Shown here: positions 1-64,000 of the stretch, one piece after another | Numbering within the stretch: position 1 is the first letter of the stretch | How the letters are laid out: every line of letters begins with the position of its first letter | DNA from: an uncultured beta proteobacterium | GTDB lineage: Bacteria > Pseudomonadota > Gammaproteobacteria > Burkholderiales > Burkholderiaceae_F | Direction: 5' to 3' | DNA: 64,000 nt | NCBI GenBank assembly: GCA_963766365.1 | Contig: CAVXZK010000010.1 | Span: forward strand, 5,783 to 69,782 | Notes under the pieces: model-generated | Told to the model about the DNA's origin: nothing | Seen by the model: only the letters and a program-made list of their open reading frames with translations | Databases searched by the model: none | Translations under genes and position numbers: made by a program

Positions 1-113
1 ATCCAACCGCTGCCCGACCCGGCGCCATTCATCATGGTCCCGCTCTGTGCGAGCACAGCACCGCTGGACAACAGGGCTGGAGTACCAGCAGCCATCGCAA
101 GAAGACTTTTCAT
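1..113 (-). CDS. 5' end of an exported protein (partial, runs off window start)
   Basis: ATG at 111-113 (minus) with GGGAG about 5 nt upstream. Translation MKSLLAMAAGTPALLSSGAVLAQSGTMMNGAGSGSGW.. looks like a signal peptide followed by a Gly/Ser-rich start. Absent from the ORF track because no stop lies in the window. Confidence 0.35.
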   Translation of the reverse strand, partial: MKSLLAMAAGTPALLSSGAVLAQSGTMMNGAGSGSGW

Positions 114-542
114 GAACGCTCCCAAATGAAAGACGATAAAAACAGGAAGCGCTTTGGCAACCGACGCGTGACTTGAAGGGCCTCTCACGCGTGAACCAAC
201 AATTCCAGTCGTCGCGAGCCAGCTTCCCGGATAGCCTTAAGTGCTACAGAGCCGCCCGCTGCAGATGAGTGAAGACGTCAGCATCCGAACCGCTTGACTG
301 AAAGTACGTCGAATGATGGTCACGGTCTGTGCGGAACCGAACGTAACGCTGCGGGTTTCCCCCTTTTTTGTTATGTTGGTGGGCGATGAGCCGAGTCTGT
401 TCAGGAGCTGACAGCGACGGAAATGCGATGGCTCTGAGCGCCGGTCACACATGAATTTGTCGGGGATTTGGTATCTGCTGATCACGTCCGCTTTACGGTT
501 GATCGGCTGAGCTATGACGAAGTGTGGTTTTGGCCGATTGCG

Positions 543-1778
543 TCATCGGTTGATCGTGAGACGAGTGACGCGGCCTATCGTGAGGCCCTGGACGAGAATC
601 GAGAAGACCACCACGCAATAGGTGAGCGCAAGCACCGTGTCACGGGGCTGCCCTGAAGGCAAGGACAGCGCCAGTGCCACGGATATGCCACCGCGCAGGC
701 CGGCCCACGTAAGCACGGACGAGGACCCGGCGGGAAGCCCAACCCGTGGTCCTAGGAGTCCGAACGGAAGACCAACTGACAGCCATCGGGCAGCAAGGGT
801 GACGCCGACTGCCGCTGCGCCCGCGACTATCAATGGCCTTGAGAACGCGATAAGCAAAACTTCCATTCCAATCAGCACGAACAGGATGGCATTGAGCATC
901 TCGTCGACGAGTTCCCAGAACATGTCCACATAGCGCCTGGTCGTGCTCGACATCGCAAGCGCACGGCCATGGTTGCCAATCATGAGTCCGGTCACCACCA
1001 TTGCCAGGGGTCCGGACACGTGCAGGTGAGCAGCCAACGCATAGCCTCCGACGACCGCGGCCAGGGTGAGCAGCACCTCGACTTGATAGTGGTCCACGCT
1101 CTTGAGAAGCCGGTACGTGACGTAACCCAGCACCAGGCCAAAGATGATGCCGCCGCCCGCTTCGCGCAGCAGCGTCTCCACGGCTGCTCCCATTGTCGGC
1201 GTGGTGCCGCTTGCCAACATGCCGAGCAACAACGAGAAGATCACAACGCCGACGCCATCGTTGAATAGAGACTCGCCGGCAATCACCAGTTCGAGATTCT
1301 TCGGTGCACCGGCGGACTTGAGGATTCCCAGGACCGCGACCGGATCCGTCGGTGAGATCAGCGCGCCGAAAAGAAGGCAATAAGGGAGCGAAAGCTGAAT
1401 TCCGCCGACTGACAGCACGCCCCACATCCCAAATCCGATCAGCAGGGTCGAGAGCATTGTCCCGACGATCGCCAGGCCGGCGACTTGCCAGCGGTAGGTC
1501 CGCAGCTCACTTAGGTCCACGTGCATCGCGCCAGCGAACAGCAGCAGCGACAGCATTCCCTGCATAAGCACGTCGGAGAAGTCTATGGATCTCAGCAGCG
1601 ACTCCTCATAAGCTCGAAGTCCGAAGTCGAGTCCGAAGGCGTTGAGCGCCACAATGCAGAGGGATAGCACCAGCGCGATCACCATCACGCCAATCGCGGT
1701 CGGCAGGCGGACAAACCTGTGGTTCACGTAAGCCAGCAACGCCGTCAACACAATGCAGGCTGCGGCAATGTCGAACAT
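543..1778 (-). CDS. Na+/H+ antiporter, CPA1 (NhaP-type) family
   Basis: 411-aa polytopic membrane ORF. MFDIAAACIVLTALLAYVNHRFVRLPTAIGVM.. and ..AGESLFNDGVGVVIF.. are typical of CPA1 cation/proton exchangers. Confidence 0.88.
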   Translation of the reverse strand: MFDIAAACIVLTALLAYVNHRFVRLPTAIGVMVIALVLSLCIVALNAFGLDFGLRAYEESLLRSIDFSDVLMQGMLSLLLFAGAMHVDLSELRTYRWQVAGLAIVGTMLSTLLIGFGMWGVLSVGGIQLSLPYCLLFGALISPTDPVAVLGILKSAGAPKNLELVIAGESLFNDGVGVVIFSLLLGMLASGTTPTMGAAVETLLREAGGGIIFGLVLGYVTYRLLKSVDHYQVEVLLTLAAVVGGYALAAHLHVSGPLAMVVTGLMIGNHGRALAMSSTTRRYVDMFWELVDEMLNAILFVLIGMEVLLIAFSRPLIVAGAAAVGVTLAARWLSVGLPFGLLGPRVGLPAGSSSVLTWAGLRGGISVALALSLPSGQPRDTVLALTYCVVVFSILVQGLTIGRVTRLTINR

Positions 1779-1929
1779 CGATCCTCCGCTAGGCGCTCAG
1801 GCCCGATTCTCGCTCAGGTGCGGAGTCGCTTTGGAGGTCCGCTATCAGGCAGATGGCATAGCTACCGGCGAAGGCGGCTTCTGGCCGCACACAGACGGCA
1901 GATCCGGCCGGCGCTGCCGGTCCCGTCCT

Positions 1930-2256
1930 CTACCTCGGTCTTCTCGACATGGGGATGACGTTCGGGTCCTGAGCGTTCTCTGCCGCGGGAGTTGCGACTC
2001 GCTGCAGGAACTGCGGCGCCACATTCCACTGCTGGCCGGTATCGGCGATCACCGTGACAGTCTTGCGGTTGTAGCGGGTCAACACACCCATCACTGGATG
2101 GTGGCCGTCGGGTTGGAACTGGACACGCTCGCCCACCTTGAACTCCAACATCCGAACGTGAGATCGCATCTGCTGCAAGAGCCGCAAGCGTTCGACGATT
2201 CGATGGTTGAGGTCGACCAGTTCCGCTTCCGTAAGGCGGTCAATGTCAATCTTCAT
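1930..2256 (-). CDS. conserved hypothetical small protein
   Basis: 108-aa ORF MKIDIDRLTEAELVDLNHRIVERLRLLQQ.. with high GC3 coding bias. No family recognised with certainty. Confidence 0.55.
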   Translation of the reverse strand: MKIDIDRLTEAELVDLNHRIVERLRLLQQMRSHVRMLEFKVGERVQFQPDGHHPVMGVLTRYNRKTVTVIADTGQQWNVAPQFLQRVATPAAENAQDPNVIPMSRRPR

Positions 2257-2281
2257 CGGTCACTCTCCCTGGCCGACTCAG

Positions 2282-2569
2282 TCACGCCGCTTTGAGCTCG
2301 AAGTGAACCTTGCGACCGATCGCGGTCGCGATGTTGACCAAGGCATCGAGCGAGAACCGTGAAACCCGCCCGCGCAGCAAGTCATTCATACGTGGCTGCG
2401 TGACACCGCAGCGCCGTGCCGCTTCGACCTGCGTCCAACCTTGTTCCCTCACGATCGCCGCAATCTTCTGCATCAGATCGGTGCGGGCGCGCAGGTTCGC
2501 TGCCTGCTCAGGGGTGTCGGCCAGTGCGTCCCACACACTGTCGTAACGATCGACGGCTTTCTTCTTCAT
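2282..2569 (-). CDS. XRE-family HTH antitoxin (HigA-like)
   Basis: Start taken at MKKKAVDRYDSVWDAL.. (internal Met of the 147-aa track ORF). The HTH is ..WTQVEAARRCGVTQPRMNDLLRGR... The ATG overlaps the stop of the upstream toxin gene (ATGA at 2566-2569). Confidence 0.85.
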   Translation of the reverse strand: MKKKAVDRYDSVWDALADTPEQAANLRARTDLMQKIAAIVREQGWTQVEAARRCGVTQPRMNDLLRGRVSRFSLDALVNIATAIGRKVHFELKAA

Positions 2570-2892
2570 CTCCGTTCCTTCATCACCTGCGCCAGGCGCT
2601 GCCTGGCGATGTCCGTATCCCGTTTCGAGGTCGCCTGCGTCTTCTTCTGGAAGGCATGCAAAACGTAGACGGCATCGGCCAGCCGGGCCGTGTAGATCAC
2701 GCGGTACGTTCCCGAGTCGTCCCAAATCCTGATCTCTTCGACGCCCTTACCGATGGACGGCATCGGCTTGAAGTCATCTGGCGTCTGGCCCCGCTGAACT
2801 CTGTCGAGCTGGTAGCCGGCGTCATGCCTCGCCTCCTCGGGAAACTCGCGCAATCGCTTGAGCGAATCACCGACGAAGACGATGGGCTTCAT
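2566..2892 (-). CDS. RelE/ParE-superfamily toxin (HigB / phage Gp49-like)
   Basis: 108-aa ORF MKPIVFVGDSLKRLREFPEEARHDAGYQLDRVQRGQTPDDFKPM..YRVIYTARLADAVYVLHAFQKKTQ. Toxin-first order with an XRE antitoxin is the HigBA arrangement. Confidence 0.85.
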   Translation of the reverse strand: MKPIVFVGDSLKRLREFPEEARHDAGYQLDRVQRGQTPDDFKPMPSIGKGVEEIRIWDDSGTYRVIYTARLADAVYVLHAFQKKTQATSKRDTDIARQRLAQVMKERR

Positions 2893-3350
2893 GTGGCAAA
2901 TATATCAAGACGAATATACCAAGGCAAGAGACGAACCCAAGGTCGGATCACGGGCGGCCAGGAGTTTGCTGCCGGCGTCCGCTGTGAGGCGGAGTGATGC
3001 TGCCCTGCACGTCTGCAATCGGGAGGATCTCGCGGTCGTGGTCAATGACAGGTTGTGGCCGGACGCTGAAGCCGGTAGGCCCCCCAAGCCGACTCTGCTG
3101 GAGATCAGGGCAACCGACCGCAGGCGCAGTTCGGACCGACGCTCTGTTCGAATTGCCGTTTCCGCGGGCCGTCGAGTTACTTCGAACCGTCATTCAACGA
3201 TTCAAGAGGCTCCGCCCTCTGCAAACCCGCAAGCCCGGAACAAAGATCATCTCTTGACAGATGGCCGTGACCATCGTCGACCTGCTCACGTTTCCGGTCG
3301 GATCGATCAAGTTGCCGGTCGCGGCGAGCACGAACGACGGCATGCGCAGC

Positions 3351-3381
3351 ATCAGGCCGGCTCATCGTGAGCCGGCCTGAT
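3351..3381. terminator. perfect 14-bp stem-loop downstream of the 3400-3822 gene (possible terminator, no U-tract)
   Basis: atcaggccggctca-tcg-tgagccggcctgat, 19 nt past the stop at 3400. No T/A run on either side, so the terminator call is weak. Confidence 0.3.
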
Positions 3382-3399
3382 GTTCTGCACACGCATCGA

Positions 3400-3822
3400 T
3401 CAAGGCGTCTGCATCGGGTCGAGACCCGCGAGCATCAGGAGCGGCTCATCCACGACGTAATCGGGCATCGTTGGGAATGCCGCCGTCTCGCTGTAGGAGT
3501 CGACGGGAGGGTCGAGCAGCAACCCGGCGACCTCGGTTTCAGTGATCGGGAACTCGGCTTCGAAGGCTACGTAGGTGGGCTCCTCGCTGGCCGCGGCCTC
3601 GGACGGAACGTTTTCGCCCAGGTACTTCGACGCATAGCCGTTTGCGCGCCAGTCCGTCGAAGCGGAACGGGCTTCTGACGTGAACGGCTGGGGCTCGTCA
3701 GCCGCGGCGTCAAAGGGGACGTTTTCGCCCAGCCACTGGGAATTGCTGGCGTGCGCGGAGGAAACCGCCAGCGCAGCCGCGGTCATGGTCATTGCAAGTA
3801 ACTTGACTGCAGAGTGGTTCAT
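3400..3822 (-). CDS. secreted hypothetical protein with internal LGENVP repeat
   Basis: Start set at MNHSAVKLLAMTMTAAALAVSSAHA (signal peptide, internal Met of the 197-aa track ORF). The acidic mature part contains ..QWLGENVPFDAAADE.. and ..KYLGENVPSEAAASEE... Confidence 0.6.
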   Translation of the reverse strand: MNHSAVKLLAMTMTAAALAVSSAHASNSQWLGENVPFDAAADEPQPFTSEARSASTDWRANGYASKYLGENVPSEAAASEEPTYVAFEAEFPITETEVAGLLLDPPVDSYSETAAFPTMPDYVVDEPLLMLAGLDPMQTP

Positions 3823-4018
3823 TGCGTTCTCCAGGCGGACTGCCGTGGCAGCCGCGTCATGCGGTTGAAGTCGACGAGGCTCTGTGCCCGGTCGTCCTCG
3901 TCGGCAGGCTTGCCAACGTGGAGAGCAGCGTAGGAGCCGCACGTCACGGGCGCGACGCAGAAAGCCGCAGCGAACGTGCGGCTTGTACGACAAAGCGGAT
4001 GTAGAAGATTCGCGCTGT

Positions 4019-6697
4019 TCAGCGCGACCAGGGCGGGGGGCTCATGCCCATTTTCCATTTCGAGCGCGCGCGCTCGGCCGCCACAGGATCGACCGCGTGC
4101 AATGCCGCCAGGGCAATCGAGCGGCGATCGACCTCGAAGAATGCGCGTAGCGCCGCGCGCGTATCCGAGCGGCCAAAGCCATCGGTGCCGAGCGCAACGT
4201 AACGATCGCCGATCCACGGGCGGATCAGGTCCGGCACGCTGCTGACGTAATCCGAGGCGGCGATGACCGGTGCGCCCGTCATCGGCAACTGCTGCTCGAT
4301 CCACGACGTGGCACTAGGCTCGCCGAGCCGGGCGGCGCGTTCGAGCGCCATCGCCTCGCGCCGCAGTTCGGTGAAGCTCGTGACCGAGTAGACATCCGTG
4401 GCGACGCCGAACTCCGACTCGAGCAGTTCCGCAGCGGCGAGCGCTTCGCGCAGGATCGTGCCCGCGCCGAGCAGGCGCACGCGGGACGCTCCTAGCGACG
4501 ATGCTTGCAAGCGATACAGACCGCGCAGGATGCCCTCGCGTTCGCCTTCCCGGTCGGACGGCTGGGCATAGTTCTCGTTCATCACCGTGACGTAGTAGAA
4601 CTCGTCGTGCTGCTCCGTCAGCATCCGGCGCATACCGTGCTCGACGATCACCGCGAGCTCGTAGGCGTAGCACGGGTCGTAGGCGCGGCAGTTCGGCACG
4701 GTCGAGGCGATCAGCTGGCTGGTGCCGTCCTCATGCTGCAGGCCTTCGCCCGAGAGCGTCGTGCGGCCGGCCGTCGCGCCGAGCAGGAAGCCGCGCGTGC
4801 GCGAATCCGCTGCGGCCCACAGAAGGTCGCCGACGCGCTGGAAGCCGAACATCGAATAGAAAATGTAAAAGGGCAGCATCGGCAGGCCGTTGGTGGAATA
4901 ACTGGTGCCTGCGGCAACCCACGACGCGATGGCGCCGGCTTCGTTGATTCCCTCTTCGAGGATCTGGCCGTTCTTCGCTTCCCTGTAGAAGCTGATCTGC
5001 GCGCTGTCTTCGGGTTCGTAGAGCTGCCCGAGCGGCGAATAGATGCCGACCTGGCGGAACAGGTCCGCCATCCCGAAGGTGCGCGCCTCATCGGCGATGA
5101 TCGGCACGATGCGCGGTCCCAGCGCCGGGTCCTTCAGCAGCGAGCCGAGCATGCGAACGAACGCCATCGTCGTCGACATCTCCTTGCCGTTCGCTTCGAG
5201 TGCGAAGCGTGCAAACGCTTCGGCCGCCGGTGTCGCGAGAGGGTCGCACACCGAGGAGCGGGACGGCAGATAGCCGCCAAGCTTGGCGCGGCGCGCATGC
5301 AGGTACTTCATCTCCGGGCTGTCGTCACCCGGCTTGTAGAACTCCACGTTCTCGACTTGCGCGTCGGTGAGTGGCAGGCCGAAGCGGTCGCGGAAGTCGC
5401 GCAGCCCCTCGGCGTCGAGCTTCTTCTGCTGGTGGGTCGTCATGCGCCCCTGGCCGGCCGTGCCCATGCCGTAACCCTTCTTCGTCTTGGCCAGGATCAC
5501 CGTCGGCTGGCCGCGGTGGCGCACCGCCGCGTGATAGGCCGCATGGATCTTCACCGGATCGTGCCCGCCGCGTCGCAATCGATCGATATCGTCGTCGGAC
5601 AGGTGCGCGGTCAATTGCGCCAGCTCTGGAAACTTGTTGAAGAAGTGCTCGCGATTGAACCTTCCATCGGTCGCCGACAGGGTCTGGAACTCGCCGTCGA
5701 CCGTTTCGTGGAAGGCGCGCAACAGCAGCATCTGCGTGTCGCGCGCGAACAGCGGGTCCCAGTCGCTGCCCCACAGCAGCTTGATCACGTTCCAGCCCGC
5801 ACCGGCGAAGAGCCCCTCGAGTTCCTGGATGATCGAACCGTTGCCGCGCACCGGTCCGTCGAGCCGCTGCAGGTTGCAGTTGACGACGAACACCAGGTTA
5901 TCCAGCCCTTCGCGCGCGGCGATGCTCAGCCCTGCGAGCGACTCGGGTTCGTCCATCTCGCCATCGCCGACGAACGCCCAGACCTTGCGCGCATAGGTTG
6001 GTGCCAGTCCGCGATTCTCGACGTAGCGCAGGAAGCGCGCCTGGTAGATCGCAAACAGCGGCCCCAGTCCCATCGAGCCGGTCGGGAACTGCCAGAAGTT
6101 CGGCATCAGCCAGGGGTGCGGATAGGAACTGAGCCCGGGGCCCGACGTCTCGCGGCGATAGTGATTGACCTGCTCGGCCGTCAGCCTGCCTTCGAGGAAG
6201 GCGCGCGCGTAGACGCCGGGCGCCGAATGCGGCTGGAAGTAGACGAGGTCGCCGCGCGACTCCAGCGTCTCGCCGCCGGCGCGGAAGAAGTGATTGAAGC
6301 CGACCTCGAAGAGATCCGCCGCCGACGCATAGCTGGCAATGTGACCGCCGAGTTCAGGGCTCGCCTGGTTCGCACGCACGACCATCGCCAGCGCATTCCA
6401 GCGCACCAATGCCGAAAGCCGCTGCTCGATCTCTAGGTTGCCGGGAAACGGCGCCTGCTCGCCCAGCGAGATCGTGTTCAGGTAGGGCGTGTTCAGTACC
6501 TGCGGCAACGGCACGCGCCGTGTACGCGCGTGCTGCAGCAGCTGTTTCAGCACGAAGGTCGCGCGCGCTGGTCCCTCGGCCTCGATGAGCGCGTCGAGCG
6601 CTTCGAGCCATTCGCGCGTTTCCTGCGGATCGCCGTCATCCTCGGGCAGCCGCCACGCGGCGTTGGGATTCAGCTTCGCGAGGTCGTCGAGGTTCAT
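4019..6697 (-). CDS. mdeB: homodimeric 2-oxoacid dehydrogenase E1 component (AceE family); context suggests MdeB-type 2-oxobutyrate dehydrogenase E1
   Basis: 892 aa from MNLDDLAKLNPNAAW..ETREWLEALDALIE.., full-length AceE-type E1. No E2 or E3 gene is adjacent. It lies directly downstream of a methionine gamma-lyase-like gene, with a divergent Lrp regulator, as in the Pseudomonas putida mdeAB/mdeR locus. Confidence 0.85.
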   Translation of the reverse strand: MNLDDLAKLNPNAAWRLPEDDGDPQETREWLEALDALIEAEGPARATFVLKQLLQHARTRRVPLPQVLNTPYLNTISLGEQAPFPGNLEIEQRLSALVRWNALAMVVRANQASPELGGHIASYASAADLFEVGFNHFFRAGGETLESRGDLVYFQPHSAPGVYARAFLEGRLTAEQVNHYRRETSGPGLSSYPHPWLMPNFWQFPTGSMGLGPLFAIYQARFLRYVENRGLAPTYARKVWAFVGDGEMDEPESLAGLSIAAREGLDNLVFVVNCNLQRLDGPVRGNGSIIQELEGLFAGAGWNVIKLLWGSDWDPLFARDTQMLLLRAFHETVDGEFQTLSATDGRFNREHFFNKFPELAQLTAHLSDDDIDRLRRGGHDPVKIHAAYHAAVRHRGQPTVILAKTKKGYGMGTAGQGRMTTHQQKKLDAEGLRDFRDRFGLPLTDAQVENVEFYKPGDDSPEMKYLHARRAKLGGYLPSRSSVCDPLATPAAEAFARFALEANGKEMSTTMAFVRMLGSLLKDPALGPRIVPIIADEARTFGMADLFRQVGIYSPLGQLYEPEDSAQISFYREAKNGQILEEGINEAGAIASWVAAGTSYSTNGLPMLPFYIFYSMFGFQRVGDLLWAAADSRTRGFLLGATAGRTTLSGEGLQHEDGTSQLIASTVPNCRAYDPCYAYELAVIVEHGMRRMLTEQHDEFYYVTVMNENYAQPSDREGEREGILRGLYRLQASSLGASRVRLLGAGTILREALAAAELLESEFGVATDVYSVTSFTELRREAMALERAARLGEPSATSWIEQQLPMTGAPVIAASDYVSSVPDLIRPWIGDRYVALGTDGFGRSDTRAALRAFFEVDRRSIALAALHAVDPVAAERARSKWKMGMSPPPWSR

Positions 6698-6844
6698 CGG
6701 CGCTCGGGGGGAGGTGGGTCGGCCATTATCACCCTGCGCCGCGCCGCGGCAACGAGGGCCTGCCGTGATGGATACGCCACGGGCCAGCAACGGAATGCTG
6801 GCCGGCGAGGGCAACCGATGCCGTGTGCCCCCGCGGCGGTGACT

Positions 6845-8086
6845 TCACGCGGCGGCTGGGCCGGCTTCCCGCGCGGCCGGGACCGATCGTGTCGCGTAGT
6901 CCAGCGCCTGGCCGATGTCAGCGAGCAGATCGTCGGTGTCTTCCAGGCCGACCGAAAGCCGCACCAGCCCGTCGCTGATCAGGTGTGCGCGACGCTCCTC
7001 CGGGGTGTAGGTCGAGTGCGTCATGCTGGCCGGGTGCTGAGCAAGGGTCTCGGCATCGCCGAGACTGACGGCGCGCGTGACCAGCTGCAGCGCATCCATG
7101 AAGCGCTTTCCGGCGTCCAGGCCGCCGTGCAGTTCGAACGCGACCATGCCGCCAGCGCGCGCCATCTGCCGCCGTGCCAGCGCATGCTGCGGGAAAGTGC
7201 CAAGGCCCGGGTAGTGCACGGCCTCGACCGCGGGATGCGCAGCCAGACAGTCGGCAATCGCCTGCGCGTTGTCGCAGTGGCGCTGCATGCGCAGCGGCAA
7301 GGTCTTCAGGCCGCGCAGTACCAGGAACGCATCCTGCGGCGACAGCACCGCGCCCGTCAGGTCCTTGAGGCCCTGCATGCGTACACGCTGCGCCAGCTCC
7401 GCATCGCGGAACACGGCCGCACCCGCGGTGAGGTCGCCGTGCCCGCCGAGGTACTTGGTGGCCGAGTGCAGGACGATGTCGGCGCCGAAGTCGAGGGGGC
7501 GTTGCAGGTACGGGGTGCAGTAGGTGTTGTCGACTGCTAGCGGAATGCCGTGTGACCGCGTAACGCGTGCGACTGCGGCGATGTCGGTCAGACGCATGTT
7601 CGGGTTTGCCGGCGACTCGAAGTACACGAGCCGGGTGCGCGAGCTGATCGCGGATTCGAAACGTGCCGGATCGCTCATGTCGACATGCCGGACCGTGACG
7701 CCGAAACGACTCATGCCATGGTGCAGCAGCGCGAACGTGCAGCCATAGAGCGTCGTGTCGACCAGCACCTGGTCGCCGGCAGAGAGCAGCGTCCACAGCG
7801 TGGCCGAGATGGCGCCCATGCCGGAACCGAACACCACGGCCGCAGCGCCATTTTCGAGCGAGGCCAGGCGTGCCTCAAGCAGGGCGAGCGTCGGATTGGC
7901 GATGCGCGTGTACGTGTATCCCGACTGCTCGCCGGTGAAGATGCGCATGCCGTAGTCGGTGGTCGGGAAGGCGAACGTCGCCGACACGTGGATCGGCGGC
8001 ACCAGCGCGCCCTGATGGTCGAGCGGGTCGTAACCATGATAGATCGCGCGTGTCGCGAAACCGAAGCGGGAAGCCAGGGCAGTCAT
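6845..8086 (-). CDS. mdeA: PLP-dependent Cys/Met-metabolism enzyme, probable methionine gamma-lyase
   Basis: Start at MTALASRFGFATRAIYHGYDP... Has the PLP-lysine motif ..HSATKYLGGHGD... The gamma-lyase assignment rests on context (mdeB-like E1 downstream, Lrp regulator divergent). Confidence 0.78.
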   Translation of the reverse strand: MTALASRFGFATRAIYHGYDPLDHQGALVPPIHVSATFAFPTTDYGMRIFTGEQSGYTYTRIANPTLALLEARLASLENGAAAVVFGSGMGAISATLWTLLSAGDQVLVDTTLYGCTFALLHHGMSRFGVTVRHVDMSDPARFESAISSRTRLVYFESPANPNMRLTDIAAVARVTRSHGIPLAVDNTYCTPYLQRPLDFGADIVLHSATKYLGGHGDLTAGAAVFRDAELAQRVRMQGLKDLTGAVLSPQDAFLVLRGLKTLPLRMQRHCDNAQAIADCLAAHPAVEAVHYPGLGTFPQHALARRQMARAGGMVAFELHGGLDAGKRFMDALQLVTRAVSLGDAETLAQHPASMTHSTYTPEERRAHLISDGLVRLSVGLEDTDDLLADIGQALDYATRSVPAAREAGPAAA

Positions 8087-8248
8087 CGAAGTCTCCGTAG
8101 GGATCGGTCGGCGCGGAATGGCGTGACGACACGGAAGACATGCTAGATTGCAGTCCGGGCAAATGCTTTTTGTTCTTTGCTTGATATGTGAATTATGGCG
8201 CAAATAAAAAATAGAAAAGCATTATTAAGAGCAAAAAGTAATCATCCA
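8087..8248. promoter_or_regulatory. divergent mdeA / mdeR control region, strongly AT-rich
   Basis: 8160-8248 is far more AT-rich than the rest of the window. It has a perfect 9-nt inverted repeat, aatgctttt (8162-8170) and aaaagcatt (8215-8223). Lrp/AsnC regulators bind AT-rich dyads. Confidence 0.5.
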
Positions 8249-8737
8249 ATGACGGCGACTGACGGCCTCGACCGCATCGACCGCAAATTGCTGCAATTGC
8301 TCCAGGCCGATGCGCGCCTGTCCGCCACCGAGCTTGCCGACCGGGTTGCGTTGACCACGGCGCCCGCGTGGCGGCGCGTGAAGCGTCTGGAGCGGGAGGG
8401 CTATGTCCGCGGCTATCACGCGTGTCTCGACGGCGCCCGGCTCGGCTATGGCGTGACCGCGTTCGTGAGCGTGATGCTGGAAAAGCACACGCCGGCGGCC
8501 GGACGGGCTTTCGAGGACCAAGTCCGCGCGATCCCGCAGATACTCGAGTGCCACAACGTCTCGGGACGCTACGACTTCCTGCTGCGCGTGGTCGCTGCGG
8601 ACCTTGAGGCCTTCGGTCGCTTCGCGCGCGACACGATCCGCGCACTGCCCGGCGTCAAGGAGATGTACTCGAGCTTCTCACTCAGCGAGGTCAAGCGTGA
8701 CTCGGGCATCCCGCTGGCGGATGGCGGATTGCGATAA
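8249..8737 (+). CDS. mdeR: Lrp/AsnC-family transcriptional regulator
   Basis: Start at MTATDGLDRIDRKLLQLLQADARLSATELADRVALTTAPAWRRVKRLEREGYV.. (HTH plus RAM/AsnC_trans_reg domain). Divergent from the mdeA-like gene. Confidence 0.82.
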   Translation: MTATDGLDRIDRKLLQLLQADARLSATELADRVALTTAPAWRRVKRLEREGYVRGYHACLDGARLGYGVTAFVSVMLEKHTPAAGRAFEDQVRAIPQILECHNVSGRYDFLLRVVAADLEAFGRFARDTIRALPGVKEMYSSFSLSEVKRDSGIPLADGGLR

Positions 8738-8745
8738 TGCCCGGC

Positions 8746-9795
8746 ATGGACTCCCTGACGATCACCCGCCCGGACGACTGGCACCTGCACCTGCGCGATG
8801 GCGCGGCGCTGGCCGCGGTGCTGCCGCACACGGCGCGCCAGTTCGCCCGCGCGATCGTGATGCCGAACCTCAAACCGCCGGTCACGACCGCGGCGATGGC
8901 GCAGGCGTATCGCGCCCGCATCCTGGCAGCGCTGCCGGCGGGGCTGGCTTTCGAGCCGCTGATGACGCTCTACCTGACCGACAACACGCCGGCCGACGAA
9001 ATCCGCCGAGCACGCGAGAGCGGCATCGTGCATGGTGTGAAGCTCTATCCGGCCGGCGCGACGACGAATTCGGATGCAGGCGTCACCGACATCCGCAAGC
9101 CGCGTGCGGCCCTGGAAGCCATGCAGGAAGTCGGTCTGCCGCTGCAGGTGCATGGCGAGGTCACTCACACGCGGGTGGATGTGTTCGACCGTGAACAGGT
9201 CTTCATCGACGAAGTGTTGCATCCGTTACGCCGCGACTTCCCGGCGTTGAAGGTGGTGTTCGAGCACATCACGACGCGCGAGGCGGCGCAGTACGTGCGC
9301 GACGCGAGCGGGCCTATCGCGGCGACGATCACCGCGCATCATCTGCTCTTCAACCGCAACGCGATCTTCATGACGGCGGACGGCAAGGCCGGCGTGCGGC
9401 CGCACTATTACTGCCTGCCGGTGCTGAAGCGCGAGGCACATCGGCTGTCCCTGGTCGAAGCGGCCACCAGCGGCAACCCGCGCTTCTTTCTCGGCACCGA
9501 CTCAGCGCCGCACCCGCAAGGCGAGAAGGAAACCGCTTGCGGCTGCGCCGGCTGCTACACCGCGTTCAACGCGCTCGAGCTCTACGCCGAAGTGTTCGAG
9601 GACGCGGGCCGGCTCGACCGGCTCGAAGCTTTCGCCAGCCACTTCGGCGCCGACTTCTACAACCTGCCGCGCAACCGCGGCACGGTGACGCTGCAGCGCC
9701 GGGCCACGACGGTGCCGGCTGAGCTGCCGTTCGGCGAGACCACCGTGGTACCCCTGCGCGCAGGCGAATCGCTGCGCTGGAGTCTCGCCGCCTGA
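8746..9795 (+). CDS. pyrC: dihydroorotase (homodimeric type)
   Basis: MDSLTITRPDDWHLHLRDGAALAAVLPHTARQFARAIVMPNLKPPV.. is the classic PyrC N-terminus (HxH metal site). An alternative ATG lies at 8737. Confidence 0.92.
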   Translation: MDSLTITRPDDWHLHLRDGAALAAVLPHTARQFARAIVMPNLKPPVTTAAMAQAYRARILAALPAGLAFEPLMTLYLTDNTPADEIRRARESGIVHGVKLYPAGATTNSDAGVTDIRKPRAALEAMQEVGLPLQVHGEVTHTRVDVFDREQVFIDEVLHPLRRDFPALKVVFEHITTREAAQYVRDASGPIAATITAHHLLFNRNAIFMTADGKAGVRPHYYCLPVLKREAHRLSLVEAATSGNPRFFLGTDSAPHPQGEKETACGCAGCYTAFNALELYAEVFEDAGRLDRLEAFASHFGADFYNLPRNRGTVTLQRRATTVPAELPFGETTVVPLRAGESLRWSLAA

Positions 9796-9809
9796 TCGCC
9801 TTCGACGCG

Positions 9810-10559
9810 TTGCGGCCCTGGATGGCGGCCGTCGCTGCCGACCTGCCGCTGCTGGCTGCCGCCGACCCGCGCGCTGCGCTGTCGCGAGCGGCCACAAAGC
9901 GCGGCATCACGGCCGCGAACGGTCGTCCGCTCGAATTCGTTGCCGCCGATGACGCGCCGCTGCGCACCGCCTACGAGGCGCACATCGCCGCCAGCGGCCG
10001 CGTGCCGACACGCCTGAACGCACACGACCTGTTGAACGCGCTCGCCTGGCTGGCCTTTCCGCGCAGCAAGGCGCGCCTCAACGAACTGCAGTCGGCGGCG
10101 ATTGCGCGCGACGGGGTCGGCGCGCGCCGCGGTGGGGTGCGCGACGCGGCCACGCTCTTCGACGAGAACGGAGCGGTCCTGGCGACCGACGACGCGTGGG
10201 TCGTGCAGCGCCTGCGCGAGCGGCGCTGGCACGAGCTCTTCATCGACGGTCGCGCGCGCTGGGACGGCGTGCGGGTACTGGCCTTCGGCCATGCGCTGAT
10301 GGAAAAGCTGGCGTCGCCCTACAAGGCCATCACCGCGCACGCGCTCGTGCTCCCGCGACCGGCATCGACCGACAGCAGCGAACTTGATGCCGCAGTGGCG
10401 GACTTGCTGGACGAGGACTTTGGCACGACGGCGCTGCTGCCGTTACCGGTGCTCGGCATCCCGCGCTGGTGGGCCGCGAATGAGGACCCGGCGTTCTACG
10501 ACGACGTGTTCGTGTTCCGCACCGCACGGGTCGGGTCCGTCGGTACGCCGCGCGGGTAA
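9810..10559 (+). CDS. DUF3025-family protein
   Basis: 249-aa ORF with ..HDLLNALAWLAFPRSKARLNELQ... This family often follows pyrC in betaproteobacteria (recalled, not searched). Confidence 0.65.
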   Translation: MRPWMAAVAADLPLLAAADPRAALSRAATKRGITAANGRPLEFVAADDAPLRTAYEAHIAASGRVPTRLNAHDLLNALAWLAFPRSKARLNELQSAAIARDGVGARRGGVRDAATLFDENGAVLATDDAWVVQRLRERRWHELFIDGRARWDGVRVLAFGHALMEKLASPYKAITAHALVLPRPASTDSSELDAAVADLLDEDFGTTALLPLPVLGIPRWWAANEDPAFYDDVFVFRTARVGSVGTPRG

Positions 10560-11329
10560 GGGTCGAGGGTCTCGACCGGCCGCCCGGCCCGCTGGGCGAT
10601 GAGCCGCACCGCCTGCTCAAGCTCAGCCGGTGTCTTGCCGTGCGAGACGCGCCACGACTCCCAGGCGCGCCCGTCGGCCAGCACGATGCGGTACGCGGGC
10701 TGCCGCACGATGTCGCCGTGCCAGGCCTTGCGCGACTGCAGCACTTCGACCGCACGGACGTCGGCGTACGCATACGAGCGACTCTGCAGGGTCCACAGCG
10801 GATCCCAGGTGAGCGAGCCTGGGGTGACGTGCAGGTGCCAGCCGGCCAGCAACAGCGTCGCGACGATGCCGGCCGCCGAGGCCAGCCCGCCCTTGAGCCA
10901 CGCGAGTGGTTGCGGACGGAGCCGATCGTGACGTGCCCGCGCGGCAAGAACCGCGTGCAGCCGCTCGGGCGGGAGCGCTCGCGCCCGCCGTCGGCTCCAC
11001 ACGGCCAGGGCCACCGGCCAGGCGAGCAGGGCGGCCGGTACCAGCCACAGCAGCAGGTTTGGGGCTAGCCGGACGTCGCCCGCGGGTGCAACCGCAGTCG
11101 CGGCGGCTGAAAGGGCGATGGCGGCGAGCACGGCGACCGCCGCGCCAGCGAGCAACCCTTCGCCGAGGCCACGATGCCAATCGCTGCGATACTGCGCGTC
11201 CCAGACGCCTGCGGGGCCGGGAGTCGTAGCGAACGGCGGCAGTCGCCGGAGAACCGACTTGAAGAGCTGCCAGGCGCCAGCGGCCAGAGCAACGACGACC
11301 GCAAACGCGGTCCACTGATAGAAGTCCAT
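10496..11329 (-). CDS. membrane protein, function unknown
   Basis: 277-aa ORF with about 4 hydrophobic helices, then a soluble C-terminal domain. Its 3' end overlaps the convergent DUF3025 gene by 64 nt. Confidence 0.55.
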   Translation of the reverse strand: MDFYQWTAFAVVVALAAGAWQLFKSVLRRLPPFATTPGPAGVWDAQYRSDWHRGLGEGLLAGAAVAVLAAIALSAAATAVAPAGDVRLAPNLLLWLVPAALLAWPVALAVWSRRRARALPPERLHAVLAARARHDRLRPQPLAWLKGGLASAAGIVATLLLAGWHLHVTPGSLTWDPLWTLQSRSYAYADVRAVEVLQSRKAWHGDIVRQPAYRIVLADGRAWESWRVSHGKTPAELEQAVRLIAQRAGRPVETLDPYPRGVPTDPTRAVRNTNTSS

Positions 11330-11434
11330 GTTTAGATACCGAAAGATGCAGCCCGACGACAGGGCGCAAGTTCACCAAGGCGTCCGGCACGGCGCCATCC
11401 GGAGTTACGCGAGATCATGCAGACGGGTGAATCG

Positions 11435-12400
11435 ATGAACGTCCTCGTGACCGGCGCTGCGGGTTTTCTCGGACAGCGCCTGATCCGGGCGCTGCTGGAA
11501 AGGGGCGAGCTGCACGCCGGCGGGCAGGCTCGGTCGATCGCGCGCATTACGGCGCTCGACGCGGTGGCGTCGGCTGCCGATGACGCACGCGTGCGCGTCG
11601 TGCAGGGTGACCTGGCCGATCGTCAGGTGCTGGCGCGGGCCTGTGATGACGGGATCGACAGCGTCTTCCACCTCGCGGCGGTGGTGTCGGGCGCGGCCGA
11701 AGCGGATTACGAACTCGGCATGCGCGTGAACCTCGACGGCACCCGCGCGCTGCTCGATGCCTGCCGCGCACAGCAGGCTGCGCCGACCTTCGTATTCGCG
11801 AGCTCGGTCGCGGTGTTCGGCGGCGATCTGCCCGAGGTGGTGGAGGATCACACGATCCCGGCACCGCAGTCGAGCTACGGCGTGCAGAAGCTGATCGGCG
11901 AACTGCTGGTCGGCGACTGCACGCGGCGCGGCTACCTCGACGGACGCGCGGTCCGCTTGCCGACGATCGTCGTGCGGCCAGGCAAGCCCAATGCAGCGGC
12001 GTCAAGCTTCGCGAGTGGAATCGTCCGCGAACCGCTGGCGGGGGAAGAAGCACTCTGTCCGGTCGGCCCGGAAACGCGGCTGTGGGTGATGTCGCCGGCG
12101 CAGGCGGTGCGCAACCTGATCCATGCGCACGAAACGCTGTCAGCGGCATGGGGCCGGCAGCGGGCGGTCAGCCTGCCGGGCTTGACCGTGTCGGTGCGCG
12201 AGATGCTCGACGCATTGCGACAGGTCGGCGGCGAGGCGGCGGTGCGACGCGTGCGCTTCCAGCCCGATGAGCGCATCGCGAAGATCGTCTACGGCTGGCC
12301 GGCGCGCTTCGATGCAGCGCGTGCGCAGGCACTCGGGTTCACGGCAGACACCGACATCGAGTCGATCGTGCGCGTCTACGCGGAGGAACACGCGCGATGA
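11435..12400 (+). CDS. NAD-dependent epimerase/dehydratase (extended SDR; D-erythronate dehydrogenase-like)
   Basis: MNVLVTGAAGFLGQRL.. Rossmann motif and ..SSYGVQK.. catalytic YxxxK. Confidence 0.85.
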   Translation: MNVLVTGAAGFLGQRLIRALLERGELHAGGQARSIARITALDAVASAADDARVRVVQGDLADRQVLARACDDGIDSVFHLAAVVSGAAEADYELGMRVNLDGTRALLDACRAQQAAPTFVFASSVAVFGGDLPEVVEDHTIPAPQSSYGVQKLIGELLVGDCTRRGYLDGRAVRLPTIVVRPGKPNAAASSFASGIVREPLAGEEALCPVGPETRLWVMSPAQAVRNLIHAHETLSAAWGRQRAVSLPGLTVSVREMLDALRQVGGEAAVRRVRFQPDERIAKIVYGWPARFDAARAQALGFTADTDIESIVRVYAEEHAR

Positions 12401-12675
12401 CGATGAAGAAGACCGAACTCGAGAAGCGCAAGGGGCTGAAGATCGCCAACGCCCTCAGGCAGTCCGGTCAGCGGTTCGACACGTCGGCAGTGGCGGACCG
12501 GCGTGCGCAGCGCGAGCGCGACCGCGCTGCCGGGCTGGTACCGTTCGCGGTCAAACTACCGGGTGAACTGCTGCAGCAATTGCACGAACAGGCCCGGCAG
12601 ACCAACCAGCCGCTCAACGAGTTAGTGGAACGCCTGCTGCGCACCGGATTGAAGACGGAGGGAGAAGGACAATGA
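12397..12675 (+). CDS. small protein with ribbon-helix-helix-like C-terminus
   Basis: 92 aa. The basic N-terminus is followed by ..VPFAVKLPGELLQQLHEQARQTNQPLNELVERLLRTGL (strand-helix-helix pattern). ATGA overlaps at both ends couple it to the SDR gene and the FKBP gene. Confidence 0.55.
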   Translation: MTMKKTELEKRKGLKIANALRQSGQRFDTSAVADRRAQRERDRAAGLVPFAVKLPGELLQQLHEQARQTNQPLNELVERLLRTGLKTEGEGQ

Positions 12676-13016
12676 GTTTGATCACGACCGCAAGCGGACT
12701 GCAGTACGAGGAGGTGCGCGTCGGCGCCGGAGCACAAGCACGTTCGGGACAGGAAGTCACCGTGCATTACACCGGCTGGCTCCTGGACGGCAGCAAGTTC
12801 GACTCGAGCCACGACCGGGGACAGCCGTTCGCCTTTGGGCTCGGCAGAGGCCAGGTTATTGCGGGCTGGGACGAGGGCGTCGAAGGCATGCAGGTCGGTG
12901 GCCTGCGCAAGCTCACGATTCCACCGCAGCTGGGTTACGGCGAATTCGGCGCGGGCGGCGTCATTCCGCCGAATGCGACGCTGGTGTTCGAGGTCGAGCT
13001 GATCGACGTCGGCTGA
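12672..13016 (+). CDS. FKBP-type peptidyl-prolyl cis-trans isomerase
   Basis: 114 aa, ..VTVHYTGWLLDGSKFDSSHDRGQPFAFGLGRGQVIAGWDEG..LVFEVELIDV is the canonical FKBP domain. Confidence 0.92.
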   Translation: MSLITTASGLQYEEVRVGAGAQARSGQEVTVHYTGWLLDGSKFDSSHDRGQPFAFGLGRGQVIAGWDEGVEGMQVGGLRKLTIPPQLGYGEFGAGGVIPPNATLVFEVELIDVG

Positions 13017-13038
13017 TCCGCCGGCGCGTCGCTGTCGC

Positions 13039-13635
13039 TCAGCCGCCAGCGCGCGCCAGCCAGCCCAGCATCAGCAGTCCCGCCGCCGCGACCCAGCTTC
13101 CGACCGCGCGTAGCGCGATGCGGCCCCACGCGGCCTGGATCGTCGTGACCTGCGCGGCCAGGATAGCGAACAGGCAGCAGGCGGCTGTGACCGCACCGGC
13201 GAGCGCAAGCGTGCCGGAACCTCCCAGCGAAGCGCCGTTCACGTAGCCGTGCAGCAGTCCGGCCATACCCGTGAACAATGCGACCGCGGCGACTTTCAGA
13301 CTTGTATTGAGCGCGACGAGAGCGCCGGCGAGGCCGAAGGTCAAAGTCGTCAACACCGGCAGTGTGAGGTTCGACGGGAAGAGCATGCCGACCGCGCCAC
13401 CGGCCAGCCATGCCAATGGCAGCGCCAGAAGCGCCCAGCGCGCGGCCTGCGTGCCGCGCTGGCCGGCGAGCAGTGCGAGCGCGACGACGACGAGCAGATC
13501 GGCCGGCGTCAGTACGACATGGGCGATCCCGTCGTAGAACGCACCGAACCCTGTCTCCACGAGGTGCGCGCGCGTCGGCGCTGCGGCCAGCGCCAGCAGT
13601 CCGATGAGGGCGCTCCGCTTCAGAACGGCCGTCAT
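13039..13635 (-). CDS. HupE/UreJ-family membrane protein (paralog 3)
   Basis: 198 aa from MTAVLKRSALIGLLALAAAPTRAHLVETGFGAFYDGIAHVVLTPADLL.., signal peptide plus about 5 TM helices. The ATG overlaps the upstream stop (ATGA at 13632-13635). Confidence 0.78.
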   Translation of the reverse strand: MTAVLKRSALIGLLALAAAPTRAHLVETGFGAFYDGIAHVVLTPADLLVVVALALLAGQRGTQAARWALLALPLAWLAGGAVGMLFPSNLTLPVLTTLTFGLAGALVALNTSLKVAAVALFTGMAGLLHGYVNGASLGGSGTLALAGAVTAACCLFAILAAQVTTIQAAWGRIALRAVGSWVAAAGLLMLGWLARAGG

Positions 13636-14231
13636 GCGATCGCCCTCCAGAGGAAGCAGAGCCCCGCCAGCGCCACACCGCCACCCGCGGCGCGCACAAC
13701 CTGTCGCCCCATTGCCCAGCGATGCGCGAAGCCGATGAGTATGCCGACCGCATGCAACAGCCCGGTGGCGACGACGAAGCCGAGACTGTAGAGCAGCGCA
13801 CTCGTGCCCTCGGGCAGTTCGCGGCCGTGCGCGTGACCGTGGAAGATCGCAAAGAAAGCGACGATGAGCGCAGCGATCCAAAGCGGCGGCCGGACTTCCG
13901 CCAGCACCATCGCGCCCAGCACCATCGCCGACAGCGCAATGCCGATCTCGACCCCGGGTAACGGAAATCCGAGCAGGCCTATCAGTCCGCCGAACGCCAT
14001 CACGAGCGGAAACGCGACAGGCAGCACCCAGATCGCCGGCGCGCCGAGTACCGCACCCCACAATCCGACCGCAACCATCGCCAGCACGTGGTCGAGTCCC
14101 GAGACCGGATGGGCGAGCCCCGCGAGGAATCCGGCCGCCCGGCCGCTTTCTTCGTGCGCGAACGCGATCGCCGGCAACAGTGCGAGGAGCGCAACGCGCA
14201 CCATCACGCAGGACGCCGACCGGCTTGTCAT
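13632..14231 (-). CDS. HupE/UreJ-family metal (Ni/Co-type) permease (paralog 2)
   Basis: 199 aa, ..AFAHEESGRAAGFLAGLAHPVSGLDHVLAMVAVGLWG.. and ..FAIFHGHAHGRE.. are HupE/UreJ signatures. ATGA overlap with the upstream gene at 14228-14231. Confidence 0.85.
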   Translation of the reverse strand: MTSRSASCVMVRVALLALLPAIAFAHEESGRAAGFLAGLAHPVSGLDHVLAMVAVGLWGAVLGAPAIWVLPVAFPLVMAFGGLIGLLGFPLPGVEIGIALSAMVLGAMVLAEVRPPLWIAALIVAFFAIFHGHAHGRELPEGTSALLYSLGFVVATGLLHAVGILIGFAHRWAMGRQVVRAAGGGVALAGLCFLWRAIA

Positions 14232-15247
14232 GCGACACCTCGCAGCAGAATCGCCACGCGCTGAATCGTCCAGAACGCCCCGAGCGTGCCCACCAGATAA
14301 CCCGGCAGCCGCTTGACGATTCGCGGCCAGTGAATCTCCAGTAGCCGGAATGCGCGTTCGAGCAGCAGGATCAACAGGACGAACGCGAGCTGACCGATCT
14401 CGACGCCGACGTTGAAGAGCAGCAGCGCCAGCGGAATCTCGCCCTTGGGCAGGCCGAGCTGCGCCAGTCCGCTCGCGAAGCCAAACCCGTGCAGCAGTCC
14501 GAACGCGAACGCGACGACCCACGGGTGGCGGATCGTGAAGCTCGTCTGTCCGCGCCAGCGCCGCACGATCTCCGGTCCGAGGAACAGGATCGACAACGCG
14601 ATCACGGCGTTCAGCGGCGCCGCTGGCACCTGTGCGATGCCGAACGTGGCGACCGCCAGCGTGATGCTGTGCGCAATCGTGAACGCGGTGACGGTCTTCA
14701 CCAGCATCCAGCGGTCGCGCACGATCAGCAGCAGCCCGAGCACGAACAGCAGGTGGTCGACGCCGAGCAGGATGTGCTCGATGCCGAGATAGAGATACGC
14801 GCCGACGCCGCGCCGCGTGTCGCCCGCCGCACGCAGCGTGACCGACGGCTGTATCGGCTTCAGCACGTGCGTCTCGACGCTCTCGTCGGCATGCTGCACG
14901 CGGACCAGCACGTCGGTGACGAACGCCTCGAGCCCCTCGATCGCGATCGCCTGCCCGGCGAGGCCGGACCTGCACTCGAGTCGCGCCGTGAACACCCAGG
15001 CGGTGCCGGCGCGGCTGCTGCGCGCCTCCCCGATCTGGCGGCAGGTCTCCGGGAACACCGGCGCTATCGGCATGCGCGTATCCGAGCCGCCGAGCGAAGG
15101 CAGCTTCCACAGCACGTCGTAGCGGCCGGGCGCCGTCTCCTTCAGTTCGAGGAAGCCGGGCTGAAGCTCATGTGCAGCGACAGGCGCGAAGAGAAGTGGC
15201 GCGATCGCCGCCAGCAATGCAAGCAGCCCGCGCAGCGCGCGCGTCAT
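14228..15247 (-). CDS. HupE/UreJ_2-like membrane protein with ~170-aa N-terminal periplasmic domain (paralog 1)
   Basis: Start at MTRALRGLLALLAAIAPLLFAPVAAHELQPGF.. (signal peptide). The C-terminal half has ..GIEHILLGVDHLLFVLGLLL.. and ..FGLLHGFGFA... ATGA overlap with the PPIase gene at 15244-15247. Confidence 0.75.
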   Translation of the reverse strand: MTRALRGLLALLAAIAPLLFAPVAAHELQPGFLELKETAPGRYDVLWKLPSLGGSDTRMPIAPVFPETCRQIGEARSSRAGTAWVFTARLECRSGLAGQAIAIEGLEAFVTDVLVRVQHADESVETHVLKPIQPSVTLRAAGDTRRGVGAYLYLGIEHILLGVDHLLFVLGLLLIVRDRWMLVKTVTAFTIAHSITLAVATFGIAQVPAAPLNAVIALSILFLGPEIVRRWRGQTSFTIRHPWVVAFAFGLLHGFGFASGLAQLGLPKGEIPLALLLFNVGVEIGQLAFVLLILLLERAFRLLEIHWPRIVKRLPGYLVGTLGAFWTIQRVAILLRGVA

Positions 15248-16101
15248 GGCTTGCCGGCCTCCGGCATCTGCACCTTGATCGCGTACTTCGCGCGCAGCTT
15301 GTCGTAGAACGCCTTCGCAAGCGCCTGCCGTCGGGCGTTCGCCCATTCGCGCTCGACCAGCGGGCGGACGTCATCGAGCGCGGACGTGCCGCCCGGCTGA
15401 AGCGCTTCCAGGCGTACGACGTGCACGCCGTATCCGGACGGAATCGGACCCACCCACTGGCCGACCGGCTGCTTGACGAGCGCCTCGGCAAACGCGCTGC
15501 CGAACAGGCGCGCGACCTCCGCCTGCGGCATGTTCTCGTAGCGCGCCTCAAGCAACAGAAGTCGGTCGCCCGACTTCGCAGGATCGACACTTGTGCCCGC
15601 CCGGCTCAACGAATCGAGCAGGCGCCTTGCATCCGCGTCGATAGTCGACGTGCGCTTGCGCGGGTCGAGGTACACCTGGACAAAGGTCACACGCGGTTCG
15701 CTGCGAAAGGCTTCGGCGTTGGCCTTCAGGTAGGCGTTCAGTTCCTCATCGGTCGGCTTCGCGAGAGCCGCCGCCTCTTCCGAGACGAACTCCATTTTCT
15801 GCTGAAGGCGTCGACGGATGATCGAGTCGTCACGGTCGAGTCCGAGCGCGAGTGCCTCGCGGTAGAACACTTCCTCGCGCACGTGTGACTCCACCAGTCC
15901 GTCGAGTTCCTCGCGCGTCGGCGGTCGCTGCCAGGTGCGGCGAAAGTTCTGCGCGAGGTTGCTGACGCGCGCCTCGCTGACGACGATTTCGGTGCTGGCC
16001 GTATTGGCGCTAGTTGGACGCAGCCAGGCATCGAGCGCGAAGAACGCCGCGCCGAGCAGCAGGAACTGGACGAGGGGCTCGCGCGCGAGCGACTTCAGCA
16101 T
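15244..16101 (-). CDS. membrane-anchored PpiC/parvulin-type peptidyl-prolyl isomerase
   Basis: 285 aa with N-terminal anchor ..REPLVQFLLLGAAFFALDAWL.. and a SurA/PpiD-like architecture. Confidence 0.75.
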   Translation of the reverse strand: MLKSLAREPLVQFLLLGAAFFALDAWLRPTSANTASTEIVVSEARVSNLAQNFRRTWQRPPTREELDGLVESHVREEVFYREALALGLDRDDSIIRRRLQQKMEFVSEEAAALAKPTDEELNAYLKANAEAFRSEPRVTFVQVYLDPRKRTSTIDADARRLLDSLSRAGTSVDPAKSGDRLLLLEARYENMPQAEVARLFGSAFAEALVKQPVGQWVGPIPSGYGVHVVRLEALQPGGTSALDDVRPLVEREWANARRQALAKAFYDKLRAKYAIKVQMPEAGKP

Positions 16102-16137
16102 CGTGCCGCGTTTTCTGCCGGGATCGAGGGCGGCGCG

Positions 16138-16737
16138 TCAGCCGCGCGCGCGGTCGTTCAGCCAGCCGCGCGCCGTGGCGACGTCGGGCGCCGGCCCGTA
16201 CAGCCGAATGACACCGAGGGACAGGGCTTCGTCGAAGGTCAGGCTGCCGGCAGCAATCGCCTCGACGACGGCGATGTCGGTGACCACGACCACGTCGCCC
16301 CGCTCAGGGCCCTCGACGTGCAGGAGGGACTTGACCGCGCCTCGTTCCGCTTCAATCCGGTTCCACATGACCGGGCCGAGTAACACCACGGCGAGGCTCG
16401 GCCGGGTTGTCGTCGTGCCGGGTTCCGCCAGCCGCGCCACAAACTGGCGCAACAATGTGTTCGCCCGGATCCCCCGCATCGCTGCGCGTGCCTCCGGCGT
16501 GAGGTCGTCGCGCTGCGCAAGCGGATCGCGCGGTAGTTTCCCGGCAAGCTGCGCTTGCCAGATGGCCGTGCCCACGTGAAGCGACTCTGGGTACGCCAGG
16601 TTCAGGACCCCGCGGCGCATCGTGATAGACGACGGATCCTCGAGGCCGCACGCGGTGGCCGCTGCGGCGACGGCGAGGAGCGCGCCGCCGATCGCGATCG
16701 ACAGCAGGCCAGCGACACGACGGCGTGCGGGGTTCAT
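16138..16737 (-). CDS. possible lipoprotein, function unknown
   Basis: Start at MNPARRRVAGLLSIAIGGALLAVAAAATACGLED.. (signal peptide with Cys). ATGA overlap with the DUF3604-A stop at 16734-16737. Confidence 0.6.
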   Translation of the reverse strand: MNPARRRVAGLLSIAIGGALLAVAAAATACGLEDPSSITMRRGVLNLAYPESLHVGTAIWQAQLAGKLPRDPLAQRDDLTPEARAAMRGIRANTLLRQFVARLAEPGTTTTRPSLAVVLLGPVMWNRIEAERGAVKSLLHVEGPERGDVVVVTDIAVVEAIAAGSLTFDEALSLGVIRLYGPAPDVATARGWLNDRARG

Positions 16738-18680
16738 GACGGCGAATACCAGATCGGCGCCGTGTACGCGCGCTCCTGCAGGGTCATCGTCACGCCGGCC
16801 GGAGCCTTGATACCGAAGCGCTTGACGTCGTATGCCGTCCACCGCGGCGTCGGGATCTCGAGCACGCGGGCGTAATAGAACGCACGATCGCCCGGCTTGA
16901 AGTCCGGGTCGCGCCACACGGTGATCAACTCGGGCGCGCCGACCGAGTTGGTCCACGTCGCATTGGCCACGTCGACGCTGCTGCCCACCGACGGTACCTT
17001 GCTGTCCTTGCCGGGCTTGCGGTCGCCGCTCCACACCACGTCGTAGACGCGTTCCTGCAACTCACCCTTGGCATCCATCCAGCCCTTGACGATCTGAATC
17101 CGATCGAGATTGGCGCCGATCGGGTCCTTCAACGCGGCAACGAGGAAGGTCGGCGCCTTGCCGGCGGGTGCTTTGGCAAGATCACCTCCCATCGGTACTC
17201 CCTTGGCGTAGCCGACCGCGGCGGGCAACCGGTTCTGCGCGTCCTGCGCCGCGAAGTCCCAGCCGCCGAAGAAGCGCACCGCCATACGCGTGCCCGTGGT
17301 GGCATACGTCTCGCGGCGCTTCATCGCGTCGAAGATCGCTTCGCGGCTGTTGTCGGTCGCCCATACCGCAGCGAACCCAGAGGCACCGACTTCCCAGTCC
17401 ATGATGCGAACGCCGGACTTTGCGTTGTTGAAGAAAGTCGCACTGATCCGCTCGGGGCTCGGCTCCTGCGGCACCGTCTTGCCGAAGAAGTTGTCTTCCT
17501 CCATCGCGGCGAGGCCGGTGTGCGAATCGCTGCTGCCGATCATGCCGAACTTGAAGGGGTTGACTCCCAGTTTCGCGTCCAGCTTGAGGCCATTCTTCAG
17601 TGCCGAGCGGGCGTACTCGAACTCGAGCATATCCTTCGTCTTGGCCACGGTTCCATCGAGATTGCCCTTGTCCCAGAGCTCGAAGTTCGCGAACTCGTCG
17701 TTCAACGACAGGAACGGATGCGCCTCCCCGGTGCCCTTGGTCTGCGTGACTTCATAAAGCGGTTCCCAGCGTGCGCGCGTCGCGGCGTACTCGCGATCGA
17801 TCGGCTTGCCGAACGCCTCGACGACCGGGAACATCCGCCCGTTGCTCAGGTTGCCGTTGTGTGCGATCGCGAGCACTTCGGTGCCCGTCTTCTCCTGCGT
17901 CGCCGCCATCCACTTCCACAGGTCGACCGGGTTGTCGCTGCCGAGCGGCTTCAGCGTCGTGTACGGCTCGACCAGCGAGGCCTGCGCGCCGTTGCCGCGA
18001 AAGATCACGTTGCGGTGCAGGTTGTTGCCGCCGGTATTGGACGTCCACTCGAAGCCGATGAACGCGGTGAACCGCCCGGGGTCGTTGTAGTCCTCGGCCG
18101 CCTTGATCGTCTGCTGCCACGCGCCGCGGTAAGCGGTGGTGCCGGGCAGCGGGAATCCCTCGGGCATCTGGCCCTTGCCAAAGCTGACGATGATGTCGAT
18201 CGCCGCCGCAGCGCCTTGCCCGCCGCGGATCTGGTCGTACCACTTGCGGCCCTGCGGCGTCGCGAGCAGTGCCGGGTCCCCGCCCATCAGCAATGGGAAG
18301 AAGCCCATGCCATCCGAGTGATCCGCGACCACCAGCCAGTCGAGCGGGCGCGACAACTGGACCCGCTGCCCGGTCGACGAGGTCACTTCCTCGCCGCGTG
18401 CGAAGCGGTAGGCGTCACTCGGGGACAGGCGGGCGCCGAACGCGCCCGCATCCATCGAGAATCCGGTGTGCAAGTGCGTGTCGCCGAACAGCGGTCGCGT
18501 CGGGAACTTGCGGCCCGCGTAGGGCGAGTAAAGCGGCTTGGCAGGATGAACCTTGTCGAGCGTCGCCTTGTCGGCGGTCCCGGAGATGCCGACGTTGCCC
18601 TGTTGCGCCAGTGCAGCCCAGAAAACTCCGCCGCCGACCGCGAAGGCAATGGCTGCCCTAATCAACCTCTTCGCACTCAT
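16734..18680 (-). CDS. secreted DUF3604-family protein (paralog A), PHP-like metal-dependent hydrolase fold
   Basis: 648 aa with a signal peptide. Motifs: FGDTHLHTGFSMDA, VADHSDGM, FEWTS, AIAHNGNLSNG, GSSDSHTG, C-terminal ..ERAYTAPIWYSP. Confidence 0.85.
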   Translation of the reverse strand: MSAKRLIRAAIAFAVGGGVFWAALAQQGNVGISGTADKATLDKVHPAKPLYSPYAGRKFPTRPLFGDTHLHTGFSMDAGAFGARLSPSDAYRFARGEEVTSSTGQRVQLSRPLDWLVVADHSDGMGFFPLLMGGDPALLATPQGRKWYDQIRGGQGAAAAIDIIVSFGKGQMPEGFPLPGTTAYRGAWQQTIKAAEDYNDPGRFTAFIGFEWTSNTGGNNLHRNVIFRGNGAQASLVEPYTTLKPLGSDNPVDLWKWMAATQEKTGTEVLAIAHNGNLSNGRMFPVVEAFGKPIDREYAATRARWEPLYEVTQTKGTGEAHPFLSLNDEFANFELWDKGNLDGTVAKTKDMLEFEYARSALKNGLKLDAKLGVNPFKFGMIGSSDSHTGLAAMEEDNFFGKTVPQEPSPERISATFFNNAKSGVRIMDWEVGASGFAAVWATDNSREAIFDAMKRRETYATTGTRMAVRFFGGWDFAAQDAQNRLPAAVGYAKGVPMGGDLAKAPAGKAPTFLVAALKDPIGANLDRIQIVKGWMDAKGELQERVYDVVWSGDRKPGKDSKVPSVGSSVDVANATWTNSVGAPELITVWRDPDFKPGDRAFYYARVLEIPTPRWTAYDVKRFGIKAPAGVTMTLQERAYTAPIWYSPS

Positions 18681-18747
18681 TCAAGCCTCCCGGCACGACC
18701 GCGCTAAATCGGGTCGTCAGTGTAGCCGGCGGTTACGGAGTGTCGCT

Positions 18748-20802
18748 CTACGAGCGCGGCGAGTACCAGATCGCCGACGTCCACGCGCGCTCCTGGTGCT
18801 TCATCGGAACGTCCTTGGACATCTTCACGCCGAAGCGCACCTGGTCGTAGGCGGTCCAGCGCGGCGTCGGAATCTCGACGACGCGTGCGTAGTAGTACGC
18901 GCGCTGCGAGGCCTTGAAGTCCGGGTCCTTCCACACGGCGCCGAGTTCGGACGCGCCGATCGTGTTGGTCCACGTGGCCCGCTCAACATCAACCGTATCG
19001 CCCACCGGCGGGACCTTGCCGTTCTTGCCGGGCTTGCGGTTGCCCGACCATGCGACGTCGTAGATCTTCTCGTAAGTCTTGCCCGCGGAATCGACCCAGC
19101 CCTTGACGATCTGGATGCGATCGAGGTTTCCGCCGACCGGGTCCTTGAGCGCCGCGACGAGGAACGTCGGCGTCTTGCCGGCCGGCGCAGCGTTGAGTTC
19201 TCCACCCATCGGCACACCCTTCGTGTAGCCCGCCTCGGCGAGATAGCGCGAACGCGCGTCGTCGGCGTTGAAGTCCCAGCCGCCAAACAGACGCACCGTC
19301 ATGCGCGTGCCAGACGTGGCGTACACCTCCTTGCGCTTCATCGCGTCCCACAGCGCTTCGCGCGTGTTCTCTGTCGCCCACACCGCGGCATAGCCTGCGG
19401 CGGTGTACTGCCAGTTGTAACGCGTCTTGCCGAGGCCCTTCTTGGACTCGTGTTCCCAACGCGTCGGGCTCGGCTCCTGATCGATGTGCTTGCCGTAGAA
19501 GTTGTCTTCCTCGATCGAGGTCAGCGAGTTGTGCACGTCGGTGCCGCCGATGATGCCGAACTTGAACGGGTTCACGCCCAGCTTCTTCTCGTGCATCAGT
19601 CCCTGCGCCAAACCGGGACGCAGGTAGTTGGTCGGCATCATCTCGCGCGACAGCGGCTGGCCTTCGAGCGTCAGGTTGCCGTACTCCCAGCCGGCGATGC
19701 CGAAGTTGGCGAACTCGTCGTTGGGCGACAGCAGCGGGTGAGTCTCGCTCGCACCCTTGGTCTGCATCATCTCCTGCAACACGTCGAAGCGCGCGCGCCG
19801 CTCGGCGTAATCCTTCGTCAGCGGCTTGCCGGCGAAGTCGACCGACTCGAACATGCGCCCGTTGGACAGGTTGGCGTTGTGCGCGATCGCGAGTAGCCTG
19901 CCGCCGGTCTTCTTTTCGTAAGTGTCCATCCACGCCCAGAGCTTTTCGGGGTCCTCGCTTTGCCAGGACGAGAACGGCAGGATCTGGTCGGACTTGTCCT
20001 TGCCGTCGCGGAACATGATGTTGCGATGCAGATTGTTGCCACCCGGGACCGAGGTCCACTCGTAACCGATCATCGCGGTGAAGCGGCCCGGTTCGTTGAA
20101 CTTGTCGGCGGTGGCGGTGTACTGCTGCCAGACCGACTTCATAATTGGGCCGACGACCTTCGGGTCCTTGATCGGCGGCGGCAGCGTGTTGTTCGCCTGC
20201 GCCGATATCAGTTCCCGCATCGTCGTGGCCGCTTCCTGCCCACCTGCCTTCATCGCCTTGCCCCAGCGCTCGAGCGTGGGGTCCGACGCGAACGCGGGGT
20301 TGCCCTCGTAGACCTGCAGCATCACGCCAAGGCCCTCGGCGTGATCGGTGACCACGAGGAAGTCGAGCGGGCGCGACAGCTTGGCAGGTACGCCGGTGGA
20401 CGAGATCACCTCCTCGCCGCGCGCGAACCGGTAGGCCTGCTCCGGGGTTAACCGGGCGCCCGCCATGAACGCGTCGCCGGAGTTGGCGGTGTGGTTGTGC
20501 GTGTCGCCGAAGTACACCCGCGTCGGGTACTTGCGGCCGGCGTAGGGCGAGTATTTCTTCTTGACCTCCATCTGCGCCGGGGTCTCGGGCTTGCGGGCGT
20601 GGTCCTCGCCGTCGTAGTGGTCAACCGCGGCCTTGACCACGACGTCGTCATTGGCGCCCACGCCCGGCGGGCTCTGGGCTGGCGCACGACTTGTCATTAC
20701 CAATGCCGCCACCATGACTGCGCTTGCCGACACGGCAAACACTGCGTATCGACTCCCTTTGGGTGCCATCGCCCTTCTCCCCTCGACGTTCAGGTCGTGC
20801 AA
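18748..20802 (-). CDS. secreted DUF3604-family protein (paralog B)
   Basis: 684 aa (start may be the Met at 20769). Motifs: FGDTHNHTANS, VTDHAEGL, YEWTS, AIAHNANLSNG, GGTDVHNS, ..ERAWTSAIWYSP. Confidence 0.85.
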   Translation of the reverse strand: MHDLNVEGRRAMAPKGSRYAVFAVSASAVMVAALVMTSRAPAQSPPGVGANDDVVVKAAVDHYDGEDHARKPETPAQMEVKKKYSPYAGRKYPTRVYFGDTHNHTANSGDAFMAGARLTPEQAYRFARGEEVISSTGVPAKLSRPLDFLVVTDHAEGLGVMLQVYEGNPAFASDPTLERWGKAMKAGGQEAATTMRELISAQANNTLPPPIKDPKVVGPIMKSVWQQYTATADKFNEPGRFTAMIGYEWTSVPGGNNLHRNIMFRDGKDKSDQILPFSSWQSEDPEKLWAWMDTYEKKTGGRLLAIAHNANLSNGRMFESVDFAGKPLTKDYAERRARFDVLQEMMQTKGASETHPLLSPNDEFANFGIAGWEYGNLTLEGQPLSREMMPTNYLRPGLAQGLMHEKKLGVNPFKFGIIGGTDVHNSLTSIEEDNFYGKHIDQEPSPTRWEHESKKGLGKTRYNWQYTAAGYAAVWATENTREALWDAMKRKEVYATSGTRMTVRLFGGWDFNADDARSRYLAEAGYTKGVPMGGELNAAPAGKTPTFLVAALKDPVGGNLDRIQIVKGWVDSAGKTYEKIYDVAWSGNRKPGKNGKVPPVGDTVDVERATWTNTIGASELGAVWKDPDFKASQRAYYYARVVEIPTPRWTAYDQVRFGVKMSKDVPMKHQERAWTSAIWYSPRS

Positions 20803-20811
20803 TCTTCGGAT

Positions 20812-21801
20812 TCAGAACTTGTAGACGGCCTTCAGCCAGATGTAGTCGCCGTCGAGGCGGTTCTTCGTGTCCATCTCGAACAGCCACTTGAACTCCACTA
20901 CGAACGACTCGGTCTTGCTCAACGGCTGGATGTAGCCGATCACGGGACCGAGCCCCGCGGTGCGCCCCTTGAAGCAGCCAAGCACCGCGCCCGAGCCGCT
21001 GTCGCAGCTCACCTGCTGGAAATAGAACCCTTCGGCACCGAGTGTCATAAGCCCCGTGCCCAACGGCAGGATCTGCTCGATCGCCCCGTCGAAATGCAGA
21101 ACACTGCCGCTCTTGTAGTCGGTGTCGGGATTCTCGGTGTTGATCGCGTAGCCGGTGTTCAGCAGCGCGTTGAAGCCGCTCTTCGTGTTGCTGTAGGTCA
21201 CGCCGAACACCGGATCGAACGTCCAGTAGTTCAGGCCCGGATTGCCGAGCCGGCCCTCCTGATAGCTGCCGGTCGGCGCGTAGATCGGCAGCACGAAGTT
21301 GTATTGCCAGTGGCTATCGGGTTCCTTCCACGCCAGCATGGTCGGAATGAACGTCAGGTCGCCGAAGCCCGAAACGCTGCTGTCGACCCGTCTCGTCACT
21401 CCGCTGCGCGACTGCACGCTGGCCGAGACGTCCAGAAAGGAGTACGGCAATGCGGCGACCATCGAATAGGTCGCGCCGAAAACCTTCCCCTCAAACGCAT
21501 AGATGCCCGCCAGAACGAAGGTGTTTGCCGTGGCCTCCAGGTTGCTGGCCAGCCCTGCCGCGGTCGGGATCTCTTTCGTCGCGCTGCCGCTGTAGTTGAG
21601 GTACATCGGCTTGATGATCATGCCCGGTGCGGTCGGCGCGTTGTCGATGAGCGTGGACATCGAGCCAGGGATCACGTGGGTCGTTCCGCCTTCGCCGGCC
21701 GTGGCCGTCTGCGAAAGCGCGAGGGTGAGCGACACCATCGCACCCGCCGCCGTGCGACGCCAGAGCTGCGTCGATCGAATCCTTTTGGACGACCTTCTCA
21801 T
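20812..21801 (-). CDS. outer-membrane beta-barrel channel (MetA-pathway/'transporter' family-like)
   Basis: Start at MRRSSKRIRSTQLWRRTAAGAMVSLTLALSQTATA (signal peptide). Has an alternating beta-strand pattern and a C-terminal ..YIWLKAVYKF aromatic terminus typical of OMPs. Confidence 0.72.
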   Translation of the reverse strand: MRRSSKRIRSTQLWRRTAAGAMVSLTLALSQTATAGEGGTTHVIPGSMSTLIDNAPTAPGMIIKPMYLNYSGSATKEIPTAAGLASNLEATANTFVLAGIYAFEGKVFGATYSMVAALPYSFLDVSASVQSRSGVTRRVDSSVSGFGDLTFIPTMLAWKEPDSHWQYNFVLPIYAPTGSYQEGRLGNPGLNYWTFDPVFGVTYSNTKSGFNALLNTGYAINTENPDTDYKSGSVLHFDGAIEQILPLGTGLMTLGAEGFYFQQVSCDSGSGAVLGCFKGRTAGLGPVIGYIQPLSKTESFVVEFKWLFEMDTKNRLDGDYIWLKAVYKF

Positions 21802-21865
21802 TCTGCGACTCCTTTTTTTGCTTTCCTGGATGAACGTCCCGCATGGGTCATGCGCGCTCTGCAGC

Positions 21866-23768
21866 TCAGGGCGTGTACCAGATCGGCGAAGTCCACGCGC
21901 GCTCCTGAATCGTTGCCGGCACGTCCTTGAGAAGCGGCAGGTTGTTGCGTACGGCGTCATACGTCGTCCAGCGAGGGGTTGGAATTTCCAGCACGCGGAC
22001 GTAGTAGAGCGCCGGTCGCTTCGGATCGAACGCCGGATCGGTCCAGCGGCCCATCAGTTCGGGGGCACCGATGCTGTTCGTGTACGCGGCCGTCTTCGTA
22101 TCGACGGTGTTGCCGACCGGCGGCAGCTTGCCGTCCTTGCCCGCTTTGCGTTCGCCGCTCCAGGCGACGTTGAATACCTTGTCTTGCGGCTCGCCTTTCG
22201 CGTCGACCCAGCCCTTGACGATCTGGATGCGGTCGAGGTTCGCGCCGTTCGGGTCCTTCGCCGCCCAGACCGTGAACGCCGGCGCCTTCGACAGTGACTT
22301 GAGGGTTCCGCCCATCGGCACGCCGGACTTGTAGCCCTGCTCGACCAGTGCCTTGCCGTCGGCCGGTGCAGCCAGATCGGCACCTCCGAAGAGCCGCGCC
22401 TTGATGCGCGTGCCCGAGGTCACGAACGACTCGCGCGCCGCCATCGCGTCCCAGATTGCAGCGCGCGTATTTCTCGTCGCCCACACGGCCGCGAGCGTCC
22501 CGGGACTCGACTCCTTCGCCTTGATCCAGCCATCGATCTCGCCCTCGCGCCGGACCTGCACCGTGTCGTCGGCGGGGCCGTGACTGCCGATGTAGTCGTT
22601 CTCGGCGACGTCCGAAGGCAGGCCGTTATGGTTGTCTGTGCCGCCCGTGAAACCGAGCTGGTACGGATTGGCGCCGAGCTTCGCCTGATAGTCGAGTCCC
22701 TTGATGACCGCCCAGCGTACGAAGTTCTGCTTCTGGAAAGTGCGGCCGCTGAAAGTCGCCACGCTGTCCGCGTTCTCGAAGTTCGCGAACTCGTCGGCTG
22801 GCCAGAACTTGCGGTGCACCTCCGAGTTGCCCTTGATCTGCATCATCTCGATCAGGCGCTCGAAGTGACTTCTGCAGCCGCGCGTAATCGGCGGTCAGCG
22901 GCTTGCCGGCACGGTCGGCCGCGTTGAACATGTAGCCCTTGCTGCCGTTCGAGTTGTGCGGGATCGCGAGCAGCCTGCGGCCCTGCTTCTCCTGCTCCGC
23001 CATCCACGACCAGAGCTTCTCCTCATCGTCGGTGTCGAGGGCCGAGAGCGGCACTTCGGGTACGTTGAGGTCGCGGAAGAGGACGTTGCGGTGCATGTTC
23101 CCGGCGTCACGCGAGGCGGTCCATTCGAAGCCTGCCAGCGTCGTGAATCGGCCGGGCTGGTAGTGGTCGCGGGCCGCCTTGATGATCACGTCGTTCCAGG
23201 CCGACTTCGTCGTCTCCGGCCCCGCGTAGAACGGCGGATGGCCCGGGTTGTCGCCGCGCATGTTGCTGATGACGTACTTCACGAACCACGCGCGCTGCTC
23301 TTCGACGTCCTTCAGGCCGCGCAGTTCAGCCAGCATCGGGTTGTCGTAGCCCTTCGCGCCCCTGACCTGCGCGGAATACATCTCGCCGATGAACTCGGCG
23401 TGATCCGAGACCGCAACGAAGTCGAGCGGTCGGCCGATGTTGTGCTTGATCCCGTGGACCGTGACTTCCTGCCCCTTGGCGAAGCGGTAGGCCTCGTCCG
23501 GCGTGATGCGCGCGCCGCCGATGAAGGCGTCCATCGAGAACGAGGTGTGCACGTGTGTCTCGCCGAAGAACGCCTCCTTGAGCGGACTCTGCGGCACGGC
23601 GGCCTCAAGCGCCTCGACGGTCGGGGGTTTCGGGGCCGCCGTCGCGGCCGCTTCGGCCTTGGCGGCGGGCGCTTGCGGCGTCTCGGCCTGTTGACCACAG
23701 CCGCTCAATATGAGCAGCGCGCAGGCGATCACACCGGTTGCACTCAACTTGGCACTCATCGTCTTCAT
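21866..23768 (-). pseudogene. DUF3604-family lipoprotein (paralog C) split by one +1 frameshift near 22872-22877
   Basis: Track ORFs 22626-23768 and 21866-22846 are the N- and C-halves of one DUF3604 protein. The lipobox is ..ILSGCGQQ. Motifs: FGETHVHTSFS, VSDHAEFI, FEWTA, AIPHNSNGSKG, GGTDNHNG, ..ERAWTSPIWYTP. Homology switches frame between ..PLTADYARL and SHFERLIEMMQIKG. Confidence 0.78.
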
Positions 23769-23942
23769 CTCCCCTTGTCCTTGCGGCTACTTCGGCAGTG
23801 GCAGAGTTGCACCGGACCAACTCCGAGCACTCTTGCCTTTCTGCTCGTCGTAATTTTGGACGACTCCCTCTTTCACGGATTGGATTTCCGGAAACTTCCG
23901 GGTTTCGTTCGGCGCAACGCGTGCGGTCGATGCCTCGCGCCG

Positions 23943-24032
23943 TTACGCCTCATTCTTGGCGGGACGAGGCTGAATCAGTGCGATCAGGCACAGGGCGCCC
24001 GCCGCCACGGCGATCTGCACGAACAGTTTCAT
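23943..24032 (-). CDS. possible 29-aa hydrophobic micropeptide
   Basis: AAGGAG 7 nt upstream of the ATG. Translation is MKLFVQIAVAAGALCLIALIQPRPAKNEA (one TM helix). Below the ORF-track size cut-off. Confidence 0.3.
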   Translation of the reverse strand: MKLFVQIAVAAGALCLIALIQPRPAKNEA

Positions 24033-24158
24033 CGACGGTCTCCTTGGCCCGGTGCCAGGTCGAATGGGTTCCGGGACAAGAATTTGACTGAATCGAGAGC
24101 CGTCCTTCATGCCGCTCCATGTTGCGGCACCAGCAGCCGCACCGCGATCAGACCTGGA

Positions 24159-24395
24159 TCAGTTCCACTTTTCTTCCCGGCATTCGCTGCGCCGCTTGTC
24201 GTTGTCCAGCTTGCTGCAGCCGACTTTCTTGCCGTCATTGTTTCCGTACTTACGTTGACGGCATTCATTGCGCGCCTTGTCATTGTCGAGCTTGCCGCAG
24301 TTCACACCCTCGTACTTGTTCTTGTCGTCGTTCGCCACGGCCATCGAGCTGGCCAGACACAGAAGCACAATCGGCAGCAATTTCATCAAACGCAT
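24159..24395 (-). CDS. small secreted Cys-containing protein with tandem internal repeat
   Basis: Start at MRLMKLLPIVLLCLASSMAVA (signal peptide). The mature part has two copies of C-x-KLDNDK-x-R-x-EC-R-x-x-K. It lies in a locally lower-GC patch. Confidence 0.55.
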   Translation of the reverse strand: MRLMKLLPIVLLCLASSMAVANDDKNKYEGVNCGKLDNDKARNECRQRKYGNNDGKKVGCSKLDNDKRRSECREEKWN

Positions 24396-24689
24396 GATTT
24401 GGAACTCCTTGTGGTGGGGTATTTCAAGCAAGAGCAACTACCTGTTCGACTTGACCTAGTTGCCCGACGAAAACTTCTCGGCTCGCGTGCGCTTACGGCG
24501 CGCGGCCTGGCTGGAATCACTTGGTAGATTTGTCGACCTTGTTCTTGGCCTTCTCGGTCGGCGTGTCGTCCTTCCGTTTCTCGACCGGTCCCTTGTCAGC
24601 GACCCCGGCAGTGCGCTTGGCGGTGTCCGATGCCGCCTCCTTCGGGTCACAGCGCCCACCGACACCGACGGTAGCTTTGGTGGCCGCAG

Positions 24690-24919
24690 TCATTGCCGGA
24701 CTGGTGCCGGCAGCATGCGCCTCCGAGTCCTTCGGTTTCCATCTGTTGGTCGGGCGCGCGTCCGCCGCCCTGGGACCGCTGGCGTTTGGCGCGGTAAGTC
24801 TGTTGACCGGAAGTCAACGTGCGGCAATGGCGTCGCTCGCCAACTTCTTCATCGGTTGCGGAGTCGCGCTGGCAGTCGTGCGGCTGCACGGCAATCGGTC
24901 TGACAAACCGGCCACGTGA
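24690..24919 (+). pseudogene. C-terminal remnant of an MFS transporter
   Basis: Only the last ~75 codons look MFS-like (..FGFHLLVGRASAALGPLAFGAVSLLTGSQRAAMASLANFFIGCGVALAVVRL..). No matching upstream TM region or start exists. Confidence 0.35.
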
Positions 24920-25070
24920 TAGCCATGGGGCGTGACAAGGGCTTCACGGCGCCGATCCTGAAACCGACAGACTGTCAACGTGACCGAATCCTGCATGAAG
25001 ACCCGCTGTGGCCTATTTACGCACACCGTCCGTTGCAGTCCGCCCAACTCCTTGAGCGCGACGCCTCCGA

Positions 25071-26789
25071 TCATGTCCCCCGCTTGTAGACCGTCTTGCC
25101 TTCCTTGATGGTCTCGACAACCTTGATGTCCTTGATCGCCATCGGCTTCACCTTCAGCGGGTTCTTGTCGAGGATCACCAGGTCAGCCAGCTTGCCGGCT
25201 TCGAGCGAACCCTTGATGTCGCCCTCGCGGTGCTGGTCCGCCGCCCAGATCGTCATCGCTTTCAGGCCTTCGATCGGCGTGACGCGCTGATCGGCGCCGA
25301 TCACCGTACCGGCGCGTGAGACGCGGTTGACGGCTGACCACAGCATGAACATCTGGTCGAGCGGCGCGACGACGAAGTCGGTGTGGTTGGTCGGCTTCAG
25401 CCCCTTGTCGATCGCGTCGCGCATCGGACTGATGTACATCGCCTGCTGCTTGCCGCGGTTGGCGATGTGCGCCTCGGCGAAGTAATAGGTGTGCAGCGTG
25501 TAGAACGACGGCCGGATCTTGTAGGCAACGTACTTGTCGATCTGGTCCTTGCGCGTGAACTGCGCGTGGATCATCGTGACGTTGCGTTCCTTGCCGAGGT
25601 CGGCCGCTGCTGCGGACTCGTGTGCCTTGATGAAGGCATCAATAGCGCCATCGCCGTTGGCGTGCAGGTTCAGCGGTACGTTGAGGTCATACACGGCCTT
25701 CACCGCCTTGTTGACGACTTCTTGCGGCGCCGTCAGCTCGCCGCTCCAGTCCTTTTCGCCCCCCGGACCTCCCGTGAGGTAAGGCTTGGTGAAGAACGCG
25801 GTCCTGCCCTGCGGCGAGCCGTCGATGGTGATCTTCACGCCGCCAATCTTCAGCCGGTTGTCGTATTTCTGCCAGCCGGAGACGGGGTTGTTTTTCAGCA
25901 CCGCCTTGAGTTCGGTGATGAACGGATAGGCAATCACGTCGATGACGTAGCCGCCGGACTTCGCGGCACGCTGCATCAGGGCAAGCTCCGCGGCGTGCGT
26001 CGCACCTTCGTGCGCAGTGGTGACGCCGGCCGCCGCGTACAGCTTCTGGCCCGCGATGGACCACTCGACCTCCTGTGCCGAAGTCGGCTTCGGCAGTGAA
26101 GCGAAGATCGGCAGGTACGCGGTTTCCATAATCAGCCCGAACGGCTCGTTCGTTCCGGGTTTGCGCACGATGACGCCGCCCGGCGGTGTCTTGGTCTCGG
26201 CGCTCAGGTTCCACTTCTTCATCGCCGCCGAGTTGAGCACCGCGCCGTGCATCGACACGTGCCCCGCCAGGATAGGGTTGTCGGGAAACGCCTTGTCGAG
26301 ATCGTCGCGGTTGAGCAGCCGCCCGTCCGGCATGACGTTCTCGTCGTAGCCGTAGCACTGGATCACTTCGCCCTTGGGAGTCTTCTTGTCGGCGGCGAAC
26401 TTCCTGATCGCGGCGATGATGCTGGGTACGTCCTTCGCCGGGCCCGCGGGCGGCGCGTAGAGGTTGCACTGGTTGGCCACCGTCAGCGAACTGAAGTAGT
26501 GGCTGTGCGCATCGATGAAACCCGGCAGCAGCGTCTTGCCGGCGAGGTTCACCATCTTCGTCTTCGCGCCCTTGTGACCCGCTTCCACTGTCTTGCGGTC
26601 GCCGACGGCGAGGATCCTGCCGCCCTTCACGGCCAGCGCCTGTGCCGACGGTGCGTTGTCGTTCATCGTCACGATGTCGCCGCCGACATAGATCGCGTCC
26701 GCGGCGGTGGATGGCTGCCCAACGGCGGGCGCGGCAATCAATGCGGCGCCGAGAAGCGCTGCGAGACGGCTCAGATTCCGTTTGTTCAT
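25071..26789 (-). CDS. secreted amidohydrolase-family metallohydrolase (Amidohydro_3 / YtcJ-like)
   Basis: 572 aa with a signal peptide. ..LLPGFIDAHSHYF.. is the HxH metal motif, on a TIM-barrel amidohydrolase layout. Confidence 0.88.
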   Translation of the reverse strand: MNKRNLSRLAALLGAALIAAPAVGQPSTAADAIYVGGDIVTMNDNAPSAQALAVKGGRILAVGDRKTVEAGHKGAKTKMVNLAGKTLLPGFIDAHSHYFSSLTVANQCNLYAPPAGPAKDVPSIIAAIRKFAADKKTPKGEVIQCYGYDENVMPDGRLLNRDDLDKAFPDNPILAGHVSMHGAVLNSAAMKKWNLSAETKTPPGGVIVRKPGTNEPFGLIMETAYLPIFASLPKPTSAQEVEWSIAGQKLYAAAGVTTAHEGATHAAELALMQRAAKSGGYVIDVIAYPFITELKAVLKNNPVSGWQKYDNRLKIGGVKITIDGSPQGRTAFFTKPYLTGGPGGEKDWSGELTAPQEVVNKAVKAVYDLNVPLNLHANGDGAIDAFIKAHESAAAADLGKERNVTMIHAQFTRKDQIDKYVAYKIRPSFYTLHTYYFAEAHIANRGKQQAMYISPMRDAIDKGLKPTNHTDFVVAPLDQMFMLWSAVNRVSRAGTVIGADQRVTPIEGLKAMTIWAADQHREGDIKGSLEAGKLADLVILDKNPLKVKPMAIKDIKVVETIKEGKTVYKRGT

Positions 26790-26887
26790 TCCTGGGTTCC
26801 TCTTTTAGGGCCTCAACTTATTCCAAGTTTCGTCGGCCAGGGCCGCTAGAAGTACGCTGCGCTCGGCCTCCACACTGCAACTCGGCT

Positions 26888-27559
26888 TTACTTCGGAAAA
26901 AGCAGCGTCACCACGAGGCGGAATCCCCAGCCATGCGGACCACCCTCCGGGCCGTCGGCCCAGTAACGCACCCCGCCACCCACGCTCACCAGCTGGTCGC
27001 CGACCTTGGGCACCTTGGACACGATCGCGTTGATCGGCACGGCCCACTGTTCGCGCTCCCAGTCGTAGGTGCTTTCCGTGTTGAGCGTGAACGACCACGC
27101 GGTCGGCGTCGTGTAGCTGACGAAAGGCTGCACGAAGGTCGCGCTCACGTCCTGCCTGCCGCTCCCGGCGGACGACTAGATGTGGTTCGCGAGCAGCCCA
27201 TAGGTCCACGGACCATCCTGCTTGAGCGCCACCCCGGCCGGCCCCGCGCCCCACTTCTTGACCGACAGAAGACCGTCCGACCTGTTCGGCAGCAGGAACA
27301 CCGGCCCCGCAGCCCAGATCCACCCGCCGGCCGTCGGCGCCTTCGGCGAGAAGAAAACGCTCTGCACGATGTCGCCGATGCACGACTGGCTGCCCGCGCC
27401 CGGATAGATCTCGTCCTGCCAGCCAAGAGCCAGAATCGTGCGCGAAATCAGGCTCCACTCTGGGCTGAGATCGACCGGCAGCACCGGCTGGATGTTGAGC
27501 TGCCGGCCGCGTACGCTGACGCGGGCGACACCCGGGTCGCGAGTTCGGCCTGACGTCAA
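26888..27559 (-). pseudogene. outer-membrane protein remnant: 5'-truncated, with an in-frame TAG
   Basis: Track ORFs 27176-27559 and 26888-27148 are one frame joined by ..GLLANHI-TAG-SSAGSGRQDVSATFVQPF... Related OMPs have Trp (TGG) at this position. There is no signal peptide and no room for one before the TPP-enzyme gene. The C-terminus ..VVTLLFPK is OMP-like. Confidence 0.6.
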
Positions 27560-27579
27560 CCGGCCGCGACGACCGCGGC

Positions 27580-29274
27580 TTAGACCTTGAGCCGCGCGGT
27601 CGCGCGAATGGCGGACAACGTCGCGTTCGGTGTGATGACCTCAGGGTCGGTGCGCAACTCGACCAGGGCCGGCAAACGCTTCTCCCGGATGAACGAGAGT
27701 GCCGCGGCCAGGGCCGTGCCGAACTCGTCGGTCGTGCCGACGGCCGAGCCGAAAGCGCCGAAGGACTGCGCATAATGGGCGAAGTCAGGATTGGTGAGCC
27801 GCGTGCCGTGGTCCCGCCCCGGGAACTCCCTCTCCTGGTGCATGCGGATCGTCCCGTACATCGAATTGTTGAAGACAAGTATCAGCACGGCGGCGCCGTA
27901 CTGCAGCGCAGTGGCCAGTTCCTGTGCGGTCATCAGGAAATCACCGTCGCCGGCAAAGGCCACCACGGTACGTTCGGGTGCCGCAATCTTTGCGGCGATC
28001 GCGGCCGGCACGCCGTAGCCCATGCTGCCGGCGGTCGGCGCGAGTTGCGTGCGCAGTCCCGGATAGCGCCAGAATCGATGGGCCCAGCCGCTGAAATTGC
28101 CGGCGCCGTTGGTGAGGATCGCGTCGTCGGGCAGCGCACGGCGCAGGATCTGGATGACCTCCCAGAGATCGAGCGCCGGATGGGCATGGGTATAGACGGC
28201 GGGCCTTTGCTGCCAGGCCTCGAATTCGGCGCGCGCGCCTTCGAGCAAGGGGCGCCACGGCGGTTCCTCGACCGGCACCATCATCGCCAGCCGTGACGCG
28301 AACTGCGGCATGCCGGCGTTGATGGCCAGGCTCGGCTGATACACGCGGCCGAGTTCCTCGGCACCGGAGTGCACGTGGACCAGCGTCTGCTGCGGCACCG
28401 GTGCAGTCAGCAGCGTGTAACCGGAGGTGGTCATCTCACCCAGCCGCGGACCGATGGCGATGACGAGGTCCGCTTCGCGGATGCGCAGGGCCAGCCTGGG
28501 ATTGATGCCGATGCCGACATCGCCGACATAGTTCGGATGGTGGTTGTCGAACACATCCTGCGCGCGGAATGCGCACGCCACCGGCAGGTAGTTCGCCTCG
28601 ACGAAGCGCTTGAGGTTGTCGCAGGCGGCTTCGGTCCAGCCGGGTCCGCCGGCAATGACGATCGGGCGCTGGGCCCGTCCCAGCAGGCGGCGCAGCCCGG
28701 CGACCTGCATGTCCGAAGGGGCCGCCTGGACCGGCTGGTGACACAGCGCGTCGGTCACGTCAGCGACTTGCGTCTGCATGTCCTCGGGCAAGGCCAGCAC
28801 GACCGGTCCCGGTCGTCCACTGGTCGCCACCTGGAACGCGCGCGCGACGAACTCCGGGACACGCGCGGCGCTGTCAATTTGCGCAACCCACTTGACCATC
28901 GGCCCGAACATCTGACGGTAGTCGATCTCCTGGAATGCCTCGCGCTCGGCAAAGTCGGTGCCGACCTGGCCGATGAACAGGATCACCGGCGTCGAATCCT
29001 GGAAAGAGGTGTGGATGCCGATCGCTGCGTTGGTGGCACCGGGGCCGCGCGTGACGAACGCCACGCCCGGCTGGCCGGTCAGCTTCGCGTACGCATCGGC
29101 CATGAAGGTCGCGCCCGACTCGTGGCGCGTGACGATCAGCTTGATCATCTCGCGCGCGTCGTACAGCGCATCGAGCACGGCGATGTAGCTTTCGCCCGGG
29201 ACGCAGAACGCGTGGTTCACGCCCTGGATCAGCAGCTGGTCGACGAGGATGCGGGCGCCGGTGCGCGATGCCAT
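27580..29274 (-). CDS. thiamine-pyrophosphate-dependent enzyme (acetolactate synthase large-subunit-like)
   Basis: 564 aa, MASRTGARILVDQLLIQGVNHAFCVPGESYIAVLDAL.. with the TPP-binding ..GSMGYGVPAAIAAK..GDGDFLM.. motif. Confidence 0.9.
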   Translation of the reverse strand: MASRTGARILVDQLLIQGVNHAFCVPGESYIAVLDALYDAREMIKLIVTRHESGATFMADAYAKLTGQPGVAFVTRGPGATNAAIGIHTSFQDSTPVILFIGQVGTDFAEREAFQEIDYRQMFGPMVKWVAQIDSAARVPEFVARAFQVATSGRPGPVVLALPEDMQTQVADVTDALCHQPVQAAPSDMQVAGLRRLLGRAQRPIVIAGGPGWTEAACDNLKRFVEANYLPVACAFRAQDVFDNHHPNYVGDVGIGINPRLALRIREADLVIAIGPRLGEMTTSGYTLLTAPVPQQTLVHVHSGAEELGRVYQPSLAINAGMPQFASRLAMMVPVEEPPWRPLLEGARAEFEAWQQRPAVYTHAHPALDLWEVIQILRRALPDDAILTNGAGNFSGWAHRFWRYPGLRTQLAPTAGSMGYGVPAAIAAKIAAPERTVVAFAGDGDFLMTAQELATALQYGAAVLILVFNNSMYGTIRMHQEREFPGRDHGTRLTNPDFAHYAQSFGAFGSAVGTTDEFGTALAAALSFIREKRLPALVELRTDPEVITPNATLSAIRATARLKV

Positions 29275-29349
29275 GCGGGCGGTGTGGCCGGAAAGGAGGC
29301 GGCAGGATAGCAGCGCGGCGCAGGCCGCGCGTTCGCCCGCCGCAGGCGA

Positions 29350-30033
29350 TCAGTTCAGCGGACGGCGTGGCGGCAGGTAGATGTCCTGCCGGTAGGTCAG
29401 CACCGCGTGCGGGGTGAACACCACGAGTGCAGAGAACAACATTCCCGACAGCAGCGCCTCGCCCCAGGCCAGCAGCAGCGAGTAGGCAAGATGATCGCCG
29501 AAGAGCCGCGTCGCACCGGCCGATTCGACGGCTGACAGCGCCAGCACGAGCGCGCTGGCGCAGACCGTGGCCGCAAGCGTGACGAACAGTCCGTTGCCGA
29601 TGATGAAAACGAAGAGATTCCTGGGCAGGCGCCGTTCGATCTGCTGTTGCAGGGCGGTCGCCAGCCATGCCGGGATGACGGCCAGCACCGCGCCATTGAT
29701 GCCGACGTTGAACCACGTCCCGCGGTCGAGTGCCGTGTACAGCACCAGTGCGGCCATCAGCCCGAGGACCGCACGGGCGCGGCCGAAGACGAGCGCAAAG
29801 AGCGCGCTCCCGAGGAGCCCGAAATCCATGCCCACCGGCGAACGCACATGCAGGGCCCAGAGGAGCGCGGCAATGACAATTGCGGCGAACCACGCATGCT
29901 GTGCTGTGCTGGTCGGCAGAAAGTCGTGCCGGACGGACGCGATGGCATGCGCGACGGCCGGGATGACGATCAGCCAGCCCAGTATCGCGAGTGCGAAGGG
30001 AGCGTCGGCGTGCAGCAGGTTCATGGCGGACAC
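29350..30033 (-). CDS. integral membrane protein (about 6 TM; possibly CbiM/ECF-S-like)
   Basis: 227-aa hydrophobic ORF. The family assignment is only a recollection of similar annotations. Confidence 0.65.
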   Translation of the reverse strand: MSAMNLLHADAPFALAILGWLIVIPAVAHAIASVRHDFLPTSTAQHAWFAAIVIAALLWALHVRSPVGMDFGLLGSALFALVFGRARAVLGLMAALVLYTALDRGTWFNVGINGAVLAVIPAWLATALQQQIERRLPRNLFVFIIGNGLFVTLAATVCASALVLALSAVESAGATRLFGDHLAYSLLLAWGEALLSGMLFSALVVFTPHAVLTYRQDIYLPPRRPLN

Positions 30034-30142
30034 TTGATGGTGAGCAAATTATGCGCCGGGCACGAGCGCGCCAGGCCGTGTAGCGACCCTGCCGCTGGAG
30101 CAGCCGGGTAGACTGGATTGAATGTGATCACGGAGGCTCCGA

Positions 30143-30436
30143 ATGAGCGCCATACCGCCCCGCGTCGACCTCGATGAAGTCGCGCAACTGGTGGAGCAAC
30201 TGGAGCGGGACCTTTCCCGGGTGCGGACCGGAGGCGCCAGCGTCGATACGCTGCGTGCCGAAGTCGAGCAACTGCGGGAGGCCCTGTCCGGGCCCGAGAC
30301 TGCACACCAGGAGGTGCACGAAGGCCTGCACGGCATTAGGGAGCGCCTGTCGTCGGTCTCCGACGAAGTGGTTGCTGACGCGCTGAAGGGCTCGGACTAC
30401 CTCGCCCGCATCGCGCGGATTCTTGGCTTGGGATAG
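30143..30436 (+). CDS. DUF4404-like small coiled-coil protein
   Basis: 97 aa, ..LDEVAQLVEQLERDLSRV..LRAEVEQLREAL.. Confidence 0.6.
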   Translation: MSAIPPRVDLDEVAQLVEQLERDLSRVRTGGASVDTLRAEVEQLREALSGPETAHQEVHEGLHGIRERLSSVSDEVVADALKGSDYLARIARILGLG

Positions 30437-30441
30437 CCACC

Positions 30442-31470
30442 GTGCAGTACGTCAATCTGGGCGCGAGCGGACTCAAGGTCTCGCGCATTGCCCTCGGCAT
30501 GATGACCTTCGGCACGCCTGCGTGGCGGCCATGGGTGCTGGATGAGGCCGCCGCGCGGCCGATCGTGCGGCGTGCCCTTGAACTCGGCATCAACCTGTTT
30601 GACACCGCCGACATGTACTCGGCGGGGCTGTCGGAGGAGATCACCGGTCGGCTGCTGGCTGAAATGGCGCCGCGCTACGAAGTCGTCATCGCCACCAAGC
30701 TCTTCTATCCGGTCGACCTCGCATTCAAGGGCGGCAACGATCCGGGCCCGAAGCCGGTGCTGAAACCGAACCTGAGCGGGCTGTCGCGCAAACACATCTT
30801 CGCGGCTGCCGATGCCAGCCTCAAGCGGCTCGGCGTCGATGCCATCGACCTCTACCAGATCCACCGCTTCGACCCGGCGACGCCGATCGAGGAAACGATG
30901 GAAGCACTGCATGACCTGGTGCGGGCGGGCAAGGTGCGCTATCTCGGTGCCTCCAGCATGTGGGCCTGGCAGTTCGCGAAGATGCAGCACGTCGCGGAAC
31001 GGCATGGCTGGACACGCTTCAGCTCGATGCAGAACCATTACAACCTGGTGTACCGCGAGGAAGAGCGCGAGATGATCCCGCTCGCCCGGGACCAGGGAGT
31101 CGGCCTGCTGCCATGGAGTCCGCTGGCGCGGGGTTTCCTCGCCGGCAATCGCGGCCGCGACGATCGCAGCGCCGGTGCCACGGCGCGCGCACGCACCGAC
31201 GACATCGCGCTGAAGCTTTACTACGACGATGCCGACTTTTCGGTGCTGGAGGCGGTGAAGGCGCTGGCGCAGCAGAAGGGCGTGTCGAACGCGACACTCG
31301 CCTATGCCTGGCTGTTGTCACGTCCCGGGGTGACCTCACCGATCGTCGGTGCGAGCCAGGTGTGGCAGCTCGAGGAGGCGGTCAAGGCGCTCGACGTCAC
31401 GTTGAAGCCCGACGAGTGCGCTGCACTGGAAGCTCCGTACCGACCGCACCCGGTGCTTGGGCACAGCTGA
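30442..31470 (+). CDS. aldo/keto reductase
   Basis: 342 aa (GTG start), MQYVNLGASGLKVSRIALGMMTFG..FDTADMYS.. Confidence 0.9.
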   Translation: MQYVNLGASGLKVSRIALGMMTFGTPAWRPWVLDEAAARPIVRRALELGINLFDTADMYSAGLSEEITGRLLAEMAPRYEVVIATKLFYPVDLAFKGGNDPGPKPVLKPNLSGLSRKHIFAAADASLKRLGVDAIDLYQIHRFDPATPIEETMEALHDLVRAGKVRYLGASSMWAWQFAKMQHVAERHGWTRFSSMQNHYNLVYREEEREMIPLARDQGVGLLPWSPLARGFLAGNRGRDDRSAGATARARTDDIALKLYYDDADFSVLEAVKALAQQKGVSNATLAYAWLLSRPGVTSPIVGASQVWQLEEAVKALDVTLKPDECAALEAPYRPHPVLGHS

Positions 31471-31481
31471 TTCCGTTGGCG

Positions 31482-31964
31482 TCAGGCGCCGCGGGGACTG
31501 GCTGTGGCAGGAGTGCGTGGGGAGGGCGGCGTCGCTTTGGCCGCCGCGGAGTGTGAGGTGCCGGAGGACGGCCAGGCTGACGAGCGCAACTGGATGTTGC
31601 GCACCTTTTCCTCCAGAGACGACTTCGTCAGCGGCTTGAGGATCGTGCCGTTGGCGCCGAGACGGATCGCTTGCAGCACCTCGTCCTTGCTTGCCTCGCT
31701 GGTGATGAGCAGCACCGGCAGGTCCTTCAGCTTCGCGTCGGCCCGGATCTGGCGCAGCAACTCATAACCGTTGACTCGCGGCATGTTGATATCGCTGATG
31801 ACGAAGTCGTAGGTAGTTTCGCGCAGCATCTCGAGGGCCACTCGACCGTCGCTCGCTTCGTCGACCTGGCGAAACCCGAGCTCGGTGAGCAGGTTGCGCA
31901 GGATGCGTCGCATCGTCGTGAAATCGTCGACGACAAGGAAGCGGGTGCTTGGGTTCTGGGCCAT
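31482..31964 (-). CDS. CheY-like single-domain response regulator with Pro/Ser/Ala-rich C-terminal tail
   Basis: ..RFLVVDDFTTMRR..DFVISDINMP..LLITSEA..ILKPL.. (DD, D57, T87, K109 equivalents). About 35 extra low-complexity residues at the C-terminus. Confidence 0.85.
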   Translation of the reverse strand: MAQNPSTRFLVVDDFTTMRRILRNLLTELGFRQVDEASDGRVALEMLRETTYDFVISDINMPRVNGYELLRQIRADAKLKDLPVLLITSEASKDEVLQAIRLGANGTILKPLTKSSLEEKVRNIQLRSSAWPSSGTSHSAAAKATPPSPRTPATASPRGA

Positions 31965-32245
31965 CGGTCAGTGTTGGGTGTGGAACACGGAGCAGGGCGG
32001 TGCTCGGCGGGGACCAAGAAGGCAACGGACCAACTCCGGTTCCACCTTCATGATGTCGGCAGCCGGGTGGCCCGGCTTGACTGCGCCGGCTCTTTTCAAC
32101 GGATCGCGCCGACGTGCGGCCGACGGACGGCCGGCTGCGGCCGCAAGCGCTGGAATTGACGGGCCGAGCGCGGCGTTCTCGGCGCACTTGGTCGCAGCCT
32201 GATACCGCAAACTTGGGACCTGTTGACTGCCGCGGGGAGCCTGTG

Positions 32246-33031
32246 ATGGATCTCACCGAACCGACCAGTGTTGGATTCAATACCCTGAACCGCCCTACGG
32301 GCCCGGCAACGCTGGGAACGATCACGGTTCCGACCGTGGTTGGCTCCGCGTCGGCAATTGCGGCTGAGCGCGGCGCGGCGAATCGCGAGATCGCTTCATG
32401 GCGCCAGTTGAAGATGTGGCTCGACGGTGAAAGCCTGCAGTCGGCGGCGACGGTCAAGCTGATCGGCGTGCATGAAGGCAAGTCGCTGCTCGTGACGGCG
32501 CCGGACGAATCACAGCTCTTCATCCGCGAAGGGCGGCTGTACCGCTTCCGCAGCTTTTCGGGCGAGTACGTCTACGAATTCGTGTCGCCGCTGCTCAAGG
32601 TCTGCACGGCACCGTTTCCCTACCTGCATATTGGCTGGGCCGGTACGCGCCAGGTGGAAAGGCGCAATCTGCGCGCTGCGCGCCGCGTGCGGTCTGACCT
32701 CCAGTGCATGGTCTACCCGGGTCATACTGCCAGCGGCCGCTTTGCCAAAGGCCAGATCCACGACCTGTCCACCGCGGGCGCCGCGATCACGCTGCAGGAC
32801 GAGCTGGCCGTGTTCTACGACGAGATCCGCGTCGTGTTCCGTGTGCACGTGGCTGAGCAGGAAGTGCTGATCGAGGCGCGCGCCCGTCCGGTCCGCAAGC
32901 CGGAGCCCGGCGCGACCGATCCCACCCTCGGTGTCGCCTTCGTCGGCCTGGGCGATCTCGAACGTCTCGCCCTTCACGCCTACGTCAACGCCGCGCTGGT
33001 GCGCGAACTCGAGATACCGCTTTACGCCTGA
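32246..33031 (+). CDS. YcgR-like flagellar brake protein (PilZN + PilZ), paralog 1
   Basis: Start at MDLTEPTSVG... PilZ motifs are ..ERRNLRAARRV.. and ..DLSTAGAAI... Confidence 0.72.
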   Translation: MDLTEPTSVGFNTLNRPTGPATLGTITVPTVVGSASAIAAERGAANREIASWRQLKMWLDGESLQSAATVKLIGVHEGKSLLVTAPDESQLFIREGRLYRFRSFSGEYVYEFVSPLLKVCTAPFPYLHIGWAGTRQVERRNLRAARRVRSDLQCMVYPGHTASGRFAKGQIHDLSTAGAAITLQDELAVFYDEIRVVFRVHVAEQEVLIEARARPVRKPEPGATDPTLGVAFVGLGDLERLALHAYVNAALVRELEIPLYA

Positions 33032-33427
33032 CGCCGCTCACGTACGCGACGCGCTGCGCGCGTCGCACGTGCGCTCGCGGCAGTACGGTTCGCGCATCGC
33101 GCGAACCGCTCAAGCCTGATTAGTCGGCTGCGCTCCGGAGCAGCCGCGCGCTCCGCTGAAGACCAGACCCACGCACTCCTCCCCGCGTTGCTCCTAGCAG
33201 TGCCAGGATTTCCGTTCCCTCCCCGCCGGGCGGGGAGGGTGCAGGGAGGGGTGCACATCTCCTCCCGCTCGGCGGGAGGCCGGGTGGGTGCCGTGCTGTT
33301 AATGATCGGCGGAGCGTGCGGCCGCTCCGGAGCGCAGCCGACTAACCTGTCTTGAGCGCGCACGCAGTGCGCGTTACCGGAGCGAGCGCACGTGCGACCG
33401 CGCAGCGGTCGCGTACACGAGCGACGT
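33032..33427. repeat. nested-palindrome repeat element, copy A (MITE-like or structured RNA)
   Basis: Aligns along its length with 43815-44193. It has terminal inverted repeats (cgctcacgtacgc / gcgtacacgagcg) and several internal hairpins. It starts 1 nt after the TGA of the upstream gene. Confidence 0.8.
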
Positions 33428-33430
33428 CTC

Positions 33431-33457
33431 AAAAAAAATGGCCCGGTTGCCCGGGCC
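33431..33457 (-). terminator. rho-independent terminator of flhDC
   Basis: On the minus strand, ggcccgg-gcaa-ccgggcc is followed by a T8 run, about 85 nt downstream of the flhC stop. Confidence 0.75.
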
Positions 33458-33541
33458 AAATAGCGGAGGAAAGGAATGCCACTTGCACTTAGCCGGCGGC
33501 CGTGGCCTCCACCGGCACCCGTCGGTTTTCCCGACGGCAAA

Positions 33542-34093
33542 TCAATGCAGTGTTTCTTCGGCGGGCGCGGTGGTGATCTGGGCCTTGCCCTTGCCGGCAC
33601 GGGCCGGGGGTTCGCACAGGCCACACACGTAGTCCTTCGTCAGTTCGAACGTGTGGGTGACAAATTTGCCGCCACACTTGCAGCAGGGCGTCAGCGTCAC
33701 CATGCCGGCATCGACGAACTTCACCAGGCGCCAGGCGCGCGTCACCGATAGCAACGGCTCCAGGCCCTGAGCGCGAATCTGTTCGAGGTACAGCTCGTAC
33801 GCTTTGATGATGGCGTCGATTTCCTCGAGTTCGCTGCTCTTGTCCAGGTACTCGTACATGTTCAGGAACAGCGACGAATGGATGTTCGGCTGCCACGTCA
33901 TGAACCAGTCGGTCGAGAACGGCAGCATGCCGCGCGCCGGGGACTCACCCTGCACTTCCTTGTACAGGCGCAGCAGCCGCTCGTACGACAGGTCAGTCTC
34001 GGACTCCAGCACCTGCAGGCGCGCGCCCAGCTTGATCAGCGCAATCGCGCGCTGGATCTGGCGGCTCTCGGAAACAATGCTCTTGATACGCAT
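33542..34093 (-). CDS. flhC: flagellar master regulator subunit FlhC
   Basis: 183 aa, MRIKSIVSESRQIQRAIALIKLGARLQVLESETDLSYERLLRLYKE.. plus the Cys cluster ..CCKCGGKFV..CGLC... Confidence 0.95.
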   Translation of the reverse strand: MRIKSIVSESRQIQRAIALIKLGARLQVLESETDLSYERLLRLYKEVQGESPARGMLPFSTDWFMTWQPNIHSSLFLNMYEYLDKSSELEEIDAIIKAYELYLEQIRAQGLEPLLSVTRAWRLVKFVDAGMVTLTPCCKCGGKFVTHTFELTKDYVCGLCEPPARAGKGKAQITTAPAEETLH

Positions 34094-34121
34094 GACTCGG
34101 CTCCCCGCGCGTAGTCAGTGA

Positions 34122-34472
34122 TCAGGCGGTGACGTCGGCCAGTTGGCCGGCCATCACGATGTTGGCGTGCAGCCCGGCGACGGCGGCACCCGCAGCGGTC
34201 GACTTCGACTTGCTGTGACTCGTCAGCAGGTTCCACACCATGTCGTCGTCGAAGCGGAAGCGCAGGATCAGCTGGTTCGATCCGGCGATCTTCATCAATT
34301 GCGCCGGGGAGAGCTGGTCGATGATCGTCGCGACCTCTTCCGACACGCCGAGGCGGTACAGCGCCTGGGCCTTGTCGGCGCGGATCATGTGCTGGGCAAG
34401 CACCAGGTAGGCGAGGTTGGCCTCGCGGATTTCCTGGAGCAGTTGTTCGTTGCTGGCTGCGATCGTGCTCAT
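34122..34472 (-). CDS. flhD: flagellar master regulator subunit FlhD
   Basis: 116 aa from MSTIAASNEQLLQEIREANLAYLVLAQHMIRADKAQALYRLGVSEEVA... GGAGG lies 6 nt upstream. Immediately upstream of flhC. Confidence 0.9.
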   Translation of the reverse strand: MSTIAASNEQLLQEIREANLAYLVLAQHMIRADKAQALYRLGVSEEVATIIDQLSPAQLMKIAGSNQLILRFRFDDDMVWNLLTSHSKSKSTAAGAAVAGLHANIVMAGQLADVTA

Positions 34473-34863
34473 TTCGGTCCCTCCTGCTTGGGCCCGCATC
34501 GGCGGGCGTGATTGGTTGCGAAGTGGTGCCATTGTGCGAACTGACCCGGCCGAGTTGAATCGGCGCACTGCCACGCCGCACGTCGGCCTCTGTCTCGTCG
34601 TCCTGTAGGGCTTTTTCCTACACTGATCCTCCTCACGGCCCGCCGCGAGCCCCACGCAGGTGGGTGCGGGCGGCGCAGCGGAGCCAGAACGCTGCCTGCG
34701 TGCCCTTCCGAAAAGACAGATGTTTGGCCGTTCACTTCGTCGATGCCCCGAGCATGTGCATCGCTAGAGTTCGCGCATGGACTACGTATGCACTGCGGGC
34801 GCTGCGACGAGGGATCTCATGCCGCCGGACGATGGACTGAGCGCAACTACCGGTCGGGAGTCG

Positions 34864-35154
34864 ATGATCGAGCACTACAAGGCGATCGCGGCGTCCAGCC
34901 GGCGCATGCTCGATGCTGCGCGTCGCGATGACTGGGACCAAGTAAGCCGCGAGGAAGACCGCTGCCGCAACCTGATCAGCGGGCTGAAGCAGGCCGGCGC
35001 GGCGGGTGAAGTGCCAATCGGACGCCGCCAGCGTCTTGTCCTGCTCCGCGCGATGCTCGCCGACGACGCCGAGATCCGCGATCTGTCCGAGCCCTGGCTC
35101 AAGCAGCTGGAGGCGCTGCTGTCCGGCCGTACGAGCCGCACCACGCTGCGCTGA
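34864..35154 (+). CDS. fliT: flagellar chaperone / anti-FlhDC factor FliT
   Basis: 96 aa from MIEHYKAIAASSRRMLDAARRDDWDQVSREE..LRAMLADDAEIRDLSEPWLKQLEALL, the FliT pattern. It is not next to fliD or fliS. Confidence 0.68.
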   Translation: MIEHYKAIAASSRRMLDAARRDDWDQVSREEDRCRNLISGLKQAGAAGEVPIGRRQRLVLLRAMLADDAEIRDLSEPWLKQLEALLSGRTSRTTLR

Positions 35155-35194
35155 TGCCGCGCGCGTCCCATAACGCCCGTAGCGAAGGGCCGCG

Positions 35195-35938
35195 ATGGGA
35201 ATGACATCGCCCTTTCCCGAGCCGCCGTCGCCGGCGCTGGCGCCGTTCGTCGTCCGCTCGCGCGTAGAAATCGTCTCGGCCTTGCGCCAGCTGCGCGACC
35301 AGCACCTGCTTGTCACTGTCTACTATGGCAACGACACCGGCTTCGCGGTGGGCAGCGTCCTGGACGTGCACGCCGGGGCCGATGAGCTCATCGTCGACCT
35401 GACCGTGGACGCGGTCGGGCGGCAGGCGATCGCTGCGGCCGGGGCGCTCGTGCTGGTTGGCTTCGTCGATAACGTCAAGCTGCAGTTCTCCACGAAGGCG
35501 GCGCAGGCGCTTACCCCGAACGGTGCGGCGTTCCGCGTGCCGCTGCCACAGGAAATGCTGCGTCTGCAGCGCCGGTCCTCACTGCGCGTGAAGACGCCGG
35601 CGCTGCTGTGCCGCGTGCCGAAAGAGAAGGGTCAGCATCACGTGCTGCGCGTCAGCGACATCGGTCTCGGCGGCCTGGCGCTGCAGGGGCCGGTAGACCG
35701 TGCACTCTTCGTAGTCGACCGGGTCATCGAGGGCTGCCAGCTCCAGACGTCCAGTGGTCGCAGCGTTCAGGTGGCGCTGCGCGTGCGGCATATCGAGGCC
35801 CTGGTCGGCGCTCGTGACGCCGAGCGCATCGGGTGCGAATTCGTCGGCATGACGCCGGCTGTGCGCAATGGTCTGCAGCAGCTGATTGGCAGCGTCACGC
35901 TGCCGGCCGAATCCCCGGAAGTCAGGCGTACGGACTGA
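35195..35938 (+). CDS. ycgR: YcgR-like flagellar brake protein (PilZN + PilZ), paralog 2
   Basis: ..VRSRVEIVSALRQLRDQHLLVTVYY.. (PilZN domain). PilZ motifs are ..LQRRSSLRV.. and ..SDIGLGGLAL... Confidence 0.8.
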   Translation: MGMTSPFPEPPSPALAPFVVRSRVEIVSALRQLRDQHLLVTVYYGNDTGFAVGSVLDVHAGADELIVDLTVDAVGRQAIAAAGALVLVGFVDNVKLQFSTKAAQALTPNGAAFRVPLPQEMLRLQRRSSLRVKTPALLCRVPKEKGQHHVLRVSDIGLGGLALQGPVDRALFVVDRVIEGCQLQTSSGRSVQVALRVRHIEALVGARDAERIGCEFVGMTPAVRNGLQQLIGSVTLPAESPEVRRTD

Positions 35939-35983
35939 AACAAGCCGGCGGGCGCGGGCCCGGCCCGCGTGTCGCCAAGCGGC

Positions 35984-36439
35984 TCAGCTCTCGGCAGGAC
36001 GCGGCAGCAGCGTGCGGGCGCCGTACATGTCGAGCCAGGCGCGCTGGTACTGCGAGCCGGTTCCGACCCACGCGACCGTACCTACTGACAGCGCGGCGGT
36101 GTAAAGCGCGGCGACGCGGTCGGCAGCGTCGCCCCTGCACTTCAGGTGCACCGCGCACAGCAGGTGCATGTGATCTTCGACATAGCGACGTTCGACCACG
36201 CGCGTGCCGCGTGCACAGGGCAGCAGGGATTCGGGCAGGCCGGCGATGCCGCGCCGGCCGTCAGTGGTGCGTGCCGACGTGTTCTCGAACCAGACATACA
36301 GATCACGCTCTTCCGCTTGGACAGCCACTTCGACAGTCGCTGCGGCAGGCGGTGCCGGCAGCAGCGGACGCGTGGCGATCTCGGCCAGTTGCTTCATCAG
36401 TTCAGCGCGCGTCATCGGTCGTGGCTCAGAGTGATGCAT
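35984..36439 (-). CDS. hypothetical protein
   Basis: 151-aa ORF with coding-like GC3. No family recognised. The start could be the Met at 36415. Confidence 0.45.
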   Translation of the reverse strand: MHHSEPRPMTRAELMKQLAEIATRPLLPAPPAAATVEVAVQAEERDLYVWFENTSARTTDGRRGIAGLPESLLPCARGTRVVERRYVEDHMHLLCAVHLKCRGDAADRVAALYTAALSVGTVAWVGTGSQYQRAWLDMYGARTLLPRPAES

Positions 36440-36649
36440 GACCCGAGCATCGGCCGCGGTGCTGTTGCGCTTGAGCTGAACGTGTGCCGGAATGGGATGG
36501 CAAGACGCAGCATTTCCGGGTGCGCCGACGAACGGTTGGCTGCCATCATCCGAACAGCCGAGACGATAACGACAGGCGGTCGCCGCCCCTTAAATATCCG
36601 GGCTTCTTGCCGATATTCCCCGCTTCGTGAAAGGCACCGGCCCCGAAGA

Positions 36650-37417
36650 ATGCAACTCATCGGGTCATCGAGGTCGGTCGTGAAAAACGAAGCGTTCCTG
36701 TACAGCTACACCGCACCGCGCCTGTTCGAGAGGCACGACTACGTTCGCCAGTACACGCCGCTGGTACGCCGCATCGCGCACCAGATGGTCGCGAAGCTCC
36801 CGGCGAACGTCGAACTCGACGACATGATCCAGGCCGGCATGATGGGGCTGATGGACGCGATCTGCCGCTATGAGGAATCGCAGGGTACGCAGTTCGAGGT
36901 CTACGCGTCACAGCGCGTGCGCGGCGCCATGCTGGATGAACTGCGCGCCAACGACTGGCTGCCGCGCTCGGCGCGCCGCAGCCAGCGCGACATCGAGAAC
37001 GCAATCCATCGCCTCGAAGGCGAACTCAAGCGCGCACCCTTCGAAGCCGAAATCGCCAAAGAACTCGGGCTGCCGATCGCCGAGTACCGCCAGATGCTCA
37101 ACGAGGCGCGCGGCTCGCAGCTGGTCTACCTCGACGACCTCGGCGGCTTCGATAGCGACGATGACTATCTCGAGCGGCACTTTGCGGTCAGCGGTGGCGA
37201 GCCCGGCGAGTTACTGCGCGACAAGCGTTTTCGCCATGCACTGGTGGCCGCGATCGACGAGCTGCCGGAGCGCGAGAAGCTGCTGATGAGCCTCTACTAC
37301 GAGCAGGATCTGACGCTGCGCGAGATTGGCGCGGTCATGGGCATCACCGAGTCCCGCGTGTGCCAGCTGCACAGCCAGGCGGTGGCGCGCCTGCGTTCCA
37401 AACTCAAGAACTGGTAG
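36650..37417 (+). CDS. fliA: flagellar sigma factor sigma-28 (FliA)
   Basis: ..YTPLVRRIAHQMVAKLPANVELDDMIQAGMMGLMDAICRY.. (region 2) and ..LTLREIGAVMGITESRVCQLHSQAVARLR.. (region 4). The start is ATG 36650 or GTG 36680. The track ORF from 36146 is over-extended. Confidence 0.9.
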   Translation: MQLIGSSRSVVKNEAFLYSYTAPRLFERHDYVRQYTPLVRRIAHQMVAKLPANVELDDMIQAGMMGLMDAICRYEESQGTQFEVYASQRVRGAMLDELRANDWLPRSARRSQRDIENAIHRLEGELKRAPFEAEIAKELGLPIAEYRQMLNEARGSQLVYLDDLGGFDSDDDYLERHFAVSGGEPGELLRDKRFRHALVAAIDELPEREKLLMSLYYEQDLTLREIGAVMGITESRVCQLHSQAVARLRSKLKNW

Positions 37418-37479
37418 TTTCGCCGCACGCCGCCGTCAGAGCCGGGAGGCGATCGATGCGCGCCGCAGCGCGCCGCGTT

Positions 37480-37803
37480 TCAGTCGGGCCCGACGGCGCG
37501 CAGGGCGGCGAGGCGCGCATTGACGGTGCCGGCCCCCGACGTTGCAAGGCCCGCGACCGCCCGCCCGCCATCGACCGCGGCCAGCTGCGCCGCCTCGAAG
37601 GCGAATCGTTCATATTCATCGCTGCCGGTACGCCGCATTGCGCGCAGCGCGTTGGCCTGTGGCGCCAGCAGTCGCAGTACGTGGTCGCGGCGATTGCCGG
37701 CGTCGGCGAGTCGCGCCGCGTCGTTGGCGACCAGCGCATCGCTCTCGTCGTGAAGGGCCTGCAGCAGCTCGGCGAACAGGCGCGCGGTGGGGTTGTCACC
37801 CAT
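37480..37803 (-). CDS. flgN: FlgN-like flagellar export chaperone
   Basis: 107-aa helical protein directly downstream of the flgM-like gene. Its sequence pattern is only weakly FlgN-like, so the call rests largely on position. Confidence 0.45.
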   Translation of the reverse strand: MGDNPTARLFAELLQALHDESDALVANDAARLADAGNRRDHVLRLLAPQANALRAMRRTGSDEYERFAFEAAQLAAVDGGRAVAGLATSGAGTVNARLAALRAVGPD

Positions 37804-37806
37804 GGA

Positions 37807-38004
37807 TCAGTGCCTCCTTTCCGGCGCGATTGCCGACAGCACGCCGTCGGCGACTTCGCGACTGTCGGGTGCATAGCGGCCGGCCGCGATTTCGAGCTGC
37901 ATGGCCCGCACGCGCGTCTCGTTGACGCCGGCCGGAAGCGGCAGCGATCGTGCAGGCTGGATCCAGCCGCTGCACAGGATGTCGGGAAGGTGACGGGTCG
38001 TCAT
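37807..38004 (-). CDS. flgM: short anti-sigma-28 factor FlgM
   Basis: 65 aa. The C-terminus ..RVRAMQLEIAAGRYAPDSREVADGVLS.. matches the sigma-28-binding helix pattern of FlgM. A sigma-28-type promoter lies upstream. Confidence 0.55.
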   Translation of the reverse strand: MTTRHLPDILCSGWIQPARSLPLPAGVNETRVRAMQLEIAAGRYAPDSREVADGVLSAIAPERRH

Positions 38005-38031
38005 GTTTCTGCCGGAGACTTTATGGGGCGG

Positions 38032-38058
38032 AGTACGGCACGCACGCGGCGATCTTTA
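38032..38058 (-). promoter_or_regulatory. sigma-28 (class 3) type promoter upstream of flgM
   Basis: The minus strand reads TAAAGATC-N11-GCCGTACT, against the consensus TAAAGTTT-N11-GCCGATAA. The -10 element ends 27 nt upstream of the flgM ATG. Confidence 0.45.
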
Positions 38059-38153
38059 GCGACCGACGGCGCCGCGGCCGCTTTCCGTCGCTTCGGGGTG
38101 CGCCGCGGAAGCCGGCTGCGTGAGTTCAACGGCGGCCGTGGAGTATTCTTGAT

Positions 38154-41100
38154 TTGAAACCGATCGCGCCCCGTCGCCCACGCGTGTCAGATTCCACTAC
38201 CCGGCTTCGCCGTCCGACACCTCCGCGCGTGCGGCGTGATGAGGGTGCCGTGTCGGCGCCCGACGTCACTTCAACCGACCGCGGACTCGCGCTGGGGCTG
38301 GCGCCGGCAGGCTCTGCAGCCGCAGTAGCCACGGGCGCCCCGCGCACCCGGGTGACGGCGGCTCCCGGCCTCGAGTTCTTCGAAGAGTGTCCCGACGCGA
38401 TCCTGCGCTTCGACGCCCAGCGGCGAGTGGTGTATGCCAATCGGGCCATCGAACGTGCAACGGCCATCTCTCGTCGGGAGTTCGTCGACCACACGCTCGA
38501 TGAAGTCGAGCGCTTCGCCGAGTTCGCGCCGCTGTGGAATGAAAGCCTGGCCGCCGTGCTGGAGTCGCACGAGGGACGCTGGTTCAAGTTCTCGTATCCC
38601 CACCCCACGGGCACCAAGCTCTTTGACGTGCGACTGCAGCTGGAGACTGGCGTCGATCCCGAACATCTGCACGTCACCGCGGTGCTGCGTGACGTTACGG
38701 TGCCGAAGTCGGCACTGCGCGCCACCCGGGCGGCCGGGGAGTTCATCGAGGGGCTGCTGGCTAGCGCCAGCATTGGCATCGGTGTGCTCGATCGGGACTG
38801 CATCTACCGCGTCTGGAACGACCATCTCGAGGACCTGCTCGGCGTTTCCGCCCAGAAGGTGCTGGGTCAGCCTTTCAGCGCGGCGGCTGGCCTGTCGCGG
38901 CTGCCGGGCCTCGAGGCCGAAGTGCAAGCCCTGGCGGGCGGTGCGAAGCGTGCCCCGCTCGAGGTCGAAGCGCGGTCGCCGGATGGCGAGCGGCCATGGG
39001 TGCGCGTCAAGCTGACGCCGGTGTTCGACTCGAGCGGTCACTTCGACGGCGTGTTTGCAACCGTCGAGCGGATCGATCGGGAGCACTTTGCCGAAGGTTC
39101 GCTGACCGCGCTGCGGCGTGCGCTGGAACGCGTCGGTGAGATGGTCCTGGAGGTCGACCGCCACGGCAACGTCGTCGACGCCAACGACACGGCGCTGTCC
39201 ACACTGGGCTACGAGCGCGAGGCTCTGCGCGGTGTCGCACTGGGTGCGATCGACGTCGACATGGGTGACGGTGATTTTGAGACCCTTTACGAGCAGCTGC
39301 GCGTGCGCGGTTCCTACCGGGGATCTGCGAGCTACCGGACACGCTTCGGTTCGACCTTCCCGGTCGAGGTCGTCGTGCAGCGGGTGGAGCAGAGCGGTCG
39401 TGAGTTCATACTGCTGCTCGCGCGTGACGCGAGCGAGCGGCGACGCGCGGAACTCGCCCTCACGGACAGCGCGGAACGCTTCCGCGCGCTGTTCGACGAA
39501 AGCCCCGTGGCAACGCTGCTGCTGGACGCCGGTTTTCGTGTGATCGGCGCCAATCAGGCAGCCAGCGAGACGCTGGGGTACTCGGTCGACGAACTCGTCG
39601 GGCGGGACCCGGAGGCGCTGGTCTTCCCGGAGGACCAGCGTGGCTACTGCACGACGCGCGAGAGGCTGCTCTCGGGCGAGCTGCAAAGCGATACGGACGA
39701 GCGCCGTTTCGTGCATCACGACGGCCGCATGGTCTGGACCCGGCTGCATGCGCGCGCGGTGGCCGGCGGCGAAGGACTGCGGCATTACCTCGTGGTGCTG
39801 GAGAACTTCACCGATCGCAAGATCTTCGAGGAACAGCTGCAGGTCGCACTGCGCGACCAGCAGACGCTGTTCGAGACGATGTCGGTGGGCGTGGCACAGA
39901 CCATGTCCGGCAAGATCCTGCTCGCCAACCGCGAGTTCGCTGACATGTTCGGCTACCGCGATGGCCAGGTCATCGGCATGCCGCTATGGGACCTGACGAT
40001 CGACCGTGACAACCGCATGCCGAACGAGATCTCGGGCATGCCGGTCGTGCGGGCCAACCAGACGACGAGTGCCGAGGTCGTGCTGTTCCGCAAGGACGGC
40101 GAGCCGATCTGGTGCCTGGTGCAGGCGCGGCCGATCCAGTCGGAAACGCCGGGCCTGGAATCGCTGCGCGAGGCGATCTACACGTTCCAGAACATCTCAG
40201 AGATGAAGCGGCAGCGCGAGGCATTGAGCCGCTCGCTGCTCGAACTCAACGTCGTGCTCGACGCGACGGCGACCGGGGTCATGCACCTGCAGGAAGACAA
40301 GGTGGTCCGCTGCAACGCGCAGGCGCAGCTCATGTTCGGCCGCCCCGGTGCCGAACTGGTCGGCACGCCGATCGGTGCGCTGTTTGCTTCGGAGGCCGAC
40401 TACTTTGAGGCAATCACACCGCTGCGCGCCCAGCTTGCGACCGGCAATCCGGTGTCCTTCGAGGGCCTGATGCAGGGTCGAAGCGGTACGTTCTGGGGCC
40501 TTGTGTCGTTGCGCAATGTCGATGCGCAGGCGCCCGCGAAGGGAATGATCGCGTCGATTCTCGACATTTCCGACCGCAAGAAGCAGGAAGAAGAGCTGCA
40601 GACAGCGCTGGCGCAGCAGCAGCTGATTTTCGATACCGCCCTGGTGGGGTTGCTGTTCGTGCGCGATGGCCGTCCCGTTCGGGCCAATAGCGCGATGGAC
40701 GAGTTGCTGGCTTGCGAGCCCGGCGGGCTGGTGAAGCAAATTCAGCTCTTCACGCACCCTACCGATCACCTGCTGCTCGCCAGCCTCGCGGAACACTATC
40801 CGCGCATCCGCGAGACCGGTGCCTGCGAGTTCGAGCTCTACATGTACCGGCGCAAGGCCGACCCGATCTGGGTGGCGGTGCAGGGACGCGCGGTCAATCC
40901 GGAGCGGCCCGAGCTGGGTTACATCTTTGCCTTTGTCGACATCGACGAGCGCAAGCGCTCGGAGCGCGAGCTGCGCTCGACGCTCACCGAGCTGCAGCTT
41001 ATCTTCGACAACGCACTGGTCGCGATGCTGTATGTATCGAACGACCTCATCCTCAAGGCCAACGCGGCGACCGAGCGGCTGTTCGGCTACGACCCGCGTG

Positions 41101-42764
41101 ACTATTCGGAACTCGTGGTCTCTTCGCTCTTTGCGGCGCCGGTCGACTGGGAGCAGGTTGCGGCCGAAGTCATGGAGACCGGCCCCGACGAGCGCTACTC
41201 GTTCGAGCTGCTGATGCGCCGGGCCGACGGAACCACCTTCTGGTGCGCCGGCAACGGCCGGCTGCTCGAGCCGGGCTCCCCCGAGCGCGGCCTCATCCTG
41301 TCGTTGATGGATGTCGACGCGCGCCGCCGATCCGAGGAGGAGCTGAAGCGGGTGCGCAACTACCTCGACCTGGTGGTCGAGAATCTGCCGGTGCTGGTGT
41401 CGGTCCGCGAGGCCGAGACCGGCCGCTTTGTCAGCTTGAATCGCGCCGGCGAGCAGATCACCGGACTGTCGCGACAGCAGGTGATCGGCCGCACCTGGCG
41501 CGAGGTGTACGCGCGGCAGTTTGCCGACCTTTACGCCGAACTCGACCGCAAGGCGCTGGCCTCGGGGTCGCAGGTTGATCGCCCGCGCGACGTGATGTTG
41601 CGGGCGGACGGCAAGCGGCTCACGGTCAATCAGCGCGTCGTGCCGCTGTTCGAGCCGGGCCCCGGTGTCGAGGCGCTGCCGCGCTATGTCATGTCGATCA
41701 TCGATGACCTGACCGAGGAAGTCCGCGCCGAGGTGGCGCTGCGCGAGACCGAGGCGCGCTTCCGCCAGTTCGCCGAGAACATCGACCAGCTGCTGTTCAT
41801 CATGACCGGAGATTTCTCCGGAGTGCTGTATGTCAACCCGCGCTACCAGGCACTGCTCGGCGCGCCGGTCGGGGAGCTGATCGAGAACCCGCGCAGTGCG
41901 CTGCGGCACGTCGTGGGCGAGGACTCGCCGCGCGTGCTGCGCATGCTGCCGCGACTGGTCGCGCGCATGCGGCGCCTGCTGCGTTCCGAGTTCCGCGTGC
42001 GCATCAATCACCCGTCGCGGGGCGTGCGCCTGATCGACATCCGCCTGAACCCGGTCCGCATGGAGGATGGAGCGATCCGCGTGTTCGGCGTGGCCGATGA
42101 CATCACCGAGCGCGAGGCCGCCGAGCGCCAGCGCATGGAAGAGATTGTCAAGCAGCGCGACATCCTGGTGCGCGAGGTGCATCACCGCATCAAGAACAAT
42201 CTGCAGGGCGTGGCGGGCCTGATACAGCAGGCGGCAGTCGCGCGGCCCGAAGTGGCGCCGGCCCTCGAGGAAGCTGCGGCCCAGATCCAGGCTATCGCGC
42301 AGGTGCACGGCCTGCAGATCCGCTCCACCGGGACCCTGCCGGTGCTCGGGGTGGCGCAAGGCATCTTCCAGAATCTCGCCAGCATGTTCGGCGTTGAGAT
42401 CCGTTTCGAACCGCCGCCCCCGGACCTCTGGCGCTATGGCCTGCCGGAAAGCGAGGCGGTGCCGCTGGCGCTGGTCATCAACGAACTGGGAACCAACGCG
42501 ATCAAACACCGCACGAGCCGGTCGGACGTGATCCAGGTGCGCGTGAACGCGCGGGCCGAAGGCATGGACTTTTTGATCGAGAACCCGGGGCAACTCAAGC
42601 AGGGCTTCAGCCTGCAGGACATTGCCGCGAGCGTGTCCGGTCTCGGTCTGGTGAAGGCGCTGTTGCCGCGTCGAGGCGCACAGCTGTCGATAGAAGGTAC
42701 CGGTAATGTCGTGCTGGCGCGCCTGCAGCTGTCGCCGCCGGCGGTTCGCGAGGAGAATGTCTGA
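38154..42764 (+). CDS. cytoplasmic multi-PAS sensor histidine kinase, HisKA_2/HATPase (PdtaS-like output)
   Basis: About 1500 aa with no TM segment seen. It has about 10-11 PAS-like modules, separated by recurring linkers (RDASERRRAELAL, ENFTDRKIFEEQL, QNISEMKRQREAL, LDISDRKKQEEEL, VDIDERKRSEREL, MDVDARRRSEEEL, DDITEREAAERQ). The phosphoacceptor is ..REVHHRIKNNLQGV... The true start is uncertain (the track uses TTG at 38154 and there is no in-frame ATG nearby). Confidence 0.88.
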   Translation: MKPIAPRRPRVSDSTTRLRRPTPPRVRRDEGAVSAPDVTSTDRGLALGLAPAGSAAAVATGAPRTRVTAAPGLEFFEECPDAILRFDAQRRVVYANRAIERATAISRREFVDHTLDEVERFAEFAPLWNESLAAVLESHEGRWFKFSYPHPTGTKLFDVRLQLETGVDPEHLHVTAVLRDVTVPKSALRATRAAGEFIEGLLASASIGIGVLDRDCIYRVWNDHLEDLLGVSAQKVLGQPFSAAAGLSRLPGLEAEVQALAGGAKRAPLEVEARSPDGERPWVRVKLTPVFDSSGHFDGVFATVERIDREHFAEGSLTALRRALERVGEMVLEVDRHGNVVDANDTALSTLGYEREALRGVALGAIDVDMGDGDFETLYEQLRVRGSYRGSASYRTRFGSTFPVEVVVQRVEQSGREFILLLARDASERRRAELALTDSAERFRALFDESPVATLLLDAGFRVIGANQAASETLGYSVDELVGRDPEALVFPEDQRGYCTTRERLLSGELQSDTDERRFVHHDGRMVWTRLHARAVAGGEGLRHYLVVLENFTDRKIFEEQLQVALRDQQTLFETMSVGVAQTMSGKILLANREFADMFGYRDGQVIGMPLWDLTIDRDNRMPNEISGMPVVRANQTTSAEVVLFRKDGEPIWCLVQARPIQSETPGLESLREAIYTFQNISEMKRQREALSRSLLELNVVLDATATGVMHLQEDKVVRCNAQAQLMFGRPGAELVGTPIGALFASEADYFEAITPLRAQLATGNPVSFEGLMQGRSGTFWGLVSLRNVDAQAPAKGMIASILDISDRKKQEEELQTALAQQQLIFDTALVGLLFVRDGRPVRANSAMDELLACEPGGLVKQIQLFTHPTDHLLLASLAEHYPRIRETGACEFELYMYRRKADPIWVAVQGRAVNPERPELGYIFAFVDIDERKRSERELRSTLTELQLIFDNALVAMLYVSNDLILKANAATERLFGYDPRDYSELVVSSLFAAPVDWEQVAAEVMETGPDERYSFELLMRRADGTTFWCAGNGRLLEPGSPERGLILSLMDVDARRRSEEELKRVRNYLDLVVENLPVLVSVREAETGRFVSLNRAGEQITGLSRQQVIGRTWREVYARQFADLYAELDRKALASGSQVDRPRDVMLRADGKRLTVNQRVVPLFEPGPGVEALPRYVMSIIDDLTEEVRAEVALRETEARFRQFAENIDQLLFIMTGDFSGVLYVNPRYQALLGAPVGELIENPRSALRHVVGEDSPRVLRMLPRLVARMRRLLRSEFRVRINHPSRGVRLIDIRLNPVRMEDGAIRVFGVADDITEREAAERQRMEEIVKQRDILVREVHHRIKNNLQGVAGLIQQAAVARPEVAPALEEAAAQIQAIAQVHGLQIRSTGTLPVLGVAQGIFQNLASMFGVEIRFEPPPPDLWRYGLPESEAVPLALVINELGTNAIKHRTSRSDVIQVRVNARAEGMDFLIENPGQLKQGFSLQDIAASVSGLGLVKALLPRRGAQLSIEGTGNVVLARLQLSPPAVREENV

Positions 42765-42809
42765 GCCGACGCACCGGAGTACCGGCGGCGTCTGCGAAAA
42801 CGAGCGAAG

Positions 42810-43400
42810 ATGAACGAAGAACATCCCCTGATACTCGTGGTTGATGACGACCGCCTCGTCCTGGCGACGCTGGTCGCCGGTCTCAAGCAGGCAGGCTTCG
42901 AGGTGATCGAGGCTGACAATGGTGACGATGCGATCCTGCTGGCGCGCCAGTACAAGCCAAAGCTCGCGATCCTCGACATGCGCATGCAGGGCAAGTCCGG
43001 AATGGACGTCGCGCGCTACCTCGCGGCGAACACCGGCACCGGCTTCATGTTCCTGTCGGCCTTTGGCGATGCCGACATCGTCGAGGAAGCGACGCGCATG
43101 GGCGCGCTCGGCTACCTCGTGAAGCCGCTTGACGTGCGGCAGATCGTGCCCGCTGTCCGTGCCGCACTGGCGCGCTGGGAGGAACTGCGGGCCACGCCCG
43201 TCGTTGCGCCCGAGGGCAGCGGGACGCCGGGCCGCGAGGAATGCATCGCGCTGGGCATCCTGATGGAGCGGCTGCGCATCGACTACGACCGCGCACTGGA
43301 GGCCCTGCGCGCACAGGCACGCGCCGAGGGCATGAATGTCGCCCAGCTCGCGGCCAACATGGTCGAAGCGGCCAACCGCCTCAACTCGATCCCGCGCTAG
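42810..43400 (+). CDS. REC-ANTAR response regulator (PdtaR/AmiR-like RNA-binding antiterminator)
   Basis: ..LILVVDDDRL..AILDMRMQG.. is the receiver. The C-terminal ..IALGILMERLRIDYDRALEALRAQARAEGMNVAQLAANMVEAAN is the ANTAR domain. Confidence 0.9.
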   Translation: MNEEHPLILVVDDDRLVLATLVAGLKQAGFEVIEADNGDDAILLARQYKPKLAILDMRMQGKSGMDVARYLAANTGTGFMFLSAFGDADIVEEATRMGALGYLVKPLDVRQIVPAVRAALARWEELRATPVVAPEGSGTPGREECIALGILMERLRIDYDRALEALRAQARAEGMNVAQLAANMVEAANRLNSIPR

Positions 43401-43406
43401 GCGCCG

Positions 43407-43814
43407 ATGCCACCGGGCGACTACATCCAGCGCTTTGGCTTTCGTCGCTGGTACGAACGGCAACTGATCGAAAGCCACGGCTATCTGGCGCTGGGCTTCG
43501 TGGCGCTCATCCTGATGCTGTCGGGCGCTGAGGTGCTGAGCGACATGAAAGCCGGCGCCGGCTACGTCACCACGCTGCTGGTGGCAGCGGGTGGTGGGCT
43601 GCTGGTCCTGGTGTCCTGGAAGCGCTTCAACGTGCTGCTGGCGCGGGCAGAACGCTTTGCCGAAGCCGCCGAGTGCCCGGCCTGCAAGACGTGGGGCAAG
43701 TTCCGCGTGCTCGGCCAGGAAGCCGCCCCCGAAGACGACCCTCCCGAGGCCGGCCGCCCCCGCTGGCTGCGCGTGCGCTGCACGAAGTGCGGGGGGGAGT
43801 GGAAGATAGGGTGA
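43407..43814 (+). CDS. membrane protein with C-terminal CxxC..CxxC zinc ribbon
   Basis: 135 aa with two TM helices, then ..AECPACKTWGKFRV..RVRCTKCGGEWKIG. Confidence 0.55.
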   Translation: MPPGDYIQRFGFRRWYERQLIESHGYLALGFVALILMLSGAEVLSDMKAGAGYVTTLLVAAGGGLLVLVSWKRFNVLLARAERFAEAAECPACKTWGKFRVLGQEAAPEDDPPEAGRPRWLRVRCTKCGGEWKIG

Positions 43815-44193
43815 GCGTCGCTCGTGTACGCGATCGGCTGCGCCGATCGCACGTGCACTTGCTCCGATACGGTTCGCGCCCTGCGCGAACCGTTCAACAC
43901 TGATCAGTCGGCTGCACTCCGGAGCGGCCGCGCGCTTCGCCGAGTAACCAAGGCGGTTACTCCACCCCGCGACGCATCTTGCGGTGCCAGGATTGCCTTT
44001 CCCTCCTCGCCCGGCGAGGAGGGTGCAGGGAGGAGTGCGCCATTCCCTCCCGCGTGGCGGGAGGGCAGGGTAGGTGCACGGGAGTTAAAAGTCGGCGGAG
44101 TGCGCGGCCGCTCCGGAGCGCAGCCGACCAACTAATCGGAGCGAGTGCACGTGCAAGTCCTGGCAGCGCCGGGACTTGCGTACACGAGCGGCG
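43815..44193. repeat. nested-palindrome repeat element, copy B
   Basis: Homologous to 33032-33427. It exactly fills the gap between the TGA of the 43407-43814 gene and the stop (44194-44196) of the convergent kinase gene. Confidence 0.8.
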
Positions 44194-45760
44194 CTACTCC
44201 CAAAGCGTGAAGTAGAACGTCGCCCCGTGCCCGGGATTCGGGGCGGGGACGGCTTCGGCCCAGATGCGACCGCCGTGGCGGCGGATGATTTTCTGCACGG
44301 TGGCAAGGCCAACACCGGTGCCGGGAAATTCGTTGGCACTGTGGAAACGCTGAAACAGGCCGAAGAGCTTCTCGGCGAAACGCATGTCGAAGCCGGCCCC
44401 GTTGTCCTTCACGAAATAGGTGCGCGTGGCGTGGTCGTCCCGGGTACCGAATTCAATTCGTGCTTGCGGTGTCTTGGCGGTGAACTTCCACGCATTGCCC
44501 AGCAGGTTCTGCAGCACCAGGCGCAGCAGTGTGCTGTCGCCGTCGGCGCGCAAATCCGGTGCGATGACGAATTCAACGGCGCGCGTATGGTCCTGGCCGC
44601 GCAGATCATCGGTGAGTTCGCGGGCGATCTGGGTCAGGTCGACGCGCTCGCGCGTGAGTTCGCGGCTGGTCATGCGCGACAGGGACAGCAGCGTCTCGAT
44701 CATCGAGTTCATGCGCTGGCCGGCGGCGACGATCCGTCGCAGGTGGTCGCGGCCGAGTTCGTCCAGCGGCTTGCCGCGGTCTCCGTAGTCCTCGAGCACG
44801 ATCGTGGCGAAGCCGTCCACGACGCGTAGCGGGGCGCGCAGGTCGTGCGACACGGAGTAGGAGAAGCTGTCGAGTTCGCGCAGCGCGTGCTCGAGCTCGA
44901 CCGAGCGTTCGGCGAGTTGCCGGTTCCGCTGCTCGAGGTCTGACTTCAGCTGAGTGACCTCGCCGGCCGTCGCCGGGGCGGCGCTCCCGAGCAGGGGAGT
45001 GAGGTCGTGCGCGGCGCCGGCATAGCCGCGGAAGGTGCCAGTGCCAGAGAACAACGGCGCGCCCGAGAGGGCGAGGATACGCAGCGGCTGTCCATCGGTT
45101 CCGTTCACCTCGACGCGCACGTCGAAGTAGGGTGCGCGCGCGGCGAGTGCCGTCAGCAGAGCGCGCGGTGCGTCGGCCCCTGGGGCGATTTCCCACGGGC
45201 GGCGGCCGACGAGGGACTTGCAGTCGAACCAGTCAATCGCACGATGACTGCGCTCGACTTCGACAACCAAGCCATCCGCGTTGGTGCGCCACGACCAGGT
45301 GGCCGAGGCGGCCAGGGATTGCCGCATTGCATTGAGTTCGCGTCGGGAACGGTGCTGCTGGGCGAGCACGACGCCAGTCAGTGCGATGAGCGCGCCGATC
45401 GACGCGGCGCCAAGCAGCCACAGCGCGGCGATGCCGCCCTGCGGCGCGCCGAGCGCCACGGTGGCCGCCGACGCGGGCGATGCCGCGCTGGCTGCGACGA
45501 ATGTCGCTGCGGCCGCTCTAGCGACGCGTGCGAGTGCACGCTCGCGTGCACCGGCGCGTGTCTGCGCGTTCCTCGTCAGAAAAGTTGCTTTCCCCACCGG
45601 TTCCGATTGTGCAGCAACACAGGGGCCGACGCGAGTGCGCACGCCTGCTTGGCGGTGTCTGAAATGCCCTTGGAGGGTGCGGCTTTTCAAGGGGTTGGGC
45701 TCCCCGCTTCGGACTAGCCTGCCATGACGTTCCGACTGGTGCGTTCGCTCGCGCCCATTC

Positions 45761-45762
<2 letters not shown>
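44194..45762 (-). CDS. membrane sensor histidine kinase (PAS-like, HisKA, HATPase_c)
   Basis: ..[19 protein letters not shown].. H-box, ..LLGNAWKFT.. N-box and ..GTGVGLATV.. G2 box. The N-terminal extent is uncertain. Confidence 0.85.
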
Positions 45763-50357
<4,595 letters not shown>

Positions 50358-50373
50358 GGGTGAAGTGCGAGTA

Positions 50374-52620
50374 ATGAACAACGAAGCTCCACGATCCGGC
50401 AAGCGGGCTGAAGAACCGCAGGATGGCACCGGCTCGGCGCCCCGCGCTGACCTCGTGCTGCTGGTCGACGACGATCCGGTCGCACGCCTGCTGACTGCGT
50501 CCGCGCTGGCGGAGCGCAACTGGCGCGTGATTGAAGCCGACGGTGGCGCGGCGGCGCTCGAGCTGTTTGCCGACAACCAGCCGGACGTCGTCGTGCTCGA
50601 CGCGCTGATGCCGGAAGTCGACGGTTTCATCACCTGCGAACGCCTGCGGCGGCTCACCGGTGGCGAGCATGTGCCGATCCTGATGCTGACCGGGCTCGAT
50701 GACGAAACGTCGATCGCGCGCGCCTACGAGGCCGGCGCCACTGACTTCTTCGTCAAGAGCACCACGCAATGGACGCTGCTGTCCGAGCGGCTGCGCTACA
50801 TGATCCGTGCCTCGCGCATGCGCGAGGAACTGGCGGAAAGCCGCGCCAAGCTCTCCAAGGCGCAACGCATCGCGCGCCTCGGCAGCTGGGAATGGGACAT
50901 CGCCGGGCGCTGGGTCAGGCTGTCGGAGGAATGCTTCGCGATCGCCGGGCTGCCGTCGCAGGAGGACGGGCTCGCCGACTGGTTCGTATGGTCGCGCGTC
51001 GTCGAGGATGAACGCGCCCGCATCGAAATGATGTTCCGCGAGGCGCTGGCGGGCAACGGCCAGATGAACTTCGAGTGCCGCATCGCCCGTCCGACCGGGC
51101 AGGTGCGCGTGGTTCAGATCGAAGGCGAGGTCGATCGCGACGAAGCCGGCCGGGCCAAGGCGGTGCACGGCGTGATCCAGGACATCACCGAGCGCAAGCA
51201 GGCCGAGGACCAGATCCGGCAGCTGGCGAACTACGACAGCCTGACCGGCCTGCCCAACCGCCGCTTCTTCCGCGACCAGTTCCAGGCCGCACTCGAGCGC
51301 GCCCGCACCAGCGGTTCTGCGGTGGGTGTGCTCTTCATCGATCTCGACCGGTTCAAGCAGATCAACGACACGCTGGGACACCAGGTCGGCGACCAGCTGC
51401 TGCGCGAAGTTGCCAAGCGCCTGCATCAGTGCGTTCGCGAGAACGATACGGTCGCCCGCGGGGCCGAGGCCACGGGCGCGCTGCGCAACGGGCGCCCGCC
51501 CAGCATCGGTTCGGCAACGCGCAACCTCGCGGCGGGCTCGCATATCGCTCCGGTGATCGGCAGCCGACGTCGAACAGCGTTGCGCGACTTGGCGGTGACG
51601 AGTTCGACGATCCTGCTCTCGGACCTGGCGGAGCCCAGCGCCATCGAGGCGGTGGCGCAGCGACTGATCGAGACGATGCGACGCCCGTTTGCGTTCTCCG
51701 GCCACGAGCTGTTCGTGACGGCGTCGATGGAAGTCGCCCACCTATCCGGTCGACGGCGGCGTGTGTCGACACGCTGCTGCGCAAGGCCGACATTGCGATG
51801 TATGCGGTCAAGGACAGCGGCCGCAACGGCATCATGCGGTTCTCGAACGCGATGAACACCGCGACCGCCGAGCGCTGGCGCCTGGAGACGGCATTGCACC
51901 GCGCTCTCGAACGCGAGGAACTGGTGATGTACTACCAGCCGAAGGTAAACGTCATCGACGGGACGATCGTCGGTGCCGAGGCACTGATGCGCTGGAAGCG
52001 GGGCGGCGAACTCGTGCCGCCCGGCGAGTTCATCACGGTGGCCGAGGAGTCGGGTCTCATCGTGCCGATCACCGAGTGGGCGGTGCGCGAGGTATGCAAG
52101 CAGATGGTGTCGTGGGCGGAAGAGGGCATGCCGCCGACGCCGGTGTCGATCAACATCTCCGGCCGGCACATACAGCGTGCCAACCTGGTCGAGCCGGTGC
52201 AGGCGGCGCTGGCGGGTTTTCGCCTCGACGCACGCCTGCTGGAGCTCGAGCTCACCGAGACCGTGCTGATGCAGAACCTGGGCCACGCATTGCCGCTGCT
52301 GCAGGCGCTGAAGGACCTCGGCGTGGCGATATCGGTGGACGACTTCGGCACCGGGTACTCATCGCTCTCCTACCTGAAGAAGCTGCCGATCGATACGCTG
52401 AAGATCGACCGCTCGTTCGTGCGCGAACTCGAAACGAGTGGCGACAACGCCGCGATCGTCGCGGCGATCATCGCGATGAGCAAGAGCCTGAAGCTGCGCG
52501 TTGTCGCGGAAGGCGTGGAAACCCAGGGGCAGATGACACGGGCTATTCGACCAGGGCTGCCAGCTGATGCAGGGATTCCTGTTTCGCCCGCCGTTCCGGG
52601 CTCGGACTTCCATGCACTGA
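50374..52620 (+). pseudogene. REC-PAS-GGDEF-EAL c-di-GMP turnover protein with about 6 frame breaks
   Basis: Start at MNNEAPRSGK... Contains the receiver ..LLVDDDPV..VVLDALMPE.., a PAS domain, and the GGDEF start ..YDSLTGLPNRR... The active-site peptide NSVARLGGDEF is in another frame (track ORF 51075-52880). TILLSDL.. returns to the first frame and YPVDGG is in the third. The EAL part is ..ELVMYYQPKV..EALMRW..DDFGTGYSSLSYL..KIDRSF... The 3' end is ambiguous (stop at 52620 in one frame, 52880 in another). Confidence 0.75.
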
Positions 52621-52987
52621 TCCGCAGCAGCGTCGGGCGCCCGCATTGGCGCGTGAACTTCGGCCCGCGGCGCGGCGTCACCGGCCCGGCGATGCCGGTC
52701 GACGAGCACTCGAACGGCCGGCACCACGGCAAGATCACCAACGACTTTGTCGGTCCGCCGCGACCGGCGGCTGAAGCCAGCGAAACGCTGAAGCCGGTGA
52801 ACGAAGGCGGCGAGAACGGCGGCGGGCAGCGCGATCGAGCGCTCAAGTGGGCGACGCGTTTCATCGGGCGCGACGGATAACGTGGGTCGCTACGCGGGCT
52901 TCTTCTGCGCAGAACCGCGCCGTCAGCGTCGGTCGTGAAACGACGACGAATAATCCCGCGCAGCGGCGAACGAAGCGGCCGCGCCGG

Positions 52988-53629
52988 CTATTCCACCAAC
53001 CCGTGCTTGATCGCGTAATGCGTCAGCTCGGCGTTGTTCGACATCCCCATTTTTTCGAGGATGCGGGCGCGGTAGACGCTGACAGTCTTCGGACTCAACG
53101 CCAGTTCCTCGGCGATGTCGGAGAGGCGCTTGCCCGACGCCATTAGTTTCAGCGTCTGGAACTCCCGGTCCGAGAGCTTTTCGTGCGGCGCGACCGCCTC
53201 TTCCGGCGCATTGAGGTTCTCGATCAGCGCCTGTGCGATCTCCGGTGTCACGTACTTCTTGCCGGCGATGACCATCGACAGGGCCTCGAGCAGCTTGTCC
53301 GGCGCGCTGCCCTTGTTGAGATAGCCGAACGCCCCTGCCTTGAACGCGCGTACCGCGTACTGGTCCTCGGGATACATGCTGACCATCAGCACCTTCAGGC
53401 GCGGGTACTCCTCGCGCAGCGACTTCAGGATTTCGATGCCGTTCTTGCCCGGGAGGCCGACGTCCATGACGAGCACATCAGGCTCGCCGTGCTTCTTCAG
53501 TTCGGCACGCAGCTGGCCGTAGTCCGATGCCTCGGCCACGATCTGCGCGTCGGGATGCTCGGAGAGCACCTGTACGATGCCGCGACGCACGATCGCGTGG
53601 TCGTCAACGACGATGAGCCTAACCGGCAT
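52988..53629 (-). CDS. NarL/FixJ-family response regulator (REC + LuxR HTH)
   Basis: MPVRLIVVDDHAIVRRG..VLVMDVGLPG.. and ..LSDREFQTLKLMASGKRLSDIAEELALSPKTVSVYRARILEKMG.. Confidence 0.92.
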   Translation of the reverse strand: MPVRLIVVDDHAIVRRGIVQVLSEHPDAQIVAEASDYGQLRAELKKHGEPDVLVMDVGLPGKNGIEILKSLREEYPRLKVLMVSMYPEDQYAVRAFKAGAFGYLNKGSAPDKLLEALSMVIAGKKYVTPEIAQALIENLNAPEEAVAPHEKLSDREFQTLKLMASGKRLSDIAEELALSPKTVSVYRARILEKMGMSNNAELTHYAIKHGLVE

Positions 53630-54887
53630 CGGAGCCTCCCTCGAGCATGGCGGCGGTGCGCGAACGCGCGGCCGCCTGCGGCGGAATCGAGAACATCACG
53701 GTGGTGCCGCGGCCCGGGGATGACGAGATCTCGGCCCAGCCATCGAGCCCGCGGGCCCGCTCCAGCAGCCCCCGCACGCCGAATCCCGGCGTAACAGCGA
53801 GACTGTCCGGCTCGAAGCCGGCGCCATCGTCGGCGATCTCCAGCGTCACCTCATCCTCGAGTGCGAACAGCTGCACGTGCACCGAGTGTGCGCCCGCGTG
53901 CTTGCGCACGTTCGTCAGCGCTTCCTGGGCCACCCGGTACAGCGCCGCGGCGCGGTCGGGTGCGATCTCGAACTCGTCACGATTGCTGCGGAAGTCGATT
54001 GGCAACCCGGTGCGCTCGCCGAAGCCGCGAGTCAGCCACTCGAGTGCAGCGACCAGGCCGGCATCAAGCACCGCCGGGCGCAGCGCGTGCTGGATGCGAT
54101 GCGTCGCCACGACCGCGGACTCGAGCAACTGCTGGATCGCCTGCAGCCGCTCGCGGTGCTGTTCAGTGCCGACTTCACGCGCCAGGCGAACCACCTCGAA
54201 CTTCAGTGCAGTCAGCGCGCCGCCGACATCGTCGTGGATCTCCTGGGCGATCGCGCGGCGCTCCTCTTCCTTGGCGCGCTCCAGGTGCTGAGTCAGCGCG
54301 TGCAACTTCCGCTCGCTTTCGACCAGCGCATCGGCGGCGTTGCGCGCCTCGCGCCGCGTGCGCGCCGCCGCGAGGCTGTGCTGCAGGGCCGCTGCCACGC
54401 GGAACATGCGTGTCTTCAGCACGAAGTCGTCGGCGCCGGCGTGCAGCGATGCCACGGCCAGCTCCTCCGACATCTCGCCGGACAGCACGATGACCGGGAT
54501 ATCCGGATCGACAGACTTGGCCACCTTCAGCGAAGCGAAGGAGTCGAAGCGCGGCAGGTTGTGGTCGGTGATGACGGCATCGATCGGACCCTGCGCGAAC
54601 GCATCGCGCATGCCGGCTTCATCCTCGGCACGCACAGCGCGCGGCCGCATGCCTTCGCGCATCAGCATGGCAAGCAGCAGTTCGTAGTCGAGTTCGGAAT
54701 CCTCGACGACGATCAGGCGCGGGGCATTGGGGTCGGACGCAGTCACGGCGGTCGCGATTGTGGCGGAATGCAGGTTCAAGTGCTGGACGCTACGCGTCGT
54801 TCGGCGCGCCCGCTGGGCAAAAAAGAGTGGTGTTCCGGCATCGGCGCCGTGCACCCTTGAAACCGCACCAAGGAGCCTAAAATGCAA
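53619..54887 (-). CDS. soluble receiver-kinase: N-terminal REC fused to HisKA_3/HATPase (NarX-type) kinase core
   Basis: ..RLIVVEDSELDY..AVITDHNLP.. is the receiver, followed by ..EEERRAIAQEIHDDVGGALTALK.. (HisKA_3 H-box) and the ATPase. No TM or sensor domain. A GTG at 54746 is a plausible shorter start. The 3' end overlaps the NarL-type regulator gene by 11 nt. Confidence 0.85.
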   Translation of the reverse strand: MHFRLLGAVSRVHGADAGTPLFFAQRARRTTRSVQHLNLHSATIATAVTASDPNAPRLIVVEDSELDYELLLAMLMREGMRPRAVRAEDEAGMRDAFAQGPIDAVITDHNLPRFDSFASLKVAKSVDPDIPVIVLSGEMSEELAVASLHAGADDFVLKTRMFRVAAALQHSLAAARTRREARNAADALVESERKLHALTQHLERAKEEERRAIAQEIHDDVGGALTALKFEVVRLAREVGTEQHRERLQAIQQLLESAVVATHRIQHALRPAVLDAGLVAALEWLTRGFGERTGLPIDFRSNRDEFEIAPDRAAALYRVAQEALTNVRKHAGAHSVHVQLFALEDEVTLEIADDGAGFEPDSLAVTPGFGVRGLLERARGLDGWAEISSSPGRGTTVMFSIPPQAAARSRTAAMLEGGSDAG

Positions 54888-54890
54888 TCA

Positions 54891-55200
54891 GCAAAGTCCG
54901 CCGGGCGATCGCGGTGGCCTAACGGTCATCGAGGAAAGTCCGGACTCCGTAGAGCAACGTAGCAGGTAACGCCTGCCCACCGCGAGGTGAGGATCAGAGC
55001 AACAGAGACGAGCCGATTCAGTTCGGGTGAAACGGGCAATCTCTACGCGGAGCAACACCAAATAGGCGGCCGATGATCCTGCTCGGGGAGGTCGCGGGTA
55101 GGTGGCTAGAGCCGGCGGGTGATCGCCGGCCCAGAGGAATGATCGCTGCGGCGCCTGCAAGGGCATCGAACAGAATCCGGCTTACAGGCGGACTTTGCCT
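54891..55200 (+). ncRNA. rnpB: RNase P RNA (bacterial type A)
   Basis: Has the universal GAGGAAAGTCCGG (54931-54943) and the 3' ACAGAATCCGGCTTAC box. P1 pairs caaagtccgcc (54892-) with ggcggactttg (55187-55197). Confidence 0.85.
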
Positions 55201-55266
55201 TCTTGTCTCCGACCGATGCTTCCGGGCCGGCGATTGATTGGAGCTATCGCCCGGCGCTGGCTCGCG

Positions 55267-55305
55267 GGCCCACAACGTTGCATGCTGGGTGGGCCGATAG
55301 TTTTT
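55267..55305 (+). terminator. possible terminator downstream of rnpB
   Basis: The ggcccac / gtgggcc stem (55267-55295) is followed 5 nt later by TTTTT. The long loop and the gap make it weak. Confidence 0.3.
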
Positions 55306-55510
55306 CTTAAGGACCGCCCCGGTTCCTGAGGACGCGACTTCCGCCTGCGGACCCTACGTGACGGTTCGAGCGTCGAAGGCGCAGCGCATTTGAGGTTTCA
55401 CTTTCAGACCGTGCGCTAACCCATTCAATTCCCTCGATATTTCTTTGCCAATTTGCCTGAAGGACCGCGCCTAAGTCCTTGTTGTCATTGGAAATTCCGC
55501 CGTATTTCGC

Positions 55511-55585
55511 TTGACCTTCGGAATTGCGGTGAGATACAGTGGCACCCCGTGTGAAATAGTGGGAGACAGTGGGTTAGTTAGTGTT
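55511..55585 (+). promoter_or_regulatory. candidate Pmra promoter plus phased MraZ-box direct repeats
   Basis: TTGACC (55511-55516), an 18-nt spacer, then TACAGT (55535-55540). Then GTGGC, GTGTG, GTGGG and GTGGG start at 55539, 55549, 55559 and 55569, an exact 10-nt phasing. This resembles the TGGGN direct repeats bound by MraZ in E. coli. Confidence 0.5.
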
Positions 55586-55632
55586 CGCTTCGAATTTAGG
55601 CGAAGCACCAGCTACCTCCTTGTCACGTCGAC

Positions 55633-56061
55633 GTGTTCCAGGGCGCATCACAACTGACGCTGGATGGCAAAGGCCGGATTTCGATGCCGGCGCGCCATCG
55701 CGATGCACTCGCCAGTAGCTGTGAAGGCCGTCTGACGTTGACGCGCCATCCTGATGGCTGCGTGCTGGTCTATCCGCGTCCGACCTGGGAAGCGCGGCGC
55801 CAGCAAATCGCGCAGCTGCCGTACTCGGCCCGCTCGCTGCAACGCCTGCTGCTAGGCAGCGCGGTCGATGTCGAGCTCGACAGTGCCGGACGCGTACTGG
55901 TCAGTGGCGAATTGCGAACGGCAGCCGGGCTGGAGCGCGACGTCATGCTGCTCGGCATGGGTGCGCACTTCGAACTTTGGGACGCGTCGCGACTGGCCGA
56001 GCACGAGCGCCAGTCACTGGCTGATGGCCTCCCCGATTCCGCCGCGGACTTCACGTTTTGA
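55633..56061 (+). CDS. mraZ: division/cell wall cluster transcriptional regulator MraZ
   Basis: 142 aa (GTG start), MFQGASQLTLDGKGRISMPARHRDAL.. with two SpoVT/AbrB-like repeats. Confidence 0.95.
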   Translation: MFQGASQLTLDGKGRISMPARHRDALASSCEGRLTLTRHPDGCVLVYPRPTWEARRQQIAQLPYSARSLQRLLLGSAVDVELDSAGRVLVSGELRTAAGLERDVMLLGMGAHFELWDASRLAEHERQSLADGLPDSAADFTF

Positions 56062-56067
56062 CGGTGC

Positions 56068-57054
56068 ATGACGCCGTCGCCAACGCCCGACGCCCGCGGG
56101 CATCGAACTGTCCTTGCCGAGCAGGCGGTCGATGCGCTGGTCACGGACTCGCAAGGCATCTACGTGGATGCGACCTTCGGGCGTGGAGGCCATTCGCGAC
56201 TGATCCTGCAGCGGCTTGCGCCCACGGGGCGGCTCATTGCGCTCGACCGGGACCCTGCGGCGGTGGCTTCCGCGGCCGCGATCTCCGACCCTCGATTTCA
56301 CATCGAGCACACCGCTTTTTCACGCATGGGTGCGACGCTGGCAGCGCTGGGGATCCCTCAGGTGCAGGGCGTGTTGCTGGACATCGGCGTGTCTTCGCCG
56401 CAGATCGACGCGGCGGAGCGGGGCTTTTCGTGGCGGGCCGACGGCCCGCTCGACATGCGCATGGACACGACGCAGGGCGAGACGGCAGCGCAGTGGCTGG
56501 CGCACACATCCATCGATGAACTCACTGGAGTAATCCGCAACTATGGGGAAGAACGGTTTGCTTCATCGATTGCAAAGGCGATTGTGGCTCGCCGCGAGGC
56601 TGGGCGGCCGGTTGCAACCACCCGCGACCTTGCCTCGGTCGTGGCAGACGCGATTCCCCGCAAGAGCCGCGCGGACGGGGCACAGCATCCGGCCACGCGG
56701 ACATTTCAGGCTGTACGGATTCACGTCAATCAAGAGCTTGCGGAATTGGCGCTAGTGCTCGAGCAGTCGGCGCGGGTCCTGCGGGAGGGCGGACGGCTGG
56801 TCGTGATCAGCTTCCACTCCCTCGAGGACCGCATCGTCAAGCAGTTCATCGAGGCGCACGCGCATCCCGAGCGCGCCGACCAGGGCGCGCGCGGGCTGCC
56901 GCTGCGCGCGGACCAGTTGCCTGCGCCGCGCCTCAGGTCGCTGGCACGCGCGCGCGCGGGCGACGCTGAAGTCGCCGCCAACCCACGCGCGCGATCCGCG
57001 GTGATGCGCGTGGCCGAGCGTACGGCGGCACCGTGGCCGGAGCGGCCCGCATGA
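56068..57054 (+). CDS. rsmH: 16S rRNA (cytosine1402-N4)-methyltransferase RsmH
   Basis: ..[48 protein letters not shown].. Confidence 0.95.
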
Positions 57055-57359
57055 TCCGCCGCGGTGCAGTCCTGCTTGCGGCGCTGCTGCTCTTCGCGTC
57101 CGCGCTCGGTCTCGTCACCGCGCAGCACCGCACGCGCTCGCTCTTCATCGATCTCGAGCGCGCGCAGCAGGAGACCAAGCAGCTCGACGTCGACTACGAG
57201 CGCCTGAAAATCGAGCTGGCCCGGCTGTCGCAGCCGGCCGCGGTCGAACGTGCGGCACAGCGGCTCGGATTCCGCGCGCCCGGCGCCAGTCAGACCGTGT
57301 ACCTGAACCTGCCGGAAGCGAGCGCTGCGGCTCCGGTCGCGCCGGGAGTGCGCAAATGA
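57051..57359 (+). CDS. ftsL: cell division protein FtsL
   Basis: Start at [41 protein letters not shown].. (TM helix plus coiled coil). ATGA overlap with the rsmH stop. Confidence 0.85.
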
Positions 57360-59149
57360 AAACCGGGGCGCGCAGTTCCGCGGCGGGAAGCGGTAGGCGG
57401 TCGGACGCCACGAGCGCGCGCCGCGAACGCCTTGCGTCGGGCGCCCATCCGTTGCTGAACGTGGCCCTCCCGGCGTGGCGTTCCAAGCTGATGCTCTTCC
57501 TGCTGTTCGTCGGTTTCGTGGCGCTCGGGGGTCGCGCGTTCTTCCTGATGGGCGGGGTCACGACGGAGTTCCTGCAGCGCCAGGGCGAGGCCCGTTATGC
57601 ACGAACGCTGGAGATCCCCGCAACGCGTGGACGCATCACCGATCGCAATGGCGTAGTGCTGGCGTCGTCGGTGCCGGCGCGGGCCGTCTGGGCGATTCCA
57701 GAGGACGTCACGGCGACTCCGGCACAGGTCGCCGAGCTGGCGCGCCTGCTCGACATGAGTGCGGGCGAACTGAAGCGGCGGCTCGACAACGAGGATCGCA
57801 GCTTCGTCTATCTGCGGCGACAGGTGGACATGCAGGTGGCGGACCGTATCAGCGCGCTGAAGATTGCCGGTATTCACTCGAGTCGCGAGTTCAAGCGCCA
57901 CTATCCGGAAGGCCCCACCAGCGCGCACATTGTGGGCTTCACCAATGTCGAAGACCGCGGGCAGGAGGGCATCGAGCTCGCTCACGAGCGCCGGCTGGCC
58001 GGGCGTTCCGGGAGTCGCCGCGTCATCAAGGACCGGCTGGGACGCGTCGTCGAGGACGACTGGCTGCGCGAGCCGGTCGATGGCCAGGACCTCGCGCTCT
58101 CGATCGACAGTCGGGTGCAGTACATCGCCTACTCGGCTCTGAAGAACGCGATCGACAAGCATCAGGCGAAGGCGGGCGCGGCGATCGTTCTCGATGTGCG
58201 GACCGGCGAGGTGCTCGCGCTGGTCAATTCGCCGACATTCGATCCGAATGCGCGCGGCCGGCTGTCGGGTGACGCGATCCGCAACCGTGTACTGACCGAC
58301 ACGTTCGAGCCGGGCTCGACGATGAAGCCCTTTGCGATCGCTGCGGCGCTCGAACAGGGCAAGGTGCGTCCGGACTCGCGCATCCAGACCGCGCCGGGCC
58401 GGCTGACGATTGGCGACCGCACGATCGGTGACGCGCATCCGCATGGCGTGCTGACGGTCGAGGAAGTGGTCGCCAAGTCGAGCAATGTCGGAACCGCGAA
58501 GATTGCGCTCGAGTTGCCGGCCCAGACGCTGTGGGAAAGCTACACCGCGCTGGGATTTGGGCAGGCGCCACGCATGGGTTTCCCTGGCGCGGTGGCCGGC
58601 CGGCTGCGCCCTGCGAAGACCTGGCGGCCGATCGAGCAGGCGACGATCTCCTACGGTCACGGTGTATCGGTGTCGCTGGTGCAACTGGCGCGCGCGTATT
58701 CCGCACTGGCCCGCGACGGGGAACTGGTACCGCTGAGCCTGATGAAGGTCGAGGAGGCGCCGGCCGCCGTGCGCGTGTTCTCGGCGCAAACCGCCATCGC
58801 CATGCGCAAGATGCTGGAGATGGCGGTCGGGGACAACGGTACGGCGCCCGCGGCGCGCATCGCCGGATACCGCGTAGCCGGCAAGACCGGCACGGCACAG
58901 AAACTCAGGAACGGCCAGTACGTCAAGGAGTATGTCGCGTCGTTTGCGGGCTTCGCTCCCGTCTCGGATCCGCGCCTGGTGATCGCCGTGATGATCGACG
59001 AGCCTGGCGGTGGCGCGTACTACGGCGGGCAGGTGGCCGCACCGGTCTTCGCGCAGATAGCTGGCGCCTCATTGCGCGCACTGCAGGTCGCGCCCGACGG
59101 TCCGCTCGAAGCGCCAAAGCAGTTGCTGGCGCTGAGGCAGGGACGATGA
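57356..59149 (+). CDS. ftsI: peptidoglycan D,D-transpeptidase FtsI (PBP3)
   Basis: 597 aa with motifs ..STMKPF.. (SxxK), ..SSN.. and ..KTGT... Confidence 0.95.
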   Translation: MKTGARSSAAGSGRRSDATSARRERLASGAHPLLNVALPAWRSKLMLFLLFVGFVALGGRAFFLMGGVTTEFLQRQGEARYARTLEIPATRGRITDRNGVVLASSVPARAVWAIPEDVTATPAQVAELARLLDMSAGELKRRLDNEDRSFVYLRRQVDMQVADRISALKIAGIHSSREFKRHYPEGPTSAHIVGFTNVEDRGQEGIELAHERRLAGRSGSRRVIKDRLGRVVEDDWLREPVDGQDLALSIDSRVQYIAYSALKNAIDKHQAKAGAAIVLDVRTGEVLALVNSPTFDPNARGRLSGDAIRNRVLTDTFEPGSTMKPFAIAAALEQGKVRPDSRIQTAPGRLTIGDRTIGDAHPHGVLTVEEVVAKSSNVGTAKIALELPAQTLWESYTALGFGQAPRMGFPGAVAGRLRPAKTWRPIEQATISYGHGVSVSLVQLARAYSALARDGELVPLSLMKVEEAPAAVRVFSAQTAIAMRKMLEMAVGDNGTAPAARIAGYRVAGKTGTAQKLRNGQYVKEYVASFAGFAPVSDPRLVIAVMIDEPGGGAYYGGQVAAPVFAQIAGASLRALQVAPDGPLEAPKQLLALRQGR

Positions 59150-60681
59150 GTGCGGCGGCGGTGCAGGGCACCGCTTTGTCCGGATCGCGAGAGGCGCTCG
59201 CGTGGTTGCAGCGGACCTCCGGGTCGGGGTCGAGCGCGAAGCGGGACCTGCGGCTCGACAGCCGAGCGGTGCGCGCCGGGGATGTCTTCATTGCCGTGGC
59301 CGGCGAGACGACCGACGGACGGCGCTACCTCGGCGATGCGGTCGCCCGCGGTGCCGCGGCCGCCCTCGTGGACGCCGAAGGCTGGAGCGGTGGGGACTTT
59401 GCGGTGCCGGTAGTCGCGGTGCGCGGGCTGCGCGATGAGCTGGGCACGCTGGCGGCCGAGTACTACGGCCGCCCGAGCGACCGTCTGGTTTCGGTCGGCG
59501 TGACCGGCACGAACGGCAAGACCTCCTGCAGCCAGTGGATCGCGCAACTGCTGACTCGCGAGGGGTGGCGCTGCGCCGTTGTCGGCACGGTCGGCATCGG
59601 GTTCCCGGGCTCGCTGCAGGCGAGCGACCTGACGACGCCGGACCCGGTGTCGCTGCAGCGAGAACTGCGTCACCTGCTGGACGCCGGCGCGCAGGCGGTG
59701 GCGATGGAAGTCTCGTCGATCGGTCTCGCGCAGCGACGCGTCGACGGCATGCGATTCGAGGTGGCGCTTTTCACCAACCTGACCCGCGATCACCTTGACG
59801 TACACGGCACCATGGAGGGCTACGAGGCCGCCAAGGCGATGCTGTTCGACTGGCCCGGGCTGAGCCACGCCGTCATCAACCTGGACGATGCGGCCGGGCA
59901 GCGCATGGCCGGGCGGGCGCTGGCGCGAGGTGTCGATGTGATCGGCTACAGCGCGCAAGGCAACATGACGGCGCGACCCGTGGCTCCGCGCCTGATCGCC
60001 GAGGACATCCGCGCCACCGCCCACGGCCTGGCCTTCGAACTGCTGATCGACAAACGGCGCTTCGGCACCGAGGTGTCGCTGGTCGGACACTTCAACGTGG
60101 CCAACCTGCTTGGCGTAGTCGGAAGCTCGATCGCATGCGGCATCGCGCCCGAGACGGCCGTCGCCGCGCTGCCGGGGCTGGTACCGCCGCCCGGGCGCAT
60201 GCAGCGCGTGCCCTCGTCGACGCAGCCGCTGGTGATCATCGACTACGCGCACACGCCGGATGCGCTGGCGCAGGCGCTGGCCGCGGTACGACCCGTCGCG
60301 TGGGCGCGCGGCGGCAAACTCTGGGCGGTCTTCGGCGCCGGAGGCGACCGCGATCCGGGCAAGCGCGCACCGATGGGGGCCGCCGCCGCGGCCGCGGCCG
60401 ATGTCGTGCTCGTCACCAGTGACAACCCGCGCACCGAGGATCCGCACAGGATCATCGAGGACATAGTGCGCGGAACTGCACAAGCGCACCGCGTGTTGAT
60501 CGAGCCGGATCGTGCGCAGGCGATCGAGACGGCCGTCGTGCAGTCGGAAGCGGCCGACGTCGTGCTGATCGCCGGCAAGGGGCACGAGGACTACCAGATC
60601 ATCGGCACCGAGAAGCGGCCGTTCTCCGATCTCGAGCAGGCGCAGCGCGCGGTGCAGCGTCGTGCGGAGGGCCCGGCGTGA
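59146..60681 (+). CDS. murE: UDP-N-acetylmuramoyl-L-alanyl-D-glutamate--2,6-diaminopimelate ligase MurE
   Basis: Start at MSAAAVQGTAL.. (ATGA overlap with the ftsI stop). ..GVTGTNGKTS.. P-loop and ..DNPR.. DAP-specific motif. The track ORF from 58531 is over-extended. Confidence 0.95.
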   Translation: MSAAAVQGTALSGSREALAWLQRTSGSGSSAKRDLRLDSRAVRAGDVFIAVAGETTDGRRYLGDAVARGAAAALVDAEGWSGGDFAVPVVAVRGLRDELGTLAAEYYGRPSDRLVSVGVTGTNGKTSCSQWIAQLLTREGWRCAVVGTVGIGFPGSLQASDLTTPDPVSLQRELRHLLDAGAQAVAMEVSSIGLAQRRVDGMRFEVALFTNLTRDHLDVHGTMEGYEAAKAMLFDWPGLSHAVINLDDAAGQRMAGRALARGVDVIGYSAQGNMTARPVAPRLIAEDIRATAHGLAFELLIDKRRFGTEVSLVGHFNVANLLGVVGSSIACGIAPETAVAALPGLVPPPGRMQRVPSSTQPLVIIDYAHTPDALAQALAAVRPVAWARGGKLWAVFGAGGDRDPGKRAPMGAAAAAAADVVLVTSDNPRTEDPHRIIEDIVRGTAQAHRVLIEPDRAQAIETAVVQSEAADVVLIAGKGHEDYQIIGTEKRPFSDLEQAQRAVQRRAEGPA

Positions 60682-62066
60682 GCCTGATGAGCGTCGCCGA
60701 ACTGGCGGCCGCCGTATCGGCCCAAGGCATGCGGGGCAACGGCAGCGTCGTGTTCTCGAGCGTCTCGACGGATACGCGCACGCTGGCGCCGGGCGCGCTG
60801 TTCGTCGCGCTGCGGGGCGAGCGCTTCGATGGACACGACTACACGAGCGCCGCTGTGGAGCGTGGCGCCGTCGCGCTGCTGGTGGAGCGACCCATCGAGA
60901 ATGACGTGCCGCAGGTGCTCGTCGCCGATGCCAAGCGTGCACTCGGCGTCGGCGCTGCACTGTGGCGCGCGCGTTTCGCGCTGCCGGTCATCGCCGTGGC
61001 CGGCAGCAATGGCAAAACCACGGTCACGCAGATGATCGCGTCGATCCTGGCGCAGGCCTACGGCGAGAAGCAGCGCCTCGCGACGCGCGGCAACCTTAAC
61101 AACGACATCGGCGTGCCGCTGATGCTTTGGCAGCTCACGAAGCAGCACAAGGCCGCGGTCTTCGAGCTCGGAATGAACCACCCGGGCGAAATCGCCACCC
61201 TCGCCGAGCTGGTGCGACCCACGGTCGCGCTCGTCAATAACGCACAGCGCGAGCACCAGGAGTTCATGCAGTCGATCGAGGCGACGGCGTACGAGAACGG
61301 CGAGGTGATCGCCGCCCTGCCGCTTTCCGAGGCGGGGGTCGCGGTGTTCCCAGCCGATGACGCCTGTGCCGCCATTTGGCGCGCCCTCGCCGGCACGCGG
61401 CGGGTCATCGATTTCGCGCTGGAGGCCTACGCAGTCGTCACCGCGACGTACGAGTTGAAGCCCGACGGCGCTCGCGTGTCGATGGCCACGCCAGCGGGCG
61501 TGGTCGCCGCCAACCTCGGGGTCACTGGAGTGCACAACGTGCGCAACGCGCTGGCGGCGACCGCGTGCGCGCTGGCGATCGGCGTGCCGCCGCGTGCGAT
61601 CGGCGCCGGCCTCGAGGCGTTCCGGCCGGTCGGCGGGCGCGGCGCTCGGCTGCGTACCCGGTCCGGCGCCGCGCTGATCGACGATAGCTACAACGCGAAC
61701 CCCGACTCGGTCCGTGCAGCGATCGAACTGCTGGCGGGCTATGGTCATCCGCGCGTGCTCGTGCTCGGCGACATGGGCGAGGTCGGCGAACGAGGTGCCG
61801 AATTTCATCGCGAGATCGGCGAGTACGCCCGCACCCGGCAGATCGATGCCCTCTATGCGATCGGCTCCCTGACGCCGGAAGCCGTGGCGGCCTTCGGCGG
61901 CGGCACTCACTTCAACGATGTCGATTCGCTGATCGCCGCGTTGTCCTCCCGGCTGGAGCCCACCGCCACCGTGCTCATCAAGGGCTCGCGCTTCATGCGG
62001 ATGGAGCGCGTCGTGCACGCGCTGGCAGAACCGTCGACCGATCCGGCTGTCGCGGGAGTTCACTGA
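60678..62066 (+). CDS. murF: UDP-N-acetylmuramoyl-tripeptide--D-alanyl-D-alanine ligase MurF
   Basis: 462 aa, ..AVAGSNGKTTV.. P-loop and Mur ligase layout. GTGA overlap with the murE stop. Confidence 0.95.
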   Translation: MSLMSVAELAAAVSAQGMRGNGSVVFSSVSTDTRTLAPGALFVALRGERFDGHDYTSAAVERGAVALLVERPIENDVPQVLVADAKRALGVGAALWRARFALPVIAVAGSNGKTTVTQMIASILAQAYGEKQRLATRGNLNNDIGVPLMLWQLTKQHKAAVFELGMNHPGEIATLAELVRPTVALVNNAQREHQEFMQSIEATAYENGEVIAALPLSEAGVAVFPADDACAAIWRALAGTRRVIDFALEAYAVVTATYELKPDGARVSMATPAGVVAANLGVTGVHNVRNALAATACALAIGVPPRAIGAGLEAFRPVGGRGARLRTRSGAALIDDSYNANPDSVRAAIELLAGYGHPRVLVLGDMGEVGERGAEFHREIGEYARTRQIDALYAIGSLTPEAVAAFGGGTHFNDVDSLIAALSSRLEPTATVLIKGSRFMRMERVVHALAEPSTDPAVAGVH

Positions 62067-63221
62067 ATGCTGCTTGAACTGTTCGACTGGCTGGCGCGAG
62101 ACATCCGGGCGTTCAACGTCTTCTCGTACCTGACGTTGCGCGCCGTGCTCGCCGCCGGCACGGCGCTGGTGATCGGGCTTGCCGCGGGACCCTGGGTGAT
62201 TCGCAAGCTGACCGAACTGAAGATCGGCCAGGCCGTGCGCAACGACGGTCCGCAGACACACCTCGCCAAGACCGGCACGCCGACGATGGGCGGCGCGCTG
62301 ATCCTGATCTCGATCGGCATCACGACGCTGCTGTGGGCGGATCTGTCCAACCGCTTCATCTGGGTCGTGCTGATTGTGACGGTGGGCTTCGGGTGGATCG
62401 GCTGGGTCGACGACTACCGCAAGGTCGTGCACCGGAATCCCAAGGGCATGAGCGCCAGGGAAAAGTACTTCTGGCAGTCGCTGATCGGCCTGGTCGCGGC
62501 GTTCTACCTCGCCTTCGCGATCGCGGCGCCGTCGACCGACCGGATCTGGGACCTGATGCTGCTGTGGGTGCAGCAGGGTTTCTACATCGATCTGCCGCCA
62601 CGCTCCGACCTGCTGGTGCCGTTCTTCAAGAACGTCGCCTATCCGCTCGGCGTGTTCGGCTTCGTCGTGCTCTCCTACCTCGTCATCGTCGGCACCAGCA
62701 ATGCGGTCAACCTGACGGACGGACTCGACGGGCTCGCGATCATGCCGACGGTAATGATCGGTGCCGCGCTCGGGGTGTTCGCCTATGTCGTGGGCCGGGC
62801 GGATTTCGCGCGTTACCTGCTGTTCCCGTACATCCCCGGTGCGGGTGAACTCGTGATCATCTGTGGCGCGATCGCCGGCGCGGGCCTGGCCTTCCTCTGG
62901 TTCAACGCCTACCCGGCCGAAGTCTTCATGGGCGATGTCGGCGCGCTGGCACTCGGCGGAGCGCTCGGCACGATCGCCGTCATCACGCGGCAAGAGATCG
63001 TGCTCTTCATCATGGGCGGCGTGTTCGTAGTCGAGACGGTCTCCGTGATGATGCAGGTGGCCTTCTTCAAGTGGACCAAGGGCCGGCGCATCTTCCGCAT
63101 GGCACCGCTGCACCACCACTTCGAACTCTCGGGATGGAAGGAGACGCAGGTCGTCGTGCGGTTCTGGATCATCAGCATGATGCTGGTGCTCGTAGGTCTC
63201 TCCACGCTGAAGATCCGATGA
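62067..63221 (+). CDS. mraY: phospho-N-acetylmuramoyl-pentapeptide transferase MraY
   Basis: 384 aa, ..GTPTMGG.., ..[13 protein letters not shown].., ..MAPLHHHFE.., ending ..[21 protein letters not shown]. Confidence 0.95.
63155..63221 (+). repeat. direct repeat, copy 1 (authentic 3' end of mraY)
   Basis: The 66-67 nt segment c-gtgcggttctggatcatcagcatgatgctggtgctCgtaggtctCtccacgctgaagatccgAtga is repeated at 63313-63379 with 3 mismatches. Confidence 0.9.
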
Positions 63222-63379
63222 GCGAAGTCAAGCACGACGGGTGCGGCTGGACGAGGCTCATGCGCGCAGCGCGTGAAGCGAGCGCTGCGAGCGGCCGAGG
63301 CCAGACCTCACCCGTGCGGTTCTGGATCATCAGCATGATGCTGGTGCTGGTAGGTCTTTCCACGCTGAAGATCCGCTGA
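63218..63379 (+). CDS. candidate 53-aa single-pass membrane micro-protein, coupled to both mraY and murD
   Basis: The ATG overlaps the mraY stop (ATGA at 63218-63221) and the TGA overlaps the murD ATG (TGATG at 63377-63381). The product is [32 protein letters not shown] + [21 protein letters not shown]. Its last 21 residues are identical to the MraY C-terminal helix. There is no independent SD, and translation is unproven. Confidence 0.35.
63313..63379 (+). repeat. direct repeat, copy 2 (duplicated mraY 3' end abutting murD)
   Basis: It lies 158 nt downstream of copy 1. The three differences (CTC/CTG, CTC/CTT, CGA/CGC) are all synonymous third-codon positions in the MraY frame. Confidence 0.9.
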
Positions 63380-64000
63380 TGGCGCAGGCACTCGTCCTCG
63401 GACTCGGCGACAGCGGGCTCGCGATCGCGCTCTGGCTGGCACGGCAGGGCTGGTCGCTGCGCGTGGCGGATACGCGCGCAGCGCCGCCGCAGCTCGACGC
63501 GCTGCGCTCCCATGTGCCGGCGGCCGAGTTCGTCGGCGGTCCGTTCACGGAAGCTTTGCTGGATGGCGTCGAACTCGTGGCGATCTCGCCCGGCCTGTCG
63601 CCGACGCACTCGGTGGCCGCTCCGCTGATGAAGGCGGCGAAGGCACGGGGCGTCGAGGTCGTTGGTGAAATCGAGCTCTTCGCGCGCGAGCTTGCGCGGC
63701 TGAAGCAGGACCAGGGCTATGCCCCGCGCGTGCTCGGCATCACCGGTACCAACGGCAAGACGACAACGACGCGGCTCGTCGGCATGCTGGTCGAGCGCTG
63801 CGGACAGCGTGTCGCCGTCGCCGGCAACATTGCACCGGCCGCGCTCGATGAACTGGCCGCGCGGCTCGACGCAGGAGACCTGCCGGAAGTCTGGGTGCTC
63901 GAACTCTCGAGCTTCCAGTTGCAGACGACGGCGAGCCTCGCGTGTGACGCGGCGGCCGCGCTGAACCTGACTCAGGACCATCTTGACTGGCACGGGACGA
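63379..64000 (+). CDS. murD: UDP-N-acetylmuramoylalanine--D-glutamate ligase MurD (5' part, runs off window end)
   Basis: My own translation is [62 protein letters not shown]... It is absent from the track because no stop lies in the window. Confidence 0.9.

Follow-up and report, generated by a model that had tools for sequence, protein, structure and literature searches.

The closest described counterparts of the enzymes encoded at this locus are Sb-PDE and No-PDE, two PHP phosphodiesterases that are secreted through Sec and contain a trinuclear zinc site; their only solved homologue is the two-domain PHP-like phosphoesterase BVU_3505 (3E38) (PMC11656708, PMC5460133). No helper is known for zinc acquisition by Sb-PDE or No-PDE (PMC11656708, PMC5460133), which counts against the reading that we favour below. 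For the permeases the closest system is that of the Ang-1-HupE/UreJ-2 proteins, or "anglerases", whose His1 has nanomolar affinity for Cu or Ni and whose Ang-1 domain has been proposed to 'fish' metal on behalf of the permease (PMC12537917).

The cluster described here encodes predicted exported hydrolases of the unstudied family DUF3604, with a putative chaperone and metal permeases alongside. A search of the literature found no activity, metal content or phenotype for any DUF3604 protein, nor a characterised member of the gene set, as the original prediction had supposed. Our preferred reading, to which we give a probability of about 0.5, is that an esterase of PHP type is exported through Sec and served in the periplasm by folding and metal-supply factors of its own.

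Arrangement of the gene cluster

Nine co-directional genes occupy positions 13039-23768 on the minus strand of the window, the whole 64,000-nt stretch of DNA that was analysed. They had been predicted to lie no more than 70 nt apart, and the distances measured across the cluster (64, 42, 67, -4, 36, -4, -4 and -4 nt) reach 67 nt at most. Pfam searches gave DUF3604 three times, Phenol_MetA_deg, Rotamase_2, HupE_UreJ_2 and HupE_UreJ twice, in agreement with the families first named. The four ATGA stop/start overlaps were also correctly placed (13632-5, 14228-31, 15244-7 and 16734-7), but they do not chain the five distal genes as had been claimed; they link six genes in two runs, DUF3604-3 with the lipoprotein gene and Rotamase_2 with HupE_UreJ_2 and the two HupE genes, with a 36-nt gap between the lipoprotein and Rotamase_2 genes. 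The proposed nine-gene operon keeps its nine genes but not its unity, being two recurring sub-modules joined together: DUF3604-1, an outer-membrane channel and DUF3604-2 in the first, and DUF3604-3, the lipoprotein, Rotamase_2, HupE_UreJ_2 and two HupE genes in the second.

The DUF3604 enzyme and its putative helpers

The paralogue attached to the conserved helper genes is DUF3604-3 (16734..18680, minus strand; 648 aa; Pfam DUF3604, E = 6.1e-244), which is Sec-exported by prediction. Its AF2 model (pLDDT 84, pTM 0.87) consists of a PHP-like barrel and a C-terminal beta-sandwich, and the top PDB match found by Foldseek is 3E38 (E = 2.8e-6, probability 1.0), with TM-scores of 0.28 (query-normalised) and 0.47 (target-normalised); the other matches are beta-sandwiches aligned to the C-terminal domain. 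The five His/Asp motifs that were said to be common to the three paralogues were all found, and their likeness to PHP metal ligands is supported by nine residues at PHP metal-ligand positions (H69, H71, D77, H121, E211, H222, H274, D385 and H387) that are invariant in 120 sequences drawn from two orthogroups and are also common to all three paralogues. These positions match the ligand series HxH, D, H, E, H, H, DxH of Sb-PDE and No-PDE.

Sequence methods fail to join DUF3604 to the PHP proteins, since PF02811 (PHP) did not match at E <= 10, a profile search against the PDB returned no match and with Escherichia coli YcdX motif I alone aligns. Nevertheless the structural model and the conserved putative ligands support DUF3604 as a PHP-like hydrolase family, predicted to be metal-dependent. 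It has in common with Sb-PDE, No-PDE and BVU_3505 the two-domain plan of PHP barrel and C-terminal beta domain, and with the first two Sec-type export, signal peptides of this type being present in 104/120 and 111/120 of the DUF3604 homologues. The predicted export signals were likewise seen on the paralogues of this cluster, including the lipobox LSGC of one of them. However, DUF3604 proteins are 200-250 aa longer than Sb-PDE, No-PDE and BVU_3505 with large insertions, have no detectable sequence similarity to them and form their own Pfam family. Moreover they are encoded with a presumed chaperone and permeases, neighbours that have not been reported for Sb-PDE. According to the preferred reading, the enzyme would leave the cytoplasm unfolded via Sec, or as a lipoprotein, and would then form a PHP-type barrel that holds a three-metal centre, followed by a C-terminal beta-sandwich. 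It would most likely hydrolyse a phospho-ester (di- or mono-ester) and less likely a sulfo-ester or similar.

Rotamase_2 (15244..16101, minus strand; 285 aa; PF13145, E = 1.7e-13) resembles PpiD, PrsA and the SurA domains in being parvulin-type, with an N-terminal hydrophobic membrane anchor and a periplasmic parvulin-like domain, although it is much shorter than PpiD. In an alignment of 53 sequences SGYG.HLV is kept and the position of the first parvulin histidine is mostly Gln (F.QV.L), in contrast to canonical parvulins. As one of the two canonical histidines is missing, a chaperone function is likelier than isomerase activity, so that of the membrane-anchored parvulin PPIase first proposed the anchor and the domain stand and the isomerase is doubtful. 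Rotamase_2 could be a dedicated folding chaperone at the inner membrane, and in being encoded beside an exported client it recalls dedicated foldases such as the lipase-specific foldase.

The long HupE_UreJ_2 permease (14228..15247, minus strand; 339 aa; PF13795, E = 1.1e-46) resembles the anglerases in architecture: like RbAng-1a (9GCE, PMC12537917) it has a signal peptide, a mature N-terminal His (HELQPGF), a periplasmic beta domain and a C-terminal PF13795 transmembrane domain, and a role in transition-metal capture may be proposed for both. The periplasmic domain was overestimated at about 170 aa in the original prediction, as the mature protein gives about 125 aa, against about 175 aa in anglerases. 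Residue 1 of the mature protein is His in 41/50 homologues and, differently from anglerases, Asp in 9/50. The N-domain is modelled by AF2 as all-beta or beta-rich with a pLDDT of about 85, and the whole model is of low confidence (66.6). Neither sequence nor profile searches matched HupE_UreJ_2 to PDB chains, and Foldseek gave no specific match of the low-confidence model to 9GCE. With its presumed metal-binding His1 the periplasmic domain may capture or deliver the divalent metal needed by DUF3604 in the periplasm, or may remove competing metals.

Two further permeases, both on the minus strand, follow. The canonical one (13632..14231; 199 aa; PF04955, E = 2.6e-57) begins after its signal peptide with HEESG and carries, as HPVSGLDH and FHGHAHG, the sequences HPxxGxDH and FHGxxHG that we take to be the HupE/UreJ motifs; in family, motifs and the His right after the signal peptide it is like HupE of Rhizobium leguminosarum and UreJ. 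In its divergent paralogue (13039..13635; 198 aa; PF04955, E = 1e-10; mature N-terminus HLVETG) both signature motifs are degenerate. Among the loci compared the divergent form was always found beside the canonical one (L003, L004, L005, L014, L019, L083-L086), and the two would enlarge the permease set in this lineage. HupE and UreJ are known from hydrogenase and urease clusters, whereas here no such genes are nearby, the canonical HupE has a degenerate paralogue and a long HupE_UreJ_2 as partners, and the apparent client is periplasmic rather than cytoplasmic. HupE/UreJ proteins are known as importers into the cytoplasm and not as donors to periplasmic enzymes (PMC12537917), which counts against the preferred reading.

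The lipoprotein (16138..16737, minus strand; 199 aa) belongs to an unnamed family with no match in Pfam, NCBIfam or the PDB, although 405 representative clusters match it at E <= 1e-3, and its lipobox Cys30 is invariant in homologues. It is an accessory gene present in a minority of loci (L003, L004, L005, L007, L054, L057, L079, L083 and b04990 of Sinorhizobium fredii NGR234). Together with the outer-membrane channel, which probably lets substrate in, and the two further DUF3604 paralogues, it may be regarded as an add-on. In line with the preferred reading, channels of several non-orthologous families are found repeatedly next to the module (Phenol_MetA_deg, Toluene_X, DUF481 and two unnamed barrel families).

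Conservation of the linkage and its interpretation

Rotamase_2 and HupE_UreJ_2 adjoin DUF3604 in the same orientation in 51 of the 67 loci that could be judged, namely those with enough flanking sequence. These loci cover at least nine phyla (Pseudomonadota, Nitrospirota, Acidobacteriota, Verrucomicrobiota, Planctomycetota, Gemmatimonadota, Desulfobacterota, Eisenbacteria and UBA10199), and annotations of rhizobial megaplasmids show the linkage too. The DUF3604-HupE-PPIase linkage is thus not unique to this genome, and its occurrence in dozens of unrelated genomes places the arrangement far beyond chance. The conserved core comprises three of the nine genes, DUF3604, Rotamase_2 and HupE_UreJ_2, and its recurrence across these phyla argues for a real, uncharacterised enzyme-plus-maturation module. 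Against the preferred reading, the remaining 16/67 loci have no helper pair within 2.5-10 kb, and in locus L088 the DUF3604-1/channel/DUF3604-2 unit is present without helpers. Between DUF3604 and its helpers, moreover, the correlation of pairwise identities is only weak (rho 0.16 for Rotamase_2 and 0.09 for HupE_UreJ_2).

Published RNA-seq data for S. fredii NGR234 agree with the co-transcription that was predicted. Genes b05020, b05010 (rotamase), b05000 (HupE), b04990 (the lipoprotein homologue), b04980 (DUF3604, 70.7% identical) and b04970 change together with about 3-fold induction, the fold changes being 2.7-3.6 under 0.5 mM Ca and 1.8-2.8 in two further contrasts, and the divergent flanking genes are flat (0.75-0.99). 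The same treatment also induces the DUF2092 and glp genes nearby, as would be expected if DUF3604, sulfatases, channels and permeases formed a co-regulated nutrient-scavenging island answering a shared stress such as phosphorus, sulfur or trace-metal limitation, with no physical dependence and with a chaperone and permeases that are not DUF3604-specific. The variable composition of the cluster would suit such an island, and so would the sulfatase genes in the fetched flanks of 14/82 loci and the formylglycine-generating enzyme genes in 5. We regard this explanation as possible, if unlikely, because the triad stays tightly adjacent on one strand, with stop/start overlaps, in at least nine phyla while its surroundings vary, and because one would normally find the genes for general chaperones of the periplasm and for metal importers elsewhere.

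It is also conceivable, though to us doubtful, that the module serves primarily for metal uptake, with the HupE-type permeases importing Ni, Co or Cu into the cytoplasm and DUF3604 assisting them in the periplasm, either by releasing metal from an organic complex (e.g. a phospho-ester) or by buffering it ahead of uptake. Import of Ni/Co is established or proposed for HupE/UreJ proteins, the 'fish' proposal for Ang-1 (PMC12537917) points the same way, three permease genes stand in one cluster, and Rotamase_2 and HupE_UreJ_2 track each other (0.43) more closely than either tracks DUF3604. However, conservation is highest in DUF3604 (60-80% identity across phyla, compared with 30-55% in the helpers), and its multiplication into paralogues is more in keeping with an enzyme than with an accessory. 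Moreover the published Ang-1 neighbourhood tables (PMC12537917) contain no DUF3604 and list Rotamase_2 at a count of 3 only, indicating that Ang-1-type permeases work without DUF3604, and genes for cytoplasmic Ni/Co enzymes (urease, hydrogenase) are absent from the flanks in the window.

The upstream genes and the leader

DUF3604-1 (21866..23768, minus strand; Pfam DUF3604) is the lipoprotein-type paralogue. Its 1903 nt are not a multiple of 3, and one extra base in ctgcAgaagtcac, near 22869-22873, splits it into two ORFs covering Pfam DUF3604 positions 3-249 and 257-591; repaired, it would encode about 634 aa. The site reads ...YA(K/R)LRSHFERL... in the orthologues inspected, all 120/120 listed orthologues are full-length (587-649 aa, 74-91% identity) and 104/120 have the lipobox. 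The gene is either a pseudogene or the product of a sequencing error. The channel of the Phenol_MetA_deg family (20812..21801, minus strand; 329 aa; PF13557, E = 8.5e-49) starts with a signal peptide at an ATG at 21801 preceded by the ribosome-binding site AAGGAG and ends in YKF; in L088 an orthologue (66% identical) lies between those of DUF3604-1 and DUF3604-2. DUF3604-2 (18748..20769, minus strand; Pfam DUF3604, E = 1.6e-244), also Sec-exported by prediction, has 673 aa from the ATG at 20769, which is preceded by the ribosome-binding site GGGGAGAAGG, and shares 55% identity with DUF3604-3.

In the close relative L083, DUF3604-1 and the channel are lost along with two thirds of DUF3604-2, of which a 252-aa remnant is left; with one of them frameshifted here, the three upstream genes appear dispensable. 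That the cluster, or at least this part of it, is decaying and non-functional in this genome is improbable: the losses in L083, the frameshift, a channel-like gene truncated at its 5' end (26891-27541) and an MFS-gene relic upstream (24695-24904) would fit decay, but the six genes downstream remain intact, with 58-95% identity to their L083 counterparts, the other 17 genes compared with L083 are free of frameshift, so that the insertion could equally be a sequencing error, and split DUF3604 genes are seen in many related long-read assemblies.

The upstream leader (23769..24158, minus strand), which yielded neither a sigma-70 consensus nor a riboswitch or Rfam match, is the probable promoter region and contains the inverted repeat CCGGAAGTTTCCGG at 23887-23902.

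Organisation of the DUF3604 cluster

The nine genes of the cluster (13039-23768) are all on the minus strand and are separated by short gaps, the largest being 67 nt, as had been predicted. DUF3604-1 (21866-23768), which carries the lipobox LSGC, is followed by the gene encoding an outer-membrane channel of the Phenol_MetA_deg family (20812-21801), DUF3604-2 (18748-20769), DUF3604-3 (16734-18680), a lipoprotein of 199 aa without family assignment (16138-16737), a membrane-anchored Rotamase_2 protein (15244-16101), the long form of a HupE_UreJ_2 permease (14228-15247) and two HupE_UreJ permeases, one canonical (13632-14231) and one divergent (13039-13635). The intergenic distances are, in this order, 64, 42, 67, -4, 36, -4, -4 and -4 nt. 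The four ATGA overlaps of the original prediction are exactly in place (13632-13635, 14228-14231, 15244-15247 and 16734-16737), although they join six genes in two runs and not five genes in a single chain. None of the nine proteins has a name in NCBIfam. The channel protein has a signal peptide, an aromatic C-terminal end (...AVYKF) and a strong match to Phenol_MetA_deg (PF13557, E = 8.5e-49).

The three DUF3604 paralogues are 43-55% identical to each other and all of them contain the five His/Asp motifs previously noted. DUF3604-1 had been taken for an intact gene; however, its 1903 nt are broken into two ORFs by one additional base, which lies within ctgcAgaagtcac (22865-22877, minus strand), near 22869-22873. 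At this site the orthologues inspected encode LRSHFERL, and all 120 listed orthologues of DUF3604-1 are full-length. In the comparison with L083, a locus from a close relative, the other 17 genes are all free of frameshifts. The extra base may reflect a recent pseudogene or an assembly error.

The nine-gene cluster is a composite. L083, which has 82-93% nucleotide identity to the window over collinear blocks, retains DUF3604-3, the lipoprotein, Rotamase_2, HupE_UreJ_2 and both HupE genes; it lacks DUF3604-1, the channel and two thirds of DUF3604-2, and has a MarR gene in their place. Another DUF3604 locus, L088, carries orthologues of DUF3604-1 (78%), the channel (66%) and DUF3604-2 (78%) in the same order and without the Rotamase_2 and HupE_UreJ_2 genes (hereafter the helpers). 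In a third locus, L086, the channel and both of these paralogues are followed by Rotamase_2, HupE_UreJ_2 and two HupE genes, and two other Burkholderiales (L084 and L085) have a five-gene version made up of DUF3604, Rotamase_2, HupE_UreJ_2, HupE and HupE.

Predicted fold and metal site of DUF3604

Two of the paralogues match Pfam DUF3604 (PF12228) over their full length with 811-813 bits, and the two halves of the third with 242 and 425 bits, the gathering cut-off being 20.4. In the literature searched, a single paper mentions DUF3604, as the annotation of a Chlamydia gene, and none contains PF12228 or IPR022028. This agrees with the earlier statement that no member of the gene set is characterised: the DUF3604 family is without a characterised member and its combination with Rotamase_2 and HupE_UreJ_2 (the triad) is undescribed in the searchable literature.

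Proteins of the PHP superfamily have a distorted (beta/alpha)7 barrel and a trinuclear metal centre, the nine ligands of which are distributed over four motifs in the pattern HxH, D/H, H, E, H, H, DxH. An AlphaFold2 model of DUF3604-3 was built from 120 sequences (mean pLDDT 84, pTM 0.87), and its top Foldseek match in the PDB was 3E38 (BVU_3505; E = 2.8e-6, probability 1.0), with modest TM-scores of 0.28 when normalised to the query and 0.47 when normalised to the target. This protein of Bacteroides vulgatus, a two-domain PHP-like metal-dependent phosphoesterase, is thus the best PDB match of the model, in keeping with the resemblance to PHP-fold phosphoesterases originally proposed. All the remaining matches were beta-sandwiches covering the C-terminal domain. 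DUF3604-3 has a PHP-type series of ligand-position residues, H69, H71, D77, H121, E211, H222, H274, D385 and H387, which are invariant across the 120-sequence alignment (two orthogroups) and are placed at or just past predicted strands. They follow the order of the ligands of the phosphodiesterase No-PDE, which are H61, H63, D68, H93, E135, H142, H203, D260 and H262 (PMC11656708). Judging from the fold match and from their position at strand ends, the nine residues of DUF3604-3 probably cluster in space.

A link to PHP proteins at the sequence level was also sought and is unsupported. DUF3604 had no Pfam match to the PHP domain (PF02811) even at E <= 10, neither phmmer nor profile searches matched it to solved PHP proteins or the PDB, and the hhalign comparison with E. 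coli YcdX aligned motif I (DxHxHT) alone (E = 0.076). It is therefore from the predicted fold and the pattern of ligands that the PHP assignment is made, and on these grounds we consider it very probable that DUF3604 belongs to the PHP fold class.

The signal peptides of DUF3604 proteins are overwhelmingly of the Sec type, so these proteins must fold and acquire their metal in the periplasm. How Sec-exported enzymes obtain the correct metal there is a long-standing question, as copper and zinc out-compete other ions, and to our knowledge few dedicated periplasmic metal-loading systems have been described. [quoted passage not shown] Sb-PDE is secreted via Sec and contains about two zinc equivalents when purified from its native host (PMC5460133).

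Partner genes and their conservation

Nickel/cobalt permeases of the HupE/UreJ type are recognised by the motifs HPxxGxDH and FHGxxHG. The canonical HupE (13632-14231) matches PF04955 with E = 2.6e-57 and contains both, as HPVSGLDH and FHGHAHG. In the divergent HupE (13039-13635) the PF04955 match is weak (E = 1e-10) and neither motif is preserved intact, so this paralogue lacks the full HupE/UreJ signature. The Rotamase_2 protein had been described as a membrane-anchored parvulin PPIase. The membrane anchor and the parvulin domain (PF13145, E = 1.7e-13, residues 116-247) are present; of what we take, from general knowledge of parvulins, to be the two catalytic His positions, the second is retained (SGYG.HLV) but the first is Gln (F.QV.L) in most of the 53 aligned homologues. 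Since this first His is replaced, the alignment points to a putative chaperone rather than an active isomerase.

The long permease matches PF13795 in its C-terminal transmembrane domain (E = 1.1e-46, residues 151-299), and its extra periplasmic domain is of about 125 aa, not about 170 aa as first estimated. Its signal-peptide junction, with the cleavage site read by eye, is ...PVAA|HELQPGF, and residue 1 of the mature protein is His in 41 and Asp in 9 of 50 homologues. An "anglerase"-HupE/UreJ-2 architecture was described in 2025, in which His1 of Ang-1 has affinities of 74 nM for Cu(II) and 220 nM for Ni(II), and the Ang-1 domain was proposed to pass the metal on to the permease (PMC12537917). 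In the neighbourhood tables of that work DUF3604 does not occur and Rotamase_2 is counted just 3 times (PMC12537917). The window permease resembles these proteins in having the PF13795 domain at the C-terminus and His as the first residue after the signal peptide, whereas its periplasmic domain is about 50 aa shorter. The model of this domain is all-beta (pLDDT about 85). A match to the anglerase structure 9GCE (RbAng-1a) was sought and not obtained: neither phmmer nor profile searches matched the domain to 9GCE or other PDB chains, and Foldseek returned generic Ig-like matches alone (E about 0.02), with 9GCE outside the top 50. The long permease thus shares the anglerase architecture, and homology to Ang-1 is unproven because no sequence, profile or specific fold match was obtained.

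The lipoprotein family comprises about 400 clusters at 50% identity. Pfam gave no match to the protein of the window up to E = 10, nor to any of 55 family members up to E = 0.01, and the PDB profile search was likewise negative; an SCP2-like lipid-binding role, guessed from the C-terminal sequence, gains no support from either. The lipoproteins of the window (16138-16737) and L083 (11944-12540) share only 58% identity, whereas their neighbours DUF3604-3, Rotamase_2 and the HupE genes are 90-95% identical, which suggests fast evolution or recombinational exchange.

A scan of one genome per species gave at least 571 confirmed DUF3604 loci. The best 80 of these, which are 60-80% identical to DUF3604-3, and two others (82 in total) were searched with the proteins of the window. 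The helpers adjoin DUF3604 and are co-directional with it in 51 of the 82 loci, including two (L002 and L064) where they lie on the strand opposite to the queried DUF3604 copy; they are absent from 16 loci in which each flank spans 2.5 kb or more, and 15 were not judgeable. The proposed linkage is therefore not specific to this genome, being found in 51 of the 67 judgeable loci of this best-80-based set. The order is either Rotamase_2-HupE_UreJ_2-DUF3604 or DUF3604-Rotamase_2-HupE_UreJ_2. Triads occur in Alpha-, Beta- and Gammaproteobacteria, Nitrospira, Acidobacteriota, Verrucomicrobiota, Planctomycetota, Gemmatimonadota, Desulfobacterota, Eisenbacteria and UBA10199, and are also annotated on megaplasmids of cultured rhizobia. 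DUF3604 is 60-80% identical across the carrier phyla. The additional HupE pair and the lipoprotein were each found in fewer than 10 of the loci examined. The pairwise identities of DUF3604 and the helpers are weakly correlated (rho 0.16 and 0.09), and co-phylogeny is therefore not counted as support.

Other neighbours recur among the 82 loci without being universal, namely sulfatases (14/82), the formylglycine-generating enzyme (5) and multihaem/TPR proteins (5), as do several unrelated families of outer-membrane barrels. In Mesorhizobium sangaii (L054, 3502-11914) the triad is part of a longer same-strand run with an arylsulfatase and a formylglycine-generating enzyme, and in Rhizobium leguminosarum WSM1689 (L090, 133-10771) it is found with an arylsulfatase, a HAD hydrolase, a multihaem cytochrome and a DUF481 barrel. 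These rhizobial neighbours hint at a common role in organic-ester scavenging.

In Sinorhizobium fredii NGR234 the module lies on pNGR234b (L092, record 503309-512851) as a minus-strand run of NGR_b05020, b05010 (rotamase), b05000 (HupE/UreJ), b04990 (a homologue of the lipoprotein, 35% identity, E = 1e-18), b04980 (DUF3604, 70.7% identical to DUF3604-3) and b04970 (a DUF1254 + DUF1214 protein). In published RNA-seq data the fold changes of these genes with 0.5 mM CaCl2 are, in the same order, 2.71, 3.13, 3.06, 2.98, 3.56 and 3.23, and in two other contrasts 1.8 to 2.8, whereas the divergent flanking genes b05030 and b04960 remain at 0.75 to 0.99 (PMC10970691). This is direct evidence that the orthologous module is co-expressed in NGR234, and it concerns that strain rather than the organism of the window. 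A nearby DUF2092 (LolA-like) gene is also about 3-fold up with 0.5 mM calcium in the published data. Phosphate starvation as the cause of the calcium induction is speculation, since neither pstS nor phoB appears in the main text of that paper (PMC10970691).

Interpretation and genomic surroundings

Taken as a whole, the module is best read, at about even odds, as a Sec-exported PHP-type metallo-esterase (DUF3604), the maturation of which in the periplasm would be aided by a dedicated membrane chaperone, with the HupE/UreJ-2 permease and its His1 domain supplying or selecting the metal. Against this reading, the helpers are missing from a quarter of the judgeable loci (16/67), the co-phylogeny of enzyme and helpers is weak and HupE proteins are known as importers. 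The nearest characterised enzymes, Sb-PDE and No-PDE, have no known helper (PMC11656708, PMC5460133).

The importing role of HupE would suit a metal-uptake system to which DUF3604 is an accessory, and the sulfatases and other recurrent neighbours would suit a loosely co-regulated scavenging island. Nevertheless both fit the conservation pattern, with the triad recurring across phyla, less well than a metallo-esterase with its own chaperone and permease. The same holds for local decay of the cluster, even with DUF3604-1 split into two ORFs.

We class the module as a putative secreted PHP hydrolase with metal-permease and chaperone partners of its own. Every component is a member of a known superfamily, and this is not a categorically new system. 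Across soil and sediment bacteria of many phyla, the module places a chaperone and a metal permease beside an unusually conserved putative enzyme. As it is present in genetically tractable rhizobia (S. fredii NGR234, R. leguminosarum WSM1689, R. etli and Mesorhizobium), the hypothesis is directly testable. If DUF3604 is a phosphodiesterase or sulfo-esterase it would be a widespread addition to environmental phosphorus or sulfur cycling, and, as with Sb-PDE and No-PDE, to which it is distantly related in structure, it might serve in the breakdown of organophosphate pollutants. A bolder reading, which we regard as unlikely, makes DUF3604 a new PHP-fold class of periplasmic ester hydrolase, perhaps a phosphodiesterase or sulfo-esterase acting for example on environmental organic esters, with a three-metal centre loaded in the periplasm by a His1 anglerase-type HupE/UreJ-2 permease together with a membrane-anchored parvulin chaperone. 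In that case PHP enzymes would have their first dedicated metal-insertion system, and HupE-type permeases their first member with a periplasmic instead of a cytoplasmic client.

The cluster is flanked by ordinary metabolic genes (among them PDH E1, a PLP enzyme, amidohydrolases, an epimerase, a convergent FKBP gene, a TPP enzyme and CbiM), and among named relatives the nearest are metagenome bins of Burkholderiales and Betaproteobacteria. The presence of a bacterial class A RNase P RNA (54893-55200, plus strand, 228 bits) argues for a chromosomal location of the window. In or upstream of the cluster there was no sigma-70 promoter consensus and no riboswitch or other RNA element, and intrinsic terminators were fewer than in the shuffled expectation; the promoter and terminator results are uninformative. 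The leader of the cluster contains a perfect inverted repeat, CCGGAA-GT-TTCCGG (23887-23902), some 120 nt ahead of the first gene; this repeat was flagged as terminator-like on the plus strand and could be an operator site.

Just upstream, a small minus-strand ORF (24159-24395) encodes a secreted protein of 78 aa with two copies of the Cys-containing repeat C(G/S)KLDNDK(A/R)R(N/S)EC(R). Beyond it lies an MFS relic of 70 aa (24695-24904, plus strand), 44% identical to the C-terminus of the intact MFS transporter of L083. This relic, together with the MarR replacement in L083, marks the intergenic zone upstream of the cluster as a rearrangement hot spot. Further upstream, a minus-strand gene (26891-27541) encodes an outer-membrane barrel of an unnamed family with the C-terminal motif NPVAxLISVP...F; it is truncated, lacking the first 101 codons present in L083. 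Members of this barrel family adjoin DUF3604 in three other loci (L019, L069 and L072) and lie a few kb from it in three more (L015, L050 and L055). The search of the whole 64-kb window for a cobalamin riboswitch was negative. A solitary CbiM-like gene (29353-30024, minus strand), encoding a component of Co/Ni ECF transporters, is located 5.6 kb upstream of the cluster and is 95.5% identical to the copy in L083.

Follow-up and report, generated by a model that had tools for sequence, protein, structure and literature searches.

An apparently undescribed family of nested-palindromic repeats behind stop codons in uncultured Betaproteobacteria

The window, that is, the whole 64-kb stretch of DNA analysed here, holds two stretches of nested palindromes beside stop codons, which raises the question of what these stretches are and what they do at the ends of genes. 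The first-pass annotation had described them as about three quarters identical from end to end, and this is borne out: copy A (33031/2-33427) is homologous to copy B (43815-44194), with 82% mean column identity in an end-to-end alignment and 78% over 321 nt by BLAST. Every inverted-repeat layer that it had named is present in both sequences, from an outer layer CGCTC..GTACGC / GCGTAC..GAGCG and a next layer GCACGTGC to long arms of ~35 nt (GTCGGCTGC.CTCCGGAGC.GCCGCGC) and a centre with CCCTCC..GGAGGG hairpins. The predicted folds have energies of -294.9 kcal/mol for copy A (z = -17.7 against dinucleotide shuffles) and -277.9 kcal/mol for copy B (z = -17.5), and 0 of 100 shuffles folded as well. 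No further copies or solo modules were found elsewhere in the 64-kb window, and both copies are, as claimed, devoid of an open reading frame and of an adjacent transposase. The features of the copy A locus are as follows.

32114..33031, + strand: PilZ/YcgR-like gene, left neighbour of copy A; its stop TGA (33029-33031) abuts the element
33031..33427, + strand: copy A, whole element, 397 nt including the shared A of the TGA stop; orientation + from the asymmetric centre (nhmmer E=2e-108 on + versus 9e-65 on -)
33031..33047, + strand: left terminal inverted repeat, ACGCCGCTCACGTACGC (family consensus GCGTCGCTCGTGTACGC)
33046..33066, + strand: left H1 cassette hairpin, GCGACGCGC-tgc-GCGCGTCGC; 10 occurrences of this stem in the family, five on each arm
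33086..33108, + strand: left H2 hairpin, CGGTTCGCGC-atc-GCGCGAACCG; optional, and missing from many copies
33123..33159, + strand: left S3 arm box, GTCGGCTGCGCTCCGGAGCAGCCGCGCGCTCCGCTGA; nearly invariant across the family
33160..33305, + strand: asymmetric centre domain
33173..33179 with 33248..33254, + strand: centre helix, GCACTCC pairing with GGGGTGC, one T.G wobble
33217..33239, + strand: centre hairpin C1, CCCTCCCCGCC-g-GGCGGGGAGGG
33261..33279, + strand: centre hairpin C2, CCTCCCGC-tcg-GCGGGAGG
33306..33342, + strand: right S3 arm box, matching the left one in reverse complement
33357..33373, + strand: right hairpin at the H2 position, CGCGCAC-gca-GTGCGCG; no counterpart in copy B
33394..33412, + strand: right H1 cassette hairpin, GCGACCGC-gca-GCGGTCGC; stem seen 17 times, joint commonest
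33411..33427, + strand: right terminal inverted repeat, GCGTACACGAGCGACGT
33431..33458, - strand: intrinsic terminator of flhC, a hairpin with a T-run; outside the right end of copy A and not part of the element
33542..34093, - strand: flhC, to the right of copy A and running towards the PilZ gene

The corresponding features at copy B are these.

43407..43814, + strand: open reading frame of 135 aa to the left of copy B, without a significant Pfam family; TGA stop at 43812-43814
43815..44194, + strand: copy B, whole element, 380 nt; its last C is the first base of the kinase CTA (TAG stop)
43815..43831, + strand: left terminal inverted repeat, GCGTCGCTCGTGTACGC, same as the family consensus
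43830..43850, + strand: left H1 cassette hairpin, GCGATCGGC-tgc-GCCGATCGC; stem seen 17 times in the family
43869..43893, + strand: left H2 hairpin, ACGGTTCGCGC-cct-GCGCGAACCGT
43907..43943, + strand: left S3 arm box
44001..44023, + strand: centre hairpin C1, CCCTCCTCGCC-c-GGCGAGGAGGG
44045..44065, + strand: centre hairpin C2, CCCTCCCGC-gtg-GCGGGAGGG
44092..44128, + strand: right S3 arm box
44153..44179, + strand: right H1 cassette hairpin, GCAAGTCCTGGC-agc-GCCGGGACTTGC; a cassette of the long type, one T.G
44178..44194, + strand: right terminal inverted repeat, GCGTACACGAGCGGCGC
44194..45762, - strand: histidine kinase (HisKA + HATPase_c), right neighbour of copy B; the G of its TAG stop (44196-44194) lies in the last base pair of the element

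The placement of both copies reads as first described. Copy A starts at the base that follows the TGA of the PilZ gene (33029-33031), and the A of that codon occupies the position of the family's terminal G. Copy B fills the gap between two convergent stop codons, from the base after the TGA (43812-43814) to the C of the CTA (44194-44196), where the minus-strand histidine kinase has its TAG stop. One correction applies to the right side of copy A, which is not at a stop codon: the end of flhC is 114 nt off, and flhC is separated from the element by its own intrinsic terminator (33431-33458, minus strand).

Beyond the window, a 19-base arm motif occurs in more than 113 stretches among the matches listed, nearly all of them in about 16 betaproteobacterial MAG species labelled 'uncultured beta proteobacterium' or Burkholderiaceae, and a profile search returned 123 non-overlapping matches, of which 61 were full length and about 60 partial. 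The proposal of a dispersed repeat family is borne out by these numbers, and the alternative that only two copies exist fails. Full copies are ~340-410 nt long, and the 59 that form the analysed set fall into 17 orthologous locus groups. Additionally, the arm and terminal segments were 20-40x deeper than their flanks in four metagenomes, where the DNA consists of Logan contigs that are broken at the repeat and therefore yield relative depth and arm-only joints; neither an empty site nor an inversion was seen in them. Motif matches and metagenome depth combined put the copies per genome probably in the tens. The family is hosted by a clade of uncultured Burkholderiaceae-type Betaproteobacteria from soil, wetland and freshwater; the plasmid collection searched for the element gave no match, and no RNA run was found to contain it.

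The family is apparently new. A search of the whole window against Rfam 15 matched only RNase P, away from the element, the element itself reached only chance-level scores (<=22 bits), and no match to an already described REP or MITE family was found in the literature or Rfam. There is no conserved open reading frame in the element, its indels are not multiples of three, and no promoter or terminator was found inside it. Integron attC sites and CRISPR were dropped as candidates, since the sequence lends neither any support. What has been found is, apparently, a family of non-coding nested-palindromic repeats that has so far gone undescribed.

Each element runs inwards from a 17-nt terminal inverted repeat (TIR) through a perfect but variable hairpin (H1), an optional second hairpin (H2) and a 37-nt box (S3) to an asymmetric centre of ~150 nt with two CCCTCC/GGAGGG hairpins. 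H1 and H2 are palindromic modules of 17-29 nt that are repeated on both arms, with G/C-closed stems of 6-13 bp and 3-nt loops. At the H1 position, 94 of 118 hairpins are perfect (80%) and 40 distinct stems occur, of which six account for 70 of the 118 hairpins, each on both arms and at many loci. The order of modules is fixed and the cassettes are interchangeable; arm-only, half, tandem and solo-end variants were all seen. S3 consists of two overlapping palindromes and contains the perfect palindrome GCTCCGGAGC. Its mean identity is 96.8% over all pairs, copies and species, compared to ~76% for the centre, whether copies are orthologous or not, and to third codon positions of flanking genes, where identity is 85-90% with the closest relative and 55-77% with distant ones. 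S3 is conserved well past the level of synonymous sites.

The interchangeable cassettes bear directly on the paired differences between copies A and B, from which selection on the fold had been argued. The differences in the first hairpin (33046-33066, GCGACGCGC/GCGCGTCGC, versus 43830-43850, GCGATCGGC/GCCGATCGC) and in the centre hairpin (33217-33239, CCCTCCCCGCC/GGCGGGGAGGG, versus 44001-44023, CCCTCCTCGCC/GGCGAGGAGGG) are in the sequence as claimed. The three-position change in H1 does not hold up as covariation, as the two copies carry different ready-made cassettes. In the centre the argument stands: across the family alignment, in which 97.7% of cells are paired, 8 pairs are double-changed versus 2.3 in shuffles (0 of 500 shuffles reach this number) and 36 cells versus 9.9, and the CCCTCC hairpins and one longer-range centre helix show compensatory changes beyond both the shuffle and the slide controls. 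These family-wide changes in the centre helices argue that the fold is maintained there. Intermediates of the G.U/G.T type outnumber A.C about twofold (50 versus 23) on the + strand, an excess too slight to assign the strand or to tell an RNA fold from a DNA fold. S3 shows conservation without covariation.

The preference for sites next to stop codons, first seen in the two window copies, extends to the family. All analysed copies are extragenic, and they lie almost exclusively at the 3' ends of genes, for the most part spanning the entire interval between two convergent stops. By rough gene calls, 34 of 59 reach from stop to stop and most ends lie -1 to +8 nt from a stop; about 14 of the 17 locus groups are between convergent genes. 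The adjoining stops are TAG 50 times, TAA 23 times and TGA 22 times, against a background of 59% TGA. The boundaries of the 17-nt terminal inverted repeats are sharp family-wide, with common termini GCGTCGCTCGTGTACGC...GCGTACACGAGCGACGC, and several terminus variants occur; some copies have extra solo termini and tandem modules beside them. GTAG is found in 30 of 118 terminal flanks (25% of ends), compared to 3.7% of random windows and ~15% of ordinary gene ends. The idea that it is a tag carried by the element was rejected, as the enrichment over gene ends is mild and the TAG is already present in an empty site at the maf-rng junction.

This junction, inside an operon of co-directional genes, is empty in L134 and L186, where 3-4 nt separate the stop from the ATG, and closer relatives have full, arm-only or remnant elements there. 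Empty sites are present, then, in more distant relatives. None was found among motif-selected loci, which is an ascertainment effect, and relatives anchored on flhC are uninformative in this regard because their gene order differs (flhDC-motAB). Where species share an occupied locus, the copies differ by swapped cassettes, flipped centres, collapse to the arm-only form and nested insertion sequences (IS), and the orientation of the centre is flipped among orthologs at 4 of 17 locus groups. The comparison of a window copy with its ortholog in L101 is an example: whole cassettes and compensated changes of subfamily type differ, and the flanks are 94-98% identical.

No enzyme that moves the element was seen at its own loci. 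A transposase associated with the element was absent from the loci examined, and E. coli RayT, run as a tblastn query against 1.3 Mb of element loci and the window, gave nothing real, its sole match being rejected because it falls in the open reading frame of a GNAT acetyltransferase. No target-site duplication of any length was detected at the 59 copies, nor a fixed target sequence, with TA at both ends in 1 of 59 and no fixed bases at flanking positions. Pairs of arms spaced by 1.5 kb were considered as an autonomous parent and rejected, as the extra 1.32 kb is an IS481-family element with its own ends (TGTGCAACCGGG... / GTACAGACCGGG...), which differ from the element termini. This IS is nested in the element at four loci, at internal positions ~180 or ~220, and its transposase is the only one seen among the matches listed. 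No full-length autonomous IS that shares the element termini was found among the more than 113 motif-bearing stretches listed. Further, no near-identical paralogs turned up, the best within-genome core identity being 93%, so that nothing points directly to transposition in the very recent past. The sampled full copies are confined to 17 loci that are shared by descent. The spread could therefore be ancient and the family now immobile, and turnover could then be due to recombination alone.

Of the three candidates offered by the first-pass annotation, the 'MITE/REP-BIME-like mobile repeat' fits best; the other two, a 3'-UTR RNA and an insulator, may be effects that follow from where the element lies. 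We consider it likely that the element is a non-autonomous mobile repeat of the REP/BIME/REPIN kind, which comes to rest as one 3' structure serving the genes on both sides. It would be copied to new sites, now or until recently, by an enzyme acting in trans, and this putative enzyme would recognise S3, the terminal box or both, with single-stranded DNA in its folded state as the most likely substrate. Because target duplications are lacking and the modules are hairpins, our tentative first guess for the mover is a HUH/Y1 (RAYT- or IS200/IS605-like) enzyme; a DDE transposase that uses the 17-nt inverted termini is a rather doubtful second guess. Insertions would survive only directly behind stop codons, with TAG and TAA favoured. 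Reshuffling could then proceed by gene conversion or re-insertion from other copies, by recombination between the long inverted arms, which would invert the centre, and by slippage between the palindromic GCTCCGGAGC boxes, which would yield arm-only forms.

At gene ends, both convergent genes would have to transcribe into the element, and for this reason the giant hairpin would be the sole 3'-end structure at copy B and on the PilZ side of copy A. We infer that the hairpin may stabilise the transcript and slow or stop the polymerase. By analogy with E. coli REPs close to stop codons, it possibly also damps translation termination.

An ordinary MITE, that is, an internally deleted derivative of a DDE-transposase IS that moved by cut-and-paste or copy-out via the 17-nt TIRs, with the inner palindromes incidental, would account for the sharp family-wide boundaries, the intergenic position, a length of 340-410 nt with no coding capacity, and the existence of both empty and occupied sites; the solo ends beside some copies resemble transposition debris. 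This explanation is nevertheless unlikely, as target-site duplications of any length are absent and no full-length relative with the same ends occurs among the more than 113 stretches listed, the 1.3-kb 'long' versions being due to the unrelated nested IS481-family element. Conservation also peaks in the internal S3 and not at the termini, which themselves occur as several variants.

The size, the conserved asymmetric centre and the covariation are unusual for REP/BIME and may leave room for a host-selected function as RNA or DNA. A structured RNA, either a large 3'-UTR or a stand-alone ncRNA, whose centre has a cellular role and whose module is shared by many genes, is suggested by a fairly conserved, asymmetric centre made of two CCCTCC/GGAGGG hairpins and an exposed GGGAGGAG stretch, by centre helices that covary significantly at 97.7% pairing, and by the 2:1 excess of G.U-type over A.C intermediates on the + strand. 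The element has kept its loci in species whose synonymous sites are 25-45% diverged, and its place right behind stop codons guarantees co-transcription. We judge this reading improbable, since the centre is dispensable, with sister species having arm-only forms at the same loci, and flips relative to the flanking genes at 4 of 17 locus groups, which is hard to reconcile with a strand-specific, gene-tied role. Convergent neighbours mean that both strands are transcribed anyway, near-perfect arm stems of at least 100 bp typify DNA repeats and not functional RNAs, promoter-like sites and Rfam matches are absent, and S3, the best-conserved part, lacks covariation. That same box is the main argument for a host device at the DNA level, either a protein-binding or cruciform site (nucleoid, gyrase or IHF, of the sort described for BIMEs) or a barrier between converging units, with S3 as the protein site: its identity of 96.8% across every copy and species is well beyond that of neutral sites, its perfect palindrome GCTCCGGAGC would suit a protein that binds DNA as a dimer, the neighbouring genes converge in about 14 of 17 locus groups, and several proteins are reported to bind BIMEs (PMC2817692). 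Such a device is highly improbable as a full explanation. No binding protein is known or predicted for the element, recognition by a mobilising enzyme or homogenisation among copies would explain the conservation of S3 equally well, and the maf-rng copy lies inside an operon, where a transcription barrier would harm. The device also leaves origin and dispersal unexplained and is better seen as an addition to the mobile-repeat reading than as a substitute for it. A very improbable variant is a domesticated, two-faced gene-end module in which recombination between the arms inverts the centre and S3 is the site of a dedicated recombinase or binding protein; each orientation of the centre would then act differently on the converging genes, for instance by way of an antisense promoter or of an RNA or protein site specific to one strand. 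Should this be true, the family would be a dispersed switch of a novel kind between converging genes, beyond selfish DNA.

The reading as a mobile repeat of the REP/BIME/REPIN kind can be placed against known systems. REPs adjoin or supply stop codons, between convergent or tandem genes (PMC3733652), and are favoured targets of specific insertion sequences (PMC1525189). The element resembles the REP/BIME repeats of Enterobacteria and Pseudomonas in its GC-rich extragenic hairpin modules, mosaic arrays of alternating orientation and conserved linkers, in its position downstream of convergent or co-directional genes, touching or supplying the stop codon (PMC3733652), and in the lack of target duplication, the targeting by IS (PMC1525189) and the long persistence at the same loci. 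It differs in its 340-410 nt, three nested palindrome layers, fixed 17-nt termini and near-invariant 37-nt box, in the 150-nt asymmetric covarying centre that BIMEs lack, in the weak enrichment of the GTAG tag, and in that no RAYT gene was seen in 1.3 Mb of element loci. The REPIN-RAYT system (Bertels and Rainey; PMC3116915, PMC3337134) offers a symmetric doublet that forms one long hairpin, to which the arm-only form corresponds, and a population around a consensus in which copies are about equidistant whether orthologous or paralogous and persist vertically over long times. REPINs, however, are ~70-110 nt long and have no conserved asymmetric core (PMC3116915, PMC3337134). Their defining mark is one RAYT gene per genome with the same REPs on either side, whereas the element is known from repeats alone, with copy numbers that look like tens and not hundreds.

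Foldback MITEs (Correia/NEMIS of Neisseria, ERIC/IRU, RUP, Nezha) are likewise non-coding, a few hundred bases long and bounded by TIRs, but the element has neither a TA or other target duplication nor, among the matches listed, a parent IS, and its hypervariable perfect hairpin cassettes and invariant inner box are not MITE features. To our knowledge, its termini are unrelated in sequence to the 26-nt TIR of Correia/NEMIS and to those of other foldback MITE families. A further likeness is that foldback MITEs are gene-adjacent, co-transcribed and form strong hairpins able to alter the fate of mRNA (PMC3733652). The CGTC-tagged REP families 1-4 (Di Nocera et al. 2013, PMC3733652) share with the element a CGTC near the end (terminal consensus G-CGTC-GCTCG) and a mostly head-to-head arrangement, and a dedicated transposase is known for neither. 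CGTC REPs, mainly from Alphaproteobacteria, have 8-9 bp stems opening with complementary A/T, loops of 4-5 nt and a CCA tail (PMC3733652); the element breaks these rules of stem, loop and tail with its G/C-closed stems of 6-13 bp, 3-nt loops and larger unit.

For practical purposes, the family is a recognisable cause of assembly breaks in metagenomes of the host organisms, and it flags mis-called intergenic 'ORFs' and hot spots of IS insertion. If the mobile-repeat reading is true, the REP/BIME/REPIN world would extend to abundant uncultured Betaproteobacteria of soil, wetland and freshwater, and in an unusually elaborate version, the parts of which are under distinct regimes: fixed ends, swap-in hairpins, a near-invariant box and a structure-conserving core. 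The family would then be a test case for which enzyme recognises such repeats, why they settle directly behind stop codons, how their copies are homogenised and whether their hosts have come to depend on them as the sole 3'-end structure of convergent genes.

The two stretches that the first-pass annotation had described as homologous from end to end are both present, and align over their full length at a mean column identity of 82%. Both are predicted to form a single, very large hairpin with nested stems, more stable than any shuffle (copy A, −294.9 kcal/mol, z = −17.7; copy B, −277.9 kcal/mol, z = −17.5). Their placement relative to stop codons was also borne out: copy A begins immediately behind the TGA that ends a PilZ/YcgR-like gene, and the final A of that codon occupies the position of the family's usual terminal G; copy B fills a convergent gap from the base after a TGA to the C of a CTA, where the opposing histidine kinase gene has its TAG stop. 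On the right side of copy A, the canonical intrinsic terminator of the convergent flhC is intact between the element and flhC, and no promoter-like or terminator-like site was found inside copy A. Five or more other MAGs keep this terminator at the orthologous locus, in every case immediately beyond the repeat's edge.

Window 33029-33031: TGA stop of the PilZ/YcgR-like gene
Window 33032-33427: copy A
Window 33431-33458, minus strand: flhC intrinsic terminator, GGCCCGGGCAACCGGGCC then a T-run
Window 43812-43814: TGA stop preceding copy B
Window 43815-44194: copy B
Window 44194-44196: CTA, the TAG stop of the convergent histidine kinase
Window 54893-55200, plus strand: RNase P RNA, bacterial class A (Rfam, 228 bits)

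The RNase P RNA is the window's only Rfam family, no Rfam family matches copies A or B, and the 64-kb window holds no further copies or solo modules. Other repetition in the window comprises a 67-nt direct repeat (63155-63221 and 63313-63379, 96% identity) that spans the 3' end of a membrane-protein gene, and three tandem paralogous stretches of ~2 kb each (16806-23517; 65-76% identical, 2017-3112 nt apart), probably a small tandem gene family.

Beyond the window, a scan of one genome per species with the 19-base arm motif GCTCCGGAGYGCAGCCGAC identified at least 113 stretches bearing it; among the matches listed, nearly all occur in ~16 MAGs recorded as 'uncultured beta proteobacterium' or as 'Burkholderiaceae bacterium', and a few single matches in unrelated phyla were taken as chance. 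A profile derived from copies A and B returned at least 123 non-overlapping hits in the motif-bearing loci, at least 61 of them full length (340-410 nt). The reading proposed from the window is partly supported, in that the element belongs to a REP/BIME/MITE-type repeat family. The motif recurs at 11 or more loci along one 1.48-Mb contig of the closest relative. In four soil/freshwater metagenomes containing the window's organism, depth over the arm and terminal segments is 20-40x that of the flanking genes, which fits tens of copies per genome, with other organisms adding to the depth. The plasmid collection held no match to the element, and a literature search returned no such element described in Burkholderiales.

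The left and right arms are inverted copies of one another, with an asymmetric centre of ~150 nt between them. From the outside inward, an arm opens with a terminal box (consensus GCGTCGCTCGT) that leads into GTACGC; next come the variable hairpin H1 and then GCACGTGCAC with a short box, an optional second hairpin (H2, CGGTTCGCGC-nnn-GCGCGAACCG) followed by a linker, and a 37-nt box (S3, GTCGGCTGCGCTCCGGAGCGGCCGCGCGCTCCGCCGA) that includes the perfect palindrome GCTCCGGAGC. The centre contains a GCACTCC/GGAGTGC helix plus a small hairpin, and the hairpins C1 (CCCTCCTCGCC/GGCGAGGAGGG) and C2 (CCCTCTCGC/GCGAGAGGG), between which GCAGGGAGGAGTGC is unpaired. Arm-only derivatives of ~200 nt are the exact product expected of deletion between the two GCTCCGGAGC palindromes (e.g., locus L119), and 'skip 193' joints in metagenomes match this deletion.

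Paired stem changes between the two copies had been read as covariation and as an argument for a selected fold; the example drawn from H1 did not survive, while maintenance of the fold is upheld by the centre helices. Perfect stems make up 94 of the 118 H1 hairpins, another 18 contain a single mismatch, and the 40 distinct stems (6-13 bp) are so unevenly used that six of them account for 70 of the 118. Every common stem turns up in left and right arms alike and at numerous loci, so the three-position 'compensation' that sets copy A apart from copy B represents a different, interchangeable cassette and not three paired point mutations. The four centre helices are paired in 97.7% of cells, compared to 49-67% in a control with slid partners. 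Eight pairs are changed on both sides versus 2.3 in shuffles (0/500), and doubly changed cells number 36 versus 9.9, counts that are inflated by relatedness and subfamily structure. The clearest covarying pair is a T-A/C-G alternation in C2 (23 versus 20, with 2 mismatched intermediates). These comparisons say that the centre hairpins are kept, and the excess of wobble-type intermediates on the plus strand (only ~2x A.C) is compatible with a DNA or RNA fold on either strand. No RNA sequencing run was found to contain the element.

Genomic position was assessed for 59 full copies, which are non-independent and represent 17 groups of orthologous loci. Based on rough gene calls, 34 of the 59 run from stop to stop, and most ends lie −1 to +8 nt from a stop. 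Where flanks were read, approximately 14 of the 17 locus groups are convergent gene pairs, one lies within an operon where the maf stop meets the start of rng, and two are left unclassed. Stops adjoining the element ends are TAG (50), TAA (23), and TGA (22), whereas ordinary genes at the same loci use TGA (59%), TAG (32%), and TAA (10%); the element's terminal G is very often the G of a TAG stop. The classical REP tag GTAG occurs at 25% of ends, an enrichment far above random DNA (3.7%) and mildly above ordinary gene ends (~15%). No target duplication is visible flanking the 59 full copies.

The maf-rng junctions of many relatives, collected by a metagenome scan with RNase G, include empty, filled, and decayed states.

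L048:3476-3870: maf-rng repeat locus, with orthologs L043, L060, L067, L076, and L086
L119-L121, L158, L161, L183, and L184: further loci at the maf-rng junction

Two more distant relatives, whose RNase G is 82-84% identical, have only 3-4 nt between the maf stop (TAA/TAG) and the rng ATG. Within the element-bearing clade, a full element is present at five loci, an arm-only form at two, and a remnant of just the two termini at one, and further junctions retain just the last 'GCGTACACTT' motif ahead of the ATG. The empty and filled junctions together imply that the element inserted into a spacer only a few nucleotides long, right after a pre-existing TAG/TAA stop; it has since been rebuilt or eroded, differing by lineage. 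Without some targeting or very strong selection, insertion into gaps this narrow at 17 loci would be improbable. Leftover spacer is not trimmed as a rule, since one side of copy A retains 114 nt with a terminator. At maf-rng the repeat ends 0-9 nt upstream of the rng (RNase G) ATG, leaving no space for a Shine-Dalgarno sequence.

Turnover within the element is evident from the closest relative, in which the flanks are 94-98% identical to the window (third codon positions 85-90%) whereas the orthologous copy has another left H1 cassette and lacks the left H2, and its centre, only 78.5% identical, carries a set of perfectly compensated differences that are marks of another subfamily. Over all pairs the centre is ~76% identical, alike for orthologs, paralogs, and distant species, and the S3 arms are 96.8% identical everywhere, with third codon positions of flanking genes down to 55-77%. 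There are no near-identical pairs of copies (best core identity 93-94%), and centre orientation is flipped among orthologs in 4 of the 17 locus groups. S3 thus appears to be either strongly constrained or constantly homogenised, and in the element outside S3 three processes would do the reshuffling: sequence transfer from other copies (conversion, or re-insertion into filled sites), inversion between arms, and slippage. An extra solo 17-nt terminus or whole terminal module lies 5-9 nt past the full copy at L010, L045, L047, L058, L082, and L088, which suggests that insertion recurred at sites already filled or that older copies were only partly removed; tandem modules also lie beside several copies.

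Arm pairs spaced 1.5 kb apart were considered as a parent element and rejected; these are copies of the element split by an IS481-family IS of 1.32 kb with different ends (TGTGCAACCGGGAAC... and GTACAGACCGGGTAC...), whose 438-aa transposase has rve and LZ_Tnp_IS481 domains.

L036:1105-2424: IS481-family IS inside the repeat
L040:3377-4697: IS481-family IS inside the repeat
L044:4756-6074: IS481-family IS inside the repeat
L085:5551-6869: IS481-family IS inside the repeat
L062:4982-6289: IS481-family IS inside the repeat, in the ortholog of copy B

At three non-orthologous loci the IS interrupts the repeat at one and the same point and faces the same way; at a fourth, the ortholog of copy B, it lies elsewhere in the repeat, reversed, and is 99.4% identical to another IS copy in the same genome. 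It evidently targets this repeat, apparently at the CCCTCC-rich centre, a likeness to the several IS that target REPs (PMC1525189). As for the mobilisation of the repeat itself, four features (hairpin modules, insertion at gene ends, vertical persistence over long times, and no target duplication) favour an HUH/Y1-type, REP-like mechanism as the leading candidate, ahead of a DDE MITE, which would account for the sharp 17-nt inverted termini. A tblastn search with the E. coli RayT against 1.3 Mb of family loci and the window, a small fraction of the genomes, returned nothing real.

The family shares its gene-end position, TAG-stop sharing, and larger folds with the REPs described by Di Nocera et al. 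(PMC3733652), which lie mainly between convergent and co-directional genes, often provide the TAG stop codon through their termini, and form dimers that fold into larger structures; long TIR families around some tyrosine transposases are described there as well. REPINs are described as populations of sequences that persist for long times around a master sequence (PMC3116915, PMC3337134), which matches the turnover seen here. Compared to known REPs and related repeats, the present element is larger (~400 nt, in three nested layers), has a near-invariant inner box and ready-made perfect hairpin cassettes, and has a structure-conserving asymmetric core, which inverts. Liang, Rudd and Deutscher (Mol Cell 2015) reportedly found that, in E. 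coli, a REP no more than ~15 nt from a stop codon lowers expression of the upstream gene through ribosome stalling. By analogy, such stop-proximal damping of the upstream gene could extend to the copies of this family.

Follow-up and report, generated by a model that had tools for sequence, protein, structure and literature searches.

How can a junction of the dcw cluster, which is among the most conserved and most tightly packed gene strings of bacteria, accommodate a second copy of the 3' end of mraY and an additional small ORF, and what might this arrangement be for? In the 64,000-nucleotide stretch of DNA analysed here (the window), the end of mraY is present twice ahead of murD (Table 1). 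The two copies are 67 nt long, lie 91 nt apart and are identical at 64 of 67 positions; domain repeats internal to proteins aside, they are the sole long near-identical local direct repeat of the window. The repeat reported by the first-pass annotation is real, but weaker homology also reaches about 15 nt farther upstream than had been seen there: the mraY segment 63141-63154 (GAGACGCAGGTCGTC) has a diverged counterpart at 63301-63312 (CCAGACCTCACC), which on the copy-2 side follows the host's own mraY sequence in all lineages. The segment contains a GA(R)A(A/C)NC motif that is common to the insertion contexts (ftsW, phage). The MraY of the window shares 72-96% amino acid identity with the MraY proteins of 80 genomes, and the Pfam family Glycos_transf_4 was found on an identical MraY product.

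Table 1. Features of the mraY-murD junction (positions in the window)
Feature	Position	Strand	Basis or remark
mraY CDS, intact, 384 codons + TGA	62067..63221	+	ORF list; MraY identity; Pfam Glycos_transf_4
Upstream extension of the duplication, GAGACGCAGGTCGTC, codons E-T-Q-V-V	63141..63154	+	CCAGACCTCACC tracks host mraY
Repeat copy 1: final 21 mraY codons (end of cytoplasmic loop 5 + TM10) + stop	63155..63221	+	
Relay ORF, 53 codons + TGA	63218..63379	+	ATGA on mraY stop; TGATG with murD
Structured element: long stem, internal-loop region, inner hairpins	63229..63322	+	CM, fold, covariation
Outer stem, 5' arm	63232..63250	+	GGGTGCGGCTGG pairs with 63302-63313
Outer stem, 3' arm: diverged copy of mraY 63141-63154 + first codons of copy 2, GTGCGG	63301..63319	+	
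Repeat copy 2: second MraY tail, encoded by the last 21 codons of the relay ORF	63313..63379	+	
murD, 5' part, leaves the window	63378..64000	+	MurD-like_N and Mur_ligase_M on the 495-aa L081 product

The copies differ at three positions (copy 1/copy 2: 63191/63349, CTC/CTG; 63200/63358, CTC/CTT; 63218/63376, CGA/CGC). All three differences are synonymous in the MraY frame, as had been noted before, and by themselves they are only marginally informative on a constraint on copy 2. The last of them creates the ATGA at which the small ORF starts within the CGATGA end of copy 1; copy 2 has TGATG at 63377-63381 and, as the first reading of the sequence had proposed, holds the native murD junction.

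The small ORF, here called the relay ORF, had been described as coupled to its neighbours at both ends by stop/start overlap, and both overlaps are present: the ATGA at 63218-63221 shares the mraY stop, and the stop of the ORF shares the murD ATG at 63378. The predicted product consists of a 32-aa head and a 21-aa copy of the MraY tail. It was correctly supposed that an extra coupled ORF is unusual at this junction: mraY and murD overlap directly in 64 of 80 related genomes. In 9 of the 80 reference genomes the two genes are separated by at least 75 nt, and in all nine the gap is bridged by an ORF that begins at the mraY stop and reaches the start of murD (such bridging ORFs were counted whether the structured element described below was present or absent). 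Gene calls for the ORF of the window exist in JGI and ENA contigs, and 53-aa homologues of its product show 68-94% identity. All mraY-type copies have an open frame. In every mraY-type lineage an in-frame ATG is located -3 to +7 nt from the mraY stop, and the frame is open into copy 2 even though indels displace the head's reading frame with respect to the conserved motif. Stop/start overlap with both neighbours is general in the element family, and tandem units result in chains of ATGA-coupled ORFs (L203; also L146, L163 and L206). The 58-nt ftsW-murG spacer of the window species is likewise bridged, by a 21-codon ATGA...ATGA ORF. The head peptides differ between subfamilies, the reading frame of the head shifts between lineages, and a protein search with the concatenated head peptides returned only five small ORFs, all of the mraY type, and no new contexts. 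Overlaps of the ATGA and TGATG kinds are established sites of termination-reinitiation, which mediate strict coupling in bacteria (PMC6728339). The 53-codon ORF has the canonical 4-nt and 1-nt overlaps at its ends; the known cases, however, join two real genes directly, whereas here a short ORF, seemingly without another role, is interposed as a relay, and tandem units form relay chains.

The 92 nt between the copies had been taken for unrelated sequence. This was not borne out, since they are the conserved structured part of an element with strong covariation. The element, about 95 nt in length, consists of a core of about 55-60 nt and of arms that vary with the insertion context. A three-way junction caps its long stem, which is closed by base pairs with the beginning of copy 2. 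In the 5' arm the start of the duplicated segment recurs in inverted orientation (GCACGAC at 63232-63238 is the reverse complement of the mraY sequence GTCGTGC at 63153-63159), and the transcript, or single-stranded DNA, is therefore predicted to fold into the long stem; the 3' arm is part of covarying helices 1 and 2. The covariance model R2 matches the element of the window with 46.2 bits (E = 1.9e-8), its fold has a predicted energy of -52.7 kcal/mol (z = -4.5), and the folds are consistent across copies (z from -3.4 to -6.2). In the family alignment 94% of cells are paired, compensatory changes are found in 33 of 35 pairs, and the covariation is very clear, at 0.518 versus 0.158 upon shuffling (0/500) and 0.03-0.07 with slid partners. 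The conserved unpaired nucleotides are GGCTAAC, GTTAAG and a GAA/GAA loop. The covariance model finds one copy of the element in the window; a weak match at 44142-44186 is an ordinary hairpin.

The element family is, as far as we could establish, previously undescribed. In Rfam 15 the spacer is without a match even at E <= 10, and five further element-bearing loci are without a match at E <= 1. The literature on palindromic or structured elements near mraY, murD or ftsW contained no description of it, nor did that on coupling with target duplication or on RNA motifs in betaproteobacterial dcw clusters. The defining boxes or arrangements of an integron attC site, a dif/Xer site, a hammerhead and a tRNA-like structure are absent from the sequence. 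Diversity-generating retroelements, in which a template repeat and a variable repeat are paired, are marked by a nearby reverse transcriptase and by mismatches confined to template-repeat adenines; here the mismatch bases of copy 2 are G, T and C, and the neighbours are murF, murD and ftsW.

The same structure is present in other strains of the species, namely in a JGI contig that is 99.13% identical over 4.9 kb (L081/L088), in an ENA contig that encodes a 53-aa product identical to that of the window (L202) and in three more JGI samples (L207-L209). The element is found between mraY and murD in at least 20 other betaproteobacterial lineages (the mraY-type loci comprise 17 metagenome loci, genome loci L056 and L058, and relatives of the window organism, L203-L209) and, together with a duplicated FtsW tail, between ftsW and murG in at least seven lineages (L001, L014, L025, L028, L046, L069, L184 and L203/L205). 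The duplication measures 67-84 nt (21-27 codons) in the mraY type and about 22-36 nt in the ftsW type. Unrelated genomic sites also carry it: in the phage-like contig L210 the element is the N-terminus of a DUF6511 gene, in the phage-like contig L213 it lies in frame within a DUF6441 gene and takes the place of about 60 nt of the empty allele L215, and in L221 a match lies in the rpoD 3' UTR, which is the exception to the location in translated sequence with an open frame seen in the mraY-type loci, L213 and L210. Every copy seen runs in the direction of transcription. A BLAST search of 72,556 plasmids with the element core gave no match, and neither did a search of viral contigs with the type-2 core pattern. 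Viral pattern matches L211, L212 and L214 turned out to be chance or coding matches, not elements, as did 27 of the 28 new loci from one pattern search. We also considered the 64-nt mraY-murD spacers of L001/L002 as decayed elements, but their homology to the window spacer is not convincing.

Several known types of element resemble this one in part. Rickettsia palindromic elements (RPEs), the 'protein-coding palindromes', are modules of about 100-150 nt whose insertion sites lie in translated regions, where they are read in frame (PMC10969869, citing Ogata et al. 2000, 2002). Like them, the element always lies within an ORF at the dcw junctions and is in frame in the L213 phage gene. The host clade differs, however, with no sequence relation shown, and the core here is a three-way junction with context-specific arms. 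In addition, at operon junctions 30-90 nt of the upstream tail are duplicated and the start of this stretch is also present in inverted form, a combination not described for RPEs. MITE and REP types have fixed terminal inverted repeats, target duplications of a few base pairs and many copies per genome. ERIC, Correia and REP/BIME elements are small, structured and non-autonomous, reside in transcribed regions, fold in the mRNA and can affect its processing or stability (PMC10969869). The element shares with these types its nature as a small structured repeat in a transcribed region and, with MITE and REP repeats, its presence at genomic sites unrelated to one another. In contrast to them, it has arms copied from the target and a duplication 10-40 times longer, is present once in 64 kb and is always co-oriented with transcription; neither fixed terminal inverted repeats nor a 2-10 bp target-site duplication was found. 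In integrative elements with attL/attR sites, a direct repeat of the 3' end of the target gene flanks the insert and the upstream gene stays intact. The present repeats differ in that they are only about 30-100 nt apart, vary in length with the target and are accompanied by an inverted copy of the repeat's start, and in that recombinase and cargo are absent: the 91 nt between the repeats hold nothing but the relay ORF.

From what was observed of the anatomy, the recurrence, the covariation, the conservation of the ORF and the mainly synonymous differences between the copies, we arrive at the reading that the mraY-murD junction carries a dispersed, palindromic, translation-compatible structured element comparable to the RPEs, tolerated in the dcw cluster by means of tail duplication and a relay ORF; we give it a probability of roughly 60%. 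Copy 1 with its stop codon would leave MraY intact. The relay ORF would start at the mraY stop, be translated through the element and end at the re-created TGATG; since it ends on the re-created native junction, ribosomes would be handed to murD by termination-reinitiation. Both the translation of the ORF and its coupling to murD are inferred. The role of the ORF would then be that of a relay and not that of the peptide itself, and the encoded peptide of 53 aa, in which a basic head precedes a duplicate of MraY TM10, most likely arises as a by-product. The element itself probably spread by some form of insertion.

The copied tail shows a strong bias against amino acid changes. Across 18 lineages there are 111 synonymous versus about 5 amino acid changes (pN/pS ~0.05), the metagenome sample having been picked with a pattern that needed TTCTGGATCRTC in both copies, so that 4 of the 21 codons are biased. 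In L058, a locus found without this pattern bias, the copies differ by seven synonymous and no non-synonymous changes; in the ftsW-type copy of L184, 9 of 10 codons differ and every difference is synonymous; and in L170 a rare Cys is common to both copies. The coding constraint on copy 2 that the first-pass annotation had offered as one explanation thus stands for the family as a whole but is weak in this species, since copy 2 of the conspecific loci L207-L209 shows V->A and L->P. That of L206 shows F->L and W->R. The nearest element-free relatives are only about 80-90% identical, with synonymous sites too diverged to polarise the substitutions between the copies. The purifying selection may be indirect ('proxy selection'): through gene conversion between the copies, or a deletion from one to the other, defects of copy 2 would reach the essential gene, and the same hazard would likewise favour synonymous divergence of the copies.

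One alternative explanation is an error of assembly, or else the union of two mraY alleles by a mixed-strain join or by a single recombination or integration event that left a scar. The source is metagenomic, and tandem repeats do break assemblies (L204 stops within a unit). Nevertheless, independent assemblies from other samples and centres have the identical architecture at about 99% identity, by which a one-off assembly or strain-mixture artefact is excluded; a homologous covarying spacer exists in more than 20 lineages, lineage-specific residues present in both copies speak against a foreign allele, and an integration scar would have to do without an integrase and with 91 nt between the copies. 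A mixed-strain join, a join of diverged alleles and a scar specific to this genome, all entertained at first, do not agree with an architecture that recurs in many lineages and at ftsW-murG as well, and we consider the chance of any of them negligible. The relay ORF might instead encode a functional micro-protein, a decoy, partner or assembly factor, that must share its C-terminus with the membrane protein encoded upstream, at this junction MraY with TM10 and elsewhere FtsW with its cytoplasmic tail. This would agree with the preservation of the copied tail at the peptide level, where synonymous divergence goes as far as saturation and both copies share lineage-specific residues, and with L055, where the ORF and the tail copy are kept (8 synonymous changes, 1 non-synonymous) while the structured core is absent. 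A basic head before a hydrophobic helix is also consistent with an N-in topology, as TM10 has it; MraY is a dimeric protein with 10 TM helices (PMC4790310). On the other hand, the head is not conserved and its frame shifts between lineages, natural strains have drastic changes in copy 2 (L->P, W->R and V->A), the tail copy of L046 is synonymous though out of frame with the coupled ORF, and no support from protein families or the literature was found. At ftsW-murG a cytoplasmic tail is copied, and what both junctions have in common is thus a copied upstream-gene tail and not a TM helix; with a TM helix copied at mraY and a short cytoplasmic tail at ftsW, no single protein-level role is evident. 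Among known systems, protein E of phiX174 acts at TM9 of MraY, not TM10, together with SlyD (PMC4790310). Like it, and like small membrane proteins that modulate larger enzymes of the membrane, the relay product is a predicted single-pass peptide of about 50 aa beside a possible target, but it has no homology to them. We know of no regulator that literally copies a helix of its neighbour. As the copied tail is under purifying selection, yet V->A and L->P occur in some strains, an MraY-helix decoy is possible but unproven, neither refuted nor supported, and a functional micro-protein in general seems to us unlikely.

If not the peptide, the RNA might be what matters. A cis-acting RNA, be it a switch, a site of processing or a determinant of stability, could tune murD and the downstream dcw genes or, in a variant, set the ratio of membrane to cytoplasmic enzymes; the 5' arm, being complementary to the start of copy 1 as well as to that of copy 2, would toggle between the two with mraY translation. 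The strong covariation, the conserved unpaired nucleotides, the orientation to transcription, fixed in every context, and the position of both dcw sites between an upstream membrane-protein gene and a downstream cytoplasmic-enzyme gene all point in this direction. Against it stand the patchy distribution among relatives, with 1 to 3 tandem units, the lack of a clear strand-specific RNA signature, the numbers of G-U pairs and A-C mismatches in the element family (20 versus 16) not telling structure at the RNA level from structure at the DNA level, the lack of an Rfam family, and a scan in which neither promoter nor terminator was found. Moreover, the element also occurs in phage genes and in the rpoD 3' UTR, which means that its function is not specific to dcw. 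We hold such a regulatory RNA to be possible, though rather doubtful. Recoding is far less probable still: bypass, or RNA excision, from copy 1 to copy 2 would let copy 2 sometimes encode the MraY tail, which would account for its constraint also in L046, where the coupled ORF and the tail copy are in different frames, and fits a compact structure that places the end of copy 1 beside the start of copy 2. The conserved start codon and open frame of the relay ORF would, however, be unnecessary in that case, a ribozyme or intron signature is absent, as is an Rfam match, and natural strains carry disruptive changes in copy 2. The bypass in T4 gene 60 spans 50 nt, and to our knowledge a ribosome hop of about 160 nt has no precedent.

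The relay reading that we prefer does not account for everything. A pure relay role does not predict purifying selection on the tail at the peptide level, and in L046 and L014 the ORF from the ftsW stop is out of frame with the copied tail. The conserved three-way junction and unpaired bases hint at a function of the structure, in RNA regulation or in mobility, which the relay model does not explain. We also know of no insertion mechanism by which 30-90 nt of the target are duplicated and the start of this stretch is in addition copied in inverted form. It is possible, and we suggest this only tentatively, that the locus exemplifies a new kind of mobile element or a regulatory module of the cell-wall operon that combines a structured RNA with a micro-protein. 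As a mobile element, it would use an insertion chemistry that copies 30-90 nt directly and the first 10-20 nt in inverted form, and would thereby build its own closing stem and relay ORF. As a regulatory module, the RNA and a micro-protein with the exact C-terminus of MraY (or FtsW) would act on lipid I/II synthesis.

Under the preferred reading of a translation-compatible element with a relay ORF, the dcw cluster can host a foreign structured module that is made safe by tail duplication and the relay ORF, and the locus represents a new family of structured elements. It also explains a class of metagenomic 'hypothetical proteins' of 40-55 aa, some of which are wrongly labelled as MraY fragments. 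The peptide pairs, identical in sequence although their codons differ maximally, offer a test of the function of the copied helix or tail and, equally, of selection 'by proxy' of essential genes on partial duplicates. Finally, the junctions constitute a natural and recurrent test bed for the dependence of murD and murG expression on termination-reinitiation.

The 3' tail of mraY in the window (63155-63221, copy 1) is repeated immediately before murD (63313-63379, copy 2), and the two 67-nt copies, identical at 64 positions, are 91 nt apart. Domain repeats inside proteins excepted, no second local repeat of this kind was found within the 64 kb; two diverged direct-repeat pairs 422 nt apart at 49083-49858 resemble tandem homologous domains of one coding region. 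The three mismatches between the tail copies (CTC/CTG, CTC/CTT and CGA/CGC) are all synonymous in the MraY frame, which is only weak evidence for constraint at this locus, and the last of them turns the murD junction CGC-TGA-TG into CG-ATG-A in copy 1, the start codon of a 53-codon ORF. The first-pass annotation described this anatomy (repeat, synonymous mismatches, ATGA start, ORF ending on the murD ATG) correctly, but its suggestion of a unique scar or an artefact was wrong, for the same structure is present in independent JGI and ENA contigs and belongs to a recurrent element family. A JGI contig with 99.13% identity over 4.9 kb has the duplication, differing by a single SNP in copy 1 and another in the spacer, the 53-aa product is identical in an ENA contig, and a strain variant of the structure occurs in three additional JGI samples. 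The duplicated structure is not an assembly accident. In the conspecific JGI contig L081, 146 nt separate the murD stop from the called ftsW start (5800-5947), and since the frame is open across this gap, ftsW of the window species probably starts upstream of the called position.

Coordinates of genes, ORFs and element parts in the window and at compared junctions
Feature	Position	Strand	Remark
murF	60678-62066	+	dcw (cell-wall cluster) gene
mraY	62067-63221	+	dcw gene
murD, 5' part	from 63378	+	dcw gene
53-codon relay ORF	63218-63379	+	via spacer into copy 2 in MraY frame; stop on murD ATG
Element, window copy	63229-63322		family-model match 46.2 bits, E = 1.9e-8
GCACGAC	63232-63238		reverse complement of mraY 63153-63159
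Two-unit tandem arrays	L203:3378-3765 and 6503-6717; L206:3381-3762
Unrelated spacers in expanded mraY-murD junctions	L001:4152-4216, L002:4152-4215, L006:4152-4255, L071:4149-4360, L052:4167-4288

The comparison with junctions of relatives, proposed in the first-pass annotation, was made in 80 related genomes chosen by MraY similarity and in metagenomes searched for two TTCTGGATCRTC copies 96-156 nt apart. The two scans together revealed this architecture in over 20 lineages (among others, loci L056, L058, L107, L118, L119, L123, L135, L146, L147, L151, L160, L163, L170, L182, L184, L190 and L200). The spacers are homologous and share GCGCAC-GAC-..GGTTyGG-CGArGGCTAAC-[hairpin]-GTTAAG-[hairpin]-GGCCGArrCCArAAyC.., followed by GTGCGC of copy 2; the second hairpin is missing from a second subtype. 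Folded singly, the sequences adopt a common shape (z-scores between -3.4 and -6.2; for the window copy, -52.7 kcal/mol and z = -4.5). When 18 distinct copies were aligned under guidance of the model, 94% of cells were paired, compensatory changes occurred in 33 of 35 pairs and the covariation score was 0.518 versus 0.158 when shuffled (0/500) and 0.03-0.07 with slid partners, all figures somewhat inflated because the alignment was fitted to the structure. The compensatory pairs of hairpin P2 can be read by hand, independently of that alignment: AACTTGCGC/GCGCAAGTT, AACCGGCG/CGCCGGTT, AATGCGC/GCGCGTT and CACGTGC/GCACGT. The structure may act as RNA or as single-stranded DNA, the counts of G-U pairs (20) and A-C mismatches (16) being compatible with either. 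The element has no match in Rfam 15, no description of it was found in a literature search, and no promoter or terminator was predicted. The window locus is a member of a recurrent element family, and this family appears to be undescribed. A weak model match on the minus strand of the window (44142-44186, 24.6 bits) was rejected as an ordinary, terminator-like GC-rich intergenic hairpin.

The true start of the duplicated segment lies about 15 nt 5' of the 67-nt repeat, at the mraY K-E-(N/T)-Q codons (GA(R)A(A/C)NC). On the copy-2 side CCA(R)A(A/C)NC tracks the host's own mraY in every lineage, and the stretch from this motif to GTGCGC is diverged. The start of the duplicated segment is present in inverted form as the element's 5' arm, so that the outer stem consists of sequence derived from the target and encloses a core of about 55-60 nt.

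Matches of the covariance model also lie between ftsW and murG in L001, L014, L025, L028, L046, L069, L184 and L203/L205, where the element is flanked by a duplicate of the last 7-12 codons of FtsW; this tail again begins at GAAAAYC (E-N-R), and its reverse complement forms the 5' arm. Both junctions are occupied in L184 and L203, and the two elements of L203 have in common a derived compensatory variant, CTCAY...GTGAAG instead of CTAAC...GTTAAG, which is also found in the window copy. Two phage-like contigs contain the core: in L210 a DUF6511 gene directly after a helicase gene has the core as its N-terminus, and in L213 (9332-9411) a DUF6441 (PF20039) gene, more than 1,000 homologues of which lack the core, contains it in frame. 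Compared with the empty allele L215 (697-890), about 60 nt are replaced by the core in L213; the codons just 5' change from D-N-T-A to E-N-R-R and thereby form a perfect inverted repeat with the native L-R-R-F codons. A further copy is situated in the 3' UTR of an rpoD-like gene (L221:2059-2147), with a small hairpin enclosing the stop codon on its 5' side and an intrinsic terminator, then a tRNA gene, on its 3' side; this contig is labelled viral and resembles host DNA at the element site. All copies are oriented in the direction of transcription, and plasmids yielded no element match. Given several unrelated sites, the family is dispersed rather than dcw-specific, and its copies usually sit within translated sequence.

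In all mraY-type lineages an ATG lies within -3 to +7 nt of the mraY stop, as ATGA, as TGATG or a few bases 3' of it, and the frame that it opens passes into copy 2 in phase, with no stop on the way. Yet hairpin indels move the frame of the N-terminal head relative to the conserved motif ('..SAKANL..' versus '..RARLTG..'), and GCTAAC and GTTAAG, both conserved boxes, would read TAA in one frame each. Arrays with three tails occur in L146, L163, L203 and L206, and the tandem units of L203 run ftsW, ORF, ORF, murG with ATGA at every junction. Unit number differs among samples of one species (L203 versus L205), contig L204 breaks within a unit, and P0001 (91 aa, 119.6 kb JGI contig) has two tandem elements in one ORF, its middle tail copy reduced to VRFW. 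In L107, L163 and L182 extra repetitive sequence lies 3' of copy 2, before murD, and the relay ORF does not abut murD; L107 has four GTGAAGG after copy 2 and L163 a weak third element-like match (8066-8168).

Of the 80 reference genomes, 64 show a direct overlap of mraY and murD; in the nine with a gap of at least 75 nt (L001, L002, L006, L052, L055, L056, L058, L071 and the window), an ORF opening on the mraY stop and closing at the murD start invariably spans the gap. Five of these have unrelated spacers (see table) and bridging ORFs of 18-62 codons; the L052 spacer contains a different inverted repeat. The ftsW-murG junction of the window species, which lies beyond the window's end and was read from L081 (7051-7114), has a 58-nt spacer bridged by a 21-codon ORF from ATGA at the ftsW stop to ATGA at the murD-distal murG start, with neither tail duplication nor element match, so a relay ORF is possible without the element. 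The bridging-ORF principle is independent of the element. Because termination-reinitiation at ATGA/TGATG overlaps is experimentally validated (PMC6728339) and bridging ORFs recur, we infer that the 53-codon ORF would be primarily a translational relay. The small ORFs P0015, P0017 and P0019-P0021 are annotated at source as UDP-N-acetylmuramyl pentapeptide phosphotransferase (MraY), an annotation artefact due to the copied tail.

The copied tail is itself constrained: between copies 1 and 2 in 18 lineages there are about 111 synonymous and about 5 amino-acid changes (pN/pS ~0.05; P ~1e-47 against a neutral mix), with 4 of the 21 tail codons fixed by the metagenome search pattern. In L170, 12 of the 13 codons of the 3' half differ, synonymously throughout, and a rare Cys is common to both copies; in the ftsW-type copy of L184, 9 of 10 codons differ, again by synonymous changes alone, and L058, recovered without pattern bias, has seven synonymous and no non-synonymous changes. 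Within the clade that includes the window, the constraint is weaker: the tail of several 53-aa homologues bears one or two substitutions, and it has changed V to A and L to P in L207-L209 and F to L and W to R in L206.

The decoy MraY helix proposed in the first-pass annotation is one of several possible readings. The constraint may come from a function of the peptide, or possibly from recoding that uses copy 2. L046 shows five synonymous and no non-synonymous changes, even though the ORF that opens at the ftsW stop does not share the frame of the tail copy. Alternatively, as we infer, selection may act by 'proxy', with copy-2 defects reaching the essential gene by conversion or deletion between the copies, a hazard that would also favour their synonymous divergence. 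Exchange between copies is visibly active, as seen from the homogenised copies of L135 (compared with L123) and from tandem arrays made up of identical units.

The element resembles most strongly the Rickettsia palindromic elements, which are likewise embedded in translated sequence (PMC10969869), and the nearest known counterparts are palindromic elements of the RPE/MITE type together with termination-reinitiation coupling. New here are the length of the duplicated tail, arms that are copies of target sequence, and a relay ORF.
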